Part shown: in pieces, positions 1 to 64,000 of the stretch
How positions within the stretch are numbered: the stretch's first letter is position 1
Layout of the letters: each line of letters begins with the position of its first letter
Assembly (NCBI GenBank): GCA_026391695.1
Contig: JAPLDP010000089.1
Coordinates: 5,042 to 69,041, forward strand
Length of the DNA: 64,000 nucleotides
Origin: Bacteroidota bacterium
GTDB taxonomy: Bacteria > Bacteroidota > Bacteroidia > Bacteroidales > JAGONC01
Reading direction: 5' to 3'
The notes under the pieces: generated by a model
What the model was told of the DNA's origin: nothing
What the model saw: the letters and a program-made list of their open reading frames with translations, nothing else
Databases searched by the model: none
Position numbers and translations under genes: made by a program

Positions 1-972
1 TTTATTTTCGATAGTATAGGCACATTTAAAATGGTCGAGAGGGCATTTTCTCAGGCCATGCAATCCACAGGGGCGGCAATTCAGCAGCTCCCTTGTTTCG
101 ATCACGTATGACCTGCCTGAAAGCGGGCCAAAGCCAAAAGCAGGCACTGTGGAACAGAAAATGGCGGCCACAGGAGCATCCACAGCCGATGCCAGGTGCT
201 GCGGTGCTGAGTCATTCACAAAATTCATCACTGCATCCTTCATCATTGCTGCAGTCTGCAGAAATGTTAACCTGCCGGCCAGGGTTTCCGCATGTTCATG
301 GCCGGAGTCCTTTATGATCTGGTCACACAAATCTTTATCCTTGCCTGAACCTATAAGGTAGACATAATATTCTGCCGGAATGACACGTAAAAATTCAATC
401 CACTTTTTTGACGGATACTGCTTGGTGAACCATAATGAAGCCGGCGCAATGCAGACATAGGGCTGGCCTTTCAGTGAAACCGTTGATTTATAATCGTCTT
501 CCGACGGGTAAAGCCTGGGGTATTGCTCGCCATCAGGCACTATCGTACGGATCAAACTGAGATTGCGGTCCACTTCATGGACAAAAGTCCCTCCGGGCGC
601 GATGTCATGCTTAACGGCACGGTCAAAAAAAACAGAAAAGGGATTCTTGCCAAATCCTATCCTCACCTTTGCCTTTGAAAAGGCCGTCAGGAGCCCGCTT
701 GAAGCAAACCTCTGCACATTGATCACATAGTCATACCGCCTTTCCCGGATCAATACGAGTAGTCTGAGAAGATGCAGGTACTTCCGGTGATCCTTATCCC
801 ATGTCAGCACCTGATGCAAAAAGGGATGCGATGACAATAACCCTTCATTCCCTTTCCTCACCAGAATGTCGATCTGTACATGAGGAAAGGAACTGTGCAA
901 AGCTTCCGCCAACGGCGTCGTCAATATCACATCCCCGATGGATGCGGTTTGTATTACCAGAAACTGTTCCAT
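1..972 (-). CDS. Glycosyltransferase family 9 (LPS heptosyltransferase-like); C-terminus lies beyond the window edge
   Basis: Absent from the ORF track because it runs off the window. My own translation of the minus strand from the ATG at 970-972 gives MEQFLVIQTASIGDVILTTPLAEALHSSFPHVQIDILVRKGNEG... There is no in-frame stop down to base 1 (last residues ...NCRPCGLHGLRKCPLDHFKCAYTIENK). The IGDVILTTP-type N-terminus is typical of GT9. Confidence 0.75.
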   Translation of the reverse strand, partial: MEQFLVIQTASIGDVILTTPLAEALHSSFPHVQIDILVRKGNEGLLSSHPFLHQVLTWDKDHRKYLHLLRLLVLIRERRYDYVINVQRFASSGLLTAFSKAKVRIGFGKNPFSVFFDRAVKHDIAPGGTFVHEVDRNLSLIRTIVPDGEQYPRLYPSEDDYKSTVSLKGQPYVCIAPASLWFTKQYPSKKWIEFLRVIPAEYYVYLIGSGKDKDLCDQIIKDSGHEHAETLAGRLTFLQTAAMMKDAVMNFVNDSAPQHLASAVDAPVAAIFCSTVPAFGFGPLSGRSYVIETRELLNCRPCGLHGLRKCPLDHFKCAYTIENK

Positions 973-996
973 CTCCTGTAAATTCACGTGAGGGAA

Positions 997-1004
997 CAAA
1001 GTTA
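997..1004 (-). promoter_or_regulatory. Candidate Bacteroidota -7 box TAACTTTG (TAnnTTTG)
   Basis: The plus strand reads caaagtta. It lies 24 nt upstream of the GT9 ATG at 972. Confidence 0.4.
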
Positions 1005-1066
1005 TAATAAACTCCAGCAAAAAATAAAGCAGCGCCTATCAAAGTAATTAACCCATTACCAACAGC

Positions 1067-1906
1067 TCACACCTGGACATGGTAGTCGCGCAGTGCATCG
1101 TTGAGGGAGGTCTTCAGGTCGGTGGCGGCACTTCTCTTGCCGATGATCAGCGCGCAGGAGACATGGTATTCGCCGGCAGGAAATTTTTTGGGATACGAAC
1201 CCGGTATGACTACTGACCGGGGCGGGATATAACCTTTATATTCGGCAGGCTCAGAACCCGTGACGTCGATGATACGCGTGGAGCCGGTGATGACGACATT
1301 GGCGCCGACAACGGCGCTGTGGCCGATATGTGATCCCTCGACGATGACTGAACGCGAACCGATGAAACAATAATCCTCAATAATGACGGGTGCGGCCTGG
1401 ACAGGTTCCAGCACGCCGCCGATGCCAACGCCGCCACTTAGGTGCACATCCTTGCCGATCTGCGCGCACGACCCAACCGTAGCCCATGTATCCACCATCG
1501 TTCCGCTGTCGACCCATGCACCGATATTAATGAACGACGGCATCATGATGACGCCACGTGCAATATACGATCCGTAACGAGCAATGGCCTGCGGCACCAC
1601 CCTGACGCCAAGCTTATCATATCCCCGTTTCAGTTTTATCTTATCATGAAATTCAAAAGGGCCCACTTCAACCACCTCCATCGCCTGAATGGGAAAATAG
1701 AGAATAACAGCTTTTTTAATCCATTCGTTCACCACCCATGATTGTTCCGCCCCTGCTGGCCCCGGGCCACAAGGTTCCGCCACCCGTATGGTTCCCCTGT
1801 CGAGCAGGTCTATCACAGCCCTTATGGCCGCCTGTGTGTCGTCCTCTTTTAAAAGGTGCCTGTCCAGCCAAGCCGATTCCACATACTGTTTAAGTTCATC
1901 TGTCAT
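1067..1906 (-). CDS. dapD: 2,3,4,5-tetrahydropyridine-2,6-dicarboxylate N-succinyltransferase
   Basis: Hexapeptide-repeat region GAWVDSGTMVDTWATVGSCAQIGKDVHLSGGVGIGGVLEP and the overall DapD pattern. The ORF extends to 1918 (MLIFM...), but the ATG at 1906 (MTDELKQYVESAW) fits the -7 box at 1927-1934 better. Confidence 0.85.
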   Translation of the reverse strand: MTDELKQYVESAWLDRHLLKEDDTQAAIRAVIDLLDRGTIRVAEPCGPGPAGAEQSWVVNEWIKKAVILYFPIQAMEVVEVGPFEFHDKIKLKRGYDKLGVRVVPQAIARYGSYIARGVIMMPSFINIGAWVDSGTMVDTWATVGSCAQIGKDVHLSGGVGIGGVLEPVQAAPVIIEDYCFIGSRSVIVEGSHIGHSAVVGANVVITGSTRIIDVTGSEPAEYKGYIPPRSVVIPGSYPKKFPAGEYHVSCALIIGKRSAATDLKTSLNDALRDYHVQV

Positions 1907-1926
1907 AAATATGAGCATTGATACAT

Positions 1927-1934
1927 CAAAGTTA
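1927..1934 (-). promoter_or_regulatory. Candidate -7 box TAACTTTG for dapD
   Basis: The plus strand reads caaagtta. It is 20 nt from the ATG at 1906 but only 8 nt from the alternative ATG at 1918. Confidence 0.4.
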
Positions 1935-1976
1935 GATAAAAAATGCCTTCATCCTTTTCAGCCTGATAGTTTTTGC

Positions 1977-1984
1977 TATATTTG
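1977..1984 (+). promoter_or_regulatory. Candidate -7 box TATATTTG for ruvX-def
   Basis: Matches TAnnTTTG, 21 nt upstream of the ATG at 2006. It lies inside the longer ORF-track start (1973), which argues for the 2006 start. Confidence 0.45.
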
Positions 1985-2005
1985 TCAGCGGTTCAAAATC
2001 GGAAT

Positions 2006-2443
2006 ATGGGAAGGATACTGGCTATTGACTTTGGGCGCAAACGTGCCGGCATAGCTGTAACCGATGAACAGCAGATCATCGCTACAGCCCTGACAACTGT
2101 TGCGGCAGCGGGCATTATGGAATTCCTGAAAAATTATCTGTCGAAAGAAAAAGTGGATTGCTTTGTCATCGGCGAACCCCGTCAGATGAACAATTTACCG
2201 TCGGAAGCTGTTACTTACATCAAACCGTTTATCAAACGGTTGCAGAAAGAGTTCCCCATGATCCCGGTAGTAGAGGTGGATGAGCGGTTTACTTCAAAGA
2301 TGGCCATGCAAACAATGCTCCTGGCCGGTGCGAAAAAGAAAGACCGGCAGAACAAGGCTTTGCTCGACACCATCAGTGCCACTATCATCCTGCAGTCGTA
2401 CCTGGAATCACGGGCCATGAATCAACAAAAGGACAAATCATGA
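2006..2443 (+). CDS. ruvX: Holliday-junction resolvase-like nuclease RuvX/YqgF
   Basis: MGRILAIDFGRKRAGIAVTD... is the typical YqgF N-terminus. ATGA overlap with def. Confidence 0.85.
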   Translation: MGRILAIDFGRKRAGIAVTDEQQIIATALTTVAAAGIMEFLKNYLSKEKVDCFVIGEPRQMNNLPSEAVTYIKPFIKRLQKEFPMIPVVEVDERFTSKMAMQTMLLAGAKKKDRQNKALLDTISATIILQSYLESRAMNQQKDKS

Positions 2444-3018
2444 TTCTTCCGATTATCGCATATGGACATCCGATCTTAAGACAGGTATCCCCAAATATTG
2501 ATAAAGATTACCCGGGTTTGAAAGAGCTCATCTCTGATATATTCGAGACCATGTATGATTCCAATGGAGTAGGGCTGGCAGCCCCGCAAGTCAACCGCTC
2601 CATACGCCTGATCGTTGTCGACGCCTCACCATATGCCACCGACCATCCTGAAGTTCAGGAGTTTAAAAAAGTTTTTATCAATGCCAAGATCATTAATGAA
2701 TGGGGTGACGAATGGACCTTCAATGAAGGTTGTTTAAGTATCCCCGACATACGTGAAGATGTGACCAGGCATTCAAAAATCAGAATCCAGTACCAAGATG
2801 AAGATTTTAATTTTCACGATGATGAATACGAAGGTGTTGCAGCCCGCATTATTCAGCATGAATATGATCACCTCGAAGGTATTCTCTTTGTCGACCGTAT
2901 CAGCTCTCTCAGGAAAACCCTTCTTAAACGAAAACTTTATGATATTTCAAAAGGGGATATTGATGTGAAATATAAAATGATATTCCCCGTTCAGAAAAAG
3001 AAAATGGTTTATAAATAA
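2440..3018 (+). CDS. def: Peptide deformylase
   Basis: The three deformylase motifs are present: GVGLAAPQV, EGCLSIP and HEYDHLEG. Confidence 0.95.
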   Translation: MILPIIAYGHPILRQVSPNIDKDYPGLKELISDIFETMYDSNGVGLAAPQVNRSIRLIVVDASPYATDHPEVQEFKKVFINAKIINEWGDEWTFNEGCLSIPDIREDVTRHSKIRIQYQDEDFNFHDDEYEGVAARIIQHEYDHLEGILFVDRISSLRKTLLKRKLYDISKGDIDVKYKMIFPVQKKKMVYK

Positions 3019-3056
3019 TACATCTGGTATAAACATAAGACTTAAATTTATACGTC

Positions 3057-3590
3057 ATGAAGAGACTTACGTATTTGTCCGTCCTGATAATGGTTACCGT
3101 TTTATTCTCCTGCAGCAATATGGAAAAAAGAAAGATGGAGAAGAATATCAAGGTGATGGAAGACAGCCTTTTTTCGGAAAGCAAAGGAATGATAGAGATG
3201 GATGAGACACAAAAGCTGGTAGATGCTTATCTCAGGTTTGCCGATAAATACCCTTCCGATACAAATGCTCCCGGCTACTTATTCAAGGCCGGCGATATTT
3301 CGATGAACCTGCTCGATCCCAATAAGGCCATACAGATCTTCGACCGGATAATGACCGAATACCCGCAGTTTGAAAAGCTGCCGCATTGTCTGTTTCTCAA
3401 GGGTTTTATTTATGAAAATGAGCTGAAAAATCTCGACAAGGCACGGCAGATATATCAGGAATTCCTGGTGAAATACCCCAACCATGACTTTGCCGATGAC
3501 GTACAGATATCTCTTGATAACCTTGGGAAAAGCCCTGAAGATCTGATTAAACAATTCCAGGAAAAAGCTAAATCCGACTCTATCCAATGA
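3057..3590 (+). CDS. TPR-repeat lipoprotein
   Basis: Signal peptide with lipobox (VLFSCSN). TPR-like helical repeats (AGDISMNLLDPNKAIQIFDRIMTEYP..., LKGFIYENELKNLDKARQIYQEFLVKYPN). Confidence 0.6.
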   Translation: MKRLTYLSVLIMVTVLFSCSNMEKRKMEKNIKVMEDSLFSESKGMIEMDETQKLVDAYLRFADKYPSDTNAPGYLFKAGDISMNLLDPNKAIQIFDRIMTEYPQFEKLPHCLFLKGFIYENELKNLDKARQIYQEFLVKYPNHDFADDVQISLDNLGKSPEDLIKQFQEKAKSDSIQ

Positions 3591-3649
3591 TCAATGATTG
3601 AATTCCTGCTCCACTATTTCCGCACCAAGGGACGGGGAATTTGACCAGT

Positions 3650-3677
3650 ATCCCGATTTCACTTCGTTCATCGGGAT
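3650..3677. terminator. Hairpin: 8-bp stem atcccgat/atcgggat, 12-nt loop ttcacttcgttc
   Basis: Read directly from the sequence. It lies between the convergent genes ending at 3590 (+) and 3733 (-). Confidence 0.45.
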
Positions 3678-3689
3678 CAATTCGACTAG

Positions 3690-3721
3690 CAATTTTTTCT
3701 TCACTACGTTCGAAAAAATTG
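3690..3721. terminator. Hairpin: 10-bp stem caattttttc/gaaaaaattg, 12-nt loop ttcactacgttc
   Basis: Read directly from the sequence. The loop is 11/12 identical to that of the hairpin at 3650-3677. The stem contains a T6/A6 run, so it could act as a bidirectional terminator. Confidence 0.45.
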
Positions 3722-3732
3722 AGTCTCATTGA

Positions 3733-4605
3733 TTAAAATTGCAGGTATTCGCACAGCCTGATCACTTCGATGGCTTCCTTGATGTCATGCACTCTCAGAA
3801 TATGGGCGCCTTTGAGTACAGCGACGGTGTTCAGCACCGTTGTGCCGTTCAAAGCGTCTTCCGGGCTTATTCCCAGAACCTTGTTTATCAATGACTTCCG
3901 CGACAGTCCGATCATCAGTGGCCACCCGGGTGCCAGAAACCTGTCGAGGTTGCGGAGGATCTCATAGTTATCCTCCACATCTTTGCCAAAGCCAATTCCG
4001 GGGTCTATGATAATATCACCGGCACCCATCTTCTTTAACTGACTCACCCGTTCAGTAAAATGATCCATGATCTCGGCCACCACATCCTTATAGACAGGTC
4101 TATCCTGCATGGTGAGAGGGGTACCTTTTATATGCATCAGGACATAGGGCACTTTCATTCCGGCAATGATAGCGAACATTTTCGCATCCATTGTACCGCC
4201 GGATATGTCGTTGATAATATCAGCCCCATGTTCACATGCAGACTTTGCAACTGCGGCCCTGTATGTGTCGACAGAGAGAAGGATTTCTGGAAAATGCTTA
4301 CTTATGGTCTGTAAAGCCGGCAAAAGGCGTCGTAGCTCTTCATCCTCCGTTATGGCTGCTGCTCCCGGCCGTGATGAGGCAGCCCCAATATCAATGATGG
4401 CCGCCCCCTCGCCGATCATCCTTTCCGCCTGCCCGAGATAGTCTTTCTCCGTGACATAACGCCCACCATCATAGAACGAATCCGGCGTAATATTTAGTAT
4501 CCCCATCACCACAGGCCGTTCGAACTTTATAACTTTACTTCTGCAATTCAACGTAAAGTTTGACGAAAAAGAATTATTTTTACGCAATACTTGTTTTGTA
4601 TTCAT
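3733..4605 (-). CDS. folP: Dihydropteroate synthase
   Basis: GILNITPDSFYDGG, DIGAASSRPG, PGIGFGK and SRKS motifs of the pterin-binding DHPS family. Confidence 0.9.
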   Translation of the reverse strand: MNTKQVLRKNNSFSSNFTLNCRSKVIKFERPVVMGILNITPDSFYDGGRYVTEKDYLGQAERMIGEGAAIIDIGAASSRPGAAAITEDEELRRLLPALQTISKHFPEILLSVDTYRAAVAKSACEHGADIINDISGGTMDAKMFAIIAGMKVPYVLMHIKGTPLTMQDRPVYKDVVAEIMDHFTERVSQLKKMGAGDIIIDPGIGFGKDVEDNYEILRNLDRFLAPGWPLMIGLSRKSLINKVLGISPEDALNGTTVLNTVAVLKGAHILRVHDIKEAIEVIRLCEYLQF

Positions 4606-4644
4606 TACCTGAGAATGAATATTTTAATCTGCTAAGTTACGACA

Positions 4645-5190
4645 ATGGACAATAGCACATACCAGCAATTTGATCAGGTTATCGAAAAGTGCCGTGAAAT
4701 TTTTCTGACCAAAATGAAAGATTACGGGATATCATGGCGGATATTGCGTACGCCGTCACTTACCGATCAGATATATATTAAGGCCAATCGTATCAGAAGC
4801 ATTGACGAAAAGGGCATTCAGAAAGTGAATGAAGGGATCCTTCCGGAATTCATTGGTATTGTCAACTATTCCGTGATGGCCCTCATCCAGCTTGAACTCG
4901 GCAGTTCCGACAATCCCGGTATGGATGTGGAAGAAGTCATTGGCCTGTATGAAAAATATATCGAAAAGGCGAAGGGATTAATGCTGGATAAAAATCATGA
5001 TTATGGAGAGGCATGGCGGAATATGCGCATCAGTTCCTTCACCGATATCATCATGATGAAACTGTTGCGTATTAAGCAGATAGAAGATCATGAGGGTAAA
5101 ACATACATCTCCGAAGGCATTGATGCCAACTATCTGGATATCATCAATTATGGGGTTTTTGCATTGATAAAACTGAAAGAATCAAAATGA
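4645..5190 (+). CDS. DUF1599-like protein with two internal repeats
   Basis: Two homologous halves: KDYGISWRILRTPSLTDQIYIKANRIRSI...IVNYSVMALIQLE versus HDYGEAWRNMRISSFTDIIMMKLLRIKQI...IINYGVFALIKLKE. The family name is from memory and needs an HMM check. Confidence 0.6.
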   Translation: MDNSTYQQFDQVIEKCREIFLTKMKDYGISWRILRTPSLTDQIYIKANRIRSIDEKGIQKVNEGILPEFIGIVNYSVMALIQLELGSSDNPGMDVEEVIGLYEKYIEKAKGLMLDKNHDYGEAWRNMRISSFTDIIMMKLLRIKQIEDHEGKTYISEGIDANYLDIINYGVFALIKLKESK

Positions 5191-6296
5191 CAGCACTTCG
5201 TACTATATGCCGATTCCTCATTGGGCTCGTCTTCATTTTCAGTGGTTTTGTGAAGGGGCTTGATCCAACGGGCACGATGTTCAAAATAGAGGATTACTTT
5301 ATCGCCTTCGGAATGGAATGGGCCATTCCGATGGCTTTGGCATTATCCATCCTGTTATGCACCGTGGAATTCTCCATCGGCATGCTTCTTATCCTGAATG
5401 TCAGAATTAAGCTGGTCACATGGGTATTATTCCTGATGATGGCCGGATTCACTGTCATGACATTCTTCGACGCCATCTATAATCCTGTGCCGGATTGCGG
5501 CTGCTTTGGCGATGCAATCAAACTGACCAACTGGCAGACGTTTTATAAAAATGTGGTGTTGATGGTTTTTGTCCTTATCATCGTATTTACAGGAAAAAAA
5601 GCGCATTCGGTTTTCTCCGGAAGAATCCAGAATATGATGGCAAGCGGCGTTATCGTCCTGTTTGCCTGCTTCTGCATATATTCATACAACCGCCTGCCTG
5701 TCATCGACTTCCTCAACTGGAAGGTGGGTCGTGATATGGCTCCCCCTAATGCCCGCCCTGCGCAAACATATCTGGTCTATAAAAATAAGGCCTCCGGCAT
5801 TACTAAGGAATACCTCACCGGTGATCTGCCCTGGCAGGATACGGTGTGGATGTCGCAGTGGGAATTTGTCGAGTCCAGAACGCAAAGTCCGGGCTCATCC
5901 GTTCATGACCTTCAACTCATCGACTCCAGTGGCGCAGATGTCACGAGAAATTTCATCGAAAATCCCGGCTTTCAGTTTCTCCTTGTCTCTTACAATCTGA
6001 TCAAAGCAAACAGAAAGGCCCTGCTGAAAATGAATGCATTTTATAGACAAGCAGAACAGGACGGCCATTCTTTCATTCTAATCACCAATGCATCGGATGA
6101 GGACATCCGCAAATACCGGGAGCAATACCATCCGGAATTTGAGATATACAACGCTGATGATGTCGCCCTTAAGATGATGATCCGTTCCAATCCCGGCCTG
6201 TTACTATTAAAAGATGGCGTCGTCATTCAAAAGTGGCATTATCATTATTTTCTTGAATACGGAAAAATCAGAATAAAATATATGGAAGGCCGATGA
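5187..6296 (+). CDS. DoxX/MauE-like membrane protein with a C-terminal thioredoxin-fold-like domain (BT_3928-type)
   Basis: About 5 N-terminal hydrophobic segments and a DCGCFG motif. The soluble C-terminal half (FLLVSYNLIKANRKALL...GLLLLKDGVVIQKW) has no CxxC. ATGA overlaps on both sides. Confidence 0.55.
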   Translation: MTALRTICRFLIGLVFIFSGFVKGLDPTGTMFKIEDYFIAFGMEWAIPMALALSILLCTVEFSIGMLLILNVRIKLVTWVLFLMMAGFTVMTFFDAIYNPVPDCGCFGDAIKLTNWQTFYKNVVLMVFVLIIVFTGKKAHSVFSGRIQNMMASGVIVLFACFCIYSYNRLPVIDFLNWKVGRDMAPPNARPAQTYLVYKNKASGITKEYLTGDLPWQDTVWMSQWEFVESRTQSPGSSVHDLQLIDSSGADVTRNFIENPGFQFLLVSYNLIKANRKALLKMNAFYRQAEQDGHSFILITNASDEDIRKYREQYHPEFEIYNADDVALKMMIRSNPGLLLLKDGVVIQKWHYHYFLEYGKIRIKYMEGR

Positions 6297-7375
6297 TCCG
6301 GTTCATTCTCAAACGGCTCTGGTATGGTTTACTCGTGTTGATTGGCGTTGTCACCATCATTTTCCTGCTTTTCAATGCCCTTCCCGGCGACCCAGCCCGG
6401 ATGATGCTAGGCCAGAGAGCCGATATAGCATCTGTAGAAGCCATCAACAGAGACCTTGGTCTGGATAAACCATTAGCCACGCAGTTTCTGAATTTCATTA
6501 ATGATCTGTCACCTGTTTCCTATCATGTGGTGAATGACCCGCATAACTACTGGTACCTGGATACACTGAAGTACACCTCATTCATTAAGATCGCCTCTGT
6601 CAAACATAAAGGAGCGGTCATCATGAAAAAGCCCTATTTACGACGGTCATACCAGACAAAAAGAGATGTCACTGAAATTCTGCTGGATGCATTTCCAAAG
6701 ACATTGCTGCTGGCGACGGTATCCATTGTTTTCGCCATGGTCATCGGAATTTTCATCGGTACCCTCTGCGCCATTTATAAAAACTCGTTTTTCGATAAGG
6801 TATCACTTGTGTTTTCAGTGCTTGGCATGTCGCTGCCTTCCTTTTTCGTCGCCATACTCAATGCCTGGATATTTGCTTTTATACTGGCCAGATACACCGG
6901 ATTAAACATGGTTGGCAGCCTTTACAGTGTTGATGACTTCGGACGCGGTGAATACCTTAACCTGAAAAATCTCATCCTGCCTGCGTTGACATTGGGCATC
7001 AGACCTCTGGCCATCATCGTCGAACTGACGCGAAGCTCTCTTTTGGAGGTCCTGTCGCAGGATTACATCCGAACAGCCAGGGCTAAAGGTCTGCGTTATG
7101 CACGGGTCATCACCCGCCATGCCTTGCGCAATGCAATGAATCCCGTTGTCACTGCCATATCCGGATGGTTTGCATCACTGATGGCCGGCGCTGTGTTTGT
7201 CGAATATGTCTTCGACTGGAAAGGCCTTGGCGTTGTCATCGTCGACGCTCTTGAAAAATATGATTTCCCTGTTATTATGGGTGCTGTACTTTTTATTTCG
7301 GCCGTACTGGTGATTATTAATATTTTTGTGGACATCATTTATGGGTACCTCGATCCGAGAGTTAGAGTGATATAA
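6293..7375 (+). CDS. ABC transporter permease, OppB/DppB type
   Basis: MIRFILKRLWYGLLVLIGVVTIIFLLFNALPGDPARMMLG is the N-terminus typical of binding-protein-dependent permeases. The EAA-like region reads QDYIRTARAKGLRYARVITRHALRNA. Confidence 0.8.
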   Translation: MIRFILKRLWYGLLVLIGVVTIIFLLFNALPGDPARMMLGQRADIASVEAINRDLGLDKPLATQFLNFINDLSPVSYHVVNDPHNYWYLDTLKYTSFIKIASVKHKGAVIMKKPYLRRSYQTKRDVTEILLDAFPKTLLLATVSIVFAMVIGIFIGTLCAIYKNSFFDKVSLVFSVLGMSLPSFFVAILNAWIFAFILARYTGLNMVGSLYSVDDFGRGEYLNLKNLILPALTLGIRPLAIIVELTRSSLLEVLSQDYIRTARAKGLRYARVITRHALRNAMNPVVTAISGWFASLMAGAVFVEYVFDWKGLGVVIVDALEKYDFPVIMGAVLFISAVLVIINIFVDIIYGYLDPRVRVI

Positions 7376-7410
7376 TTGATACAGCCTCCCATACAAAAAA
7401 TAACTGACGT

Positions 7411-8175
7411 ATGAGAAAAAAAATTGTTGCCGGTAACTGGAAGATGAACAAAGATTTCAAGGATGCCGAAGCATTGTTATATGATATTTCAGATCTTCTG
7501 GCCGAGAAAAACCAACAGGGCATGGAGGTGATTGTTTGCCCACCGGCCGTGTTCCTGGAATTGGCTGTTGACATTGCCTATGAAGAACAATTTCATGTCG
7601 GCGCCCAGAATGTGAACCAGAATGAATATGGCGCCTTCACCGGAGAAATATCAGCGCCCATGCTGAAATCACTGGAAGTTGACTATTGCCTCGTCGGTCA
7701 TTCCGAACGAAGAAAATATTTCAGCGAAACAGATGCCCTGCTCGCAGAGAAAATCCTTTTACTTCTGAAATGGGAAATTACGCCGGTTTTTTGCTGCGGC
7801 GAAGTGTTAGCCCAACGCAAAAAAAGAGAACATTTTAACATCGTCAAAAAACAGCTGAGTGAAGCTGTCTTCCACCTCGATAAGGAGAACTTCAGTAGAC
7901 TGGTCATAGCCTATGAACCTGTATGGGCCATAGGAACAGGAGAGAATGCCACTCCGGAACAGGCTCAGGAGATGCATGCATTTATCCGGGAGCTTATTGC
8001 AAAACAATATGACAGGGATATTGCAGAAGAAATCAGCATTCTTTATGGTGGAAGCTGCAATTCTAAAAATGCAGTGGGGATCTTCTCAAAGCCTGATGTT
8101 GACGGCGGACTGATAGGCGGCGCATCACTTGAAGCTGAAGAATTTGTTAAGGTTGTTTGCTCTTACCCGACATAA
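7411..8175 (+). CDS. tpiA: Triose-phosphate isomerase
   Basis: AGNWKMN, VGHSERR, AYEPVWAIGTG and YGGS motifs. Confidence 0.95.
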   Translation: MRKKIVAGNWKMNKDFKDAEALLYDISDLLAEKNQQGMEVIVCPPAVFLELAVDIAYEEQFHVGAQNVNQNEYGAFTGEISAPMLKSLEVDYCLVGHSERRKYFSETDALLAEKILLLLKWEITPVFCCGEVLAQRKKREHFNIVKKQLSEAVFHLDKENFSRLVIAYEPVWAIGTGENATPEQAQEMHAFIRELIAKQYDRDIAEEISILYGGSCNSKNAVGIFSKPDVDGGLIGGASLEAEEFVKVVCSYPT

Positions 8176-8181
8176 CCTGAT

Positions 8182-9018
8182 ATGGACTATATCGAACTCC
8201 GTCTTCTTTTTTCACCTCAGGACAATCTATCAGGGATCCTGACAGCTCAACTCATGGAGGCGGGCTTTGAAGGCTTTGAAGAAACTGCTGAAGGATTGCT
8301 GTCATACATCCCCTCTGATAAATTTGACGTCACCGCCATCAAACAACTTGCGATATTTAAAAACAAAGGCTCTGACATACATATTGATTGGAGAACAGTC
8401 GAAGAAGAAAACTGGAATGAACTCTGGGAAGCCAGCTATGATCCAGTTATTTTTCCCGGAAAATGTGCCATCAGGGCTCCTTTTCACCAAAAAACCAACG
8501 GTGTCAGGTTCGATATTATCATTGAACCTAAAATGTCGTTCGGAACAGCCCATCATGCGACGACAGCTATGATGATCACTCTTTTATTTGAATTTCCACC
8601 CAAGGATCTCACTGTGGTAGATATGGGCTGCGGCACCGGCATACTCGCCATCCTGGCATCCAGGTTTGGCGCCCGTGAAGTCACCGCCATTGATAATGAT
8701 ATATGGGCTTATGAAAATACCTTATCCAACATAGAAAAAAATAATGCCCCTCCGATAACCGTTTATCACGGTGATGCCACATGCCTCACAAACCGGCATT
8801 TCGATATGGTCCTGGCAAATATCAACCGGAATATATTAGTGAATGATATTCCTGCATACGCTGAAAGCCTCAATTCAAAAGGGCTGATGCTGATCAGCGG
8901 ATTTTATGAAAAGGACCTCCGTGCCATCAGGGATTTGTCGGAACAACATTCATTGAATTTTGTAAAATCCATTGCCGATGGAGAATGGCTAGCTGCCGTC
9001 TTTATTAAAAACTTTTGA
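8182..9018 (+). CDS. prmA: Ribosomal protein L11 methyltransferase
   Basis: PrmA pattern: IIEPKMSFGTAHHATT and the SAM-binding motif DMGCGTGILA. Confidence 0.85.
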   Translation: MDYIELRLLFSPQDNLSGILTAQLMEAGFEGFEETAEGLLSYIPSDKFDVTAIKQLAIFKNKGSDIHIDWRTVEEENWNELWEASYDPVIFPGKCAIRAPFHQKTNGVRFDIIIEPKMSFGTAHHATTAMMITLLFEFPPKDLTVVDMGCGTGILAILASRFGAREVTAIDNDIWAYENTLSNIEKNNAPPITVYHGDATCLTNRHFDMVLANINRNILVNDIPAYAESLNSKGLMLISGFYEKDLRAIRDLSEQHSLNFVKSIADGEWLAAVFIKNF

Positions 9019-9040
9019 AAACCTGATTCATAAATTATTT

Positions 9041-12000
9041 ATGGCAAGATTACCGAAAATACTCCTCATCCTTCTTTTATTGAATGCCGGCAATGGTCTG
9101 GTATTTTCACAGGGAATAAAGCATTTCACTGCCGATCCTGTCATTTTCCCTCAGGAAATGAAGACATTTTTTGAACAAGTAATCGGCGATAAAAGCCAGG
9201 ATGTAAAAAAGGTGCTGTCGGAGTTTGAAGATGCCTGGTCATCAGGCACATATAATTCAAACCAGAAGACTCTCATCTATTACCTGTCAAATCTTATGCT
9301 TAAATCCCAGTTGAAACCCTACCCTTACTTTTATGAATATCTGCGGACTATAGTGAATTTTGCGGCCTTTCAATTTCCGGCATCCGCTTTCGATGCATTG
9401 CATTCCAGCCTGGAACCTTTGATTACCGAACCTGATACACGCAGACTTTCTGATTATCTTGAAAACATCAACATGGTGATTGAAGAGCACTGCCTTTATA
9501 ACGCTGCAGGAACAACATGGAAGTTCCGCAACGCGGAATATGCCTTCAATTATGATACAGTTCCTGAACTCGCCTTTGCGAAGCTGGATCTGGCATGCTA
9601 TGCCAGCCGCGACAGTATCGCTATTTTTAACACCCGGGGAATATACTATCCTACACTCGGAATATGGAAGGGCAAAGGTGGCAGGGTCACATGGGAACGG
9701 GCTGGCTTTGACCCTGACACGGTATATGCAGAACTGGATTTCTATGAGATAAGGCTTGAACATGCCAGTTATGCCGCTGAATCGGTAAAATATATCAACA
9801 AAGATTATTTCAGGCAACCTCTGTTCGGCCAGCTTGAAGATAAAGTGATGGCTAACACCACAGCAGAAAATGCCGTTTATCCGAAATTCACTTCCTATCT
9901 CAAAAGGATCCAAATCCTGAACCTCTTCGACAAAATCGATTATGATGGCGGATTTACTATGGAAGGTCATGTCGTCATCGGCTCAGGATATGAAGGAGGG
10001 GATGCGAGCGTGATCATCAAAAAAAACAGGCAGGAATTCATGATTCTCGGCTCACAGCGGTTCATGATCCTGAAAGATCGTATTCTGTCGGATGATGCAT
10101 CGCTCATCATTTACTACGAAACAGATTCTATTTTTCATCCTGATCTGCGCATGAAATACATCGATTCGGAAAAGGAACTTACGCTGATGCGCGGAGAGGA
10201 AGGTTTATCCCTGAGTCCGTTTTTTGATTCTTACCATGAAATTGATATGCATTTTGAGGCTCTGACATGGAAACTTGACAAACCGACTATGGATTTTGAA
10301 AAAATTAAAAGTATTAATCCTGAAAGTAAAGCCGTCTTTGAATCGAATGATTATTATTCCGAAAACCGGTTCGAGCGGCTGAAGGGAATCGATGAAGTGA
10401 ATCCGCTGATCATCATAAAAAATCTGGTCAGGAATATTCCGTCAGGTCAGTTTTATGCTGAGGATCTTTCCAATTCCATGGGAATATCTATCGACCAGGT
10501 CAGGGCGATCATTATCACCCTGGCCGGTAAAGGATTCCTCGATTATGACCCCAAAACTGAATTGGTTACGGTAAAAGACAAGCTATATAAATACATTGAT
10601 TCAAAAGGTGGCAGAAGGGATTACGACGTGATACAGTTCCCATCGGATGTCAAAGACCAAAGCAATGCTACGCTGAATATCAACACTTTTGACATCACTA
10701 TCAAGGGCGTCCCTCAGGTATTTCTGAGCGATTCACAACAGGTTTTCATTTTTCCGCGGGGCAATCAGATCATCCTCAGAAATAACCGGGATTTTATCTT
10801 CTCCGGCCGTATCCATGCCGGCCTCCTCGACTTTTATGCCAGCAACTGCTTCTTCAATTACGATACGTTTAAACTGAGCATGCCTGTCATCGATTCCCTG
10901 TCATTTATGGTACATGGCAGAATACCTGATAATGAAGGTATATACCCGATTGTTCCTGTCCATTCTGTCATCCGTAACCTGAATGGTACCTTATGGATTG
11001 ATTACCCTCAAAATAAATCGAGTCTGAAAGATTATCCGAAATACCCCTATTTTACCAGCAAAGACATCTCTTATGTCTACTATAACGATACCCATATCGA
11101 AAATGGCATTTATGATTCAAGCAGGTTCTACTACCAGGTTGACCCTTTCACTTTCGACAGTCTGAATACCTTTAGCACGGATAATCTTGAATTTAAGGGA
11201 AAACTGGTTTCCGGCGGAATACTTCCTGAGATCGACAGTCCGTTAAAGGTGCAGGATGATTATTCTCTTGGCTTTAAGATAAATACCCCACTGTCGGGTT
11301 ATCCCCTTTACGGAGGAAAAGGTCTGTTTTACGATACGATCCAGTTGAGTAACAGAGGATTAAAAGGTAATGGACGATTACAGTACCTGAATTCTAAATC
11401 AGCTTCCCGTGACTTTACCTTCTACCCAAATTCAGCGAAGGCTGTTCTTGATACCTTCAACCTATCGGAACAGTTTGCCAGGGTTGAATATCCCTCTGTC
11501 AGGGCAGGAAAAAGTGACTTATTATGGTTTCCGCATGCTGATTCGATGCTGGTTTCAAATATCGCTCCCTCCTACCTGGGCATGTATAAAGACCAGGTGA
11601 ATCTGGATGGAACACTCTGCCTGACACCCGACAGGCTAAATGGGTGGGGAAAACTGCACATCATGGATGCCGATCTTGTTTCAACAGCTTTCAGTTTCAA
11701 ACAACATGTAATTGATGCGGATACAACCAAATTCTCCATCAGGACACCTGATGGCAAGCAGGTCGCTTTTACCGCACTGGTAGGCAATTCCCATATGGAT
11801 CTCGATGAAAGAAAAGGGTCATTCCGGACTGGCGGACAAGTCTCAAAGGTCTATTTCCCTTTCAACCAGTTTATCTGCTATATGAATGAATTCGACTGGT
11901 TTATGGACGAATCGAAAATCTTCCTGAACAATACACTGGCCGTTGACCAGGAAACTATCAACAAAATGAGTTACAGTGAGCTGATCAATACTGACTTGAA

Positions 12001-13528
12001 AGGATCCGACTTCATCTCACTTCATCCTGGTCAGGATTCTCTGCGATTCTTCTCTACGAAAGCTACGATGGATTTGACAAACAATATGCTCACTGCCGAA
12101 GGCGTCAGGATTCTGAAGATTGCCGATGCGGCAATTTTTCCCGGCGACAGCAGGATCATTATTGGCCCGGGGGCAGCTATCAGCCCATTAAGCATGGCAA
12201 CCATCATGGCTGATACCAGTACAAAATACCACTCCGTCTATAATGCTTCTGTCAATATCCTGTCGGCTAAGAATTATCTTGCCAATGGCTATTATGATTA
12301 TACCGATGAAACCGGAAAAGTGCAGCAGATCAGATTCGGGAAAATCACCGTTGATACAGCCTTTCAAACAACAGCAACAGGAAACATATCCGATTCAGCC
12401 TCTTTCCGGCTCAGCCCGCAGTTTGACTTCATTGGGCAGGCAGTTTTGCATGCCCCCCGCCAGTATCTGGCTTTCAAAGGAGGATACAGGATACGGCAGG
12501 ATTGTATCTTCGACACCCTCTCCTGGGTCAGATTCACTGCTGAAATCAATCCTGATAAAGTGGTCTTGCCTGTTTCTGAGGAACTGACAGACCTTAATAA
12601 CAGGAAGCTGTCGGATGGCATATTATTATCACTGGGACAAACGATTTATCCGGCTTTCTTCAGAGTCAGGGAACGGTTTAGTGATGCAGAGATCACATCA
12701 TCCAAAGGATACATTTTTTATGATAAAAAACTGGAGGAATTCAAGGTTGGCAGCCTCGACAGGCTGAATAAAGTGACACGTGCAGGAAACCTCATTATCC
12801 TAAATAACAGGCTTTGCACGCTGTATGGTGATGGGATCATCAACCTTGGTCTGGATTATGGCGAAGTAAAATTGACCACTTATGGCAGCACTATCAATTA
12901 CCTGATTCCGGATTCCACGATCTTCAGCCTGGTGATGGGAATTGATTTCTTTTTTGCCGATGAGCTTCTCAGCTTTATTTGCGACACGCTGCAACGTGCT
13001 AATCTCAAAGCTGTCAATATAACCAGCGAAAAATATATTAAAGCACTTACCGACATCCTTGGCACACAATCTGCCGACAAGCTGATATCAGATATAAACC
13101 TTTACGGTAGTTTAAAAAAACTACCCCAGGAACTGGAACATACCCTGTTTTTCTCCGATGTAAACATGGTATGGAATCCGGTGACACGATCTTACATCTC
13201 AGCAGGTCCTATTGGAATCGGTAATATCAAAGATAGGATCATCAACAAATATGTCGATGGCTATATCGAATTGGCAAAAAAAAGAAGCGGAGATGTACTG
13301 AACATCTATCTTAAACCATCAAACAGGTCATGGTATTATCTCAACTTTACTAACCACACTATGCAGGTTATCACTTCCGATGTTGACTTCAACAATATGC
13401 TTATCAACATGAAAGAAAAATACCGGGTGCTTGATCTGGAAGATACAAAAGAGGACTACCAATTCATTATTTCCACGTCACAGAAGGTATCGGAGTTCTT
13501 ACGCAAGATGCAATCACTCGGCAAATAG
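9041..13528 (+). CDS. Large (1495 aa) signal-peptide protein of unknown function
   Basis: Uninterrupted 4.5-kb ORF with a signal peptide MARLPKILLILLLLNAGNGLVFS|Q. There is a helical-looking N-terminal ~130 aa, then a long aromatic/Asn/Asp-rich region. I recognise no catalytic or sorting motif. It starts 22 nt after prmA and ends 8 nt before plsY. Confidence 0.8.
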   Translation: MARLPKILLILLLLNAGNGLVFSQGIKHFTADPVIFPQEMKTFFEQVIGDKSQDVKKVLSEFEDAWSSGTYNSNQKTLIYYLSNLMLKSQLKPYPYFYEYLRTIVNFAAFQFPASAFDALHSSLEPLITEPDTRRLSDYLENINMVIEEHCLYNAAGTTWKFRNAEYAFNYDTVPELAFAKLDLACYASRDSIAIFNTRGIYYPTLGIWKGKGGRVTWERAGFDPDTVYAELDFYEIRLEHASYAAESVKYINKDYFRQPLFGQLEDKVMANTTAENAVYPKFTSYLKRIQILNLFDKIDYDGGFTMEGHVVIGSGYEGGDASVIIKKNRQEFMILGSQRFMILKDRILSDDASLIIYYETDSIFHPDLRMKYIDSEKELTLMRGEEGLSLSPFFDSYHEIDMHFEALTWKLDKPTMDFEKIKSINPESKAVFESNDYYSENRFERLKGIDEVNPLIIIKNLVRNIPSGQFYAEDLSNSMGISIDQVRAIIITLAGKGFLDYDPKTELVTVKDKLYKYIDSKGGRRDYDVIQFPSDVKDQSNATLNINTFDITIKGVPQVFLSDSQQVFIFPRGNQIILRNNRDFIFSGRIHAGLLDFYASNCFFNYDTFKLSMPVIDSLSFMVHGRIPDNEGIYPIVPVHSVIRNLNGTLWIDYPQNKSSLKDYPKYPYFTSKDISYVYYNDTHIENGIYDSSRFYYQVDPFTFDSLNTFSTDNLEFKGKLVSGGILPEIDSPLKVQDDYSLGFKINTPLSGYPLYGGKGLFYDTIQLSNRGLKGNGRLQYLNSKSASRDFTFYPNSAKAVLDTFNLSEQFARVEYPSVRAGKSDLLWFPHADSMLVSNIAPSYLGMYKDQVNLDGTLCLTPDRLNGWGKLHIMDADLVSTAFSFKQHVIDADTTKFSIRTPDGKQVAFTALVGNSHMDLDERKGSFRTGGQVSKVYFPFNQFICYMNEFDWFMDESKIFLNNTLAVDQETINKMSYSELINTDLKGSDFISLHPGQDSLRFFSTKATMDLTNNMLTAEGVRILKIADAAIFPGDSRIIIGPGAAISPLSMATIMADTSTKYHSVYNASVNILSAKNYLANGYYDYTDETGKVQQIRFGKITVDTAFQTTATGNISDSASFRLSPQFDFIGQAVLHAPRQYLAFKGGYRIRQDCIFDTLSWVRFTAEINPDKVVLPVSEELTDLNNRKLSDGILLSLGQTIYPAFFRVRERFSDAEITSSKGYIFYDKKLEEFKVGSLDRLNKVTRAGNLIILNNRLCTLYGDGIINLGLDYGEVKLTTYGSTINYLIPDSTIFSLVMGIDFFFADELLSFICDTLQRANLKAVNITSEKYIKALTDILGTQSADKLISDINLYGSLKKLPQELEHTLFFSDVNMVWNPVTRSYISAGPIGIGNIKDRIINKYVDGYIELAKKRSGDVLNIYLKPSNRSWYYLNFTNHTMQVITSDVDFNNMLINMKEKYRVLDLEDTKEDYQFIISTSQKVSEFLRKMQSLGK

Positions 13529-13536
13529 ACCTGACA

Positions 13537-14178
13537 TTGATCAATATTCATACAATCGCGGCAATATTCATAGCCTACCTGGCAGGATCGATCCCAACGT
13601 CTGTATGGGTTGGCAGGCTTTTTTATGGCGTCGACATCCGTGATCATGGGAGCGGTAATGCCGGTGGCACGAATACAATCCGTGTCCTTGGCGTGAAAGC
13701 CGGTATTCCCGTTATTGTCATCGATGTCTTCAAAGGATGGTTTGCTGTGTTTCTTTCGCATTTCTTTCATGAAGGTATCACCACGACAGAACAGCTTGTC
13801 ACGTTCGAGATCATACTCGGTTCTGCCGCCGTTCTTGGACATGTGTTCCCTATCTTCGCAGGATTCAGGGGAGGCAAAGGGGTGGCGACATTATTGGGCG
13901 TCGGCATAGCACTTTACCCTTGGGCCAGCCTGATCACGGCTGTGGTATTCGTCACTGTCTTCCTTCTCACCAGATGGGTCTCCCTCTCTTCTATATCAGC
14001 TGCATTAATGTTTCCGGTTATAGAAATCATCATCCTTGGCCATCATGACTATCTGTCATTGATGCTGCTTTCGATCGCCGTCGGAATCTTTATCCCCCTG
14101 TCGCACAGGAAGAATATTAAAAGACTGCTCAGGAAGGAAGAGCCGAAATTTAGGTTTAAAAAGCAGGATACATCTTAA
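13537..14178 (+). CDS. plsY: Glycerol-3-phosphate acyltransferase PlsY
   Basis: AYLAGSIPTSVW and GSGNAGGTN motifs in a multi-TM protein. The start is a TTG at 13537; there is no upstream in-frame ATG. Confidence 0.85.
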   Translation: MINIHTIAAIFIAYLAGSIPTSVWVGRLFYGVDIRDHGSGNAGGTNTIRVLGVKAGIPVIVIDVFKGWFAVFLSHFFHEGITTTEQLVTFEIILGSAAVLGHVFPIFAGFRGGKGVATLLGVGIALYPWASLITAVVFVTVFLLTRWVSLSSISAALMFPVIEIIILGHHDYLSLMLLSIAVGIFIPLSHRKNIKRLLRKEEPKFRFKKQDTS

Positions 14179-14182
14179 GTGA

Positions 14183-14929
14183 TTATTCCCGGCTGCAAAC
14201 AACAACAAATTCCCGCGAATCAGGAACAAGATCTTTACCGCTAAAATCACCATAAATATGTTTAAGCGTAAGCTCAGACCGATGCACTAAATGTTCAATT
14301 TCATACCGGAAATAAAACCGCATTGGAAAGCTCCATGTTTCGGTTTTTTCATTGCCACCTTCACCAAGGATAAAAGTCATGGTCACATAACTGATCTGGT
14401 CGATCAGGTCAGCATGCATCGATATTACCCGTTTAAGGGGTTTCCCCTGATATTCTCCCTCAAAATCAACTTGTTCGGTAAGGCCCTCCAATAACATTTT
14501 CAGGCTGGGGACATACAAGTCAAAAATGAAAATACCACCAGGTTCCAGGTGGTCATAAACCTTGTTTAAGGCGGCAACCTGGTCATCAGGTTGCGTGATA
14601 TGCGACAAAACACGGAAGGCGGCAAGGATGAGGTGAAATCTTTTATCGAGCTTCATATTCACCATATCCTGGACGCTGACGCGGTCATGATATTTCCGGT
14701 CAATCTTTTTCTTCAGCACATCAATCATGCTTTGGCTGATATCGATGCCATAGATGTTAGCACCTGCTGAAAGGGCTTCTGTGAAAAACCGCCCTGTCCC
14801 CACGCCTATCTCAAGGACAGGACCTCTTACCTGCAAGATCTGCTTGAGATAAAACTGCTTGTCGGCCCCTGACAATACCTTATCGTACACCACATCATAA
14901 TAATGCGCCACAAAATTGGGATACTCCAT
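14183..14929 (-). CDS. Class I SAM-dependent methyltransferase
   Basis: SAM motif I VLEIGVGTGRF, and a post-I acidic residue in YGIDIS. Confidence 0.8.
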   Translation of the reverse strand: MEYPNFVAHYYDVVYDKVLSGADKQFYLKQILQVRGPVLEIGVGTGRFFTEALSAGANIYGIDISQSMIDVLKKKIDRKYHDRVSVQDMVNMKLDKRFHLILAAFRVLSHITQPDDQVAALNKVYDHLEPGGIFIFDLYVPSLKMLLEGLTEQVDFEGEYQGKPLKRVISMHADLIDQISYVTMTFILGEGGNEKTETWSFPMRFYFRYEIEHLVHRSELTLKHIYGDFSGKDLVPDSREFVVVCSRE

Positions 14930-14977
14930 AAAACAAATCGACTATTATATTGTTTAAACTAACTATATTAATACTTG

Positions 14978-14985
14978 CAAAGCTA
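14978..14985 (-). promoter_or_regulatory. Candidate -7 box TAGCTTTG for the methyltransferase gene
   Basis: The plus strand reads caaagcta. It lies 48 nt upstream of the ATG at 14929. Confidence 0.35.
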
Positions 14986-15037
14986 ATTAAAAATATCCTG
15001 TACGGGGGTAAATAATCTCTTCCCAACAGGAATTAAT

Positions 15038-15045
15038 TATCTTTG
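15038..15045 (+). promoter_or_regulatory. Candidate -7 box TATCTTTG for mrp-nifU
   Basis: TAnnTTTG match 32 nt upstream of the ATG at 15078. Confidence 0.45.
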
Positions 15046-15077
15046 TGCTCCTTTAATTATCAAGGAATTCAGTAATA

Positions 15078-16187
15078 ATGAGCATAACAAAAGAACAGGT
15101 CATCGATGCACTGCGCCATGTCAATGACCCGGATCTGAAGAAAGACCTGATCACGCTGAATATGATCGACGACATCAGGATCGAAGGTGATACAGTCAGT
15201 TTCAGGCTTGTTCTCACAACGCCGGCCTGTCCGTTGAAAAACCTCATGCAAAAGAATTCCATTGAGGCGATTCACCAATATGTGGATAAGACTGCACAAG
15301 TGGAGGTGGATCTAACATCCAGGGTGACCAGCCGCCGGAAAATAACTGAAGAGATGCTTTCGGGAGTGAAAAATATTATTGCCATAGCCTCAGGAAAAGG
15401 TGGCGTCGGCAAATCGACGGTGGCGGCAAACCTCGCCGTTGCCCTGGGAAAAACAGGCGCCAGGGTCGGATTGATTGATGCCGATATTTACGGTCCTTCT
15501 ATCCCTCTAATGTTTAACCTTGTCAATGAGCATCCTTCTGTTAAAGAAATAAACGGCAAAACCAAGATCATTCCTCTCGAAAAATATGGCATCAGGCTAT
15601 TGTCGATCGGCTTTTTCGTTGATGCTTCACAGGCGCTGATATGGCGCGGTCCAATGGCATCCAATGCAGTGATACAGTTATTTAACGATGCAGACTGGGG
15701 TGAACTGGATTATATGCTTATCGACCTGCCACCGGGAACAGGCGACATACACCTTACTCTTGTCCAGCAGGTACCAGTAACAGGCGTGGCTATCGTCACC
15801 ACCCCGCAGGAAATCGCACTGGCCGATGCAAGAAAAGCAATAAGCATGTTTAGGCAGGAAAAAATCAATGTCCCGGTTTTAGGCCTGATTGAAAACATGT
15901 CGTATTTTACACCGGCTGAACTGCCTGATAATAAATATTATATCTTTGGGAAAGAAGGCGGCAAAAGGCTGGCACAGGAGACACATGTGCCACTGCTGGG
16001 GCAAATACCTTTAGTTCAGAGCGTTTGTGAGTCGGGTGACAACGGCAGCCCTATCGTACTGGATGATTTTTCACCGGTGAGCACAGCTTTTAAAACGCTG
16101 GCAGAAAATATCGCTCAGCAGATAGCTATCAGGAATGTGTTTATTGAAACCAGCCAGAAGGTTACTATACATGGAATAGATAATTAA
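15078..16187 (+). CDS. mrp: Mrp/NBP35 (ApbC) family Fe-S cluster carrier ATPase
   Basis: N-terminal DUF59-like segment, deviant Walker A ASGKGGVGKST, and DLPPGTGD. Confidence 0.9.
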   Translation: MSITKEQVIDALRHVNDPDLKKDLITLNMIDDIRIEGDTVSFRLVLTTPACPLKNLMQKNSIEAIHQYVDKTAQVEVDLTSRVTSRRKITEEMLSGVKNIIAIASGKGGVGKSTVAANLAVALGKTGARVGLIDADIYGPSIPLMFNLVNEHPSVKEINGKTKIIPLEKYGIRLLSIGFFVDASQALIWRGPMASNAVIQLFNDADWGELDYMLIDLPPGTGDIHLTLVQQVPVTGVAIVTTPQEIALADARKAISMFRQEKINVPVLGLIENMSYFTPAELPDNKYYIFGKEGGKRLAQETHVPLLGQIPLVQSVCESGDNGSPIVLDDFSPVSTAFKTLAENIAQQIAIRNVFIETSQKVTIHGIDN

Positions 16188-16202
16188 CAGAAATACTGAA
16201 AT

Positions 16203-16463
16203 ATGATTAATGAAGCAACGAACCATGATGAGCTGACCAAGAAGGTGAAGAATGTCATTGAACAGATAAGGCCTTATTTACAGGCTGATGGAGGTGATAT
16301 TCAGTTTGTCAGCCTCACTGAAGAAAATATTGTCAATGTCGAGCTTATCGGTACTTGCGGATCATGCCCCTATAGCAAGATCACATTAAAAAATGGAGTC
16401 GAGGAAGCTGTCAGACGGGTATTACCCGAGATCAGAGCCGTGGAGGCTATCGAAACCATTTAA
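16203..16463 (+). CDS. NifU-like Fe-S cluster scaffold domain protein
   Basis: IRPYLQADGGDIQFV and GTCGSCP motifs of the NifU C-terminal domain. Confidence 0.8.
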   Translation: MINEATNHDELTKKVKNVIEQIRPYLQADGGDIQFVSLTEENIVNVELIGTCGSCPYSKITLKNGVEEAVRRVLPEIRAVEAIETI

Positions 16464-16491
16464 AGTTGCTATTCCGGTAATTCTAAGCTTT

Positions 16492-18150
16492 TCACGAAAG
16501 GTATTTTGCCACGATGGGCATTCGACGGCCCATGCCAAAGGCCTTTGGTGACACACGCAGAATCGGCGGCGCCTGGTGCCGTTTAAATTCATTGCTGTTT
16601 ACCAACCTAAGGACTGTTCGTACCATTACCTCGTCAAAACCCTGTTTTATAAGATCATCGGGCCCCTGCCGAAGTTCAATGTACTGATACAGTATCCTGT
16701 CCAGAATCTCATAATCCGGCAGTGAATCAGCATCTTTCTGATCTGGCCTAAGCTCGGCAGAAGGTGGCTTATTAATAGTGTTTTCAGGGATGACCTCATA
16801 ATCTTTATTGATGTATCGTGCCAGCCCGAAAACATCGGTCTTATAAACATCACCAAGCACCGAAATACCTCCGCACATATCACCGTAAAGAGTGCCGTAG
16901 CCGACAGCAGCCTCGCTCTTGTTGGATGTATTTAGCAGAATATAACCGAACTTATTGGATAAAGCCATGAGGATAATAGCCCTGATCCTGGCTTGCATGT
17001 TTTCCTCCGTTATATCAAAAGGCAGATCTTTGAAATTTGGCTTGAGTGTTTCTTCAATACTGTTAAAAGATTCTTCGATGCCGATGATGTCAAAACTCAC
17101 ACCCAGGTTTTCGGCCAGCTTTATAGCATCACTTAAGGAATGATAGGATGAATAACGGGAGGGTAACATAACTCCTCTCACATTTTCCTTTCCTAATGCT
17201 CTCTGAGCCAAAACCAATGTTACAGCCGAATCGATACCCCCCGACAGTCCAAGAAGGGCTTTTTTCAGGCCTAACTTCTCAAAATAATTCCTGATCCCCA
17301 TGATGAGGGCATCATGAATGAGGGCAATTTTAGATGTATCCCTCTGTTCTTTCTTCTCATCACTGACCAGATTAATTTTATATCCATCGGATGACCGGTC
17401 ACACTCATATATCCTTAAATCCTCCTCAAAGTAATTCATCTCGTCTACAACTTCACCGTCGTCTCCCACCACCATCGAGCCTCCATCGAAAAGCAGCTCA
17501 GTCTGTGCGCCAACATGATTCACATAAAACAAGGGCATGTGGTATTTTTTCGCATTACCTCCCAATACCTGTTTTCTTCTCAGGGCCTGCTCATAGTGAA
17601 AGGGCGAGGCGGCAATGTTAATCATCAGATCAGGATGCTGGCCACTGAGCACCTCCATGGGCGATACGGTATAAAGGGGTGAATCGCTGATGTCCCATAT
17701 ATCTTCACAGATGGTCAGAGCAATCTTATGATCTTTGAAATCAATAACCTTTATATCTTTAAAAGGCTCAAAATAGCGGTATTCATCGAAAACATCATAA
17801 TTCGGCAGCAGAGTTTTATGGGTCACTGCTTTCACCTTCCCGTCCTGAAGAAAATAGGCTGAGTTGTGCAGGCGTTTGCCTTTTTTATCGGGATTTATAG
17901 AAGGCGACCCCACAATGGCAGCAATGTCAGTACAAACTGAAGCTACATCCAGCACACACCGGTGACACTGTTCGATATAATCGTCAAATTCAAGGAAATC
18001 ACGCGGAGGATAACCGGAAACAGCCAGCTCAGCGAAAACGACCAGATCGGCATTTTTTTCACGGGATTTCCGTATCGCCTGCTTTATCTTGGTGACATTC
18101 GAGTCAAAGTTTCCGATGTGATAATTTATCTGTGCTAAGGCAATCTTCAC
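16492..18150 (-). CDS. nadE: NAD+ synthase (glutamine-hydrolysing)
   Basis: N-terminal CN-hydrolase domain (KIALAQIN..., FAELAVSGYPPRD, ICEDIW) plus a C-terminal PP-loop GLSGGIDSA. Confidence 0.9.
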   Translation of the reverse strand: MKIALAQINYHIGNFDSNVTKIKQAIRKSREKNADLVVFAELAVSGYPPRDFLEFDDYIEQCHRCVLDVASVCTDIAAIVGSPSINPDKKGKRLHNSAYFLQDGKVKAVTHKTLLPNYDVFDEYRYFEPFKDIKVIDFKDHKIALTICEDIWDISDSPLYTVSPMEVLSGQHPDLMINIAASPFHYEQALRRKQVLGGNAKKYHMPLFYVNHVGAQTELLFDGGSMVVGDDGEVVDEMNYFEEDLRIYECDRSSDGYKINLVSDEKKEQRDTSKIALIHDALIMGIRNYFEKLGLKKALLGLSGGIDSAVTLVLAQRALGKENVRGVMLPSRYSSYHSLSDAIKLAENLGVSFDIIGIEESFNSIEETLKPNFKDLPFDITEENMQARIRAIILMALSNKFGYILLNTSNKSEAAVGYGTLYGDMCGGISVLGDVYKTDVFGLARYINKDYEVIPENTINKPPSAELRPDQKDADSLPDYEILDRILYQYIELRQGPDDLIKQGFDEVMVRTVLRLVNSNEFKRHQAPPILRVSPKAFGMGRRMPIVAKYLS

Positions 18151-18205
18151 CTCTTATGATGTTTTCTGAGTAACCGGATGATGATGATAAGCTGCCGGAT
18201 TTCCT

Positions 18206-18907
18206 TTAAAAAATGATGCCGACATTAAATTCAATATAGTTGAGTATAGCCCTCTCCTTGATGTTGGGGTCAACTTTATTGTTTCCGGACAAAATATTTG
18301 TCAGCCCATTGTTATAATTAAAATTGACCAGTATGGATGTGGAGTTGTTGATGAAATATTCTACTCCCGCTCCTATTACAAATGCAGCCCTGAAAAGATT
18401 GATGTTATCCGATATCTTATTTTCCTTCTCTGCAGTTTTCGTAAGTGTACCATCCTGATCAGGATATTCAAACACATCAATACCTTTTGCCGTAATCCTC
18501 ACATCACCAGCCAATCCGATCTGGCCGAAAATAGCAAACTTGTCAAAATTATCCGTCCTCATCTTGATCATGACGGGTAACTGAAAATACTTGATCCGGT
18601 AATTCCTGTTAAGCACGCCGGTAGTATCGATGCCATCCATTTTATATGGAAATGACAGTTTGCCATTGTTGTATTGCAGGTTAAAGCCTGTCGACAGAAA
18701 ATAATTTCCTGCCATGCTGAAATCGCTGATGAATCCCCATGAGAATCCGGCTTGTATCCCATCAGAGGAATATCCCTCGGCATCGGGATTTAACCAGTTT
18801 ATATTTGGCCCCACCTTCAAGCCAAACCTGTAAGGTTTCTTTTCCTGTGACAACAAGGGTAGTGATAAGATCAATATCGCTATAGACAAGAGTCCAATTC
18901 TCTTCAT
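18206..18907 (-). CDS. Small outer-membrane beta-barrel (porin-family) protein
   Basis: Signal peptide, alternating-hydrophobicity strands, aromatic C-terminal residue (...NVGIIF). Confidence 0.65.
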   Translation of the reverse strand: MKRIGLLSIAILILSLPLLSQEKKPYRFGLKVGPNINWLNPDAEGYSSDGIQAGFSWGFISDFSMAGNYFLSTGFNLQYNNGKLSFPYKMDGIDTTGVLNRNYRIKYFQLPVMIKMRTDNFDKFAIFGQIGLAGDVRITAKGIDVFEYPDQDGTLTKTAEKENKISDNINLFRAAFVIGAGVEYFINNSTSILVNFNYNNGLTNILSGNNKVDPNIKERAILNYIEFNVGIIF

Positions 18908-18929
18908 GGTAGACCAGTTATTTGAAGCC

Positions 18930-18937
18930 CAAATTTA
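18930..18937 (-). promoter_or_regulatory. Candidate -7 box TAAATTTG for the OM barrel-nadE unit
   Basis: The plus strand reads caaattta. It lies 22 nt upstream of the ATG at 18907. Confidence 0.45.
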
Positions 18938-18977
18938 CAAAAATTTGCTTTCGCATGTGGAATTCAATTTCAAAACA

Positions 18978-18985
18978 TAATTTTG
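18978..18985 (+). promoter_or_regulatory. Candidate -7 box TAATTTTG for gldB
   Basis: Lies 29 nt upstream of the ATG at 19015, inside the longer ORF-track start at 18922. This supports the 19015 start. Confidence 0.45.
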
Positions 18986-19014
18986 CGATATCAAAGTCCA
19001 TATATCTCAAGCTT

Positions 19015-20016
19015 ATGAAGATCATTCAGAATAGCCTCATAGCCACTGCTCTTATACTTGTCATTGCCTGTAACCATCAAAATAAAAGCTGGAAAGATCC
19101 GGATATTTCCGGCGTCCCTATCAGTGATGTCATGATCAAACGTTATGAAAAAGCCCTTTTCACAATCGATAAAAAACAGCTGAAAACTGAACTTTTAAAA
19201 ATTGCCGGCGATTATCAGGTCTTTCTTAAAGGCGATCTGGATGACACCCTGAATCTTCTCCAGTTATCCAATTATATTACCGATCCTTTGCTGATCAGCA
19301 TATATGACACAACAATAGAGAGGTATCCGGATATGAAGGATACCGAAAAGCAGCTGACAACAGCCTTCAGATACTATATATATTATTTTCCTGAAAAACC
19401 TGTACCGCATGTTTATACTTTCATTTCCGGACTGGATTACGAGATACCGGCTATCTTTCTTGACACGGCGCTGCTTATTGCCATTGACATGTACCTTGGC
19501 CAGGATTATAAGCCTTACGGAGAACTGGGGCTGCCGGCATATATGATCAGCAGGTTCAGTGAAAAGTACCTGGTTAGTGATTGTATGAATGAAATTGCAG
19601 CCAGTCTGATGCAAAATACGCCCTGTGGCAACAGCATGCTCGACCAGATGGTTTATGAAGGAAAGAGGCTGATGCTGCTCGATGCCTTCCTCCCTCAGGT
19701 GGCTGATGATATTAAAATCAAATATACACCGGAACAACTGGAATGGTGCAGGAAGAACGAAGCCAACCTGTGGAAGTTCATCATTGAGAATGAGTTACTC
19801 TATTCTACCGATATTCAGGTCATCAACAAATTTTTCGTCGACGGCCCCTTCACCCACGGATTTGAATCCTCACCGCCGCGGCTTGGAGCCTGGCTGGGCT
19901 GGCAGATCATCAGGTCCTATATGGAAAAACAGAAGGATGTGAACATGAAAACACTTCTGGATGAGGCTGATGCCCAGAAAATACTTACCACATCGAGATA
20001 TAAACCCCGGCGATAG
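19015..20016 (+). CDS. gldB: Gliding-motility lipoprotein GldB
   Basis: Lipoprotein signal (ALILVIACN). The C-terminal region YTPEQLEWCRKNEANLWKFIIENELLYS...PPRLGAWLGWQIIRSYM...SRYKPRR matches my recollection of F. johnsoniae GldB. The neighbourhood with nadE is also as in Flavobacterium. Confidence 0.65.
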   Translation: MKIIQNSLIATALILVIACNHQNKSWKDPDISGVPISDVMIKRYEKALFTIDKKQLKTELLKIAGDYQVFLKGDLDDTLNLLQLSNYITDPLLISIYDTTIERYPDMKDTEKQLTTAFRYYIYYFPEKPVPHVYTFISGLDYEIPAIFLDTALLIAIDMYLGQDYKPYGELGLPAYMISRFSEKYLVSDCMNEIAASLMQNTPCGNSMLDQMVYEGKRLMLLDAFLPQVADDIKIKYTPEQLEWCRKNEANLWKFIIENELLYSTDIQVINKFFVDGPFTHGFESSPPRLGAWLGWQIIRSYMEKQKDVNMKTLLDEADAQKILTTSRYKPRR

Positions 20017-20096
20017 GGCTGAATTTACTAACACCAGGGTCACAATAAGTCATTTTAATGATTAATGGTAGAGATGCATCAAACACCTTTACCTTT

Positions 20097-21638
20097 ATGT
20101 TAGTCAAGACTTATGGCAGTGCCCTGTATGGCATCAATGCAATCACCATCACCATTGAGGTGAATATTGACGACGGTATCAACTTTTTCATGGTCGGATT
20201 GCCGGATAATGCTGTCAAAGAAAGTCACCAGCGTATCGAGTCGGCATTGAAAAATATCGGCTATAAAATACCCGGGAAAAAGATCGTTATCAATATGGCT
20301 CCGGCTGATATCCGTAAAGAGGGCTCGTCGTACGACCTGACCATCGCCCTCGGCATCCTGGCAGCCTCCGGCCAGATTAAGACCGACCATATCCATGAGT
20401 ATATCATCATGGGAGAGCTATCTCTCGATGGAGGCATTCACCCCATTAAAGGAGCATTACCCATAGCCATCGAAGTCAAGAAAAAGGGATTCAAGGGATT
20501 CATCCTTCCGCGACTGAATGCAAAGGAAGCAGCAATTGTGAGTGACATTGATGTATATGGCGTGGAGAATATCATCGACGTAATACATTTTTTTAATGAG
20601 GAGGCCCGTCTGGAGCCGGTAAGGGTGAATGCACGTGAGGAGTTCGCGTATAGGCTCAATGATTACGAGTTTGACTTTGCCGATGTAAAAGGACAGGAAA
20701 ACATCAAACGTGCTTTGGAGATTGCCGCTGCTGGAGGGCATAACATCATTCTTATAGGCCCGCCGGGCGCCGGTAAAACCATGCTCGCCAAACGCCTGCC
20801 ATCAATATTGCCACCCCTCAACCTGCATGAAGCACTGGAAACAACTAAAATTCATTCTGTGGCAGGTAAAATGGCCAGGGACTCGTCATTAATAACTGTC
20901 AGACCCTTCCGTTCACCACATCATACCATCAGTGATGCAGGCCTTGTCGGAGGTGGCACCTTCCCGCAGCCCGGTGAGATATCCCTGGCTCATAATGGCG
21001 TCCTGTTCCTTGATGAACTGCCGGAATTCAAACATTCCGCCCTTGAAGTCATGCGCCAGCCCATGGAAGATCGTGTGGTCACCATATCGCGTGCTAAATA
21101 CAGCATGGATTACCCGGCCAGCTTCATGCTGGTGGCAGCCATGAACCCCTGCCCATGCGGTTATTATAACCATCCCGACAAGCCCTGTGTCTGCCCGCCG
21201 GGAATGGTGCAGAAATATATTCATAAAATATCAGGCCCCCTTATGGATAGAATAGACCTGCATGTTGAGGTCACACCTGTCCCCTTTAGAGAACTTAGCA
21301 AAGAACGAAACTCCGAAAACAGCGTTCAGATCAGAAACAGGGTTGTGGCAGCCAGAAGTATACAAGAACAAAGATATCATCAGGATAAAGGGATTTATTG
21401 CAATGCACAGATGACCTCACAGCAGATAAGAAAAATCTGTAAAATAAAAGAAGAAGGGGAACAGATACTCAAGACCGCTATGGAGAAGCTGTCTCTCTCG
21501 GCCCGGGCATATAACCGCATACTCAAGGTTTCCAGAACAATAGCCGACCTGGAGAAGTCCGACGACATTGAAGCACATCACCTGGCCGAAGCCATTCAAT
21601 ACCGCAGCCTGGACCGCGAAACATGGGGAATGAGCTAA
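20097..21638 (+). CDS. comM: YifB/ComM family Mg-chelatase-like AAA+ ATPase
   Basis: Starts [15 protein letters not shown]. Lon-like N-terminal domain, Walker [20 protein letters not shown], and a C-terminal ChlI-like region. Confidence 0.85.
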
Positions 21639-21646
21639 AGACCTGC

Positions 21647-21667
21647 AATCCCGACTGCGTCGGGATT
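21647..21667 (+). terminator. Hairpin aatcccga(c)-tgc-(g)tcgggatt, 8 nt after the comM stop
   Basis: Read directly: 8-9 bp stem, 3-5 nt loop. It has the same atcccga stem core as the hairpin at 3650. There is no clean T-tract. Confidence 0.45.
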
Positions 21668-21687
21668 TCGCTCGGCTTCGCCTCGCT

Positions 21688-21722
21688 CAACCTGCAACCT
21701 GAAACTTGCAACTTGCAACTTG
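21688..21722. repeat. Five tandem heptamers: caacctg caacctg aaacttg caacttg caacttg
   Basis: Read directly. It lies 45-85 nt upstream of the -7 box of the next gene. Confidence 0.8.
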
Positions 21723-21766
21723 TATCTTTTATCACTCCAATAATATAACATTATCACAATTCTTTT

Positions 21767-21774
21767 TAACTTTG
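21767..21774 (+). promoter_or_regulatory. Candidate -7 box TAACTTTG for the ABC ATPase gene
   Basis: Lies 24 nt upstream of the ATG at 21799. Confidence 0.45.
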
Positions 21775-21798
21775 ACATTCCATAAAAAACGAAAATAT

Positions 21799-22530
21799 AT
21801 GACTAAGGACTTCATCAAGTTTATCGACGTCACCCGCCATTATAAACTTGGAACCGAGATCGTCAAAGCCCTCAGGGGTATCACACTTGACATAGCTAAG
21901 AATGAATATGTGGCCCTCATGGGACCGTCGGGTTCCGGTAAATCGACACTGATGAATATCCTCGGATGCCTCGATACACCAACATCCGGAAGCTATTTAC
22001 TCAATGGTAACGATGTCAGTAAAATGAATGATAATTCCCTGGCAGAAATACGGAATAAAGAAATTGGTTTTGTGTTTCAGACCTTCAATCTTTTGCCACG
22101 CTCCACAGCTCTCGAAAATGTCATGCTGCCTCAGATTTATGCCGGTATTAACAAAGCCAAACGGACGGAAAGAGCCACGGAGGTGCTGACAAGTGTGAAC
22201 TTGAGCGATAGGATACGTCATAAACCTAATGAATTGTCAGGCGGAGAACGACAAAGAATAGCTATCGCCAGGGCGCTTGTCAACCATCCATCACTGATAC
22301 TTGCCGATGAACCCACAGGAAACCTCGACACAAAGACGTCGATTGAGATTATGGGACTCCTCGAAGAAATTCACAATGCCGGTAACACCATTATGGTGGT
22401 GACCCATGAAGAATACATTGCCCGCCATGCACATCGTATCATCCGTTTAAGAGACGGCATGGTCGAGTCGGATGAAATAAATCCCGATATCATCACTATG
22501 GAGCATTATAAAACTGAAGTTACTTCATAA
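21799..22530 (+). CDS. ABC transporter ATP-binding protein (MacB/LolD/FtsE-like)
   Basis: Walker [10 protein letters not shown], signature LSGGERQR, Walker [12 protein letters not shown]. The ORF-track start at 21706 is a TTG inside the heptamer repeat, so I use ATG 21799 ([11 protein letters not shown]). Confidence 0.85.
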
Positions 22531-22614
22531 TAAGAAATGAAAACTTTTCTCTTTTTACATTGTTTTACTGTTGAATTTCACTAATTTTCTATCCTGATTT
22601 ATTGACTGTCTCAC

Positions 22615-23178
22615 ATGAATGACGGATTTAAAATATACACCAAAAAAGGCGACAAAGGAGAAACATCGCTGATTGGTGGCAAGAGAGTTCCAAAATTTCA
22701 TGACCGTATTGAAGCCTATGGCACTTTAGACGAGCTGAATTGCTATATCGGTCTCATCCGCGATCAGGACACTGATATGCATACCAGGGAAATGCTCATT
22801 GAAATCCAGGACCGGCTGTTTACCGCCGAATCCCTGCTTGCTGCCGATAATCCCACCTCACTTGCATCACTGCCACACCTCTTCGAAGATGATGTGACCC
22901 TGTTGGAAAACGAAATCGACAAAATGAATGAACAGTTGCCTGCGATAAAAAATTTCATCCTTCCCGGTGGTCACATCACGGTATCGCATACCCATGTGGC
23001 CCGATGCATATGCCGCCGTGCTGAGAGGCTTACCGTAAGGCTGGCTCAGCATTTTGATGTAGATGAACTGATCATTAAATATCTCAATCGCTTGTCGGAT
23101 TACCTGTTTGTCCTGGCCAGAAAATTCACACACGATTTTAAAGTCACTGAAATCCCTTGGAAGGCTAGAATGACATGA
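22615..23178 (+). CDS. pduO: ATP:cob(I)alamin adenosyltransferase, PduO type
   Basis: IYTKKGDKGETSL N-terminus and the pattern of the four-helix PduO/MMAB family. Confidence 0.85.
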   Translation: MNDGFKIYTKKGDKGETSLIGGKRVPKFHDRIEAYGTLDELNCYIGLIRDQDTDMHTREMLIEIQDRLFTAESLLAADNPTSLASLPHLFEDDVTLLENEIDKMNEQLPAIKNFILPGGHITVSHTHVARCICRRAERLTVRLAQHFDVDELIIKYLNRLSDYLFVLARKFTHDFKVTEIPWKARMT

Positions 23179-23234
23179 CTTTCCGGCAATTTTTTAATAA
23201 TTTTTCATTTTGTTCTTTGTTTTTAAAAAAAAAT

Positions 23235-23242
23235 TACTTTTG
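23235..23242 (+). promoter_or_regulatory. Candidate -7 box TACTTTTG for the DUF2795-like gene
   Basis: Lies 29 nt upstream of the ATG at 23272. Confidence 0.45.
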
Positions 23243-23271
23243 CAAAAATTTACTTATAAAATCTCCTGAAT

Positions 23272-23493
23272 ATGTATTGGACTCTGGAATTGGCTTCAAA
23301 ACTGGAAGATGCACCATGGCCTGCTACAAAAGACGAACTGGTAGATTATTGCATCAGATCAGGCGCACCTCAGGAAGTGATCGAGAACCTCCAGGAAATT
23401 GAAGATGAAGGGGAGGTATATGAAAGTATTGAGGACTTGTGGCCTGATTATCCTACTAAAGAGGATTTTTTCTTTCATGAGGACGAATACTAA
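23272..23493 (+). CDS. Small acidic DUF2795-like protein
   Basis: 73 aa: WPATKDELVDYCIRSGAPQEVIENLQEIEDEG. The family name is from memory. The gene has its own -7 box. Confidence 0.6.
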   Translation: MYWTLELASKLEDAPWPATKDELVDYCIRSGAPQEVIENLQEIEDEGEVYESIEDLWPDYPTKEDFFFHEDEY

Positions 23494-23615
23494 ATAATTG
23501 ACAATTTCTAAATTTAAGGTTTAACATTAAATCCTTTCCCCTTCTGCCTTCCACTTTACCCGGTACTCTCTTCCTGTTTCTATTGTTGTTTTATCGATGT
23601 TTTCACTTTTTAACT

Positions 23616-23623
23616 TAAATTTG
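23616..23623 (+). promoter_or_regulatory. Candidate -7 box TAAATTTG for secA (implies a ~115-nt leader)
   Basis: This is the only TAnnTTTG match in the 254-nt spacer. It lies 124 nt upstream of the secA ATG. Confidence 0.3.
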
Positions 23624-23747
23624 CCTGTCTTTATTAATTCGTGAAATATTAGCTGTATGTCAATGTGACATGATAATTCTAGCGGAATGATACTTGATAA
23701 AGCCGAGCTGTTCTATATTTTCTGCATAGTTATTTAAGATTTACACA

Positions 23748-26700
23748 ATGGCGAGTTTCCTTTCAAAGTTCCTGGGCAGTAAATCGGATAGGGATATCAA
23801 AATCATCATGCCGGCAGTGCAAACGATCCGGCAGGCATATGAAGCCATCAAGGAATTGAATAATGATGAATTGCGGGCTAAAACCCTTGAATTCAGAACC
23901 AGAATTTACGATTATATCAGCGATGAAGAGAATGAAATCAAAAAATTAAAAGAAAAGGCTGAAAATAATCCTGACCTCGATACAGAAGAAAAAGAGAAAC
24001 TTTACAATGCTGTCGATCAGCTTGAAAAAGACAGTTATCGCAAAACACAGGAAATCCTCGATGAAATTCTTCCCGAAGCATTTGCAGTGATGAAAGAAAC
24101 TGCACGCCGGTTTAAGGAAAATGAATACATCGAAGTCACTGCCACTGACATGGACCGTGACCTGGCCTCCAGATTCGACAGCATCAACATCACCGGTCAA
24201 AAAGCCCGGTATTTTAACAAGTGGATGGCCGGCGGTAATTTGATCACATGGGATATGACACACTATGATGTCCAACTTATCGGTGGCATCGTCCTGCACC
24301 AGGGAAAAATTGCAGAAATGGCCACAGGTGAAGGGAAAACGCTGGTAGCCACCCTGCCGGTATACCTCAATGCCTTGCCAGGTAAAGGCGTTCATATTGT
24401 CACTGTTAATGATTATCTGGCAAAAAGAGACTCTGAATGGATGGGCATGCTGTATCAGTTCCATGGGCTTAAAGTGGATTGTATCGATAAACATGAACCC
24501 AATTCCAATGAACGCCGCGATGCTTATCTTGCTGACATCACCTTTGGAACAAATAACGAATTCGGCTTTGACTACCTCAGGGATAATATGACCGGCAACC
24601 CTGATGAACTCGTGCAGCGCCCGCATTATTATTCTATCGTCGACGAGGTCGACTCCGTTTTGATTGATGATGCCCGTACACCTCTTATCATTTCAGGACC
24701 AACTCCAAAAGGAGACACCCAGGAATTTGATGTACTCAAACCGAATATCCTGAAACTATATAATGCCCAGAAAACCCTTGTCACCAAGATCCTGGCTGAG
24801 GCTAAACAATTAATGCAAAGCAGCGATAATGCCGAAAATGAAAAGAAAGTCGGGGAACAGGTATTCCGGTCTTACCGTGGTCTTCCTAAAAATAAAGCCT
24901 TAATAAAGTTCCTGAGCGAAGAAGGGATCAGAACCCTGATGCAGAAAACCGAAAATTTCTATCTTCAGGAACAGGCCAAAAACATGCATATCATCGATGA
25001 TGAACTGTTCTTCGTAATCGATGAACAACATAACTCCATTGACCTGACGGAAAAGGGTATTGACCTGCTGAATGAAGAATATGATGATCCGAGTTTTTTC
25101 ATTATGCCGGATATCGGTGCAGAGATTGCTGAACTCGAACGTTCCAGCCTCTCCGAAGCACAACGATTGGAGCGGAAAAATGTAATGATGCAGGACTTTT
25201 CAGTCAAATCCGACCGCATCCACACGGTTAACCAACTGCTCAAAGCCTACGCTCTCTTTGAAAAGGATGTCGAATACGTTATCATGGATAATAAGATCAA
25301 GATCGTCGATGAACAAACAGGACGTATTCTTGAAGGCCGGCGGTATTCCGATGGATTGCACCAGGCTATCGAAGCAAAAGAAAATGTCAAGGTGGAAGCT
25401 GCCACCCAGACTTACGCCACAATCACACTCCAGAATTATTTCAGGATGTATAAAAAACTGGCCGGTATGACCGGAACAGCTGAAACAGAAGCTGGTGAGT
25501 TGTGGAACATCTATAAGCTCGATGTGGTGGTTATCCCCACAAACCGGCCGGTCGTCAGGGATGACAGAGAAGACATGGTTTACAAAACAAAAAGAGAAAA
25601 ATTCAATGCCGTTATTGATGACATTGCGAAACTCATCAACATAGGCCGACCGGTTCTTGTTGGTACCACATCTGTTGAAACATCCGAACTGCTAAGCCGC
25701 ATGCTCAAAATGAGGGGCATAAAGCATAATGTACTGAATGCCAAGCTGCATCAGAGAGAGGCACAGATTGTCCTGGAAGCCGGCCAGGCCGGTACGGTAA
25801 CCATCGCCACAAATATGGCAGGACGTGGTACTGACATTAAGCTGGGGCCTGGTGTGAAAGAAGCCGGCGGCCTGGCTATCATCGGCACCGAACGCCATGA
25901 ATCACGTCGTGTCGACCGCCAGTTGCGTGGCCGCTCCGGCCGTCAGGGTGACCCCGGCAGCTCCCAGTTCTTTGTCTCGCTCGAAGATGACCTCATGCGC
26001 ATGTTCGGCTCCGAACGTATTGCCAAAATTATGGACCGCCTCGGCATCAAAGACGGTGAAGTCATCCAGCATCCTATGATCACCAAATCTATCGAAAGGG
26101 CACAGAAAAAAGTTGAAGAAAATAACTTCGGCATACGAAAACGACTGCTGGAATACGACGATGTGATGAACTCACAGAGAGAGGTCATCTATAAGAAACG
26201 TCGGCATGCCCTCTATGGCGAACGATTGTCAATCGATATCTCTAATATGATTTATGATGTTTGCGAAAAAATCGTCATCGATTACCAAGATGAACGCGAT
26301 TTCGAAGGATTCAGCCTGGAACTCATCAAGCTTTTTGGCATCGAGTCGCCTTTTAATGAAAAAGAATTCTTCGCACTTAACGGTGAAGAGGCCACAGAAA
26401 AACTTTTCAACATAGTATATAACAATTATCAGGTCAAACGTGAAATGATAGCCACAAAGGTTTACCCTGTCATCAAAGAGGTTTATGAAACACAATCACG
26501 CTATGAGAATATTGCTATCCCGATAACCGATGGACGTAAGGTCATGCAGGTGATCGCCAACCTGAAAAAAGCTTTTGAAACAAATGGGAAAGAAGTACCC
26601 CTGTCCATAGATAAAGGCATCACACTGGCCATGATTGATGAAGCCTGGAAAGAACATCTGCGGGAGATGGATGAACTCCGGCAATCGGTACAATCGGCTA

Positions 26701-27044
26701 CCTATGAACAGAAAGACCCTTTACTTATATACAAATTTGAATCATTCGAGCTGTTTAAAAAAATGCTCGACAAGATTAATAAGGAGAGTATCTCGTTCAT
26801 TATCAAAGGCAATCTGCCTATCCAGGATACAGGGCAGGTGCGTGAAGCAGCACAGGTACGCAGCAGACCTGACATGAGCAAATTGAAGGAAGAACGTACC
26901 GACCTGTTGTCGCAGGCATACAGTAATACTCAGCAGCCACAGAAAACGGGACCCGTAAAGGTTGAGAAAAAGGTTGGACGTAATGATCCCTGCCCTTGCG
27001 GCAGCGGTAAAAAGTATAAGCATTGCCATGGCATCGGTAAATGA
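23748..27044 (+). CDS. secA: Preprotein translocase ATPase SecA
   Basis: [37 protein letters not shown], and the C-terminal zinc motif [14 protein letters not shown]. Confidence 0.97.
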
Positions 27045-27122
27045 CATCCATTCTTATTCGTATGAAAGAAAACTTGAGAAAAAATAATGTAAACCAAATT
27101 ATTAATGATTAATTCCTGATTA

Positions 27123-27830
27123 ATGAAATTCAAGCGTGTTTTACTCAAACTAAGCGGTGAATCACTGATGAGTGCCGATGAAACTGTCGATCCGGGAAAG
27201 TTGGCCGCTTATGCAAATGAAATCAAAAGCATCGCCGATAAAGGTGTGGAAGTGGGCATTGTGATCGGCGGAGGAAATATTTTCAGGGGATCGCTGGGAG
27301 AAAATGACGGCATTGACAGAGTACAGGGTGATTACATGGGCATGCTGGCTACTGTCGTCAATGGTATGGCTTTGCAATGGGCATTGGAAAAAACCGGTAT
27401 CAAAGCTCATGTCCTTTCAGGCCTGAGCGTGGAAAAAGTGACTGAACGCATGAGCCGGCGAAAAGCCATTCAGTATCTTGAACATGGCGATGTAGTAATC
27501 ATTTGTGGCGGCACAGGTAATCCTTTCTTCACGACCGATTCAGCTGCTGTGCTCCGTGCCCTGGAGATAAAAGCTGATGCAGTATTGAAAGGAACCCGCG
27601 TGGATGGCGTATATAACTCCGACCCGGAAAAAAATCCCGCAGCTGCGAAATTTGAACACCTGACCTTTGATGAAGCCATCAGCAAAGACTTGAAAATCAT
27701 GGACCTGACAGCTTTTACCCTCTGCAGGGAAAACAACATGCTGATCATTGTCTTCAACTTCAATATACCCGGAAATCTGCTGAAAGTTTTAACAGGAGAA
27801 AATGTTGGCACTGTCATTAGTAATCACTAG
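27123..27830 (+). CDS. pyrH: UMP kinase
   Basis: KRVLLKLSGE, GGGNIFRG and GTGNPFFTTDSAA motifs. Confidence 0.95.
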   Translation: MKFKRVLLKLSGESLMSADETVDPGKLAAYANEIKSIADKGVEVGIVIGGGNIFRGSLGENDGIDRVQGDYMGMLATVVNGMALQWALEKTGIKAHVLSGLSVEKVTERMSRRKAIQYLEHGDVVIICGGTGNPFFTTDSAAVLRALEIKADAVLKGTRVDGVYNSDPEKNPAAAKFEHLTFDEAISKDLKIMDLTAFTLCRENNMLIIVFNFNIPGNLLKVLTGENVGTVISNH

Positions 27831-27867
27831 TATATTATTTTTGTAGTCATCTATTAAACCGACAGCT

Positions 27868-28431
27868 ATGACAGAAGAATGTCAGTTTTGTCTCGAAGAA
27901 GCCAGGGAAAGTATGTCCAATGCCATCGTACATCTGGAGCGCGAATTCCAGAAGATCAGGGCAGGAAAAGCGACACCCGATATGCTCGACAGCATCAGGA
28001 TCGAATATTATGGCTCTGTAATGCCACTAAGCCAGGTTTCAAATATCAGCACACCCGATGCACGGCAGATCATTGTCCAGCCTTGGGATAAAAGTTTGCT
28101 GGATACCATCGACAAGGCCATCATGGCAGCAAATCTCGGCTTTAACCCCATGAACAATGGTGAAGTGCTGCGCATCATCGTTCCAACGCTGACAGAAGAA
28201 CGCAGAAAGGCACTCGTAAAACAGGCACATAACGAAACCGAAGCTACAAAAGTCAGTATCCGCTCCATCCGACGCATAGCCAACGAAGATGCTAAAAAAC
28301 TAAAAAATGATGGCACTCCCGAAGACGATATTGAAAAGCTGGAAGAACTCATCCAGAAAATGACCGATGATTTCATCGCTAAAGTTGATAAAGTATTGGA
28401 AGCTAAGGAAAAAGATATCATGACGGTCTGA
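27868..28431 (+). CDS. frr: Ribosome recycling factor
   Basis: Typical RRF pattern, including RAGKATPDMLD..., PWDKS and LTEERRKALVK. Confidence 0.95.
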   Translation: MTEECQFCLEEARESMSNAIVHLEREFQKIRAGKATPDMLDSIRIEYYGSVMPLSQVSNISTPDARQIIVQPWDKSLLDTIDKAIMAANLGFNPMNNGEVLRIIVPTLTEERRKALVKQAHNETEATKVSIRSIRRIANEDAKKLKNDGTPEDDIEKLEELIQKMTDDFIAKVDKVLEAKEKDIMTV

Positions 28432-28437
28432 AATTAG

Positions 28438-28470
28438 GATTCCGGTGAATGCATTATCCATGGAATCTTT
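28438..28470 (+). terminator. Imperfect hairpin after frr (gattcc...aatgcatt...ggaatc, then ttt)
   Basis: 6-bp outer stem plus an inner aatgcatt palindrome, read by eye. The T-tract is weak. Confidence 0.3.
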
Positions 28471-28528
28471 CTAACCCTTCAAGCCCAATCCCCTGTTATA
28501 AAAATATTTTTAAAGGAATTAAACCTGT

Positions 28529-31051
28529 ATGATTATATTCAATCTAATACTTTCAACAAAATATCTGAAATATGCCAGGAAAGTGAAAAATCTAATATTT
28601 ATTCTCTGTTTTATATTTTTCGATTTTATCATTGTTCAGGCACAGCGGCCTGGTAATGCCGATTTATCTCAGCGACCCATGGGCGGTGTGATAAAGGGAC
28701 AAGTCATTGAAGCGGACCTTGGTACACTGATGGAATATGTCAATATCGTACTTTTCAGGTCAAAAGATTCTGTTATGGTCTCCGGCACTGTCACTTCCGA
28801 GGATGGAAAATTTGAGCTCCCCCGCGTAACCTTCGGTATCTGCTACATTAAAATCAGCTTTATAGGTTACGACGATAAATTCATGAATGACATCCAGGTT
28901 ACACCTAAACAACCAATCGTGGACCTGGGCAGGATCACTTTAAAGGCGACAGCAACAAATCTTGGTGGTGTTGAAATTGTTGCTGATAAGCAACACGTCG
29001 TTTACCAGATCGACAAAAAAATAATAAACGTCAGCCAGGATCTTATGTCACAGGGTGGTACTGCTATTGAGGCTCTGGAAAACGTGCCCTCGGTGCAGGT
29101 CGACATTGACGGCAACGTAAGCCTGAGAGGCAGCGGCAGCTTTACCCTTCTCATTGATGGCCGCCCCAGTGTCCTCGAAAACAGCGAAGCCCTGCGGCAA
29201 ATACCTGCATCTTCTATCGATCGTATTGAAATTATCACAAATCCGTCTGTTAAATATGATCCCGACGGCACCGCAGGCATCATTAACGTGATCATGAAAA
29301 AAAATATCAAAGCCGGTCTGAACGGAATCCTCAACGCCTCAGTGGGAACAGGTGATAAATATAGCGCCAGCCTTCTTCTGAATTACAGGTTAAAAAAAAT
29401 CAATTTCTTTGGTGGCATCGACTATAATAACTTCCATTCCACCGGAAAAGGCCATTCCACTACTGAAACCTACCTGATTGACACGACGAATTACCGGAAT
29501 ACCGATTCCCAAAGAAAATCAGCGAGAAAGGGCTATAATGTTAAAGGTGGCATAGATTATTTCGTCACTGATAAAAGCACTGTTTCTCTTTCAGGACGAT
29601 ATGGATATTATGGATCTGACATGAATAACTCATCTAACCGCTATATCTATACCCTACCTGTCACGACAGATGATTATTCCTATTCCGACAATGTATCTGA
29701 GAGAAAAGGTAATTTTTACGATGCAACGCTCAACTTCCAGCATAAATTCAAGGAAAATGGCCATACCCTGGAAGCTATGGCATTCTTCTCCAAGCGGATC
29801 GGCGATGACAATGAGACTCAGTCGGACTATACCACCGACCAAAACTGGAATATCATCGATTATAATCCCGATATCAACCGCACCTCCGAAGACGACCATT
29901 CAAATAATTTCAGGTTAAAGGCCGACTATGTAAGGCCTTTGGGCACAGCTGGGAAACTCGAAGCCGGATTTCAGAGCCGTATCGCAAAAGAAAATGCCAC
30001 CTATCTCTTTCAGAATTACGATTATGTGTCAGGATCGTGGATTGATAATCCGATGTATAGCAGCCAGATGGATTTCAGGGAATCCATTCATTCTCTGTAT
30101 GCGATGTTTTCGAGCAAATGGCTTGGCTTTCAGTATCAGCTTGGATTACGCGGCGAATATACTGACAGGCGGATTGAGGACATTCAATCGCCCGATCCCT
30201 ATGTCCTTTCGCTATGGGATTATTTCCCTACCATCCACCTGTCGCGTGAGTTGCCACTGGAACAGCAGTTGATGCTTAGTTACAGCCGCCGTATAAACCG
30301 TCCCCATGGGTGGGATTTGGACCCCTTTCAAAACTATATGGATCCCTATAATATCCGCATGGGAAATCCTGGCTTAAAACCGGAATATATTGATTCATAC
30401 GAACTGGGCTACCAGAAAAAATTCAGCGAATCGTTTGTCGCCCTGGATTCATATTACCGTATCACCAGGAACAAAATGGATGAGGTAACCACATTGCGGT
30501 CCGATGGCATTATGATTCATAAAGATGAAAACCTCAACAAGGATTATTCACTGGGAGCGGAACTGTCAGCAGATCTTGTATTAGCCAAATGGCTTGAGTT
30601 GTTTGGAAGCTTCGATATGTTCCATTACCGTCTGGTCGGAACTCTCAATGATGTGCCGGTCGATAATAAAAGTCTCACTTGGGAAGGACGCTTTAATGTC
30701 ACAGTGAAGCTCAGGGGCGACCTGCGTTTTCAGCTGACAACCCGATATGAAGGACCGCAGGTGGAAGCCCAGGGTACTGAGAAAGGTTCCTTTATGGCTA
30801 ACCTGGCTGTCAGGAAAGACTTCCTGCAAAGGAAACTCTCTGTTTCCTTATCTGCAAGAGACCTTTTTAAAACGGCTAAGCATGAAATGAGCACTAATGG
30901 CGTTGGCTTTTACTCACATGACCGTTTTACCCGTGAAGCCCCCGTTGTTATCCTGACCCTCAGCTATAGGATTAACAACTACAAAAAGGAGCTGGACAAA
31001 CTGGAGAATGGTGAGGATAGACAGGATAGCGGTGAAGAAACAGAGTTCTAA
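28529..31051 (+). CDS. TonB-dependent-type outer-membrane receptor with an N-terminal CarboxypepD_reg domain
   Basis: CarboxypepD_reg-like segment (VIKGQVIEADLGTLMEYVNIVLF...TVTSEDGKFEL). Plug-like segment (TAIEALENVPSVQVDIDGNVSLRGS...IDRIEIITNPS). Long barrel ending in F. The real start may be the in-frame GTG a few codons before KNLIFILCF. Confidence 0.75.
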   Translation: MIIFNLILSTKYLKYARKVKNLIFILCFIFFDFIIVQAQRPGNADLSQRPMGGVIKGQVIEADLGTLMEYVNIVLFRSKDSVMVSGTVTSEDGKFELPRVTFGICYIKISFIGYDDKFMNDIQVTPKQPIVDLGRITLKATATNLGGVEIVADKQHVVYQIDKKIINVSQDLMSQGGTAIEALENVPSVQVDIDGNVSLRGSGSFTLLIDGRPSVLENSEALRQIPASSIDRIEIITNPSVKYDPDGTAGIINVIMKKNIKAGLNGILNASVGTGDKYSASLLLNYRLKKINFFGGIDYNNFHSTGKGHSTTETYLIDTTNYRNTDSQRKSARKGYNVKGGIDYFVTDKSTVSLSGRYGYYGSDMNNSSNRYIYTLPVTTDDYSYSDNVSERKGNFYDATLNFQHKFKENGHTLEAMAFFSKRIGDDNETQSDYTTDQNWNIIDYNPDINRTSEDDHSNNFRLKADYVRPLGTAGKLEAGFQSRIAKENATYLFQNYDYVSGSWIDNPMYSSQMDFRESIHSLYAMFSSKWLGFQYQLGLRGEYTDRRIEDIQSPDPYVLSLWDYFPTIHLSRELPLEQQLMLSYSRRINRPHGWDLDPFQNYMDPYNIRMGNPGLKPEYIDSYELGYQKKFSESFVALDSYYRITRNKMDEVTTLRSDGIMIHKDENLNKDYSLGAELSADLVLAKWLELFGSFDMFHYRLVGTLNDVPVDNKSLTWEGRFNVTVKLRGDLRFQLTTRYEGPQVEAQGTEKGSFMANLAVRKDFLQRKLSVSLSARDLFKTAKHEMSTNGVGFYSHDRFTREAPVVILTLSYRINNYKKELDKLENGEDRQDSGEETEF

Positions 31052-32142
31052 AGTCTCTTTGTCAGGTTCTGAACCACCTCGAACTTATTTAAAAACTGCT
31101 TGGCAATAATGCGCGCCACAGTATAGGCAGGGATTGCCAGTAACATACCGATGATACCGGCAATGCTGCCGGCAAGGAGTATCACAACGAATATCTCCAG
31201 TGGGTGTGCCCGTACGCTGGTTGAGTAAATCCATGGCTGTAATACGATATCATCGATGCCCTTGACAACAATAAATGTTCCGATGATCTTCAGGAAAATG
31301 GGCATAAGTGCCGTATACTCACCGCTGTTCACGCTGGCCGTAATGCCAATCAGTACACCCAGCGCTGCGGCAATAAATGGACCCAAGTATGGAATAACAT
31401 TGATCAGCCCGCCAAAAAAACCGATCAGAAAAGCATTATCCACGCCCAGAATAGTTAAAATTATGGAAAGCATCGCTACCATGCAGATCATTTCAACTGA
31501 GAGCCCTATAAAGTAACGTGACAACAATTCCCGGATGGATCTTAAAGCATTGGAAGTCTGCTCCTTATATTTTGAAGGAGTGAACAGCATCATGCCATTG
31601 TAAAACAGATGATCATCCTTTAAAAAGAAAAACGTCATGAAAACAATGGAAATAATACCGATAAATATCATTCCTGTGAGGCTTAAAATATTGGAAAAAA
31701 GGTTTGAAAAGGTGTTGAGGCTGAAAAAAGATTGTAACTGCCTGTTAAGCAATTCCTCGATAGTCTGATCAGGGGGTAGGATACGGTACCTGATCAGAAT
31801 TTCCTGCAGATTATTTAAAGGCGTTTTGACACTTTCGTGAAGTTGTTCGAGGTTGATACTTGCAATGACATCCAGCTGCCTGACAACTAATGGTATAAAA
31901 AGAATAAAAAAACCGATGATGACAGATAAAATAACAATGAGGGTGATAATAGTGCTGAGCACATGAGGCAGAGTGAACCTGCCAATCTTTATCCTGTCGA
32001 GTATCCTGACAAGAGGCTGGCCGATGAAAGAGAGTATGGCTGAAATAAGTATAAAAGACACAATGGCCGAAAACCGCCAGACAAGAAAAAAAATGACTGC
32101 GATACCTAGGAGAGTGATGATAAGATTAAAAAATCTGTTCAT
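31048..32142 (-). CDS. AI-2E family (PerM/UPF0118) transporter
   Basis: ~8-TM protein with the NVIPYLGPFIAA and HPLEIFVVILLAG pattern typical of UPF0118. Confidence 0.8.
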   Translation of the reverse strand: MNRFFNLIITLLGIAVIFFLVWRFSAIVSFILISAILSFIGQPLVRILDRIKIGRFTLPHVLSTIITLIVILSVIIGFFILFIPLVVRQLDVIASINLEQLHESVKTPLNNLQEILIRYRILPPDQTIEELLNRQLQSFFSLNTFSNLFSNILSLTGMIFIGIISIVFMTFFFLKDDHLFYNGMMLFTPSKYKEQTSNALRSIRELLSRYFIGLSVEMICMVAMLSIILTILGVDNAFLIGFFGGLINVIPYLGPFIAAALGVLIGITASVNSGEYTALMPIFLKIIGTFIVVKGIDDIVLQPWIYSTSVRAHPLEIFVVILLAGSIAGIIGMLLAIPAYTVARIIAKQFLNKFEVVQNLTKRL

Positions 32143-32203
32143 GATGTAAAGTTATGATAAAAATCAATAAAGGCAAAACATTACCACATTACGAGGAATT
32201 TAA

Positions 32204-32273
32204 CCTCACCCCCTTCACCCCCTCTCAGATCCCCGCGTACGCGGGGACCAAGGAGAGGGGGACGGGGGTGAGG
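32204..32273. repeat. 70-nt GC-rich three-tier hairpin (REP-like element or terminator)
   Basis: Pairings read directly: 32204-32213/32264-32273 (10 bp), 32218-32226/32253-32261 (9 bp), and an inner perfect palindrome ccccgcgtacgcgggg (32231-32246). It starts 4 nt after the stop of the 814-aa gene. Confidence 0.7.
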
Positions 32274-32277
32274 CCAA

Positions 32278-34722
32278 TCAAAATAATTCAGGAAGCTGCA
32301 AGGTAACCTTGAAGGCAAAGTTATCAATGGTTCTGCTAAGTGTATAAGGTCCTAACCGGTAAAAGGTTCCGAGTCCAACTGAAAAAAGCCCTACATCTAA
32401 AAGATGATTGATCAGTAATCCTGTTTCAAAATATCCATCCTCCATCGTTTTATAGTCAATACCATAATGATGGCCAGGATATTTCAGCCATCCGAAACCC
32501 ATGTTAAAAGCGAATGCCGGCTCCGGATTGAAATGGTTGCCGCGGTAAAGGAGTTTACCAAAATCATGCGTGAAATATAAGGCAATATAACGATCAGAAA
32601 GGAATTCATTCAGGTGCATAGTAGCAAAACTGTTTGGGGCAAAGATGGTAAATGCCTGATAACTGCCATTACCCGAATAAAGATCACTGCAGGGAACCGG
32701 CGTGTTCACAAGACCTGCGCTGATCTGTACAGACGGTTTACCGATATATCTGATATAAAATGACTTCTGGATTTTCAAGTCAAACCGGTCGTACGCAAAT
32801 TCTCCTCCAAAAAGATCTTTTAATCCTCTCGTATAATTGAACCATATTATAGGATAATCCGTACCGAGAGATACCCTGGCGCGGGTACTTTTTAAAAACT
32901 TCTCCTTATATGCATAGCGGAATCCTATGGATAGTTGTGTGAAATTGAACTGATTGGTCATATTTACAAGGGATTCACCTGCAATACCATAATAATACCC
33001 ATAACCTGACTTTTTATAAGCTGTACCGAATGACAGGCACATCTTCATGTATTGCAACGCTCGGAATTCAACCGTTGCCTCCTTTACTTCCATCCTGTCC
33101 ATTTTCATCACCAAAAAATCACGGAGATTTTCATATCTGAACTTACGATAATCATCAAAGAACCGTGTTCCGCCACTTTCAGCCACATCGTTAATATATC
33201 GTATGCCGAATTCCAGCTCACGATTGCGGCTCACCAACCAACTGATATCCCCTCCATACTTGGCTGTTTTATCCCTGAATGCATACCCCCAGTAACCACC
33301 AAACTTAATATGACGAGAGACCTGCTGATTGGTATGTGCTCCCAGCCCAAAATAAAAGCCCTCAACGTCGTTGTACCTGAAAAATTTATTGACGTCAATG
33401 TCAAGAAATTTATAAGGTATTTTATTCGTCATGAGTGTCTCTATAGTCTTGGCAATTCTATCGAACTCCATTGCATCTCCGATGCTGTCAATATAACGGT
33501 AAGTTTCTTTGTCCCTAACTGAAAGACTGTCAATGCGATAATCCTTCCAGAATGTCTCCGGCTGTTTGAATGCGATGGGATCTACATCCACTTCAATGCT
33601 GCTGAACTGTCTTTTGATTAAATCCGGATTGAGAAGGATATCGCGGATATAACTCTTCCCTATTCCGACAACATGATAGGAGCTGCTGTCAGCATTCACT
33701 CCCACAAAGTTCAGAATAATATCCGTATTGAGTTGTACTGGGAACCAATGTGAATTATCGGCCAGTTCATACATTTGCTGAATCTTCATACCGATACCAC
33801 GTTCTTCCCTGGCAGGCTCTGCAATGACATTTTCTATGGCCCAGCCGTTCGTATTTATATAGAGAAGCCCTTTGAGTCCGTCAAAATTGGTACTCTTATA
33901 TGGACGGTACGAAATCACATAAGTAGTATCCCGGCTGTTTTCATGAAAAAGAGTATCAGCCAGGTCAAAGAAATATTTATTGATGCTACCCCTGCTTATG
34001 GGATTTACATAGTTCTTATCTGAAATTTTTATGAGTTCCTTGTAAAAAGATGTGGACTGCATCTGGGAAATAAGAAATACAAACATCGGATCTTTAAATC
34101 CTGATACACGTGAAGCGACGACCTTCTCATAATTTCTGTCGGGATACAGGAATTTACGCTCCGAAACGGTTTCCATCAGAAATAAATTCTTCTCCCTGAA
34201 AAACTTCTGTGTTTTGATAAAACCTGAATCAGGACGCAGTGTATCCGGCTTAGAAATAGTATCAACATCAGCAGTAAAGTACATCTTATCATAGGATGTA
34301 TAAGAAAACGACTGCATTTTCTCCGGGTCATTCCTGTCACGGTTATCGATGGCATTGAGGATGATACGGTGTGCAGGATTTATTCCCGGAAAGATTTCCA
34401 CGGCCGCCAGGTCAATGATACCGGGAGTGAGCCGGATTAGAAGAGGCTCAGAATAACCGGTCACTGGAAATGCCAGGGTTTTATAACCGACATAACTAAA
34501 TATCAGTATGCTAATGGGCTGATTATTTGACACTCTGAATTTCCCGTCGATATCGGTCACAGTGCCGCTACGGCTATCGTTGACAACAACATTAACAAAA
34601 GCGAGAGGCTGTCGCGTGGCACTGTCAATGACTTTGCCAGCCAAATTATAGGTCTGGGATGACGTAAGATAGGGAAAGAAAAACGCCGTCAGAAAAATCA
34701 GCTTTCGGAAAGTGATTCTCAT
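32278..34722 (-). CDS. CarboxypepD_reg-domain outer-membrane beta-barrel protein (DUF5686-like)
   Basis: Signal peptide. YNLAGKVIDSATRQPLAFVNVVVNDSRSGTVTDIDGKFRV is CarboxypepD_reg-like. The rest is long and aromatic-rich, and the protein ends ...LQLPELF. The DUF name is from memory. Confidence 0.55.
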   Translation of the reverse strand: MRITFRKLIFLTAFFFPYLTSSQTYNLAGKVIDSATRQPLAFVNVVVNDSRSGTVTDIDGKFRVSNNQPISILIFSYVGYKTLAFPVTGYSEPLLIRLTPGIIDLAAVEIFPGINPAHRIILNAIDNRDRNDPEKMQSFSYTSYDKMYFTADVDTISKPDTLRPDSGFIKTQKFFREKNLFLMETVSERKFLYPDRNYEKVVASRVSGFKDPMFVFLISQMQSTSFYKELIKISDKNYVNPISRGSINKYFFDLADTLFHENSRDTTYVISYRPYKSTNFDGLKGLLYINTNGWAIENVIAEPAREERGIGMKIQQMYELADNSHWFPVQLNTDIILNFVGVNADSSSYHVVGIGKSYIRDILLNPDLIKRQFSSIEVDVDPIAFKQPETFWKDYRIDSLSVRDKETYRYIDSIGDAMEFDRIAKTIETLMTNKIPYKFLDIDVNKFFRYNDVEGFYFGLGAHTNQQVSRHIKFGGYWGYAFRDKTAKYGGDISWLVSRNRELEFGIRYINDVAESGGTRFFDDYRKFRYENLRDFLVMKMDRMEVKEATVEFRALQYMKMCLSFGTAYKKSGYGYYYGIAGESLVNMTNQFNFTQLSIGFRYAYKEKFLKSTRARVSLGTDYPIIWFNYTRGLKDLFGGEFAYDRFDLKIQKSFYIRYIGKPSVQISAGLVNTPVPCSDLYSGNGSYQAFTIFAPNSFATMHLNEFLSDRYIALYFTHDFGKLLYRGNHFNPEPAFAFNMGFGWLKYPGHHYGIDYKTMEDGYFETGLLINHLLDVGLFSVGLGTFYRLGPYTLSRTIDNFAFKVTLQLPELF

Positions 34723-35441
34723 TCCCTTTGTAAACTGTTAGAAATCTGAGTGTAAAAATAGTCTTCGAGTTCCTTCAGGGTGTTCTCATCCTTCACGATA
34801 TCCTTGACAATAATGCCCTTATCGAGGATGATTATACGGTCGCATACCTCGGTTACATGGTTCAGATCATGACTTGATATGAGCATGGTGATGTCGCGCT
34901 GCTTTTTGAGTTCCTTCAGAAGGATCTTTAGTCTGATTTGGGTTGTCGGATCCAGGTTGTTGAAGGGTTCATCCAGTACCAGGATTTCCGGCTCAGCCAT
35001 CAGGGCAGCAGCTATACCAACCTTTTTCTGATTTCCGTGCGACAGGTCACGGATATATTTCTTTTTACCGGTAATCTCTTCATTAAAAAATTCATTGAAA
35101 TTGTTATAAAATTCTGTCATATCACCATCCGACAATCCATTGACTTTGCCGATGAATTCAAAATACTCTTCCGGTGTCAGGAAATCAATGAGAAATCCTT
35201 CATCGAGGTAGGAACCCGTATAAACTTTCCAGGCATCCTCACGCGCGACGTTCCGGCCATTGGATAATACATACCCGTTGTTAGCGCGAATAAGGTCAAG
35301 AACCAACCGGAAGAAGGTTGTTTTCCCTGCCCCGTTATTGCCTACAAGCCCGAAACTCTCCCCTTTCCGGATGACCAGACCGGGTATATTCAGTACGGTC
35401 TCACCATTGTAAACCTTGGTTAAATCTTTTACTTCGATCAT
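34719..35441 (-). CDS. ABC transporter ATP-binding protein (ABC-2/CcmA-like)
   Basis: Walker A GNNGAGKTT, signature LSHGNQKK, Walker B ILVLDEP, H-loop SSHD. ATGA overlap with the downstream OM barrel gene. Confidence 0.85.
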   Translation of the reverse strand: MIEVKDLTKVYNGETVLNIPGLVIRKGESFGLVGNNGAGKTTFFRLVLDLIRANNGYVLSNGRNVAREDAWKVYTGSYLDEGFLIDFLTPEEYFEFIGKVNGLSDGDMTEFYNNFNEFFNEEITGKKKYIRDLSHGNQKKVGIAAALMAEPEILVLDEPFNNLDPTTQIRLKILLKELKKQRDITMLISSHDLNHVTEVCDRIIILDKGIIVKDIVKDENTLKELEDYFYTQISNSLQRE

Positions 35442-35511
35442 AATATGACTATTTAATAATTTTATGAATTCACACTGAAATATTTCATTTAATAAGGATC
35501 AGCATAAGGAT

Positions 35512-36990
35512 CTATTTTTCCCTGAATCCTTCAGCCATGATGTACTTCCGTTTCTCCAGGTTATTGACAATCAGTTTTAATAATGATTTGTGAAAAGCCA
35601 GTCCGGCAACGCCCAGGATGCCTAAAAACAAAATTCCTGCATAAGGGTATCCCGCCAGTCGGAATGGTAGAACCAACAAAACAGGTAAAAGAAAACCCGG
35701 TAAAATGGCCAGCCAGTTCATGGCACTTATACCCTGGTAATTGAAGGCCGATGGCCTCGACAGATCTATCCTCTTCTTATTGAATGTGGCCATGTATAAT
35801 AATATAAATGACAGAAATCCAATATTATACAAATAAAGGGCGAAATTGACAAGTATTATTTTCCAGCCAAAAAAAGCATACGGCAGTGTGACAATAAAAC
35901 ATATTGTACAAAGCATGACCGAGATCATGAATTTGATCCTTATATATTTAATAAAATCTATATTGTTGGTAAGGATAGCATCGAAATAACAACTCTCCCA
36001 TCCGAAAGCATAGTTGATATAACTGAGCATCATGCCGCCTGTCATGAAAAAGCCGACAAATATCAGGAATGCAAAGCCATCGCGATATATTGGCTGGGGA
36101 TAGAAGAAAAGCCCGTAAAGTACAAACAACGGAAAGAGATAGATAATCGTCCTTGTCCGCTTATTACGCCACATCAGCTTTATTTCCAGGGCTATCATTT
36201 CACCGGTCAGGCCCAGCGTTTTAAAATACCGGAGGTTTGTTAAGGCATCTACATTCCCGTCTTTATGCGTCTGTAGTTCTTCAGCAAATAACTTCGCCCT
36301 TAGGAAAGCATAATAATTGACATAAGATAAGATCATCAGGAAGACAGGAATAACAGCCATCACAGGATGGCTGCATAGATAATTAAACATCCGGCCTGAT
36401 AAAGCCGACAATGAAATGACATGAAAGTAATCGAGAGCTATGGCCAAGGCCAGTATCAGTGCTACATACCCGATAATTCCCGGCTTATTGCCGATCTGAC
36501 GTTTCAGATAAGAAGCGAAAAAATTATTGAATAATACCAGGCTTATCACCGATATCAGCCAAATCCAGGAAATGCCTGAGGAATATACCTGGGGAATGAC
36601 CTTAAATGCAAAAGGAATGAAAATAAAAAGAGGCAAGATATTAAAGATGCTGAGTTTGGTTTTTAGCACGGCATAGTGCACGATAGCCGGCTTTTTTACC
36701 GGCATGTGCAGGTAGGCCTCAAATGAAAACGCCGAAAGCTGCTGGATAAAAAAACGGACAACCAGATCTGACAGAAAATAATACAGCAGGATCCCATTGA
36801 ACAGGGTGACAGGATTTTTATCCGGCGCAATGTCACTGAGGATCTTATCGATCAGTATTCCTACCAGGAAAAGCTCAAGGAAAATAATAAACAGGAAGAA
36901 GCCCAGAATGACATTGGTCAATACATTTTTCTGCCAAATCGATGACCTGGTAGCCTGCTTCCACTGATGGCGGATGAACCATTTGAACAT
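35512..36990 (-). CDS. Polytopic (~12 hydrophobic segments) membrane protein, putative ABC permease (DUF5687-like)
   Basis: 492 aa. By eye there are two blocks of ~6 TM segments separated by a charged loop (RAKLFAEELQTHKDGN...WRNKRTRT). The gene sits directly upstream of the ABC ATPase. The DUF name is from memory. Confidence 0.5.
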   Translation of the reverse strand: MFKWFIRHQWKQATRSSIWQKNVLTNVILGFFLFIIFLELFLVGILIDKILSDIAPDKNPVTLFNGILLYYFLSDLVVRFFIQQLSAFSFEAYLHMPVKKPAIVHYAVLKTKLSIFNILPLFIFIPFAFKVIPQVYSSGISWIWLISVISLVLFNNFFASYLKRQIGNKPGIIGYVALILALAIALDYFHVISLSALSGRMFNYLCSHPVMAVIPVFLMILSYVNYYAFLRAKLFAEELQTHKDGNVDALTNLRYFKTLGLTGEMIALEIKLMWRNKRTRTIIYLFPLFVLYGLFFYPQPIYRDGFAFLIFVGFFMTGGMMLSYINYAFGWESCYFDAILTNNIDFIKYIRIKFMISVMLCTICFIVTLPYAFFGWKIILVNFALYLYNIGFLSFILLYMATFNKKRIDLSRPSAFNYQGISAMNWLAILPGFLLPVLLVLPFRLAGYPYAGILFLGILGVAGLAFHKSLLKLIVNNLEKRKYIMAEGFREK

Positions 36991-37071
36991 ACAGATAATA
37001 GTATTAAATGAACAAGGGGATGGTCAACATTAGTTAGGGGAGCAATTTATGACTTTTTTTGGAAATATGGC

Positions 37072-37782
37072 TTATTCTCTTACATCAAGTTTAAATCCTG
37101 TCCCATGAACATTAAGTATGGATATCCTGGGATCGCCTTTAAAGTATTTTCGCAGTTTTGTGATAAATACATCCATACTCCTGCCTATGAAATAATCATC
37201 GTCACCCCAAACCATTATCAATGCCTGTTCGCGGGTAAGGACTTTATTCTTATTGATACACAGCAGTTTTAAAAGGGCTGTTTCCTTTCGTGTGAGTTTT
37301 TTTTCGAAGTTATCACTTTTCAGTAACAGATTGTGGGGATCAAAGGTATATTTCCCGATCGTGAATACTTCTTCACTGTCAGGCATGGAGTTTTCCTTTG
37401 CAGTACAACGGCGGAGGATAGCTTCAATCCGCAGGCTCAGCTCCTCGCTGCTGAAAGGCTTTGTGATATAATCATCGCAACCCGATTTAAAGCCGATAAT
37501 ACGGTCTTCTTTAAGTGCTTTTGCCGTAAGAAAAATAATCGGTACAGCCTCATTTCTTTCCCTGATTTCATTTGCAAGGGTGAAACCGTCCTTTTTAGGC
37601 ATCATCACATCGAGAATGCAAAGATCAATCTTATGAGCCCGGAATGATATATATCCTTCTTCACCATCTCTGGCCAGAACTGTTGAATATCCGAGCATCT
37701 CAAGATAATCTCCGAGGACAGTGCTCAGGTTGGGATCATCCTCAACAAGCAATATACGAATCCCTGACTTATTATTCTTCAT
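37072..37782 (-). CDS. OmpR-family response regulator (receiver + winged-helix)
   Basis: ILLVEDDPNL, DLCILDVMMPKKDG, FLTAK, and a C-terminal LTRKETALLKLL...YFIGRSMDVFITKLRKY. Confidence 0.9.
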   Translation of the reverse strand: MKNNKSGIRILLVEDDPNLSTVLGDYLEMLGYSTVLARDGEEGYISFRAHKIDLCILDVMMPKKDGFTLANEIRERNEAVPIIFLTAKALKEDRIIGFKSGCDDYITKPFSSEELSLRIEAILRRCTAKENSMPDSEEVFTIGKYTFDPHNLLLKSDNFEKKLTRKETALLKLLCINKNKVLTREQALIMVWGDDDYFIGRSMDVFITKLRKYFKGDPRISILNVHGTGFKLDVRE

Positions 37783-39079
37783 CCTGACCTGGTTTTTCGT
37801 TTATGTGGTTAAACGGAAAATAAAGATCGAACCGGCTGCCCTTTCCAATTTCACTTTTCAGGTCAACGCGGCCTCCATGGGCTTCCACCATCGTCTTCAC
37901 ATAATATAATCCAAGACCGAAGCCTTTTACGTCATGAATGTTCCCTGTAGGTACCCGGTAGAACCGCTTGAAAATATTTTTCTGGTTCTCAGCCATGATA
38001 CCAATCCCCTTGTCTTCAACAGATATTAAAATACCATTATTGACGTTACATGTCGATATCGAAATATATGGCGATTCCGGAGAATACTTGTTCGCATTAT
38101 CAATGACATTGTTTATGATATTGATGAAATGGATGCGGTCAGCCATGAGGACGTATTTGGAGGCCTCCAGGTCCATTCTGATCTTACCTTTCCGTTCCTT
38201 CATCACCAGGCAGAGATTCTTGACAATGCTTTGTATCGTTTTATGAACGTCTATCTCTCTGAACTTTAACTTAAAATCACTCTTGTCAAGAACGGCAATG
38301 TTCAGAACCTGCTCCACCTGGTTTTTTAGACGCAGGTTCTCATCAAAAATGACATGAGCATACCTCCTGGTTTTGTCAGGATACTGAATCACTTCAGGCT
38401 TTAAAAGCATTTCACTGGCCAGCGAGATCGTTGATATCGGGGTTTTAAATTCATGTGTCATGTTATTCACAAAATCCGATTTCATCTGCGATAATTTCTT
38501 CTGCCTGAATAACGAAAAAATCGAAAAAGAAAAGGCAAAAACTAATATAATCAGGAAAACGATCGATAAAATTAACCAGGGAATAATTCTGCTGAGAATC
38601 AATCCACGCTGGTTGAAAAAATAAATCCCAAGTAAATAATTACCTCCTTTGCACACACAGGCCAGAGATACCACATGAGATGTGCTGATGATTTCATCAG
38701 TATAATTCTCATATGTTCCCATGATGAAATTACCCGTTGAATACTGAAACACGCCATAGACATAATCCTTACCAATCATCATTGTACAGAATTCATCCTT
38801 GATCAGGGAATCCAGTAATGGGGCGTCGACAACATCATATATATTTGCACGTCCGGGGAAACAGGCAGGGAGATCTGAATTGATGTTGGCTTGCTCCGTT
38901 ATCTGCTTATGGCTGAGAAGCTGGGCGACAACACTTTTCAATGAAATGATCACCCGGCTGTTAAATTGTTCCTCCTTCAGCTTATAGGCATTGTCAATCC
39001 AGAACAACTGCGTGATGATCACTCCAATAAGGGAAACAGAAGCAACAAGTATAATGACCAGTATTGTTCTCTTTTTCAT
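37772..39079 (-). CDS. Sensor histidine kinase (2 TM, extracytoplasmic sensor, HisKA + HATPase_c, no HAMP)
   Basis: H-box MTHEFKTP, N-box IDNANKYS, G1 DKGIGI, G2 GFGLGL. Two TM segments flank a ~140-aa domain. Overlaps the RR gene by 11 nt. Confidence 0.9.
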   Translation of the reverse strand: MKKRTILVIILVASVSLIGVIITQLFWIDNAYKLKEEQFNSRVIISLKSVVAQLLSHKQITEQANINSDLPACFPGRANIYDVVDAPLLDSLIKDEFCTMMIGKDYVYGVFQYSTGNFIMGTYENYTDEIISTSHVVSLACVCKGGNYLLGIYFFNQRGLILSRIIPWLILSIVFLIILVFAFSFSIFSLFRQKKLSQMKSDFVNNMTHEFKTPISTISLASEMLLKPEVIQYPDKTRRYAHVIFDENLRLKNQVEQVLNIAVLDKSDFKLKFREIDVHKTIQSIVKNLCLVMKERKGKIRMDLEASKYVLMADRIHFINIINNVIDNANKYSPESPYISISTCNVNNGILISVEDKGIGIMAENQKNIFKRFYRVPTGNIHDVKGFGLGLYYVKTMVEAHGGRVDLKSEIGKGSRFDLYFPFNHINEKPGQDEE

Positions 39080-39178
39080 GCACCAAAATTACGGCTAATG
39101 ATCAGTGAATAAGAGTTATTTAACAAATTTTTAACAGTATTTAACGCTTTATTAACACAGGTGTATTCAAACCTTTGC

Positions 39179-39186
39179 TAAGTTTG
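39179..39186 (+). promoter_or_regulatory. Candidate -7 box TAAGTTTG for the Cys-rich protein gene
   Basis: Lies 48 nt upstream of the ATG at 39235, in the divergent spacer shared with the HK gene. Confidence 0.4.
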
Positions 39187-39234
39187 CTCCGTAAAAAACG
39201 AAAACTTATTTATTAACCTTAAAATATAGTCACA

Positions 39235-39573
39235 ATGAAAAAACTTTTGATCAGTTTAACCTTAGCCGCCTTCTTGACATCAGGAATAGTTGGTGTATAC
39301 AAGGCAGAAGCTCAGTCAACACCTCAGAAACCCAAGACTGAAAAGATTCAGACTGAAAAGGATGCAAAACAGGTAACAAATCAACAGGCACCCGCTGCTC
39401 CCCAGGGAACAGCCACCCCAACAACAAACGATGCTATCAAAACCTCCACTGGCGTAAAAGGTTGCCCGATGCAGAAAAGCTGCGAACCAAAAGCTGGTTG
39501 CTGCCCAAAAACTAAAAGCTGTTGTCCAAAAGATAAAACCGGTTGTGTATCGAAAAATCCTGGCAAGAAATAA
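39235..39573 (+). CDS. Secreted low-complexity protein with a Cys-rich C-terminal tail
   Basis: Signal peptide MKKLLISLTLAAFLTSGIVGVYKAEA|Q, then a Q/P/T/K-rich linker. The tail GCPMQKSCEPKAGCCPKTKSCCPKDKTGC has 7 Cys and a tandem CCPKxKx unit. The gene is flanked by its own -7 box and a canonical terminator. Confidence 0.7.
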   Translation: MKKLLISLTLAAFLTSGIVGVYKAEAQSTPQKPKTEKIQTEKDAKQVTNQQAPAAPQGTATPTTNDAIKTSTGVKGCPMQKSCEPKAGCCPKTKSCCPKDKTGCVSKNPGKK

Positions 39574-39597
39574 TAAGCATTTCATATAACTTTTTAT

Positions 39598-39628
39598 ACC
39601 CCGGCATTCACCGGGGTTTTTTATTTTT
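39598..39628 (+). terminator. Rho-independent terminator (accccgg-cattca-ccggggt + ttttttattttt)
   Basis: 7-bp GC-rich stem, 6-nt loop and a T-tract, 24 nt after the stop at 39573. Confidence 0.8.
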
Positions 39629-39629
39629 G
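39622..39629 (+). promoter_or_regulatory. Candidate -7 box TATTTTTG for the osmC operon
   Basis: Lies 29 nt upstream of the ATG at 39659 and overlaps the T-tract of the preceding terminator. Confidence 0.35.
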
Positions 39630-39658
39630 TAAATCAAACTCTATGAAATATTTCTGAA

Positions 39659-40063
39659 ATGATCACAGTTGAGACTATTTACGAAGGAAATTTAAGGACA
39701 AGGGCTAAACATACCCTGTCGGGTGAGATAATAATTACCGACGCTCCTGTTGACAACCAGGGCAAAGGCGAAGCATTTTCACCAACAGACTTGCTGGCTG
39801 CTGCACTTGGCAGTTGTATGCTGACCATTATCGGCATTGCTGCCAGCAGATATAACTTCTCCATTGACGGAACACAAATTTCCATTACAAAAATTATGGC
39901 CACAAATCCCAGAAGAGTCGGCGAAGTCATCATTGATTTCCATTTCCCGGATAACGGCTATTCCGAAAAAAATAAAACCATCATCAGGAATGCTGCTTTA
40001 AAATGTCCTGTTTCCCTGAGCCTTCATCCTGATGTCAGGCAAACTATAAATTTTAATTTTTGA
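39659..40063 (+). CDS. OsmC family peroxiredoxin-like protein
   Basis: GKGEAFSPTDLLAAALGSCM and KCPVS motifs of OsmC/Ohr. 134 aa. Confidence 0.8.
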   Translation: MITVETIYEGNLRTRAKHTLSGEIIITDAPVDNQGKGEAFSPTDLLAAALGSCMLTIIGIAASRYNFSIDGTQISITKIMATNPRRVGEVIIDFHFPDNGYSEKNKTIIRNAALKCPVSLSLHPDVRQTINFNF

Positions 40064-40452
40064 CAGCCATGGAATTACATATTCCACTTGGTGCCAAAAG
40101 AAAACAGCACGTTACTGTCAGGATGAAGGATACTGCATTCCGCTATGGATCAGGGCTTGTTGACGTCTACGCTACACCGGCAATGATCGCATTAATGGAA
40201 AATACTGCCCAGCTAAGTGTGAAACCCTATCTCCCCGAGGGTCATATAACCGTCGGAACAGCCATCGATATCAGGCATCATAAAGCAACTCCCGTTGGTA
40301 TGAAAGTAACCTGTGAATCGGTACTAACGGCGGTGGAAGGGAAAAAACTAACTTTCAGCGTCACCGCCTGGGATGAGAAAGGGCTTATCGGATCCGGAAG
40401 CCATTCACGATATATTGTTAATACTGAAGAATTTCTCAACAGACTCAGATGA
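40060..40452 (+). CDS. Hotdog-fold thioesterase (FlK/COG5496-like)
   Basis: 130 aa. VDVYATPAMIALMENTA...GTAIDIRHHKATPVGMKV pattern. ATGA overlaps on both sides. Confidence 0.6.
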   Translation: MTAMELHIPLGAKRKQHVTVRMKDTAFRYGSGLVDVYATPAMIALMENTAQLSVKPYLPEGHITVGTAIDIRHHKATPVGMKVTCESVLTAVEGKKLTFSVTAWDEKGLIGSGSHSRYIVNTEEFLNRLR

Positions 40453-41624
40453 CTTCAATACAGGCCTATAAAATGATCGCCAAAACTTTCGCCGGACTCG
40501 AACCGGTTCTGGCTGCCGAACTAAAAGAACTCGGAGCAGAAAATATTGAAATCCTCTCCCGCGCTGTCAGCTTTTCCGGCGACAAAGCATTAATGTACAA
40601 GTCAAATCTTTGGTGCAGGACAGCTCTCCATATCCTGCAACCCATCGCTTCTTTCCCGGTTATGGATGACCGGCAATTATATGATAAGATCAGTGATATA
40701 CCCTGGTGGGAGTATTTCGGTCTGCAACAAACATTCAGCATCGACGCAGTTTTAAGCCAGTCAAATATCAGCCACTCACAGTACGCAGTGCAAAAGACAA
40801 AAGATGCTATCGTCGATCAATTCCGGAAAAAATATGATCAGCGTCCCAGTGTAAGTAAAGATGATCCTGATATGTATATCAGCATTCATATCAGCAGGAA
40901 TTTTTGCACAGTGTCACTGGATAGTTCAGGTGAATCCCTATATAAAAGGGGATATCGAAACAGGGGCTGGCTGGCACCTGTTAATGAAGCGCTGGCTGCA
41001 GGTCTGATACTTCTTAGCGGATGGAATAAAAACACCTGCTTTCTTGATCCTATGTGCGGCTCGGGAACAATACCCATCGAAGCCGCTCTTATCGCACTTA
41101 ATATACCGCCAGGTGCGTTTCGTAAAAATTTTGGATTTGAAAAATGGAAGGATTTTGATCCTGCTCTCTGGACCACAGTTAAAAAGGAATCCGAACTGCT
41201 CCGTACACCAATCACTCATACCATCATCGGCTCGGATATTTCCGGGCTGATGATTAGGCTGGCATCACAGAATATTAAAAGTGCAGGGCTGGAGCAGGTT
41301 ATCAAACTTGAAAACAAAGATTTTGAATCGTTTACCCCTCCATGTGAAAATGGCATGATGATTACCAATCCCCCCTATGGCGGACGTATTGGCGTGGATG
41401 ATATTACTTCCTTATACAAACGATTCGGAGATACATTAAAAAGATCATTTGCCGGATTCACAGCATGGGTGATCAGCGCTGATAAAAATGCCATGAAATC
41501 CATTGGACTCAAGCCGTCAAAAAAATACACCGTATATAACGGTCCGCTTGAGTGTATTTTCGCTAAATTTGAACTCTATAAAGGAAGTAAAAAAGTAAAT
41601 AATCAGTCACATGGCCAGGATTAA
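40449..41624 (+). CDS. THUMP-domain class I SAM-dependent RNA methyltransferase (RlmL/YpsC-like)
   Basis: N-terminal THUMP-like half, DPMCGSGTIPIEAA, and the catalytic NPPYG motif. Confidence 0.8.
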   Translation: MTSIQAYKMIAKTFAGLEPVLAAELKELGAENIEILSRAVSFSGDKALMYKSNLWCRTALHILQPIASFPVMDDRQLYDKISDIPWWEYFGLQQTFSIDAVLSQSNISHSQYAVQKTKDAIVDQFRKKYDQRPSVSKDDPDMYISIHISRNFCTVSLDSSGESLYKRGYRNRGWLAPVNEALAAGLILLSGWNKNTCFLDPMCGSGTIPIEAALIALNIPPGAFRKNFGFEKWKDFDPALWTTVKKESELLRTPITHTIIGSDISGLMIRLASQNIKSAGLEQVIKLENKDFESFTPPCENGMMITNPPYGGRIGVDDITSLYKRFGDTLKRSFAGFTAWVISADKNAMKSIGLKPSKKYTVYNGPLECIFAKFELYKGSKKVNNQSHGQD

Positions 41625-42591
41625 TAAAATCGGAATATTGTCTTCTGGGGGTGATGCACCAGGAATGAATGCAGCTATCAGAGCCACAGTGAGGCATGCC
41701 CTGTTCAATAATATTGAAGTTGTCGGAATTTACCGGGGATACGAAGGACTCATTGATAAACAGTTTCAGACTCTAAACCGTAATTCGGTTTCCAATATTA
41801 TCCATCTAGGCGGCACTATCCTGAAAACTGCACGCAGTGAGAGATTCATGACTGAAGAGGGCATGGATAAAGCCTATCAGAACCTTGTTGATGCAAAGAT
41901 CGACGCACTGGTGGCCATCGGTGGTGATGGCACCTTCAGGGGTGCTAACATTCTCGGATCAAAGTATGAATATCCGATTGTCGGATTACCTGGCACCATT
42001 GATAATGATCTATTTGGTACCGATTTCACCATCGGCCATGATACCGCTGTCAACACCGTCATACAGGCTGTGGATAAAATCAGGGATACCGCTACTTCAC
42101 ATAACAGGCTTTTCTTTGTTGAGGTAATGGGGCGTGACTCTGGATTCATCGCCCTGCGCAGCGGACTGGCTTCGGGAGCAGAATTTATCCTTGTACCGGA
42201 AACCAAGACATACATCGATTACATGGTACGGATGTTGAAAAACGACTGGAAAAAAAATAAAACCTCCGGAATCATCATTGTGGCCGAAGGTGATGATGCA
42301 GGTGGAGCCTATGGTGTCGCAAAACAGATAGAAGAAAAGTTTCCGGAATTTGAAACGCGTGTCACTATCCTCGGCCATATCCAGCGGGGAGGATCCCCTA
42401 CTGCCAATGACCGCATCCTCTCCACCCTGCTCGGATATGAGGCAGTCATTGCTTTACTCGCCGGAGAAAGCGGCATCATGATTGGTATGATCGATAAAAA
42501 AATCGTCCTCACACCATTATCTCAGGCCGTCAAACAGCATCCCGAGCTTGACCATCACCTGCTTGAAATCGCCAGGATAGTATCGTTGTAA
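41611..42591 (+). CDS. pfkA: ATP-dependent 6-phosphofructokinase
   Basis: SGGDAPGMNAAIR, IGGDGTFRGA, PGTIDND and MGRDSG motifs. Overlaps the upstream gene by 14 nt. Confidence 0.92.
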   Translation: MARINKIGILSSGGDAPGMNAAIRATVRHALFNNIEVVGIYRGYEGLIDKQFQTLNRNSVSNIIHLGGTILKTARSERFMTEEGMDKAYQNLVDAKIDALVAIGGDGTFRGANILGSKYEYPIVGLPGTIDNDLFGTDFTIGHDTAVNTVIQAVDKIRDTATSHNRLFFVEVMGRDSGFIALRSGLASGAEFILVPETKTYIDYMVRMLKNDWKKNKTSGIIIVAEGDDAGGAYGVAKQIEEKFPEFETRVTILGHIQRGGSPTANDRILSTLLGYEAVIALLAGESGIMIGMIDKKIVLTPLSQAVKQHPELDHHLLEIARIVSL

Positions 42592-42622
42592 ATAATCTTC
42601 ACCCTTTGCGAAAAGGAATGCT

Positions 42623-45103
42623 ATGTTTGTTGATGTCATTCTGCCATTGCCGGTGCCGGGACTGTTCACGTACAGTGTTCCACCTGAATTAGATGATCAG
42701 GTTGAATCCGGTAAAAGGGTTGTCGTTCAGTTTGGCAAACATAAGATTTACTCCGGATTGATACACACAGTGCATTCGGTACCACCAAAAGACATCCATC
42801 CAAAAGAAATTCTTTCAGTACCCGACAGTATACCACTGGTGAATCCTATCCAGATCGCATTCTGGGAGTGGATGGCATCCTATTACATGTCAACACTCGG
42901 TGAAGTGATGACTGCCAGCCTGCCCTCAGCTCTCAAACTGTCCAGTGAATCTAAAATCGTCATCAACCCCTCATTCACCGGCGATATTTCCCTCCTGAAT
43001 GAAAAGGAATACCTCGTCGCACTGGCACTTCAGAACCAGGAGGAACTCACCATCACAGATGTCTCAATGATTGTCCGGCAGGGGAAGGTTATTCCGCTTA
43101 TAAAAAATCTTATTGAAAAACAGGTCATCAGTATCAGAGAAGAGCTGGTGGAACAGTACAGGCCGAAAATAGAGAACTTTGTCAGGCTTACAGATAAATT
43201 CAGAGATGACACCGCACTGAATAAGCTATTTGATGAGCTGAATAAAAGGGCCTTTAAACAGCTGGAATTACTGGTCTCCTATATTAAACTTTCTTCCGGG
43301 GGGAGGGCGGGATTTGATGATATCCGGCGTATCGACTTGCTAAAAAGCGTCAAAGCTTCTGCTTCCCAGTTAGACTCCCTCATTAAGAAAAAAATTTTCG
43401 AGACTATCGAAAAAAAAACCAGCAGGCTCGGTGAATTCCAATCCAACCTCACCGCTGATACTATCACACTCACTGACCATCAGCGTAAAGCCTTTGATCA
43501 GATTAAAGAGACCTTCCGGCATAAAGATATCGTTCTGTTACACGGTATCACATCCAGTGGTAAAACCGAGATGTATATCAAGCTCATCCAGGAGTACCTC
43601 GATGCAGGTAAACAGGTGCTGTATCTCCTTCCTGAAATTACGCTGACAACCCAGATTATCAGCAGGCTGCGAAAGTATTTCGGCAGCAAAATCGGTGTGT
43701 ACCATTCACGTTACAATGAAAACGAAAGGGTGGAAATATGGAATGCGGTAGTGAAAAACTGCCTTTCAAAGCCTGTAAATCAAAATCACCAGGTCATTCT
43801 CGGAGCCCGGTCGGCATTATTCCTTCCTTATGACAACCTCGGGTTGGTGATCATCGATGAAGAGCATGATACATCCTATAAGCAACAGGACCCTGCACCA
43901 CGTTACCAGGCTAGGGATTCTGCCCTCTACCTGGCACGGCTTCATGGTGCCAAAACCTTGCTGGGCTCAGCAACCCCATCTGTCGAAAGCTATCATAATG
44001 CCCTGAGTGAGAAATACGGCCTCGTTGAACTGACTGAACGGTATGGAGGTATACAGCTTCCCGAAATCAGCGTGGTAGATATCAAAGCTGAAACACGGCG
44101 TAAACAGATGCAGTCCATCTTCTCCCAATTCCTGCTCGATCACATCCATCATGCTTTGCTCAACCATGAACAGGCTATTCTTTTCCAGAACAGACGCGGA
44201 TTCTCCCTCAGGATAGAATGCGATACCTGTAACTGGGTGCCACAATGTAAAAACTGCGACGTCACACTCATCTATCATAAGAAAAGTAACCACCTCCGCT
44301 GCCATTATTGCGGTTATACGATGTATGTGCCGGGCAAATGTCCGCTATGCAAAAATACCCGTCTGATCATGCAGGGATTCGGCACCGAGAAGGTGGAAGA
44401 AGAACTTGCGGTTTTCTTTCCCGATGCCGCTATCACCCGTATGGACCTTGATACAACAAAAACAAGGTACGCTCACCAGCGCATCATCAATGACCTGGAA
44501 GCCAGAAAGATCGACATTCTGGTCGGCACACAGATGGTCACCAAGGGACTAGACTTCGACAATGTCAACATGGTGTGCATACTCAATGCCGATAATATGC
44601 TTACTTTTCCTGATTTCAGGGCTCATGAACGGAGTTTCCAGATGATGGCACAGGTCAGCGGAAGATCAGGCAGGAAAAATAAACGCGGCAAGGTCATCAT
44701 CCAGACTGCCAATCCGCAACACCCGGTGATAAAAGATGTTGTCGAGAACGATTACCTCTCCATGTACAACCGGGAGATCATGCAGCGGCAAAAATTCAAG
44801 TACCCGCCCTTTTACAGGCTGGTGCTGGTAAAACTTCAGCATCGCGACCTGAATCTGCTCAATAAGGCTGCTGAAGTACTGGCCGCCCAACTCAGGCAAC
44901 GCTTTCCAAAACGGATACTGGGACCGGAATATCCGCTCATATCAAGAATCAAGAACCTTTACATCAAACAGGTCATGATAAAAATCGAACGGACTGAGTC
45001 AGCTTCAGCTATGAAAACAGAGATCAGTAAATTAATTGATAAATTTCAGACTGCACTGGAATATAAACCTGTCAGGGTGATTATCAATGTCGACCCCATT
45101 TAA
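42623..45103 (+). CDS. priA: Primosomal protein N' (replication restart helicase PriA)
   Basis: Walker A GITSSGKTE, DEEHD, and the zinc-binding Cys cluster CDTCNWVPQCKNC...CHYCG...CPLC. Confidence 0.92.
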   Translation: MFVDVILPLPVPGLFTYSVPPELDDQVESGKRVVVQFGKHKIYSGLIHTVHSVPPKDIHPKEILSVPDSIPLVNPIQIAFWEWMASYYMSTLGEVMTASLPSALKLSSESKIVINPSFTGDISLLNEKEYLVALALQNQEELTITDVSMIVRQGKVIPLIKNLIEKQVISIREELVEQYRPKIENFVRLTDKFRDDTALNKLFDELNKRAFKQLELLVSYIKLSSGGRAGFDDIRRIDLLKSVKASASQLDSLIKKKIFETIEKKTSRLGEFQSNLTADTITLTDHQRKAFDQIKETFRHKDIVLLHGITSSGKTEMYIKLIQEYLDAGKQVLYLLPEITLTTQIISRLRKYFGSKIGVYHSRYNENERVEIWNAVVKNCLSKPVNQNHQVILGARSALFLPYDNLGLVIIDEEHDTSYKQQDPAPRYQARDSALYLARLHGAKTLLGSATPSVESYHNALSEKYGLVELTERYGGIQLPEISVVDIKAETRRKQMQSIFSQFLLDHIHHALLNHEQAILFQNRRGFSLRIECDTCNWVPQCKNCDVTLIYHKKSNHLRCHYCGYTMYVPGKCPLCKNTRLIMQGFGTEKVEEELAVFFPDAAITRMDLDTTKTRYAHQRIINDLEARKIDILVGTQMVTKGLDFDNVNMVCILNADNMLTFPDFRAHERSFQMMAQVSGRSGRKNKRGKVIIQTANPQHPVIKDVVENDYLSMYNREIMQRQKFKYPPFYRLVLVKLQHRDLNLLNKAAEVLAAQLRQRFPKRILGPEYPLISRIKNLYIKQVMIKIERTESASAMKTEISKLIDKFQTALEYKPVRVIINVDPI

Positions 45104-45107
45104 TAAA

Positions 45108-45127
45108 CCCAGGAATAAATTCCTGGG
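45108..45127 (+). terminator. Hairpin cccaggaa-taaa-ttcctggg, 4 nt after the priA stop
   Basis: Perfect 8-bp stem and a 4-nt loop, read directly. No strong T-tract. Confidence 0.5.
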
Positions 45128-45182
45128 CCAGTTATTTGGACTAATTATCATAACCACCAATCTGAGCCAATCATTATCACAT

Positions 45183-45216
45183 TGACTAATTAACTAATTG
45201 ACTAACTGACTAATTA
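45183..45216. repeat. Tandem octamers: tgactaat taactaat tgactaac tgactaat (ta)
   Basis: Read directly. It lies between the convergent priA and ftsB-like genes and carries stop codons in all six frames. Confidence 0.8.
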
Positions 45217-45220
45217 CCCT

Positions 45221-45517
45221 TTACTCCTCCTCCTCCACCATAATAAACACATCCTCACTATCCTTCTTCATCAGATACTTCTCCCTGGCAAACTTTTCTA
45301 TGTCTCCAGTGTCAGTTTGAAGATCAATGGTTTCCTTCTTGTTCTTTTCAATCTCCTGAAGATAGTATATCTTTTGTTGCTGCAAAGCCCTGAGTTTTTT
45401 CCTTGCCTCTATGCGGGATAAAATATTGTTATTATCGAAGAATATTAGCCATACCAGGAAGGCCACAGTGACAAGGAAGAATTTATTTTTTAGTATTTTT
45501 AGGAGGATTTTGAACAT
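45221..45517 (-). CDS. FtsB/DivIC-like septum formation initiator
   Basis: MFKILLKILKNKFFLVTVAFLVWLIFF is a single TM, followed by a coiled-coil region (RKKLRALQQQKIYYLQEIEKNKKE). The ORF-track GTG start at 45538 overlaps the -7 box, so I use the ATG at 45517. Confidence 0.65.
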   Translation of the reverse strand: MFKILLKILKNKFFLVTVAFLVWLIFFDNNNILSRIEARKKLRALQQQKIYYLQEIEKNKKETIDLQTDTGDIEKFAREKYLMKKDSEDVFIMVEEEE

Positions 45518-45537
45518 CGCTGACGATTTGATCAGCA

Positions 45538-45545
45538 CAAATTTA
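45538..45545 (-). promoter_or_regulatory. Candidate -7 box TAAATTTG for the ftsB-like gene
   Basis: The plus strand reads caaattta. It lies 20 nt upstream of the ATG at 45517. Confidence 0.4.
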
Positions 45546-45602
45546 AATCAATAATAAAGAGATTTTATCCGAAACGATTTTAAAAATCAACAATGTTTTA
45601 GT

Positions 45603-46163
45603 TTATAACCCCAACCTCTCGCTTATACCTTTCATCGCTTCTAAACTCACAGCAACAAACTCCTCCAGCGTCAATCCGATCGTCTCACATTCATAAATCT
45701 TTTCCCTGTTCACCGATGCCGCAAATGCCTTCTCCTTCACGCGCTTGGTCACAGAACTTACCTTTACACTAGCCAGCTTTTTATCAGGATAAACAAGCGC
45801 TGTGGCAACAATCAATCCGGTGATCGTCTCTCCTGCTGCCAGTGCATACTGGAATTGTGTAGTGCGTTCGATGCCTGTAGCCATCTCGTTATGAAGTTTT
45901 ATGGCCTCGACAATATCAGGATCAACATTAAGCCCTGTCAGTATCCTTGCCGTCTCAAGCCCGTGACGCAAAGGATCGGCATTTACAACCTCTACATCCA
46001 GGTCATGCAATAATCCGGCAAGACCCCACTTTTCTTCATCTTGGTTTAGTCGCACAGCTAAAGCCCGCAACACCGCTTCGGAAGCATAACAATGGTTCAG
46101 CATTCGCTCATTTTTAATGTATTGCCTGAGCAATTCATTGGCTTGTTCTCTATTCATTATCAT
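45603..46163 (-). CDS. HD/HDIG-domain metal-dependent phosphohydrolase
   Basis: H...HD signature (NHCYASEAV ... GLLHDLD). 186 aa. Overlaps the GNAT gene by 14 nt. Confidence 0.7.
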   Translation of the reverse strand: MIMNREQANELLRQYIKNERMLNHCYASEAVLRALAVRLNQDEEKWGLAGLLHDLDVEVVNADPLRHGLETARILTGLNVDPDIVEAIKLHNEMATGIERTTQFQYALAAGETITGLIVATALVYPDKKLASVKVSSVTKRVKEKAFAASVNREKIYECETIGLTLEEFVAVSLEAMKGISERLGL

Positions 46164-46632
46164 TGCAAATGGTATTGATTTGTTCCTGTGTTAGTTTTCC
46201 GTTGACCCATGTGGGATCAAATGTTGCACCATAGCGCTTATAAAAATCCATTGCCGGCTTGTTCCAGTCCAGCACTTGCCACATTAACCGCCGGGTCTTC
46301 AGTTCATGAGCCCTACGGATGACAGCATCAAACAGCTTTGTGCCGATCCCCTGGCGACGGAACTCCTGTTTTACGATAATATCTTCAAGGTACAGGCATA
46401 ATCCTCTCCATGTAGAATAGCTTAAAAAATAAAATGCTATGCCCATGATCTGGCCATCTGATTCAGCCAGTATCACTTCAAATATAGGATTCGGGCCAAA
46501 GCCATCTCGCCTGAGTTCTTCAAGTGAAATTGTGACGTCATGAGGAGTTTTCTCATAATCTGCCAGTTCATGAATCATTTTCAGAACCTCAGGCAGATCG
46601 CCTTCATTGGCTTTACGTATGACCAAACTCAT
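46150..46632 (-). CDS. GNAT family N-acetyltransferase (diamine/SSAT-like)
   Basis: MSLVIRKANEGDLPEVLKMIHELADYEK, and the acetyl-CoA motif RRQGIGTKLF. The ORF-track TTG start at 46650 is possible but less likely than the ATG at 46632. Confidence 0.8.
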   Translation of the reverse strand: MSLVIRKANEGDLPEVLKMIHELADYEKTPHDVTISLEELRRDGFGPNPIFEVILAESDGQIMGIAFYFLSYSTWRGLCLYLEDIIVKQEFRRQGIGTKLFDAVIRRAHELKTRRLMWQVLDWNKPAMDFYKRYGATFDPTWVNGKLTQEQINTICNDNE

Positions 46633-46667
46633 GCCTTTTGAATACACCAAGAAAGTAAAACTTACAG

Positions 46668-47615
46668 TCAGTGAATATCGATCCGATGCAATATATACAA
46701 CATATGCTGCAAAAACGGCGTTATTTCTGCCATATACTCCTTCACCGCTTTCACGCTGCCGGGTATGGCGAATACCAGGCTCAGTCCCATAACCCCTGCC
46801 ACGCTCCGGCTGAGAAAAGCAGTGGGTTTTTCCTGCCCATATTTGAAACGTATCCTATCCATGATCCCGGGAATCTCCTTATCCAGCACTTTCAGCACAA
46901 CATCTGTGGTGATATCCCGTGGGCCAATACCTGTGCCTCCTGTCGTGAAAATGAAGTCAATCCTTGAGTCGCGGGCACCCAAGAGGATATTGTGAAGCTT
47001 CCTGGCATCGTCGGGAATGATAATCCTGTCTATTTCAAATTGGCGGTGCTGTTTTGAAAAGTATTCTTCCATCACTCTTTCAACTTCCGGTCCGCTCCTG
47101 TCCTCATATTCTCCGCTGCTGGCCCTGTCGCTGAGAGTGATGACCAGTACCTTGTAAACCTTCGGCCTGTATTCGATATAATCTCCTGGCCGTACTTTTC
47201 CATGATGCATCACTCGTGCAAATACACCTTCTGCCGGCATGATACATTTGCCGACTTCTTTAAAAATCGCACAGGAAATGCCGTGACACTCCTTCCCTAT
47301 TTGGGTTACTTCAAGTTCCGCTGACCCGACAATAAGCCTGTCAAGCGGTGAAACCTTTGACCAGTCGAGACCTTCGGTAGTGATATTCTCTGCAAACTCA
47401 CCATACTGTATCTTCCTTTCGGCAGTCTGTTCGAATTTTGCAATACTTTCCACACCAAGTAAACTCACTTGGCGATGCCATGTACCGGCATGTGCATCAT
47501 GAATGATACCCAGATCATCAATGGTGATTTCATCTACAGGTTTTTTAATGGTACCTTTTTCTTTCGAGATATTGACCGATAAAACCTTCATTTCATTATG
47601 AATAGCTGACTCCAT
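46668..47615 (-). CDS. Fusion protein: N-terminal MOSC domain + C-terminal MogA/MoaB molybdopterin adenylyltransferase domain
   Basis: N-terminal half MKVLSVNISKEKGTIKKPV...GDYIEYRP is MOSC-like. C-terminal half VLVITLSDRASSGEYEDRSGP...FTTGGTGIGPRD...LVFAIPGS is MogA/MoaB. An alternative start is the ATG at 47591. Confidence 0.75.
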   Translation of the reverse strand: MESAIHNEMKVLSVNISKEKGTIKKPVDEITIDDLGIIHDAHAGTWHRQVSLLGVESIAKFEQTAERKIQYGEFAENITTEGLDWSKVSPLDRLIVGSAELEVTQIGKECHGISCAIFKEVGKCIMPAEGVFARVMHHGKVRPGDYIEYRPKVYKVLVITLSDRASSGEYEDRSGPEVERVMEEYFSKQHRQFEIDRIIIPDDARKLHNILLGARDSRIDFIFTTGGTGIGPRDITTDVVLKVLDKEIPGIMDRIRFKYGQEKPTAFLSRSVAGVMGLSLVFAIPGSVKAVKEYMAEITPFLQHMLYILHRIDIH

Positions 47616-48087
47616 TTGTATCCCGCTTTGTTTTAAACTCTTTTGGAAATCTTATCCAGTGATAAATATTATAAAGTGCTGATGCCAGCAGCGATAAGCC
47701 CAATGCAACATAGAACTCACCAAGATAATCAGGCGGAAGAAATGAGCCCCTGACCACAATAATTCCCAGTGTGATCATACAAGCCATGATGATATAACCC
47801 CTGATGTTAAAAAAAGAAAAGACACAGGGCCTGTCCGGTTTAAGTGATAAAATCCGTCTTCTATGCTTTCTCACCACATAAAAAAATACTAACCGGAAAA
47901 AAAACAGAAAGCCAACAAAGCCAATGAGGATCTTGATCCAGTAATGAAATGGATTCATCTCCAGCTTAATGATTCCTATGCGCAATACCCTGAAGGCTGC
48001 ATACCCCCATAACAGACCCACTACTATGAGAAGCGTCCTTCGGGTTACTCCCGGCTTAAATTTCTGTATTAAATCCATTGTATTCAA
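47596..48087 (-). CDS. Hypothetical 4-TM membrane protein inside the Moco gene string
   Basis: 163 aa with four hydrophobic segments by eye and basic loops (RKHRRRILSLKPDR). No motif I recognise. Confidence 0.55.
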   Translation of the reverse strand: MNTMDLIQKFKPGVTRRTLLIVVGLLWGYAAFRVLRIGIIKLEMNPFHYWIKILIGFVGFLFFFRLVFFYVVRKHRRRILSLKPDRPCVFSFFNIRGYIIMACMITLGIIVVRGSFLPPDYLGEFYVALGLSLLASALYNIYHWIRFPKEFKTKRDTNGVSYS

Positions 48088-48138
48088 TAATCCCTTTCTC
48101 CCCTGATAATCATATTTATATACTTATTAGTTCCAGCT

Positions 48139-48585
48139 TCAAGCCTTCGTCTTACTCACCAGATGAATTCCCTCAATAATCATATCTTTATTCACAGACT
48201 TACACATATCATAAACTGTCAGCAATGATATATTCACTGCGGTCAGAGCTTCCATCTCCACGCCTGTTTTGCCAATGCAATGTACTTCACTGATTATTCT
48301 CACCCCTCCATCCTCGACAGAAGCTTTAACAGTAATATGAGTAATTTGCAATGGATGGCATAAAGGTATCAGTTCGCTGGCTTTCTTGGCACCCTGTATG
48401 CCTGCAATCTCAGCGACAGTCAGTACATCACCTTTTCTGATGGTGTTTTCCCTGATTCTTTCGATTGCATCTTTGTTAATCCTGATGAAACCTTCAGCTT
48501 TAGCGATCCGAAGCTGGTCTGGTTTATGACTAACATCCACCATATTGGCCTTGCCATCTTTATCGACATGACTAAACTCTTCCAT
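48139..48585 (-). CDS. moaC: Cyclic pyranopterin monophosphate synthase accessory protein MoaC
   Basis: FSHVDKDGKANMVDVSHK, IPLCHPL and GKTGVEMEALTA motifs. Confidence 0.92.
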   Translation of the reverse strand: MEEFSHVDKDGKANMVDVSHKPDQLRIAKAEGFIRINKDAIERIRENTIRKGDVLTVAEIAGIQGAKKASELIPLCHPLQITHITVKASVEDGGVRIISEVHCIGKTGVEMEALTAVNISLLTVYDMCKSVNKDMIIEGIHLVSKTKA

Positions 48586-48626
48586 AATCTTTAATTTTTC
48601 ATTTTTTATTCTTCATCCTTCATCAA

Positions 48627-49427
48627 TTATCCACCCGTATTATAAAACGTCCCGGACATGCTCATCGTTCCTCTTTCAGGTTTAACACTGACGGCCATTT
48701 CAATAGCTTTTTGAGGTCCAAGCTCTCTGACGTCAAATTCTAAATCGGAGAACAGGCAGGGTTTGATCCTGCCATTGGCCGTCAACCGCAACCGGTTGCA
48801 TACGCTGCAATTGCCACCATCACCTCCCTCGACAACCGAAAACTTACCATTTGAAAGATCCATCTTGTGAATAAAACGTACCTGCAGCTCATTCGCCCGG
48901 CAAAAAGATTCAACATCTCTGGCATCTTTCTCATCAGAAGATTTGATAACGACACAATTTATTTTAATAGGATAAAGCCCTGCCGACCTGGCTGCCAGTA
49001 TCCCTTTTAACACCTGTTCAATATCGCCGCCCCTTGTTGTTTGCCTGTACTTAACAGGATCGACCGTATCCAGGCTGATATTCACTCTTTGTAGTCCGGC
49101 TTCTGCCAGTGGTTGGGCGAACCTGTCGAGGAGTTGCCCGTTTGTGGTCATCGAAAGATCTGTAACACCTTGAATTTCAGATACCATCCTGATGAAATCG
49201 ACGATATCCCTACGTACTAGGGGTTCACCACCGGTGATCCGTATCTTGTCAATACCTAGTCGCACAGCTACTTTTACTACTTCTATGATCTCCTCATACC
49301 TCACTATCTCGTCATGCACCAGACTTTTAACCCCCTCTTCCGGCATACAATACCAGCAACGCAGATTACACCTGTCGGTCACTGATATCCTCAGGTAGCT
49401 GATTTGTCTATTATACCGGTCGAACAC
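48627..49427 (-). CDS. moaA: GTP 3',8-cyclase MoaA (compact 266-aa form)
   Basis: Radical-SAM motif CNLRCWYC, GGEPL, second cluster CSVCNRLRLTANGRIKPC, and the conserved C-terminal GG. Confidence 0.85.
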   Translation of the reverse strand: MFDRYNRQISYLRISVTDRCNLRCWYCMPEEGVKSLVHDEIVRYEEIIEVVKVAVRLGIDKIRITGGEPLVRRDIVDFIRMVSEIQGVTDLSMTTNGQLLDRFAQPLAEAGLQRVNISLDTVDPVKYRQTTRGGDIEQVLKGILAARSAGLYPIKINCVVIKSSDEKDARDVESFCRANELQVRFIHKMDLSNGKFSVVEGGDGGNCSVCNRLRLTANGRIKPCLFSDLEFDVRELGPQKAIEMAVSVKPERGTMSMSGTFYNTGG

Positions 49428-50589
49428 TGACGATATCTCCCTTTTTTATTATTGTTTCACCAATATTCATCGTGATTATCCCATCAGCATAAGCATAGGC
49501 ATGAATGTGTGCCGAGCCATGATAGTCCACAGGCATCACAAATCCCTCATCATTTATCCTGACCGGCAAAATAGTTTTACGCTTGGATTTTGACCTTGAA
49601 TAGTCTGTTCCCATTGGGAGTTTCAATGAAACCGGACGGAAATCGTATCCCATGATCTTGTAAAGCAATGGCTTAACCAGAATTTCAAAAATAACAAATG
49701 AAGATACCGGGTTACCGGGTAAACCGAATAATAGCTTTTTGCCGCGCACACCAAACAGGGTGGGTCGTCCGGGCTGAATGGCAATACTTTTAAATTTTAT
49801 TTCAAAGGCCATCTCATTCAGCACTTCGGGAACATAATCGTATTCTCCCATCGACACGCCGCCGGAAAGAATGACCACATCATCATCCAGAAATGCCCTG
49901 GAAATAAGACTGAATGTCGAATCCTTATCATCTCTTGCAATACCTAAATAATGAGCTGTCACACCCATGCCGGCAAGCTGTGCTGCGATCTGTGATGCAT
50001 TGCTGTTCCTTATCTGCGAGAGGCCAGGCTTCTGCCCAGGCTCTACCAGCTCATCACCGGTGCTGATAATGCCTACACCAGGACTTTGATATACAAGAGG
50101 AGATATGCATCCGACCGAAGCCATCACAGCAATTTCCTGTGGTCTTATAAATGTTCCCCTTTTCAAAACAATATCGCCTTCACGCAGATCCTCTGCCTGG
50201 TAACAGATATTTACATTCGTTTTTGCACTGGTGAACCTGACATGACCATCATTAGTCACAACTGTATCTTCGACCATAATGACCACATCCGCCCCTTGCG
50301 GCACCATGGCTCCGGTCATGATCCTGGAGCATTCCCCCTGCCTGATATGCTGTTCAGGAAATTTTCCTGCCGGTAAGATTTCAATGACCTTCAAATCCTT
50401 ATCCAGGTCCTGCTTACGACAGGCATAGCCATCCACAGCCGCCTTGTCGAAGGGAGGCATGGCCATATCCGAAATGATGTCTTCAGCCAATATCCTGCCA
50501 GAAGAATCAAGATGACCGATCCTATGAGTACCCGCTAAAAAAGCAGCTCCCAGAATAATATCATAAGCCTCTTCGAAGGTGACCATCAA
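49411..50589 (-). CDS. moeA: Molybdopterin molybdenumtransferase MoeA
   Basis: PPFDKAAVDGYA, STGDELV, SGGVSMGEYDY and GLPGNPVS motifs. Confidence 0.9.
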   Translation of the reverse strand: MMVTFEEAYDIILGAAFLAGTHRIGHLDSSGRILAEDIISDMAMPPFDKAAVDGYACRKQDLDKDLKVIEILPAGKFPEQHIRQGECSRIMTGAMVPQGADVVIMVEDTVVTNDGHVRFTSAKTNVNICYQAEDLREGDIVLKRGTFIRPQEIAVMASVGCISPLVYQSPGVGIISTGDELVEPGQKPGLSQIRNSNASQIAAQLAGMGVTAHYLGIARDDKDSTFSLISRAFLDDDVVILSGGVSMGEYDYVPEVLNEMAFEIKFKSIAIQPGRPTLFGVRGKKLLFGLPGNPVSSFVIFEILVKPLLYKIMGYDFRPVSLKLPMGTDYSRSKSKRKTILPVRINDEGFVMPVDYHGSAHIHAYAYADGIITMNIGETIIKKGDIVSVRPV

Positions 50590-50595
50590 AACAAA

Positions 50596-52680
50596 TTAAA
50601 TTTGGTCCGATTTTATGTCAGACTTGTTTAGTTGTTTTCTGAAAAAATTATAGATCTCTAATTGTGACCTGATCCTGCCATGATAATCTGATCTCTTATA
50701 TTGGTTCGGATGATCAGCGCTGATGATCCGTGCTTTGCAATTATCCCTTAGCTGTATCTGCAGCATGGTCATCATCTCTTTCTGGATAGTTTTATCATTT
50801 ACCGGACATACCACCTCGATACGGTGATCAAAATTCCGGGGCATCCAATCGGCTGATGAAATAAAATATTTCGGGTCATTATTGTTGCAAAATACACACA
50901 TCCTTGTATGCTCCAGAAATTTGTCGACAATGCTGATGGCTTCAATGTTTTCACTTAATCCCGGTATACCGGGAACAAGCACACAGATTCCCCGGGCAAT
51001 GATTTGTATTTTAACACCTGCCTGGCTTGCCTGGTATAGTTTCAAAGCGATTTTTTCATCCACTATGCTGTTCAGCTTTATGATAGCCCATGCATCCTTT
51101 CCCCTGCGTTTATTCCGTATTTCATTATTCAGCAGGCGCATAAAGAAATCCCTGATATTAAATGGCGCTACAACGAGGCTGTCAAATTTTGGTGGATGAT
51201 ATCTGCTTTCAAAAACCCTGAAAACATTATTGACGTCATTCACAATTTTCAGGTCAGCTGTCAGTAGGCTATCATCGGCATAAACCCTCGCAGTAGATTC
51301 ATTGAAGTTACCCGTACTGACATTGGCATAGCTGATCTCATGGCCTCCTTCCATCCGTTTAATAAGGATCAGTTTACAATGCACTTTAAAACCAGGAATG
51401 GTTTGAATGATCCGTACACCTTCATCTTTTAATTTATTGGTCCAGAAAATATTGGCTTCCTCATCAAAGCGAGCCTGAATTTCAAGGAAAACACTCACAT
51501 CCTTGCCATTTCGTGCAGCGTTGATAAGGGCATTCATCACACTGGAATCCTGGGCTACACGGTAAAAGGTCATCTTGATGGATGTCACCTTTGGATCAAT
51601 GGATGCCTCACGTAAAAGATCAATGATGTATTGAAAGGAATGGTAAGGATAGTGCAGCATGATATCCTTCTGCCTGATGCTTTCAAGGATGCTTTTATTT
51701 GCCGGAAGATCTCTGTGCGGTAAAGAAGGTGTTGGCGAAAAATACAGATGGGAAGGACCAATCTCTGGAAAAAACATGAAGTCCTTAAAATTATGGTACC
51801 TTCCGCCCTTTCTCAGGTTATCCATTTGAGTAATATCCAGCACATCGGTCAGCTTCTTGAGAAGCTTCGGAGGAATGGTAGCTTCATATACAAAACGAAC
51901 TGGGGCTCCCTTTTGTCGCTGTTTTACACTTTCACTCAGAATCTCTATAAAACTCTTGGAAACATCATTGTCTATGTCAAGTTCCGCATCACGGGTGAAC
52001 TTTATCGTATATGCCGAAAAACGGTCATAACCAAAAATGGAAAAAATATCCGACAGGCAATATCTGATCACATCATCCAGAACAATAATGAAGTTCTTCT
52101 TTCCTTTTGATGGCAAAATGATAAAACGGGGCAAAATATCAGTCGGAACCTTGATGATAGCCTGGGTGTCCTTTATGCCGGCATGGCTGCTCTTTAAATC
52201 AATGATCAGGTAAAGTGACTTGTCGACAAGGGCCGTTTGGTGATTGACATTATCCAGCATGATTGGGAATAGCTGGGCGCGGACATTCTCCTGGAAGTAC
52301 TTCTTCACGAAATCACCCTGTGACGGATCTAATTGTTTTTCGCTGATAATGAAAATGTCTTCTTTTGCCAGTTGTTTTGCGAGATCTATATAGGTCCTGT
52401 TAAAGATCTTCTCCTGTTCGAGTGCTATTTTATGGACCTGCTTAAGAATGCGGCGTGGGTCAGAGTCCAGTTTGTAATCTTTCCTTTTCAGATTCACCAT
52501 GCGTCGGAGTGTACCCACACGCACCCTGAAAAATTCATCACGGTTATTGGAGAAGATACCCAGAAATTTGAGCCGCTCAAACAATGGCATGGACTTATCC
52601 ATGGCCTCCTGCAACACTCTTTCGTTGAAATGGAGCCAGCTGATCTCCCTGTTGATCAAAACCGGTTTGGTCTTCTTCAT
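50596..52680 (-). CDS. ppk: Polyphosphate kinase 1
   Basis: REISWLHFNERVLQEA N-terminus. 694 aa with two PLD-like C-terminal domains (e.g. KVHCKLILI). Ends 6 nt before the moeA start. Confidence 0.9.
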   Translation of the reverse strand: MKKTKPVLINREISWLHFNERVLQEAMDKSMPLFERLKFLGIFSNNRDEFFRVRVGTLRRMVNLKRKDYKLDSDPRRILKQVHKIALEQEKIFNRTYIDLAKQLAKEDIFIISEKQLDPSQGDFVKKYFQENVRAQLFPIMLDNVNHQTALVDKSLYLIIDLKSSHAGIKDTQAIIKVPTDILPRFIILPSKGKKNFIIVLDDVIRYCLSDIFSIFGYDRFSAYTIKFTRDAELDIDNDVSKSFIEILSESVKQRQKGAPVRFVYEATIPPKLLKKLTDVLDITQMDNLRKGGRYHNFKDFMFFPEIGPSHLYFSPTPSLPHRDLPANKSILESIRQKDIMLHYPYHSFQYIIDLLREASIDPKVTSIKMTFYRVAQDSSVMNALINAARNGKDVSVFLEIQARFDEEANIFWTNKLKDEGVRIIQTIPGFKVHCKLILIKRMEGGHEISYANVSTGNFNESTARVYADDSLLTADLKIVNDVNNVFRVFESRYHPPKFDSLVVAPFNIRDFFMRLLNNEIRNKRRGKDAWAIIKLNSIVDEKIALKLYQASQAGVKIQIIARGICVLVPGIPGLSENIEAISIVDKFLEHTRMCVFCNNNDPKYFISSADWMPRNFDHRIEVVCPVNDKTIQKEMMTMLQIQLRDNCKARIISADHPNQYKRSDYHGRIRSQLEIYNFFRKQLNKSDIKSDQI

Positions 52681-52737
52681 GCTTACGGCAGCTTTATATT
52701 ATCTTTAAATTTTATTAAATATCCAATGTAAGTCTGG

Positions 52738-53232
52738 TTATGACAGTATTTTGGGGGTGATAAGAAATCTTGTTTTCTTCCTGGCATCCAATATCTCACA
52801 CCAACAATCTGTCCTGAATTCAATGCATACTACGCCGGATGTCGGCAAATCAATAATTTCCTTATCCAGGAACTGATTGGCAAAATCCGTCATATCGGGA
52901 TTATGACCGACGATCATAACCGAAATGATATCATCCGGAAGATGCATAACCAGTTCAGTCAGATCATACGCACCGCACATATAAACATCTTCACTCACTT
53001 CCACCTGACCGGCCGGGTAATTAAGAGTTTCCGCAAGTATTTTCGCCGTTTCTAATGCCCTCACTGCATGGCTGCAGATTATCCTGTCAACAGTAACTTT
53101 TTTTTCAACCAGGTATTCACACACGCGCCGGGTCTTCTCCCTGCCTTTCTCTATCAACGGCCTTTCAACATCACTCAATCCCGCATCATCCCATGAAGAT
53201 TTCGCATGCCTAACAATATATAATGTTTTCAT
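52738..53232 (-). CDS. Histidine phosphatase family protein (SixA-like)
   Basis: LYIVRHAKS (RHA catalytic motif) and VGHNP. 164 aa. Confidence 0.75.
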   Translation of the reverse strand: MKTLYIVRHAKSSWDDAGLSDVERPLIEKGREKTRRVCEYLVEKKVTVDRIICSHAVRALETAKILAETLNYPAGQVEVSEDVYMCGAYDLTELVMHLPDDIISVMIVGHNPDMTDFANQFLDKEIIDLPTSGVVCIEFRTDCWCEILDARKKTRFLITPKILS

Positions 53233-53252
53233 CTAAAAAATCCATTTATTTC

Positions 53253-53274
53253 ACCCACTGCTTAAGCAGTGGGT
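53253..53274 (-). terminator. Perfect 22-nt palindrome acccactgcttaagcagtgggt after glyA
   Basis: Read directly. It lies 7 nt after the glyA stop. On the minus strand a T-run follows only after ~13 nt. Confidence 0.45.
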
Positions 53275-53281
53275 CATATAC

Positions 53282-54559
53282 TTACGCATATAGCGGGAAC
53301 TCTGCCATCATTTCATTCACTCTTTTTCTGACAGAAGTGTTTTTATCCTCATTCTGAATATCGCAAAGGATCTCATCAATGAAATCAACAATCACCGGCA
53401 TATGTTTCTCTTTGAGTCCCCTTGTCGTAACAGCCGGTGTGCCGATCCTCAATCCGGAAGTCTGGAATGGTGTCCGTGAGTCAAATGGTACCATATTTTT
53501 GTTGACAGTGACATCTGCTCTGACCAGTGCATTCTCTGCATCCCTTCCGGAGAGATTTGGAAATTTTGTTCTCAGGTCAATGAGCATCAGATGGTTGTCG
53601 GTACCGCCCGAAATGATATGATAACCCTTTTGGATAAAGGCCTGAGCCATAACACTGGCATTCTTTTTAACCTGGATAATGTAGTCTTTGTATTCTTCAG
53701 TCAGTGCTTCACCAAAAGCAACAGCCTTGGCAGCAATGACATGCTCCAGCGGCCCGCCCTGAATACCTGGAAATACAGCGGAATCCAACAGTGATGCCAT
53801 AGTCCTGACCTCACCTTTCTTGGTTGTTATACCCCAGGGGTTGTCAAAGTCCTTGCCGATGAGTATCATACCTCCCCTTGGCCCCCGGAGGGTTTTGTGG
53901 GTGGTAGTGGTTATCACATGGCACCATGGCAATGGATCGTTGAGAAGACCCTTTGCTATCAGTCCTGCCGGATGCGCTATATCTGCCATTAATATCGCAT
54001 CCACCTTATCCGCTATCTCCCGCATCCTCTTGTAATCCCAATCCCTCGAATAGGCTGATGCACCTGCAATAATGAGCCTTGGCTTCTCAATCAGGGCTAT
54101 CTCCTCCATCCTGTCATAGTTTATCACTCCCGTACTTTCCTCTACCTCATAAGCTACAGGTTTATAAAGTATCCCCGACGAATTGACCGGTGATCCATGC
54201 GACAGGTGGCCACCATGCGAAAGATCCAGCCCCATAAAAGTATCACCGGGTTTAAGGCATGCCAGCATAACAGCCATATTGGCTTGGGCACCTGAATGCG
54301 GCTGAACATTTGCCCACTCAGCACCAAATAATTCCTTTGCACGGTCAATGGCAAGCTGCTCCGTTTTGTCAACATTTATACACCCACCGTAATAACGTTT
54401 AGTTGGATAACCCTCAGCATATTTATTCGTCATGACTGATCCCATCGCCTCCAGTACCTGCTCACTGACAAAATTTTCCGAAGCTATTAATTCCAAACCC
54501 ATGGTCTGGCGATTAACCTCCTGATGAATAATATCAAATACCAGTGTGTCGCGTTTCAT
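53282..54559 (-). CDS. glyA: Serine hydroxymethyltransferase
   Basis: [16 protein letters not shown], and [14 protein letters not shown] (the PLP lysine). Confidence 0.97.
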
Positions 54560-54610
54560 AAAATTTACTTTTTCAAATAATCAATAGTTAATACGAATCC
54601 TTACCAATGG

Positions 54611-54618
54611 CAAAATTA
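54611..54618 (-). promoter_or_regulatory. Candidate -7 box TAATTTTG for glyA
   Basis: The plus strand reads caaaatta. It lies 51 nt upstream of the ATG at 54559. Confidence 0.35.
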
Positions 54619-54748
54619 TGAATTTTAATATAGTACGTTGAGGATTTGTTCGGCCTTTTCTCGAGACCTTCTGGTCTGGCAGGTCCGGCAAGTCTTTTAC
54701 GTCACCCGAAATTCCTTATCACCACAACAAACTCCCGCAGAATTCCGT

Positions 54749-54756
54749 TATCTTTG
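54749..54756 (+). promoter_or_regulatory. Candidate -7 box TATCTTTG for the T9SS cargo gene
   Basis: Lies 30 nt upstream of the ATG at 54787. Confidence 0.45.
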
Positions 54757-54786
54757 TCCTGCTAATTAAGTTATCCAAACATCCTC

Positions 54787-56856
54787 ATGTCAAGGAGAGT
54801 TTTTATCGCCCTCATTTTTATTTTTCCTACCCTGGATCTTTTTGCCCAGCCTCTTCCTGTACCGGATCTCAGATGTGTTTCAGTGAATGGTGATTCTGTT
54901 ACTTTATCCTGGATTACAGCCGATACAACGTCCTTCAACCTGTATCATATTTATTATTCGTATGATAAATATGCTCGTTATAATAAATTGAGTTTAGTAG
55001 TTCATAATTATGAAACAACCTCTTTTTACCAGGAGAATAATGTCCAAATAAATCCAGTGTATTATTATATGGTCACAGCTGACAGTATCGAATACGGTAC
55101 CGAATCTCTCCACTCTGATACAGTGAGTACCATTTTTATGACTGTAACACCTTTGGCGGGAAATTCGATAGCAAATCTGACCTGGAATCACATTTCAGCG
55201 AACCTCGCAGGTCAATATGATATCTACCGGAGGCTTGAACTGAGCGACTGGAAGTATCTGACTTCCACAACCAATCTGTTTTATAATGATACTGTTCGTT
55301 ATCCTTTCTGTATAGATACCTTAATACAATACCGGGTTGAAATCCAGGACGATGTTCTTGAATGTTCGTCATTTTCAACAATAGGCAGTGGTTACTTTTC
55401 CGATGGCATTGACCCGGTAATGGTCGAAATGGATACTGTGTCAGTTAATCTTCAAGGGGATGTTATTATCACCTGGTTTGCTGTCACTGGCGATACTATC
55501 AAAGAGTATGTCATTTACAGACAGGATTACGCTGGTGGTACCTTCGATATAAAAGGCACAGTTTCAGGTAATGAAACATCCTTTATTGATTATGAGTTAG
55601 AGGCGACAATTCATTCTGTTGCATATCGTGTTGCAGCAGTGGATGGCTGCAATAATATCGGTCTGGGTGGCTTTTTAAATCCATATAGTACAATATTTAT
55701 CGATCAGATTGATTTCAATTACTGCGATACGCAAATTCAACTGAATTGGACACCGAATGAAAACCTTAGCCCGCCTGTTCAGGGTTACAGACTTTATAAA
55801 GTCGATCCCTCGTCATCATCATCTGAATATATTGGTGAAACATCCGATACATCATATACCTATTTTTATCCCTTTGACTCCGACTCAACCTATTGCTTCT
55901 ATGTCAGGGCATATAATAATTCAGGTAAATCTTCATCATCTGCGGTACGGTGCTTCATTGCAAACCGCCCGCCACAACCGGATACCTTAAATTTTAAAAT
56001 AGCTTCAGTCGATACTGTTGGTAACAATTTTATCGAACTCAGTTTTTTCGCCGACACGGCCACCATCGGAACTAGCGCAGTAATTTACCGGAAAACATCT
56101 CTTACCGATACCTATATATCCATTGATACTATTCCAAACCTCGCAATGCTTAGCGATCCTCTGGTCACATACCGGGATAATAATGTGAATGTGAATGACC
56201 AGAGTTATTATTACAAAATCACTGTCATCGATAGCTGCAACAATGAAGCCTGGCTTCCATTTAATGAAATCCGAACTATATTGCTCCGCGGAATGCTCAA
56301 AGATAATAATGTCAACTGGTTGTTCTGGAATGCCTTTGAAACATTAACAGGGCAGGTGACTGCATATGAATTATACAGGAAGATCGATGGAATTGTTGAC
56401 ACGGTCATCATTCTTCCTCCCACGTCCCTGGACTATGAGGATGATATATCCTCTTTTGCTCAGAGTGCCGGAAGGTTTAGCTATATGGTCAGAGCCGATA
56501 TTTTTTTTTATGCTCCCGATTTATATAGGGAAATTGTGTATAGTTATTCAAATGAAACACTTCTCACGCAAAGAGCCAGCCTCTTTTTACCAAATGCTTT
56601 CACCCCTAACAACGATGGCATCAATGACGATTTCAAACCGGTAAATTTCTTCACTGATCAGACAGGTGATTATCAGATGGTGATTTATAACCGCTGGGGG
56701 CAGAAAATATTTGAAACCAACGATATACAGGAACCCTGGAAAGGAAATTATAAAGGTGATCCCGCCCCTTCAGGTGTATATGTATACTATATCACCTACA
56801 AATCCCTCGAAGGCCTCGACATTCAGAAGCATGGAACCGTCACACTGTTGCGTTAA
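54787..56856 (+). CDS. Secreted multi-Ig/Fn3-like repeat protein with a T9SS type-B (gliding-motility-associated, CHU_C) C-terminal sorting domain
   Basis: Signal peptide ...LDLFAQ. Repeated ~90-aa beta-rich modules. C-terminus LFLPNAFTPNNDGINDDFKP...YNRWGQKIFE...PSGVYVYYI. Confidence 0.8.
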   Translation: MSRRVFIALIFIFPTLDLFAQPLPVPDLRCVSVNGDSVTLSWITADTTSFNLYHIYYSYDKYARYNKLSLVVHNYETTSFYQENNVQINPVYYYMVTADSIEYGTESLHSDTVSTIFMTVTPLAGNSIANLTWNHISANLAGQYDIYRRLELSDWKYLTSTTNLFYNDTVRYPFCIDTLIQYRVEIQDDVLECSSFSTIGSGYFSDGIDPVMVEMDTVSVNLQGDVIITWFAVTGDTIKEYVIYRQDYAGGTFDIKGTVSGNETSFIDYELEATIHSVAYRVAAVDGCNNIGLGGFLNPYSTIFIDQIDFNYCDTQIQLNWTPNENLSPPVQGYRLYKVDPSSSSSEYIGETSDTSYTYFYPFDSDSTYCFYVRAYNNSGKSSSSAVRCFIANRPPQPDTLNFKIASVDTVGNNFIELSFFADTATIGTSAVIYRKTSLTDTYISIDTIPNLAMLSDPLVTYRDNNVNVNDQSYYYKITVIDSCNNEAWLPFNEIRTILLRGMLKDNNVNWLFWNAFETLTGQVTAYELYRKIDGIVDTVIILPPTSLDYEDDISSFAQSAGRFSYMVRADIFFYAPDLYREIVYSYSNETLLTQRASLFLPNAFTPNNDGINDDFKPVNFFTDQTGDYQMVIYNRWGQKIFETNDIQEPWKGNYKGDPAPSGVYVYYITYKSLEGLDIQKHGTVTLLR

Positions 56857-56929
56857 TTCTTAATGAAGTTGACGAAAAGTAAGATTGTCATATAATTGTG
56901 ACCCTCATATCCTCCCAATATACTCTGTG

Positions 56930-56970
56930 ATCCTCTGTGGTTCAATAAATTATAATCTACAACAGAGGAT
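56930..56970 (+). terminator. Hairpin atcctctgt / acagaggat (9-bp stem, 23-nt AT-rich loop)
   Basis: Read directly. It lies 74 nt after the stop at 56856. The left arm sits in a ctctgtg direct duplication. Confidence 0.3.
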
Positions 56971-57073
56971 TGCGGAAGCTGGACGTAGATATAAGGAGAC
57001 TTTTAGTTAACCTGCCAGGAGTGAGGCCATCTAATTTAAGGATTTTTAAGAAGTATATATAAGTGATTTTTCA

Positions 57074-57081
57074 TACCTTTG
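57074..57081 (+). promoter_or_regulatory. Candidate -7 box TACCTTTG for guaB
   Basis: Lies 22 nt upstream of the ATG at 57104. Confidence 0.45.
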
Positions 57082-57091
57082 CGCCACTTAA

Positions 57092-58573
<1,482 letters not shown>

Positions 58574-58622
58574 TTTATCCTATTATTAATAATAACCCTT
58601 TAAAAGCAAGTCTATTAACAAA

Positions 58623-60626
58623 ATGTTGAATATGAAAAAGATAGCCAGTCTGAGCCTATTCATTTGGTTCCTGATCATTGGATTGAATAGCGGCTTTGCT
58701 CAAAATGAAAAAAAAGATAAGGTTCTTGTGACCATCGCAGGTGAGGGGATTACAAAATCGGAATTCCTGAACGTTTATAGAAAAAACAACGTCAACAGTA
58801 ATGTCCTGGATAAAAAATCCATCGAGGAATATCTCGACCTGTATATCAATTTCAAATTAAAAGTTAAAGAAGCAGAAGATCTTGGACTGGATACTGTTAA
58901 AGCTTTTATTGACGAGCTGAAAGGATACAGGACACAACTTGCCCAGCCTTATCTTACTGATGAAAAGATGGTTGAGAAACTCATACGGGAGGCTTATGAC
59001 AGAGAAAAGCTGGATGTACGCGTCAGTCATATCCTCATCAGGGTGGGACCGGATGCATTACCCGCAGATACACTCGCAGCCTTTAACAAAATAACGGATA
59101 TAAGAAACAAGATCATGGGAGGAGCAAATTTTGGCGCTATGGCAGTTCAATATTCCGAAGATCCATCTGCACAGGACCGCCCGGCATCACCTAAAAGGCC
59201 GGCAATGAAAGGTAATGCTGGTGACCTCGGATATTTCACCGTGCTGGATATGGTCTACCCTTTCGAAACAGCAGCTTATAATACGCCTGTCGGAGAAGTG
59301 TCACAGCCTGTCCGTACTAACTATGGTTACCACTTGATTAAGGTCACAGATAAAAAACCCGCCATGGGAAAAGTCCAGGTCGCTCATATCCTTATCCGTA
59401 TACCGGCTAATGCCTCACCCGATGACTCACTCCGGGCTAAAGACAAAGCTTTCAAGGCCTACAAGGACATCATCAACGGTAAAGATTTCACAGAAGCCGT
59501 TAAGGAATATACTGACGATAAGGGTACTGCAGATAAAGGTGGAGTATTACCATGGTTTGGAGTGAATAGAATGATACCGGAATTTATTATCCAGGTTTCC
59601 CAGTTGAAACAAAAAGGTGATATTACGCCACCATTCCTCACAACCTATGGCTGGCATTTAGTTAAATTACTCGATAACAAAGAGATAGGATCTATGGAAG
59701 ATAATATGTCCGACCTGAAACAAAAAGTGATAAAAAACGACAGAATAGTGGTCAGCAAGGAATCTTTTATCGACTCACGGAAAAAAGATTACCACTTCAA
59801 AGAAAAAAGAAAAAAACTCAAACCCATTTACGAGTTGATAGATTCTTCAATCTTTAAAGGGAAATGGGATGTAGCTAAAGCTGCTAATCTCAAGAAGCCT
59901 TTGTTTAAACTGGCCGGAAAGAAATATACACAATATGACTTTGCCGGATTCTTGAATGAAAAACAAATCAATGGCCTCCCGGAAAATTTCCAGATCTATG
60001 TGAACAACAAATACAAAGCATATGTCGAAGAAACCATCCTGAATCACGAGGACAGCCGCCTTGAGGATAAGTATCCCGAGTTTAAGGCATTGATGAAAGA
60101 ATACAGGGATGGTATTCTCCTGTTTGAATTGACAGATCAAAAAGTCTGGTCCAAAGCCATAAAAGACACCCTTGGACTGGAAGATTTCTATAAGAAAAAC
60201 AGCAATGACTATATGTGGGATCAGCGCATTGATGCTTCTGTTTTTACTCTCAGTAATCCCGCATACGTACAGAAAACAAGGGAACTGGCAGCAACTAACA
60301 CACCCAGTGATGAAATATTGAATATAATTAATCAGGATACGGCAGTATATCTGACAATCATACGTGACAAATACCAAAAGGGTGATAATGACATCATCGA
60401 CCAGATCAGTTGGACTAAAGGTCTGTCGGATAATTTCCAGAAAGAAGGTAACACGGTTTTTGTCTATATCTATGACCTTCTACCTCCTCAATCTAAAACT
60501 CTCAGTGAGGCACGGGGGATTATCACTGCTGACTACCAGAACTTCCTTGAGAAAGAATGGATCAAAACGCTGCATGAAAAGTACCCAGTGGTAGTCAATA
60601 ATGCCGTACTTGAATCCATTAAATAA
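58623..60626 (+). CDS. Large periplasmic parvulin-type peptidyl-prolyl isomerase (PpiC/PpiD-like)
   Basis: Signal peptide. Two parvulin-like segments (HILIRV...SEDPSA...GDLGYFT and HILIRIPA...TDDKGTADKGGVLPWFG). The alternative ATG at 58632 gives MKKIASLS. Confidence 0.8.
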   Translation: MLNMKKIASLSLFIWFLIIGLNSGFAQNEKKDKVLVTIAGEGITKSEFLNVYRKNNVNSNVLDKKSIEEYLDLYINFKLKVKEAEDLGLDTVKAFIDELKGYRTQLAQPYLTDEKMVEKLIREAYDREKLDVRVSHILIRVGPDALPADTLAAFNKITDIRNKIMGGANFGAMAVQYSEDPSAQDRPASPKRPAMKGNAGDLGYFTVLDMVYPFETAAYNTPVGEVSQPVRTNYGYHLIKVTDKKPAMGKVQVAHILIRIPANASPDDSLRAKDKAFKAYKDIINGKDFTEAVKEYTDDKGTADKGGVLPWFGVNRMIPEFIIQVSQLKQKGDITPPFLTTYGWHLVKLLDNKEIGSMEDNMSDLKQKVIKNDRIVVSKESFIDSRKKDYHFKEKRKKLKPIYELIDSSIFKGKWDVAKAANLKKPLFKLAGKKYTQYDFAGFLNEKQINGLPENFQIYVNNKYKAYVEETILNHEDSRLEDKYPEFKALMKEYRDGILLFELTDQKVWSKAIKDTLGLEDFYKKNSNDYMWDQRIDASVFTLSNPAYVQKTRELAATNTPSDEILNIINQDTAVYLTIIRDKYQKGDNDIIDQISWTKGLSDNFQKEGNTVFVYIYDLLPPQSKTLSEARGIITADYQNFLEKEWIKTLHEKYPVVVNNAVLESIK

Positions 60627-60641
60627 TTTTGATTAAAAACT

Positions 60642-61484
60642 TTGAGAAGGTTTATTTCTATAGTATTGATATTCCTGGTTTCCTGCTCGGCAAATCATTC
60701 CGGTAAGAATGACAACTTCATCGCCCGTGTGCATAAAAAGAATCTTTCCAGATCTGAACTGTCCGATCTGATTAAACCTGGAACCAATGCAAAAGATAGT
60801 ATCAGCATATCCCGAAAATATATTGATAACTGGATCCTACAGCAACTTATTCTTGAAAAAGCTGAGGCAAATCTTCCTGCAGGACAGAAAGATTTCACAA
60901 AGCAACTCGAAAATTACAGGAACTCTCTGATCATATACGAGTACGAAACCAACCTCATCAAACAAAATCTTGATACTGTGGTCACCGATCAGGAAATTGA
61001 TAATTATTACGAAAAAAATAAACAAAACTTTGAATTGAAAGATAATATCATCAAGGTCAATTTTGTTATTATTCAACGTGATAAAAGTGTGACATTCCCT
61101 GTAAAAACTTACCTGAATTCATTTGATCCGGATGATAAAGACAGACTGGCAGAATATTGTAAGAAATCTGCCGTTAATTATTATCTGGAAGACCAGTGGA
61201 TGCTTTTTAATGAGCTCTTAAACGTAATTCCGATTGACACCTATAATGAGAAAATGTTCCTCGAAAACAATCGGTATATTGAACTTCAGGATTCTTCGTA
61301 CAAGTATTTTGTGCGTTTCTTCGATTTTAAAATCAAGGAAAGTACTTCACCCCTGAGCTTTGAAAAAGAAAATATCAGAAATATCATCATCAATAAACGT
61401 AAACTGGAAATCATTGAAAGAATGCACCGTAAAATTTTTGATGATGCCGTTAAAAACGATGATTTTGAGATCTATCAAAAATGA
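60642..61484 (+). CDS. Lipoprotein resembling a SurA N-terminal chaperone domain, without a PPIase domain
   Basis: TTG start. Lipobox LVSCS. IARVHKKNLSRSELSDLI...YIDNWILQQLILEKAE resembles SurA_N. ATGA overlap with surA. Confidence 0.55.
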   Translation: MRRFISIVLIFLVSCSANHSGKNDNFIARVHKKNLSRSELSDLIKPGTNAKDSISISRKYIDNWILQQLILEKAEANLPAGQKDFTKQLENYRNSLIIYEYETNLIKQNLDTVVTDQEIDNYYEKNKQNFELKDNIIKVNFVIIQRDKSVTFPVKTYLNSFDPDDKDRLAEYCKKSAVNYYLEDQWMLFNELLNVIPIDTYNEKMFLENNRYIELQDSSYKYFVRFFDFKIKESTSPLSFEKENIRNIIINKRKLEIIERMHRKIFDDAVKNDDFEIYQK

Positions 61485-62824
61485 TGAAGAAGATTATTAG
61501 AATATGGTCAGTTATTGCTCTGTTCATTATTCCACCTGCTGCAGCACAAATAAAACTCATCGATGAAATTGTCGCAGTTGTGGGCAATAACGTTATTCTT
61601 TATTCCGACATAGAAACCCAGATTCTGCAATATAGGATGCAGGGTAAAATCACTCCGGGATCAGCCACCCGCTGCCAAATACTGGAAAGTCTCCTTTATC
61701 AGAAGCTCCTTCTTAATCAGGCTGAATTAGATAGCATAGAGGTTACCGACAGCAGAGTGGAAACAAGCATGGACGCCCGGCTGAGGTATTATATTACTCA
61801 GTTTGGTTCCAAAGAAAAACTGGAAGAATTTTACCAGAAATCCGTTATCGAAATTAAAGAAGAACTTCGGGAACTGGTTAGAGAGCAAATGAAGATCGAA
61901 GAGATTCAGAACAAAATCACCGCTGACATCCAGGTTAGCCCCGCAGACGTCAAAAATTTTTACAATAGCATCCCAAAAGACAGCCTGCCACTGATCAATA
62001 CAGAATACCAGATAGGCCAGATCGTTAAAAATCCACCCATCAGCCTCGAAGAACTCACCATTAGCTACGACAGAATAAAAGCCTTGCGTGACCGTATCAT
62101 CAATGGAGAAAAATTTTCGACTCTCGCGATCCTTTATTCCGAAGATCCTGGCTCAGCATCTAAAGGCGGTGAACTAGGTACGTTTACACGGGGAACCATG
62201 TACCCCGAATTTGAAGGAGCTGCCTTTAACCTCAAAGAATCTGGCGATGTGTCAGAAATCATCAAAACGGAAGCCGGATATCATATCATACAGTTGATTG
62301 AGAGAAATGGTGATTATATCAATGTACGACATATCCTTATTCAGCCGAAAGTGTCACCCGACAACATGGAAAAAGCAAAAATGACCCTCGATAGCGTTCA
62401 TGCCCTGATTGTAAATAAAACCATGACGTTCGAAGAGGCCGCCCTGAAGTTCTCCGATGACCCCGGAAAAGTCAACGGCGGCCTCATTATTAACTCACAA
62501 ACCAATAATACCTCATTCCAGGCCGATCAACTCGACCCGGGCCTTTTCTTTGTGATCGATAACCTGGAAGTTAATAATGTTTCCGAAGCAGTAAAATTTG
62601 TCACTGAGGGAGGTAAAGAAGCCTATCGCATCCTCTATCTTAATAACCGCACCGAACCCCACCGCCTCAACATGAAAGATGATTACAATACCATACAATC
62701 AATGGCCTTGGATGATGAACGAAATCAGGTTATCCAGGACTGGGTCAGAGAAAAAATAAATGATTCTTATGTCAAAATTAATGACAGGTATAAGAACTGT
62801 GTTTTCCAGAATAAATGGTTCTGA
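61481..62824 (+). CDS. surA: Periplasmic chaperone / peptidyl-prolyl isomerase SurA
   Basis: SurA_N-like start (IDEIVAVVGNNVILYSDIE) and two parvulin segments (SEDPGSASKGGELG...GYHIIQL, and HILIQP...SDDPGKVNGG). Confidence 0.8.
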   Translation: MMKKIIRIWSVIALFIIPPAAAQIKLIDEIVAVVGNNVILYSDIETQILQYRMQGKITPGSATRCQILESLLYQKLLLNQAELDSIEVTDSRVETSMDARLRYYITQFGSKEKLEEFYQKSVIEIKEELRELVREQMKIEEIQNKITADIQVSPADVKNFYNSIPKDSLPLINTEYQIGQIVKNPPISLEELTISYDRIKALRDRIINGEKFSTLAILYSEDPGSASKGGELGTFTRGTMYPEFEGAAFNLKESGDVSEIIKTEAGYHIIQLIERNGDYINVRHILIQPKVSPDNMEKAKMTLDSVHALIVNKTMTFEEAALKFSDDPGKVNGGLIINSQTNNTSFQADQLDPGLFFVIDNLEVNNVSEAVKFVTEGGKEAYRILYLNNRTEPHRLNMKDDYNTIQSMALDDERNQVIQDWVREKINDSYVKINDRYKNCVFQNKWF

Positions 62825-62861
62825 CCTCTTAATCATCACTGATATTCACATTTAACCATTA

Positions 62862-63845
62862 ATGCCAAAGAAAACAATCATGCAGTATATAAATGATGTT
62901 GAAGCCCTTGATGCATTTGTCAATAAATATAAGATCCTTAAAAATGAGATCGCTAAAGTCATTGTCGGTCAGGATGATGTAGTCAATAGCCTGATCATCT
63001 CCATTTTTAGTAAAGGACATGGTTTATTGGTCGGCGTTCCAGGACTGGCAAAGACATTAATGGTTAACACTATAGCAAAAGCCCTCGGATTGACATACAG
63101 CCGCATACAATTCACTCCTGACCTGATGCCTTCCGATATCATCGGTACAGAAATTCTGGATGAAAATCGTAAATTCAGGTTTGTAAAGGGTCCTGTATTT
63201 GCCAATATCATCCTTGCCGATGAAATCAACCGTACTCCTCCAAAAACTCAGTCAGCTCTCCTGGAAGCTATGCAGGAAAAAGCTGTGACTGTCGCCGGCA
63301 CCTCCTATCACCTCCAGGAGCCCTTCTTCGTTCTGGCTACACAAAATCCTATCGAACAGGAAGGAACCTATCCCCTCCCCGAAGCTCAGCTCGACCGTTT
63401 TATGTTCAATATCTGGCTCGATTATCCCAGCTTTGATGAAGAAATCAACATTGTCAAGAACACCACATCCGATTATTATGCTGAACCCAGTGTTGTTCTC
63501 GACAGGGAAGAAATATTGTTTTTCCAGAATCTGATACGCAGGATACCTGTACCTGATAATGTTTACCGTTATGCTGTAAAACTGGCTGGGAAAACTCGCC
63601 CCCTGACATCTGGCGCACACCCATGGGCAAATGACTATCTTACATGGGGAGCCGGACCCCGCGCATCACAGTACCTGATTATCGGCGCTAAATGCCATGC
63701 AGCTATTCATGGGAAATATTCGCCTGATATTGAAAATGTTGAGGCCGTTGCAGCTTCCATCCTGCGCCACAGAATCGTCAGGAACTATAAGGCAGAAGCA
63801 GATGGCGTTGGCGTCGGAGATCTTATTAAGGAACTTCTGAAATAA
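62862..63845 (+). CDS. moxR: MoxR-family AAA+ ATPase
   Basis: Walker A GVPGLAKT, Walker B ILADEINRTPPKTQSALLEAMQE, and ATQNPIEQEGTYPLPEAQLDRF. Confidence 0.9.
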   Translation: MPKKTIMQYINDVEALDAFVNKYKILKNEIAKVIVGQDDVVNSLIISIFSKGHGLLVGVPGLAKTLMVNTIAKALGLTYSRIQFTPDLMPSDIIGTEILDENRKFRFVKGPVFANIILADEINRTPPKTQSALLEAMQEKAVTVAGTSYHLQEPFFVLATQNPIEQEGTYPLPEAQLDRFMFNIWLDYPSFDEEINIVKNTTSDYYAEPSVVLDREEILFFQNLIRRIPVPDNVYRYAVKLAGKTRPLTSGAHPWANDYLTWGAGPRASQYLIIGAKCHAAIHGKYSPDIENVEAVAASILRHRIVRNYKAEADGVGVGDLIKELLK

Positions 63846-63878
63846 ACCTCTTTCACGTGCAAAGCATAAACCTTTTTT

Positions 63879-64000
63879 ATGAAGAAAAATATTTACATAG
63901 CTTTCGGAATTCTCATCATCCTGATCTTCATCCTCTGGTATTTTCTGGGTTCCAATAAAACTGAACCCAAAAAAATCCTCGTTCCCGTAAAAACAGGAGA
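63879..64000 (+). CDS. N-terminal fragment of a membrane-anchored protein (continues beyond the window)
   Basis: ATG at 63879. MKKNIYIAFGILIILIFILWYFLGSNKTEPKKILVPVKTGE has a single N-terminal TM. This is reminiscent of periplasmic adaptor (HlyD/MFP) starts, but the fragment is too short to call. Confidence 0.4.
   Translation, partial: MKKNIYIAFGILIILIFILWYFLGSNKTEPKKILVPVKTG

Follow-up and report, generated by a model that had tools for sequence, protein, structure and literature searches.

Exporter pair, Omp85-like DUF5686 protein and RprXY-like two-component system as probable separable units in a Bacteroidales gene cluster

The five genes analyzed here are, with moderate confidence, three separable units that a single lineage of Bacteroidales has brought next to each other, and not one conserved envelope-spanning machine. 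The first unit would be formed by the DUF5687 protein and an ABC ATPase, as a self-sufficient inner-membrane exporter of type V (ABC-2/ABCA fold). The second would be the DUF5686 protein, an independent and widespread outer-membrane protein of Bacteroidota with an Omp85 (BamA)-like barrel, a periplasmic SusC-type NTE and a TonB-box-like segment. The third, an RprXY-like two-component system (TCS), would be an autoregulated unit of its own with GTTAA-N6-GTTAA boxes at its promoter, affecting the downstream genes in this lineage only via transcriptional read-through.

Gene string in the window

In the window, i.e. the whole 64-kb stretch of DNA analyzed, the ORF list confirmed five minus-strand genes. 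The sensor histidine kinase (HK; 37772-39079, 435 aa) overlaps the response regulator (RR; 37072-37782, 236 aa) by 11 nt, and after an 81-nt gap follows the 492-aa DUF5687 protein (35512-36990). The ABC ATPase (34719-35441, 240 aa) comes after a further gap of 70 nt, and its gene shares a 4-nt ATGA overlap with that of the 814-aa DUF5686 protein (32278-34722). The coordinates, overlaps, gaps and motifs given in the first-pass annotation all hold in the ORF listing and translations. Also the families it had named were borne out by a Pfam profile search on eight proteins, which assigned DUF5687, ABC_tran and CarbopepD_reg_2 together with DUF5686. No HlyD/MFP-type adaptor was found among the eight proteins scanned, in agreement with the MacA/HlyD adaptor having been noted as missing.

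The gaps between the TCS and the downstream genes are short and have no terminator-like site in the window. Because of the ATGA overlap and these short terminator-free gaps, co-transcription of the string is likely in this window, and a clade-specific functional link between the units is thus conceivable.

A GC-rich nested palindrome (32204..32273) lies between DUF5686 and the gene of an AI-2E family transporter (31048..32142, minus strand; PF01594, E 7.5e-45), which follows DUF5686 in many loci with or without the ABC pair. The palindrome has a folding energy of -65.7 kcal/mol (z -8.6) and no credible family match in Rfam, and it may be a terminator or an RNA stabiliser. The hairpin earlier described as closing the gene set is present, but it is not specific to these genes because other Bacteroidales MAGs (L080, L057, L078 and L083) have related palindromes, members of a dispersed family, in intergenic regions elsewhere that are unrelated to this one.

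DUF5687 and its ATPase

As judged from gene order, the DUF5687 protein and the ATPase are the sole obligate unit of the region. The ATPase gene was located directly after DUF5687 in 72 of the 73 related loci, and the adjacency was present also in seven of the eight distant loci, including that of Pedobacter gandavensis.

The DUF5687 protein matched PF18940 over its full length (E 1e-139), and approximately 6+6 TM helices were recognized by hydropathy and in the AF2 model (pLDDT 76). It is predicted to supply, in a single chain, the 12-TM (6+6) membrane part of a type V ABC exporter. The top Foldseek matches in PDB were 8K1O, 8K1P and 8K1N chain A (Rv1217c; prob 0.96-1.0, TMq 0.36-0.40), by absolute measures a weak fold match (E 0.03, TM 0.36-0.40), and all the remaining ones had prob ≤0.41, the best of them being the ABC-2 permease NosY. 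No sequence-level link of DUF5687 to the ABC2_membrane families was detected. According to the AF2 model and hydropathy, the protein of the window has almost no periplasmic mass, the TM7-TM8 loop consisting of nine residues.

The motifs GNNGAGKTT, LSHGNQKK, ILVLDEP and SSHD were all found in the translation of the ATPase gene, and the protein matched ABC_tran (PF00005, E 8e-21). The NCBIfam models nearest to it were those of the lantibiotic-protection, GldA and DrrA subfamilies, none of which reached its cut-off, with the lantibiotic-protection ABC subfamily as the best match (128 bits, cut-off 310). The nearest solved sequences were the NBDs of ABCA7, ABCA3, ABCA1 and ABCA4 (E 3e-36 to 1e-31). 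This likeness and the Foldseek matches back the earlier view of an ATPase paired with a 12-TM ABC-2-like permease, here of the type V fold.

The closest known system is Rv1217c-Rv1218c of Mycobacterium tuberculosis (PDB 8K1M/N/O), a type V exporter in which a single chain combines the two TMDs and the NBD is a homodimer (PMC11406275). Both systems have a single polypeptide with both 6-TM domains, a separate and adjacent NBD gene, and a non-canonical NBD signature ending in GN (LSHGN here, YSKGN there). They differ in host phylum and envelope, some DUF5687 relatives having a periplasmic CBM_20 insert, and they show no detectable sequence similarity in addition to the low TM-score given above. 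As in Rv1217c-Rv1218c, a single DUF5687 chain with both membrane domains would bind an ATPase homodimer, and we infer that, when ATP drives the two halves together, a hydrophobic or amphipathic substrate, which may be linked to a glycan, would be pushed out of the inner membrane or the cytoplasm and released on the periplasmic side.

Linkage of the pair to DUF5686 and the two-component system

When the absence of a partner was scored within ±10 kb, so that the partner may be situated elsewhere in the genome, DUF5686 followed the pair in 35 of 57 loci and was absent there in 22. Among the 36 DUF5686 loci whose upstream sequence covered 3 kb or more, the pair was present in only four and absent in 32, and none of the eight distant DUF5687 loci included DUF5686. 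An opposite-strand CHAD-like gene, assigned by sequence motifs only, was located between the ABC and DUF5686 genes in 14 of the 35 loci in which DUF5686 followed the pair, and a predicted, likewise motif-based toxin-antitoxin pair in L035. The linkage frequency was close to that of RlmL, an unrelated housekeeping neighbour (43 of 81 loci). In the DUF5686 tree all linked genes fell within a single crown clade, in which unlinked genes were scattered among them. The linked loci had the housekeeping neighbours RlmL, PFK, PriA, MazG and AI-2E in common, the unlinked DUF5686 genes retained the same neighbours, and in L002 the TCS and the pair were kept without DUF5686 and AI-2E.

These counts (35/57, 4/36, 0/8) speak against the trio being one export system, as the first-pass annotation had proposed. 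Since the linkage of both DUF5686 and the TCS is lineage-limited, the trio is largely not syntenic in relatives, the clade of the window being an exception in which a local operon is possible. As in MacAB-TolC, HlyBD-TolC and the Lpt bridge, one co-directional cluster of the region encodes both an ABC ATPase and an outer-membrane protein, but it has no membrane-fusion adaptor, TolC-type channel, FtsX/type IV permease or beta-jellyroll bridge, and its inner-membrane genes are not conserved as a set with the outer-membrane gene.

It is rather unlikely that the three proteins form a machine in this clade only, in which the ABC exporter would extract a lipidic or glycan cargo, the approximately 400-aa periplasmic part of DUF5686 (NTE and middle domain) would receive it directly, replacing the adaptor, and the barrel would insert or release it. 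The ATGA overlap between the ATPase stop and the DUF5686 start, which the window has in common with its nearest relatives (L001 and L003-L005), is consistent with such a machine, as are the spacers of 4-35 nt in approximately 18 further loci; most of the directly adjacent cases have such spacers. Such tight spacing is typical for operons of interacting proteins. The three genes also stay together despite differing flanks in several loci (L026, L043, L047, L049, L053 and L060), the large periplasmic region of DUF5686 has a fold without assignment, and the ATPase is similar to the NBDs of lipid transporters of the ABCA type. However, the linkage is missing in the loci counted above and conserved no better than that of RlmL, opposite-strand genes are inserted in 14 loci, DUF5687 offers almost no periplasmic surface, and DUF5686 has a TonB-type coupling motif of its own.

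The HK has a periplasmic domain of approximately 130 aa between two TM segments, with HisKA and HATPase_c after them, and the RR belongs to the OmpR family (Response_reg and Trans_reg_C in Pfam). The best NCBIfam match of the RR was NF051850 RprY, with 295 bits below the equivalog cut-off of 370, and the HK/RR order and overlapping genes are the same as in RprX/RprY of Bacteroides and Porphyromonas. The TCS adjoined the pair in five of 65 loci. Orthologues of both HK and RR were present beside DUF5686 without the pair in L092 and L093, and of the HK alone in L125, the HK orthologues having 46-49% identity over the full length.

Four GTTAA direct repeats with a spacing of 10-11 bp (39120..39156, minus strand) are candidate boxes for the OmpR-family RR, deduced from conservation only, and point to an autoregulated TCS promoter. 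GTTAA-N6-GTTAA is unique to the HK promoter within the window (chance 0.11), and the chance expectation of the triple pattern is 0.00. In L001-L004, L092 and L093 the boxes were positioned at -56/-45 relative to the called HK start, and L005, which has a different called start, also carries them upstream of its HK; these HK promoters account for seven of the 14 occurrences in the 2.55 Mb that the loci cover. No GTTAA repeats were found ahead of DUF5687 or the transporter genes in scans of the window and the loci. A Bacteroidota -7-type promoter motif, TAATTTTG (39084..39091, minus strand), is located shortly before the start codon of the HK, and L001-L004 and L092/L093 have similar motifs at the corresponding position; as the HK promoter site it is only suggestive, because the motif count in the window equals chance (50 observed, 49.5 expected). 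The same GTTAA-repeat intergenic region is used by the divergent gene of a 112-aa secreted protein (39235..39573, plus strand), which is Lys/Pro/Thr-rich with a Cys-rich tail and had no match in Pfam and NCBIfam searches; the arrangement is kept in L001-L005.

Control of the trio by the TCS, suggested earlier, is not supported, given the rarity of the adjacency, the occurrence of the TCS without the pair and the lack of GTTAA repeats before the transporter genes. The same observations make it quite improbable that the TCS and the ABC pair are a sensing and resistance module against an envelope-active compound, resembling LanFEG/LanRK or BceRS/BceAB, with DUF5686 as a bystander. The lantibiotic-protection subfamily as the best match of the ATPase would fit such a module, but the score is far under the cut-off. 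The TCS is also co-directional and directly upstream, with gaps lacking a terminator-like site, and a LytS/LytTR TCS adjoins the pair in one distant locus; the permease, however, is not of the FtsX type and has no sensing ectodomain, and the HK is not an intramembrane-sensing kinase because it has its own periplasmic domain.

Architecture of DUF5686

The 814-aa protein matched CarbopepD_reg_2 (E 8e-15) and DUF5686 (E 3e-41) in Pfam. A signal peptide is followed by the SusC-type NTE (residues 25-98), the TonB-box-like linker (approximately 101-112), an alpha/beta domain without assignment (116-432) and an Omp85-like barrel of approximately 16 strands (434-809) in an AF2 model (pLDDT 82) built on a shallow MSA of 36 sequences. 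Each of the top 50 Foldseek matches in PDB was to BamA or to Sam50 (E 9e-9, prob 1.0, TMt 0.55-0.60), which strengthens the earlier assignment of an outer-membrane barrel. The C-terminus ...LQLPELF, then described as barrel-type, is present, but its terminal Phe is not conserved (12 of the 36 homologues end in F); conserved instead is a strand of the type (K/R)xSxxFP(F/L).

In comparison to the Omp85 superfamily (BamA, TamA/TamL, Sam50 and 'noNterm' Omp85), the predicted 16-strand barrel superposes on BamA and Sam50, a C-terminal beta-signal-like strand is present, and the loop joining strands 11 and 12, which occupies the L6 position, shows high conservation and a local alignment with the region of the L6 motif in BamA. 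DUF5686 differs in lacking POTRA domains, a PF01103 match and a conserved L6 Arg, and its N-terminus includes the NTE, the TonB-box-like segment and the unassigned domain of approximately 320 aa. The hhalign comparison with the EcBamA barrel was not significant, and no sequence-level link to Omp85 families was detected.

The NTE (PF13715) and TonB-box segment are homologous to those of the SusC/RagA TonB-dependent transporters of Bacteroidota, with which the DUF5686 family profile aligned through the TonB box (VLDEVVVV / MVDEVVVT; E 9e-14), the motif being degenerate in the DUF5686 of the window (DLAAVEIF). A functional TonB box of the same kind is carried by Bt1763 (PMC7782687). A Tannerella forsythia homologue of DUF5686 is contained in an OMV proteome. 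Unlike SusC/RagA, DUF5686 has no plug or 22-strand barrel and no adjacent SusD-like gene. The alignment with SusC/RagA, the approximately 700 residues past the TonB box, close in length to a plug and barrel combined, and the shallow MSA would allow DUF5686 to be a very divergent TonB-dependent importer, its Omp85-like barrel being a prediction artefact. This is very improbable: Plug and TonB_dep_Rec_b-barrel matches were found in none of the 36 members even at E≤1, no TonB-dependent transporter was among the top 50 fold matches, and the conserved strand 11-12 loop aligns locally with the L6 region of BamA.

DUF5686, as described by its domain homology and predicted fold, would thus have a function in the outer membrane independent of the pair. 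Because of its SusC-type NTE and TonB-box-like segment, its link to the inner membrane is likely TonB-ExbBD and not the ABC exporter.

The DUF5687–ATPase pair

The cluster consisted of five minus-strand genes: the HK (37772-39079) and RR (37072-37782) of a two-component system (TCS), overlapping by 11 nt, a DUF5687 protein of 492 aa (35512-36990) after a gap of 81 nt, an ABC ATPase of 240 aa (34719-35441) after a gap of 70 nt, and a DUF5686 protein of 814 aa (32278-34722), whose start codon overlaps the stop codon of the ATPase gene (ATGA). The positions, overlaps and gaps reported in the first-pass annotation were exact in the ORF listing, and the families it had named were borne out by Pfam. 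DUF5687 was matched over its full length (PF18940; E 1e-139), the ATPase by ABC_tran (PF00005; E 8e-21), and the last protein by CarbopepD_reg_2 (E 8e-15) and DUF5686 (PF18939; E 3e-41). The ATPase translation includes GNNGAGKTT, LSHGNQKK, ILVLDEP and SSHD, corresponding to the Walker A, signature, Walker B and H-loop motifs. The closest relatives of the window were Lentimicrobiaceae/Bacteroidales MAGs.

Comparison of 80 genome loci with DUF5687 relatives of 45-70% identity showed an orthologous ATPase gene directly after DUF5687 in 72 of the 73 loci with enough downstream sequence. The pairing extended to distant members from Pedobacter gandavensis, Chitinophagaceae-like and other contigs (24-31% identity): in seven of eight, the ATPase gene came immediately downstream, either overlapping DUF5687 or 4-70 nt off. 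The family comprised 1,751 representative clusters at E ≤ 1e-3, and no mention of DUF5687 was found in the literature. At one distant DUF5687-ABC locus (L165, 10259-12130), the ATPase gene was directly followed by genes for a kinase of LytS type and a response regulator of LytTR type, and these by a pullulanase-like CBM_48/alpha-amylase gene; this TCS is of a different family from that of the window.

The AF2 model of DUF5687 (pLDDT 76, pTM 0.69) was all-helical with ~6+6 TM helices, as also indicated by hydropathy. The model agrees with a type V fold, in which each half has six TM helices, and the only confident Foldseek matches in the PDB were 8K1O, 8K1P and 8K1N chain A (prob 0.96-1.0, E ~0.03), at a TMq of only 0.36-0.40; the ABC-2 permease NosY was found lower in the list. 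8K1N and 8K1O are structures of Rv1217c-Rv1218c (PMC11406275); this type V exporter carries both TMDs on one fused chain and has a homodimeric NBD. The PDB description of 8K1P is the same. For the ATPase, the nearest solved sequences were the NBDs of ABCA7, ABCA3, ABCA1 and ABCA4 (E 3e-36 to 1e-31) and the nearest NCBIfam models the lantibiotic-protection, GldA and DrrA subfamilies, all far under their cut-offs; by both comparisons it falls in the NBD class that partners type V membrane domains.

The pair thus resembles the type V (ABC-2/ABCA-fold) exporters in NBD motifs, NBD class, predicted TMD fold and conserved gene pairing, but differs from them in that DUF5687 has no sequence match to the Pfam ABC-2 membrane families or a solved type V TMD. 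None of 30 DUF5687 members matched the ABC2_membrane families at E ≤ 1, and the DUF5687 profile had no match among PDB sequences at E ≤ 10. An internal duplication of DUF5687 was also considered and rejected, as the N- and C-terminal halves showed no significant similarity (hhalign prob 0.4); they share only a short ATYxKRQ / ATYNKKR match at equivalent cytoplasmic loops.

According to the positive-inside rule, the conserved DUF5687 loops at ~83-99 and ~326-345 of the model would be cytoplasmic and could be the site for coupling helices, and the TM7-TM8 loop, only ~9 residues long, would be periplasmic. In ~620-aa variants of the family, a CBM_20 domain (starch-binding type; 35.7 bits vs cut-off 23.3) sits exactly in this predicted periplasmic loop, at the position that ECD2 has in ABCA transporters. 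The insert, the only clue to substrate chemistry, hints at glycan-related substrates for the family. Besides P0269 and P0321, some 15 further DUF5687 representatives of ~620 aa belong to the subset with CBM_20. The pair adds a member to an already known kind of exporter, and its gene families are already catalogued as DUFs.

The DUF5686 protein and its linkage to the pair

The AF2 model of DUF5686 (pLDDT 82) consisted of a signal peptide, a beta-sandwich (25-98), a disordered linker (104-112), an alpha/beta domain (116-380), helices (389-432) and a C-terminal barrel of ~16 strands (434-809). Each of the top 50 Foldseek matches in the PDB was a barrel of BamA or Sam50 (prob 1.0, lowest E 9e-9; TM 0.55-0.60 when normalised to targets consisting of the barrel only), and no TonB-dependent transporter or porin was found among them. 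The protein is predicted to have a 16-stranded BamA-type barrel, in which it resembles the Omp85 superfamily. It differs from that superfamily in lacking POTRA domains, PF01103 and any significant sequence match to BamA: in 36 DUF5686 members Pfam detected no POTRA domain, the N-terminus being CarbopepD_reg_2 followed by another domain, PF01103 (Omp85) was present in 0/36, and hhalign of the DUF5686 barrel with that of E. coli BamA gave no significant match (prob 0.1).

Strands 11 and 12 are connected by the longest and most conserved loop of DUF5686 (673-710), at the place where Omp85 proteins have loop L6. The best local match of the hhalign comparison (prob 0.1) placed DUF5686 'PYxNLYNGNGS-YRxF' on 'PFYENFYAGGSS' of BamA L6, immediately before VRGF and at the same relative barrel position. 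Compared with the L6 motif (V/I)RG(F/Y) in this same low-probability alignment, the DUF5686 Arg varies between R, H and Q, and the correspondence of the L6 regions is suggestive only.

The N-terminus of the DUF5686 profile was clearly homologous to SusC/RagA (E 9e-14; aligned chains 8aa4_A, 6sli_B and 5t3r_D). The alignment spanned the TonB box (consensus ELsEVvIL vs VLDEVVVV / VLEQVVVL / MVDEVVVT), and the family has in common with the SusC/RagA TonB-dependent transporters a SusC-type N-terminal extension (NTE; PF13715) followed by a TonB box; the motif of the window's own protein, DLAAVEIF, is degenerate. In contrast to those transporters, DUF5686 showed neither plug nor 22-strand barrel: the 36 members had no match to Plug (PF07715) or the TBDT barrel (PF00593), and the fold matches were to Omp85 barrels of 16 strands. 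In Bt1763, deletion or mutation of the VDEVVV TonB box, or deletion of the NTE, abolishes function (PMC7782687).

Because the SusC/RagA-like N-terminus with its TonB box is combined with BamA/Sam50-like fold matches, DUF5686 looks like a hybrid of a TBDT-type periplasmic N-terminus, a middle domain and an Omp85-like barrel. No description of a POTRA-less Omp85-like barrel with SusC-type NTE and TonB box was found in the literature searched, and the only mention of DUF5686 found was in an OMV proteome, in which a DUF5686 protein of Tannerella forsythia was detected (PMC10682907). If the hybrid is real, its TonB box would be an unusual way of energising an Omp85-type protein. Three metagenome loci (L120, L121 and L127) carried two DUF5686 paralogues near-tandem, with one opposite-strand gene between them; the two paralogues are far apart in the family tree, which indicates an old duplication after which neither copy was lost.

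The first-pass annotation had suggested that DUF5687, the ATPase and DUF5686 may form an export or insertion module working from the inner to the outer membrane with no adaptor. The lack of an adaptor was confirmed, since neither an HlyD/MFP adaptor nor a TolC-type outer-membrane channel was found by Pfam and NCBIfam among the cluster proteins and their immediate neighbours. A conserved module was not supported by synteny. Among the 57 DUF5687-selected loci, 35 had a same-strand DUF5686 gene no more than 3 kb downstream, a frequency close to that of a clearly unrelated RlmL-like gene as a neighbour (43/81). Where ATPase and DUF5686 were directly adjacent, the spacer was -4 nt in the nearest relatives of the window and 4-35 nt in ~18 others, which is compatible with co-transcription. 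An opposite-strand gene, CHAD-like by its motifs, directly followed the ATPase gene in 14 loci, with DUF5686 next in six, and in L035 the ATPase gene was followed by an apparent MNT/HEPN toxin-antitoxin pair, also read from motifs. In L002, the DUF5687 of which is 58% identical, HK-RR-DUF5687-ABC was kept and both DUF5686 and the AI-2E gene were absent.

The conserved block surrounding these genes consisted of PriA-PFK-RlmL on the opposite strand, then MazG, [DUF5687-ABC], CHAD, DUF5686, AI-2E and frr-pyrH, the housekeeping labels being read from sequence and only AI-2E confirmed by Pfam. In the window, a gene on the plus strand (28529-31051) encodes an 840-aa TonB-dependent-receptor-like protein (CarboxypepD_reg + Plug + OMP_b-brl_3), and its end overlaps the end of the AI-2E gene convergently. 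As this protein formed a singleton cluster present only in the window among the compared loci, it is probably a lineage-specific insertion in the block.

The reverse test started from 52 metagenomic loci with full-length DUF5686 (31-52% identity). DUF5687 was found within ±10 kb in only six of them; of the 36 loci whose upstream sequence reached 3 kb or more, only four carried it. Many of the unlinked loci retained the RlmL/PFK/PriA, MazG, CHAD and AI-2E context. In an NJ tree of 93 DUF5686 proteins, all linked genes fell into a single crown clade that also had unlinked genes scattered through it, and the deeper branches were all unlinked. None of the eight distant DUF5687 loci had DUF5686 within 8 kb. 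The reverse test, the tree and the distant loci together indicate that the linkage is derived, lineage-restricted and repeatedly lost; within the compared loci it is a lineage-restricted arrangement and no property of either family. The joint conservation of inner- and outer-membrane components that would mark a tripartite system was thus lacking (35/57, 4/36 and 0/8), and the window cluster differs from MacAB-TolC in having no adaptor, no TolC-type channel and no components conserved together.

Set against this pattern, a hand-over of cargo from the exporter to DUF5686, limited to the clade of the window, is unlikely. It keeps some weight because the ATPase and DUF5686 genes are translationally coupled and because some loci retain the trio although their flanking genes have changed.

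The two-component system, its promoter and the palindrome

Control of the export genes by the TCS, raised as a possibility in the first-pass annotation, was not supported as a conserved feature. Only the closest relatives, L001-L005, had an RR gene directly upstream of DUF5687 (5 of 65 loci), so the conserved adjacency of TCS and transporter that characterises the Bce/Lan ABC-TCS modules was absent for the window-type transporter. Orthologous systems also occurred in DUF5686 loci with no ABC pair: in L092 and L093 the HK (46-47% identity, full length) and RR (59%) preceded MazG / CHAD / DUF5686, and in L125 an orthologous HK (49%) was present in the same context, with no RR match found. The RR of the window was closest to RprY, but it differs from the RprX/RprY system in remaining under the NCBIfam equivalog cut-off (NF051850, 295.2 bits vs 370).

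Upstream of HK, four GTTAA direct repeats phased 10-11 bp (39120-39156, minus strand) are followed by TAATTTTG (39084-39091, minus strand). GTTAA-N6-GTTAA had a single site in the 64-kb window, and it was present upstream of HK also in L001-L005, L092 and L093, its position being -56/-45 in those loci where the HK start was called consistently. Of 14 copies counted over 2.55 Mb of loci, these HK-upstream sites made up 7. Judged from sequence, the repeats could be RR-binding boxes in an autoregulated promoter of the OmpR-family type. No such boxes were found before DUF5687, the ATPase or DUF5686, and the HK upstream region and the RR-DUF5687 gap had no motifs in common beyond chance. The general promoter scan was uninformative, with 27 sigma-70-like sites vs 23 expected and 50 occurrences of TAnnTTTG vs 49.5 expected.

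Scanning of the 81-nt and 70-nt gaps detected neither a terminator-like site nor a consensus promoter. Given these gaps and the overlaps, the three units are probably co-transcribed in the window from the HK promoter, and the RR may consequently affect the downstream genes by read-through. Such an effect would be a local accident of gene order and no conserved regulatory design.

Divergent from HK, and having a common intergenic region with it in the window and in L001-L005, is a gene (39235-39573, plus strand) for a secreted Lys/Pro/Thr-rich protein of 112 aa that matched no family and ends in a Cys-rich tail (7 Cys). This protein is a more consistent partner of the TCS than the transporter; it may be a TCS target, or a periplasmic protein with a metal- or redox-related role. 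At 39598-39617 there is a terminator-like hairpin. Between the TCS unit and the RlmL-like gene are two small conserved genes (134 and 130 aa; 39659-40452, plus strand); they were read from sequence as OsmC-like and thioesterase-like, and co-occur with the TCS in L001-L005 (clusters c31 and c28).

The hairpin that had been described as closing the unit (32204-32273) was indeed very stable (dG -65.7 kcal/mol, z -8.6), but it belongs to a dispersed palindrome family and is no marker of this gene set. The palindrome is nested and GC-rich, with the design CCTCACCCCC..CCCCCTCTCC-loop-GGAGAGGGGG..GGGGGTGAGG. Similar intergenic palindromes were found at unrelated sites in other Bacteroidales MAGs (L080 11516-11570, L057 ~770-815, L078 ~2421-2460 and L083 ~300-345), the copy in L080 lying between DUF5687 and the ATPase gene, and on account of these copies a dedicated terminator specific to the gene set was rejected. 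Rfam gave only matches to miRNA families, far below gathering scores. The hairpin may well stop or stabilise the transcript, and the palindrome family looks REP- or MITE-like.

Proposed roles of the three units

The picture that we consider moderately probable as a whole is one of three units. DUF5687-(ATPase)2 would be a self-contained type V exporter or flippase of the inner membrane, with a hydrophobic, amphipathic or glycan-linked substrate; DUF5686 would be an independent outer-membrane protein with an Omp85-like fold and TonB-type periplasmic coupling; and the TCS would be an autoregulated unit. A more far-reaching reading, which we regard as rather improbable, is that the DUF5686 proteins form an unrecognised hybrid class in the outer membrane, TonB-energised Omp85-like insertases or translocases, translationally coupled in the clade of the window to a type V exporter that could supply lipid- or glycan-linked cargo. 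If this were true, the machine formed by DUF5686 and the exporter would be a candidate for unsolved steps in the biogenesis of the outer membrane and surface of Bacteroidota.

As the operon-like order of the window is lineage-specific, its annotation as a conserved envelope-spanning system is unwarranted. Both of these large Bacteroidota DUF families gain concrete, testable assignments: DUF5687 would supply a type V ABC exporter with its membrane domain in fused form, and DUF5686 would be an Omp85-like barrel with a TonB-box N-terminus.
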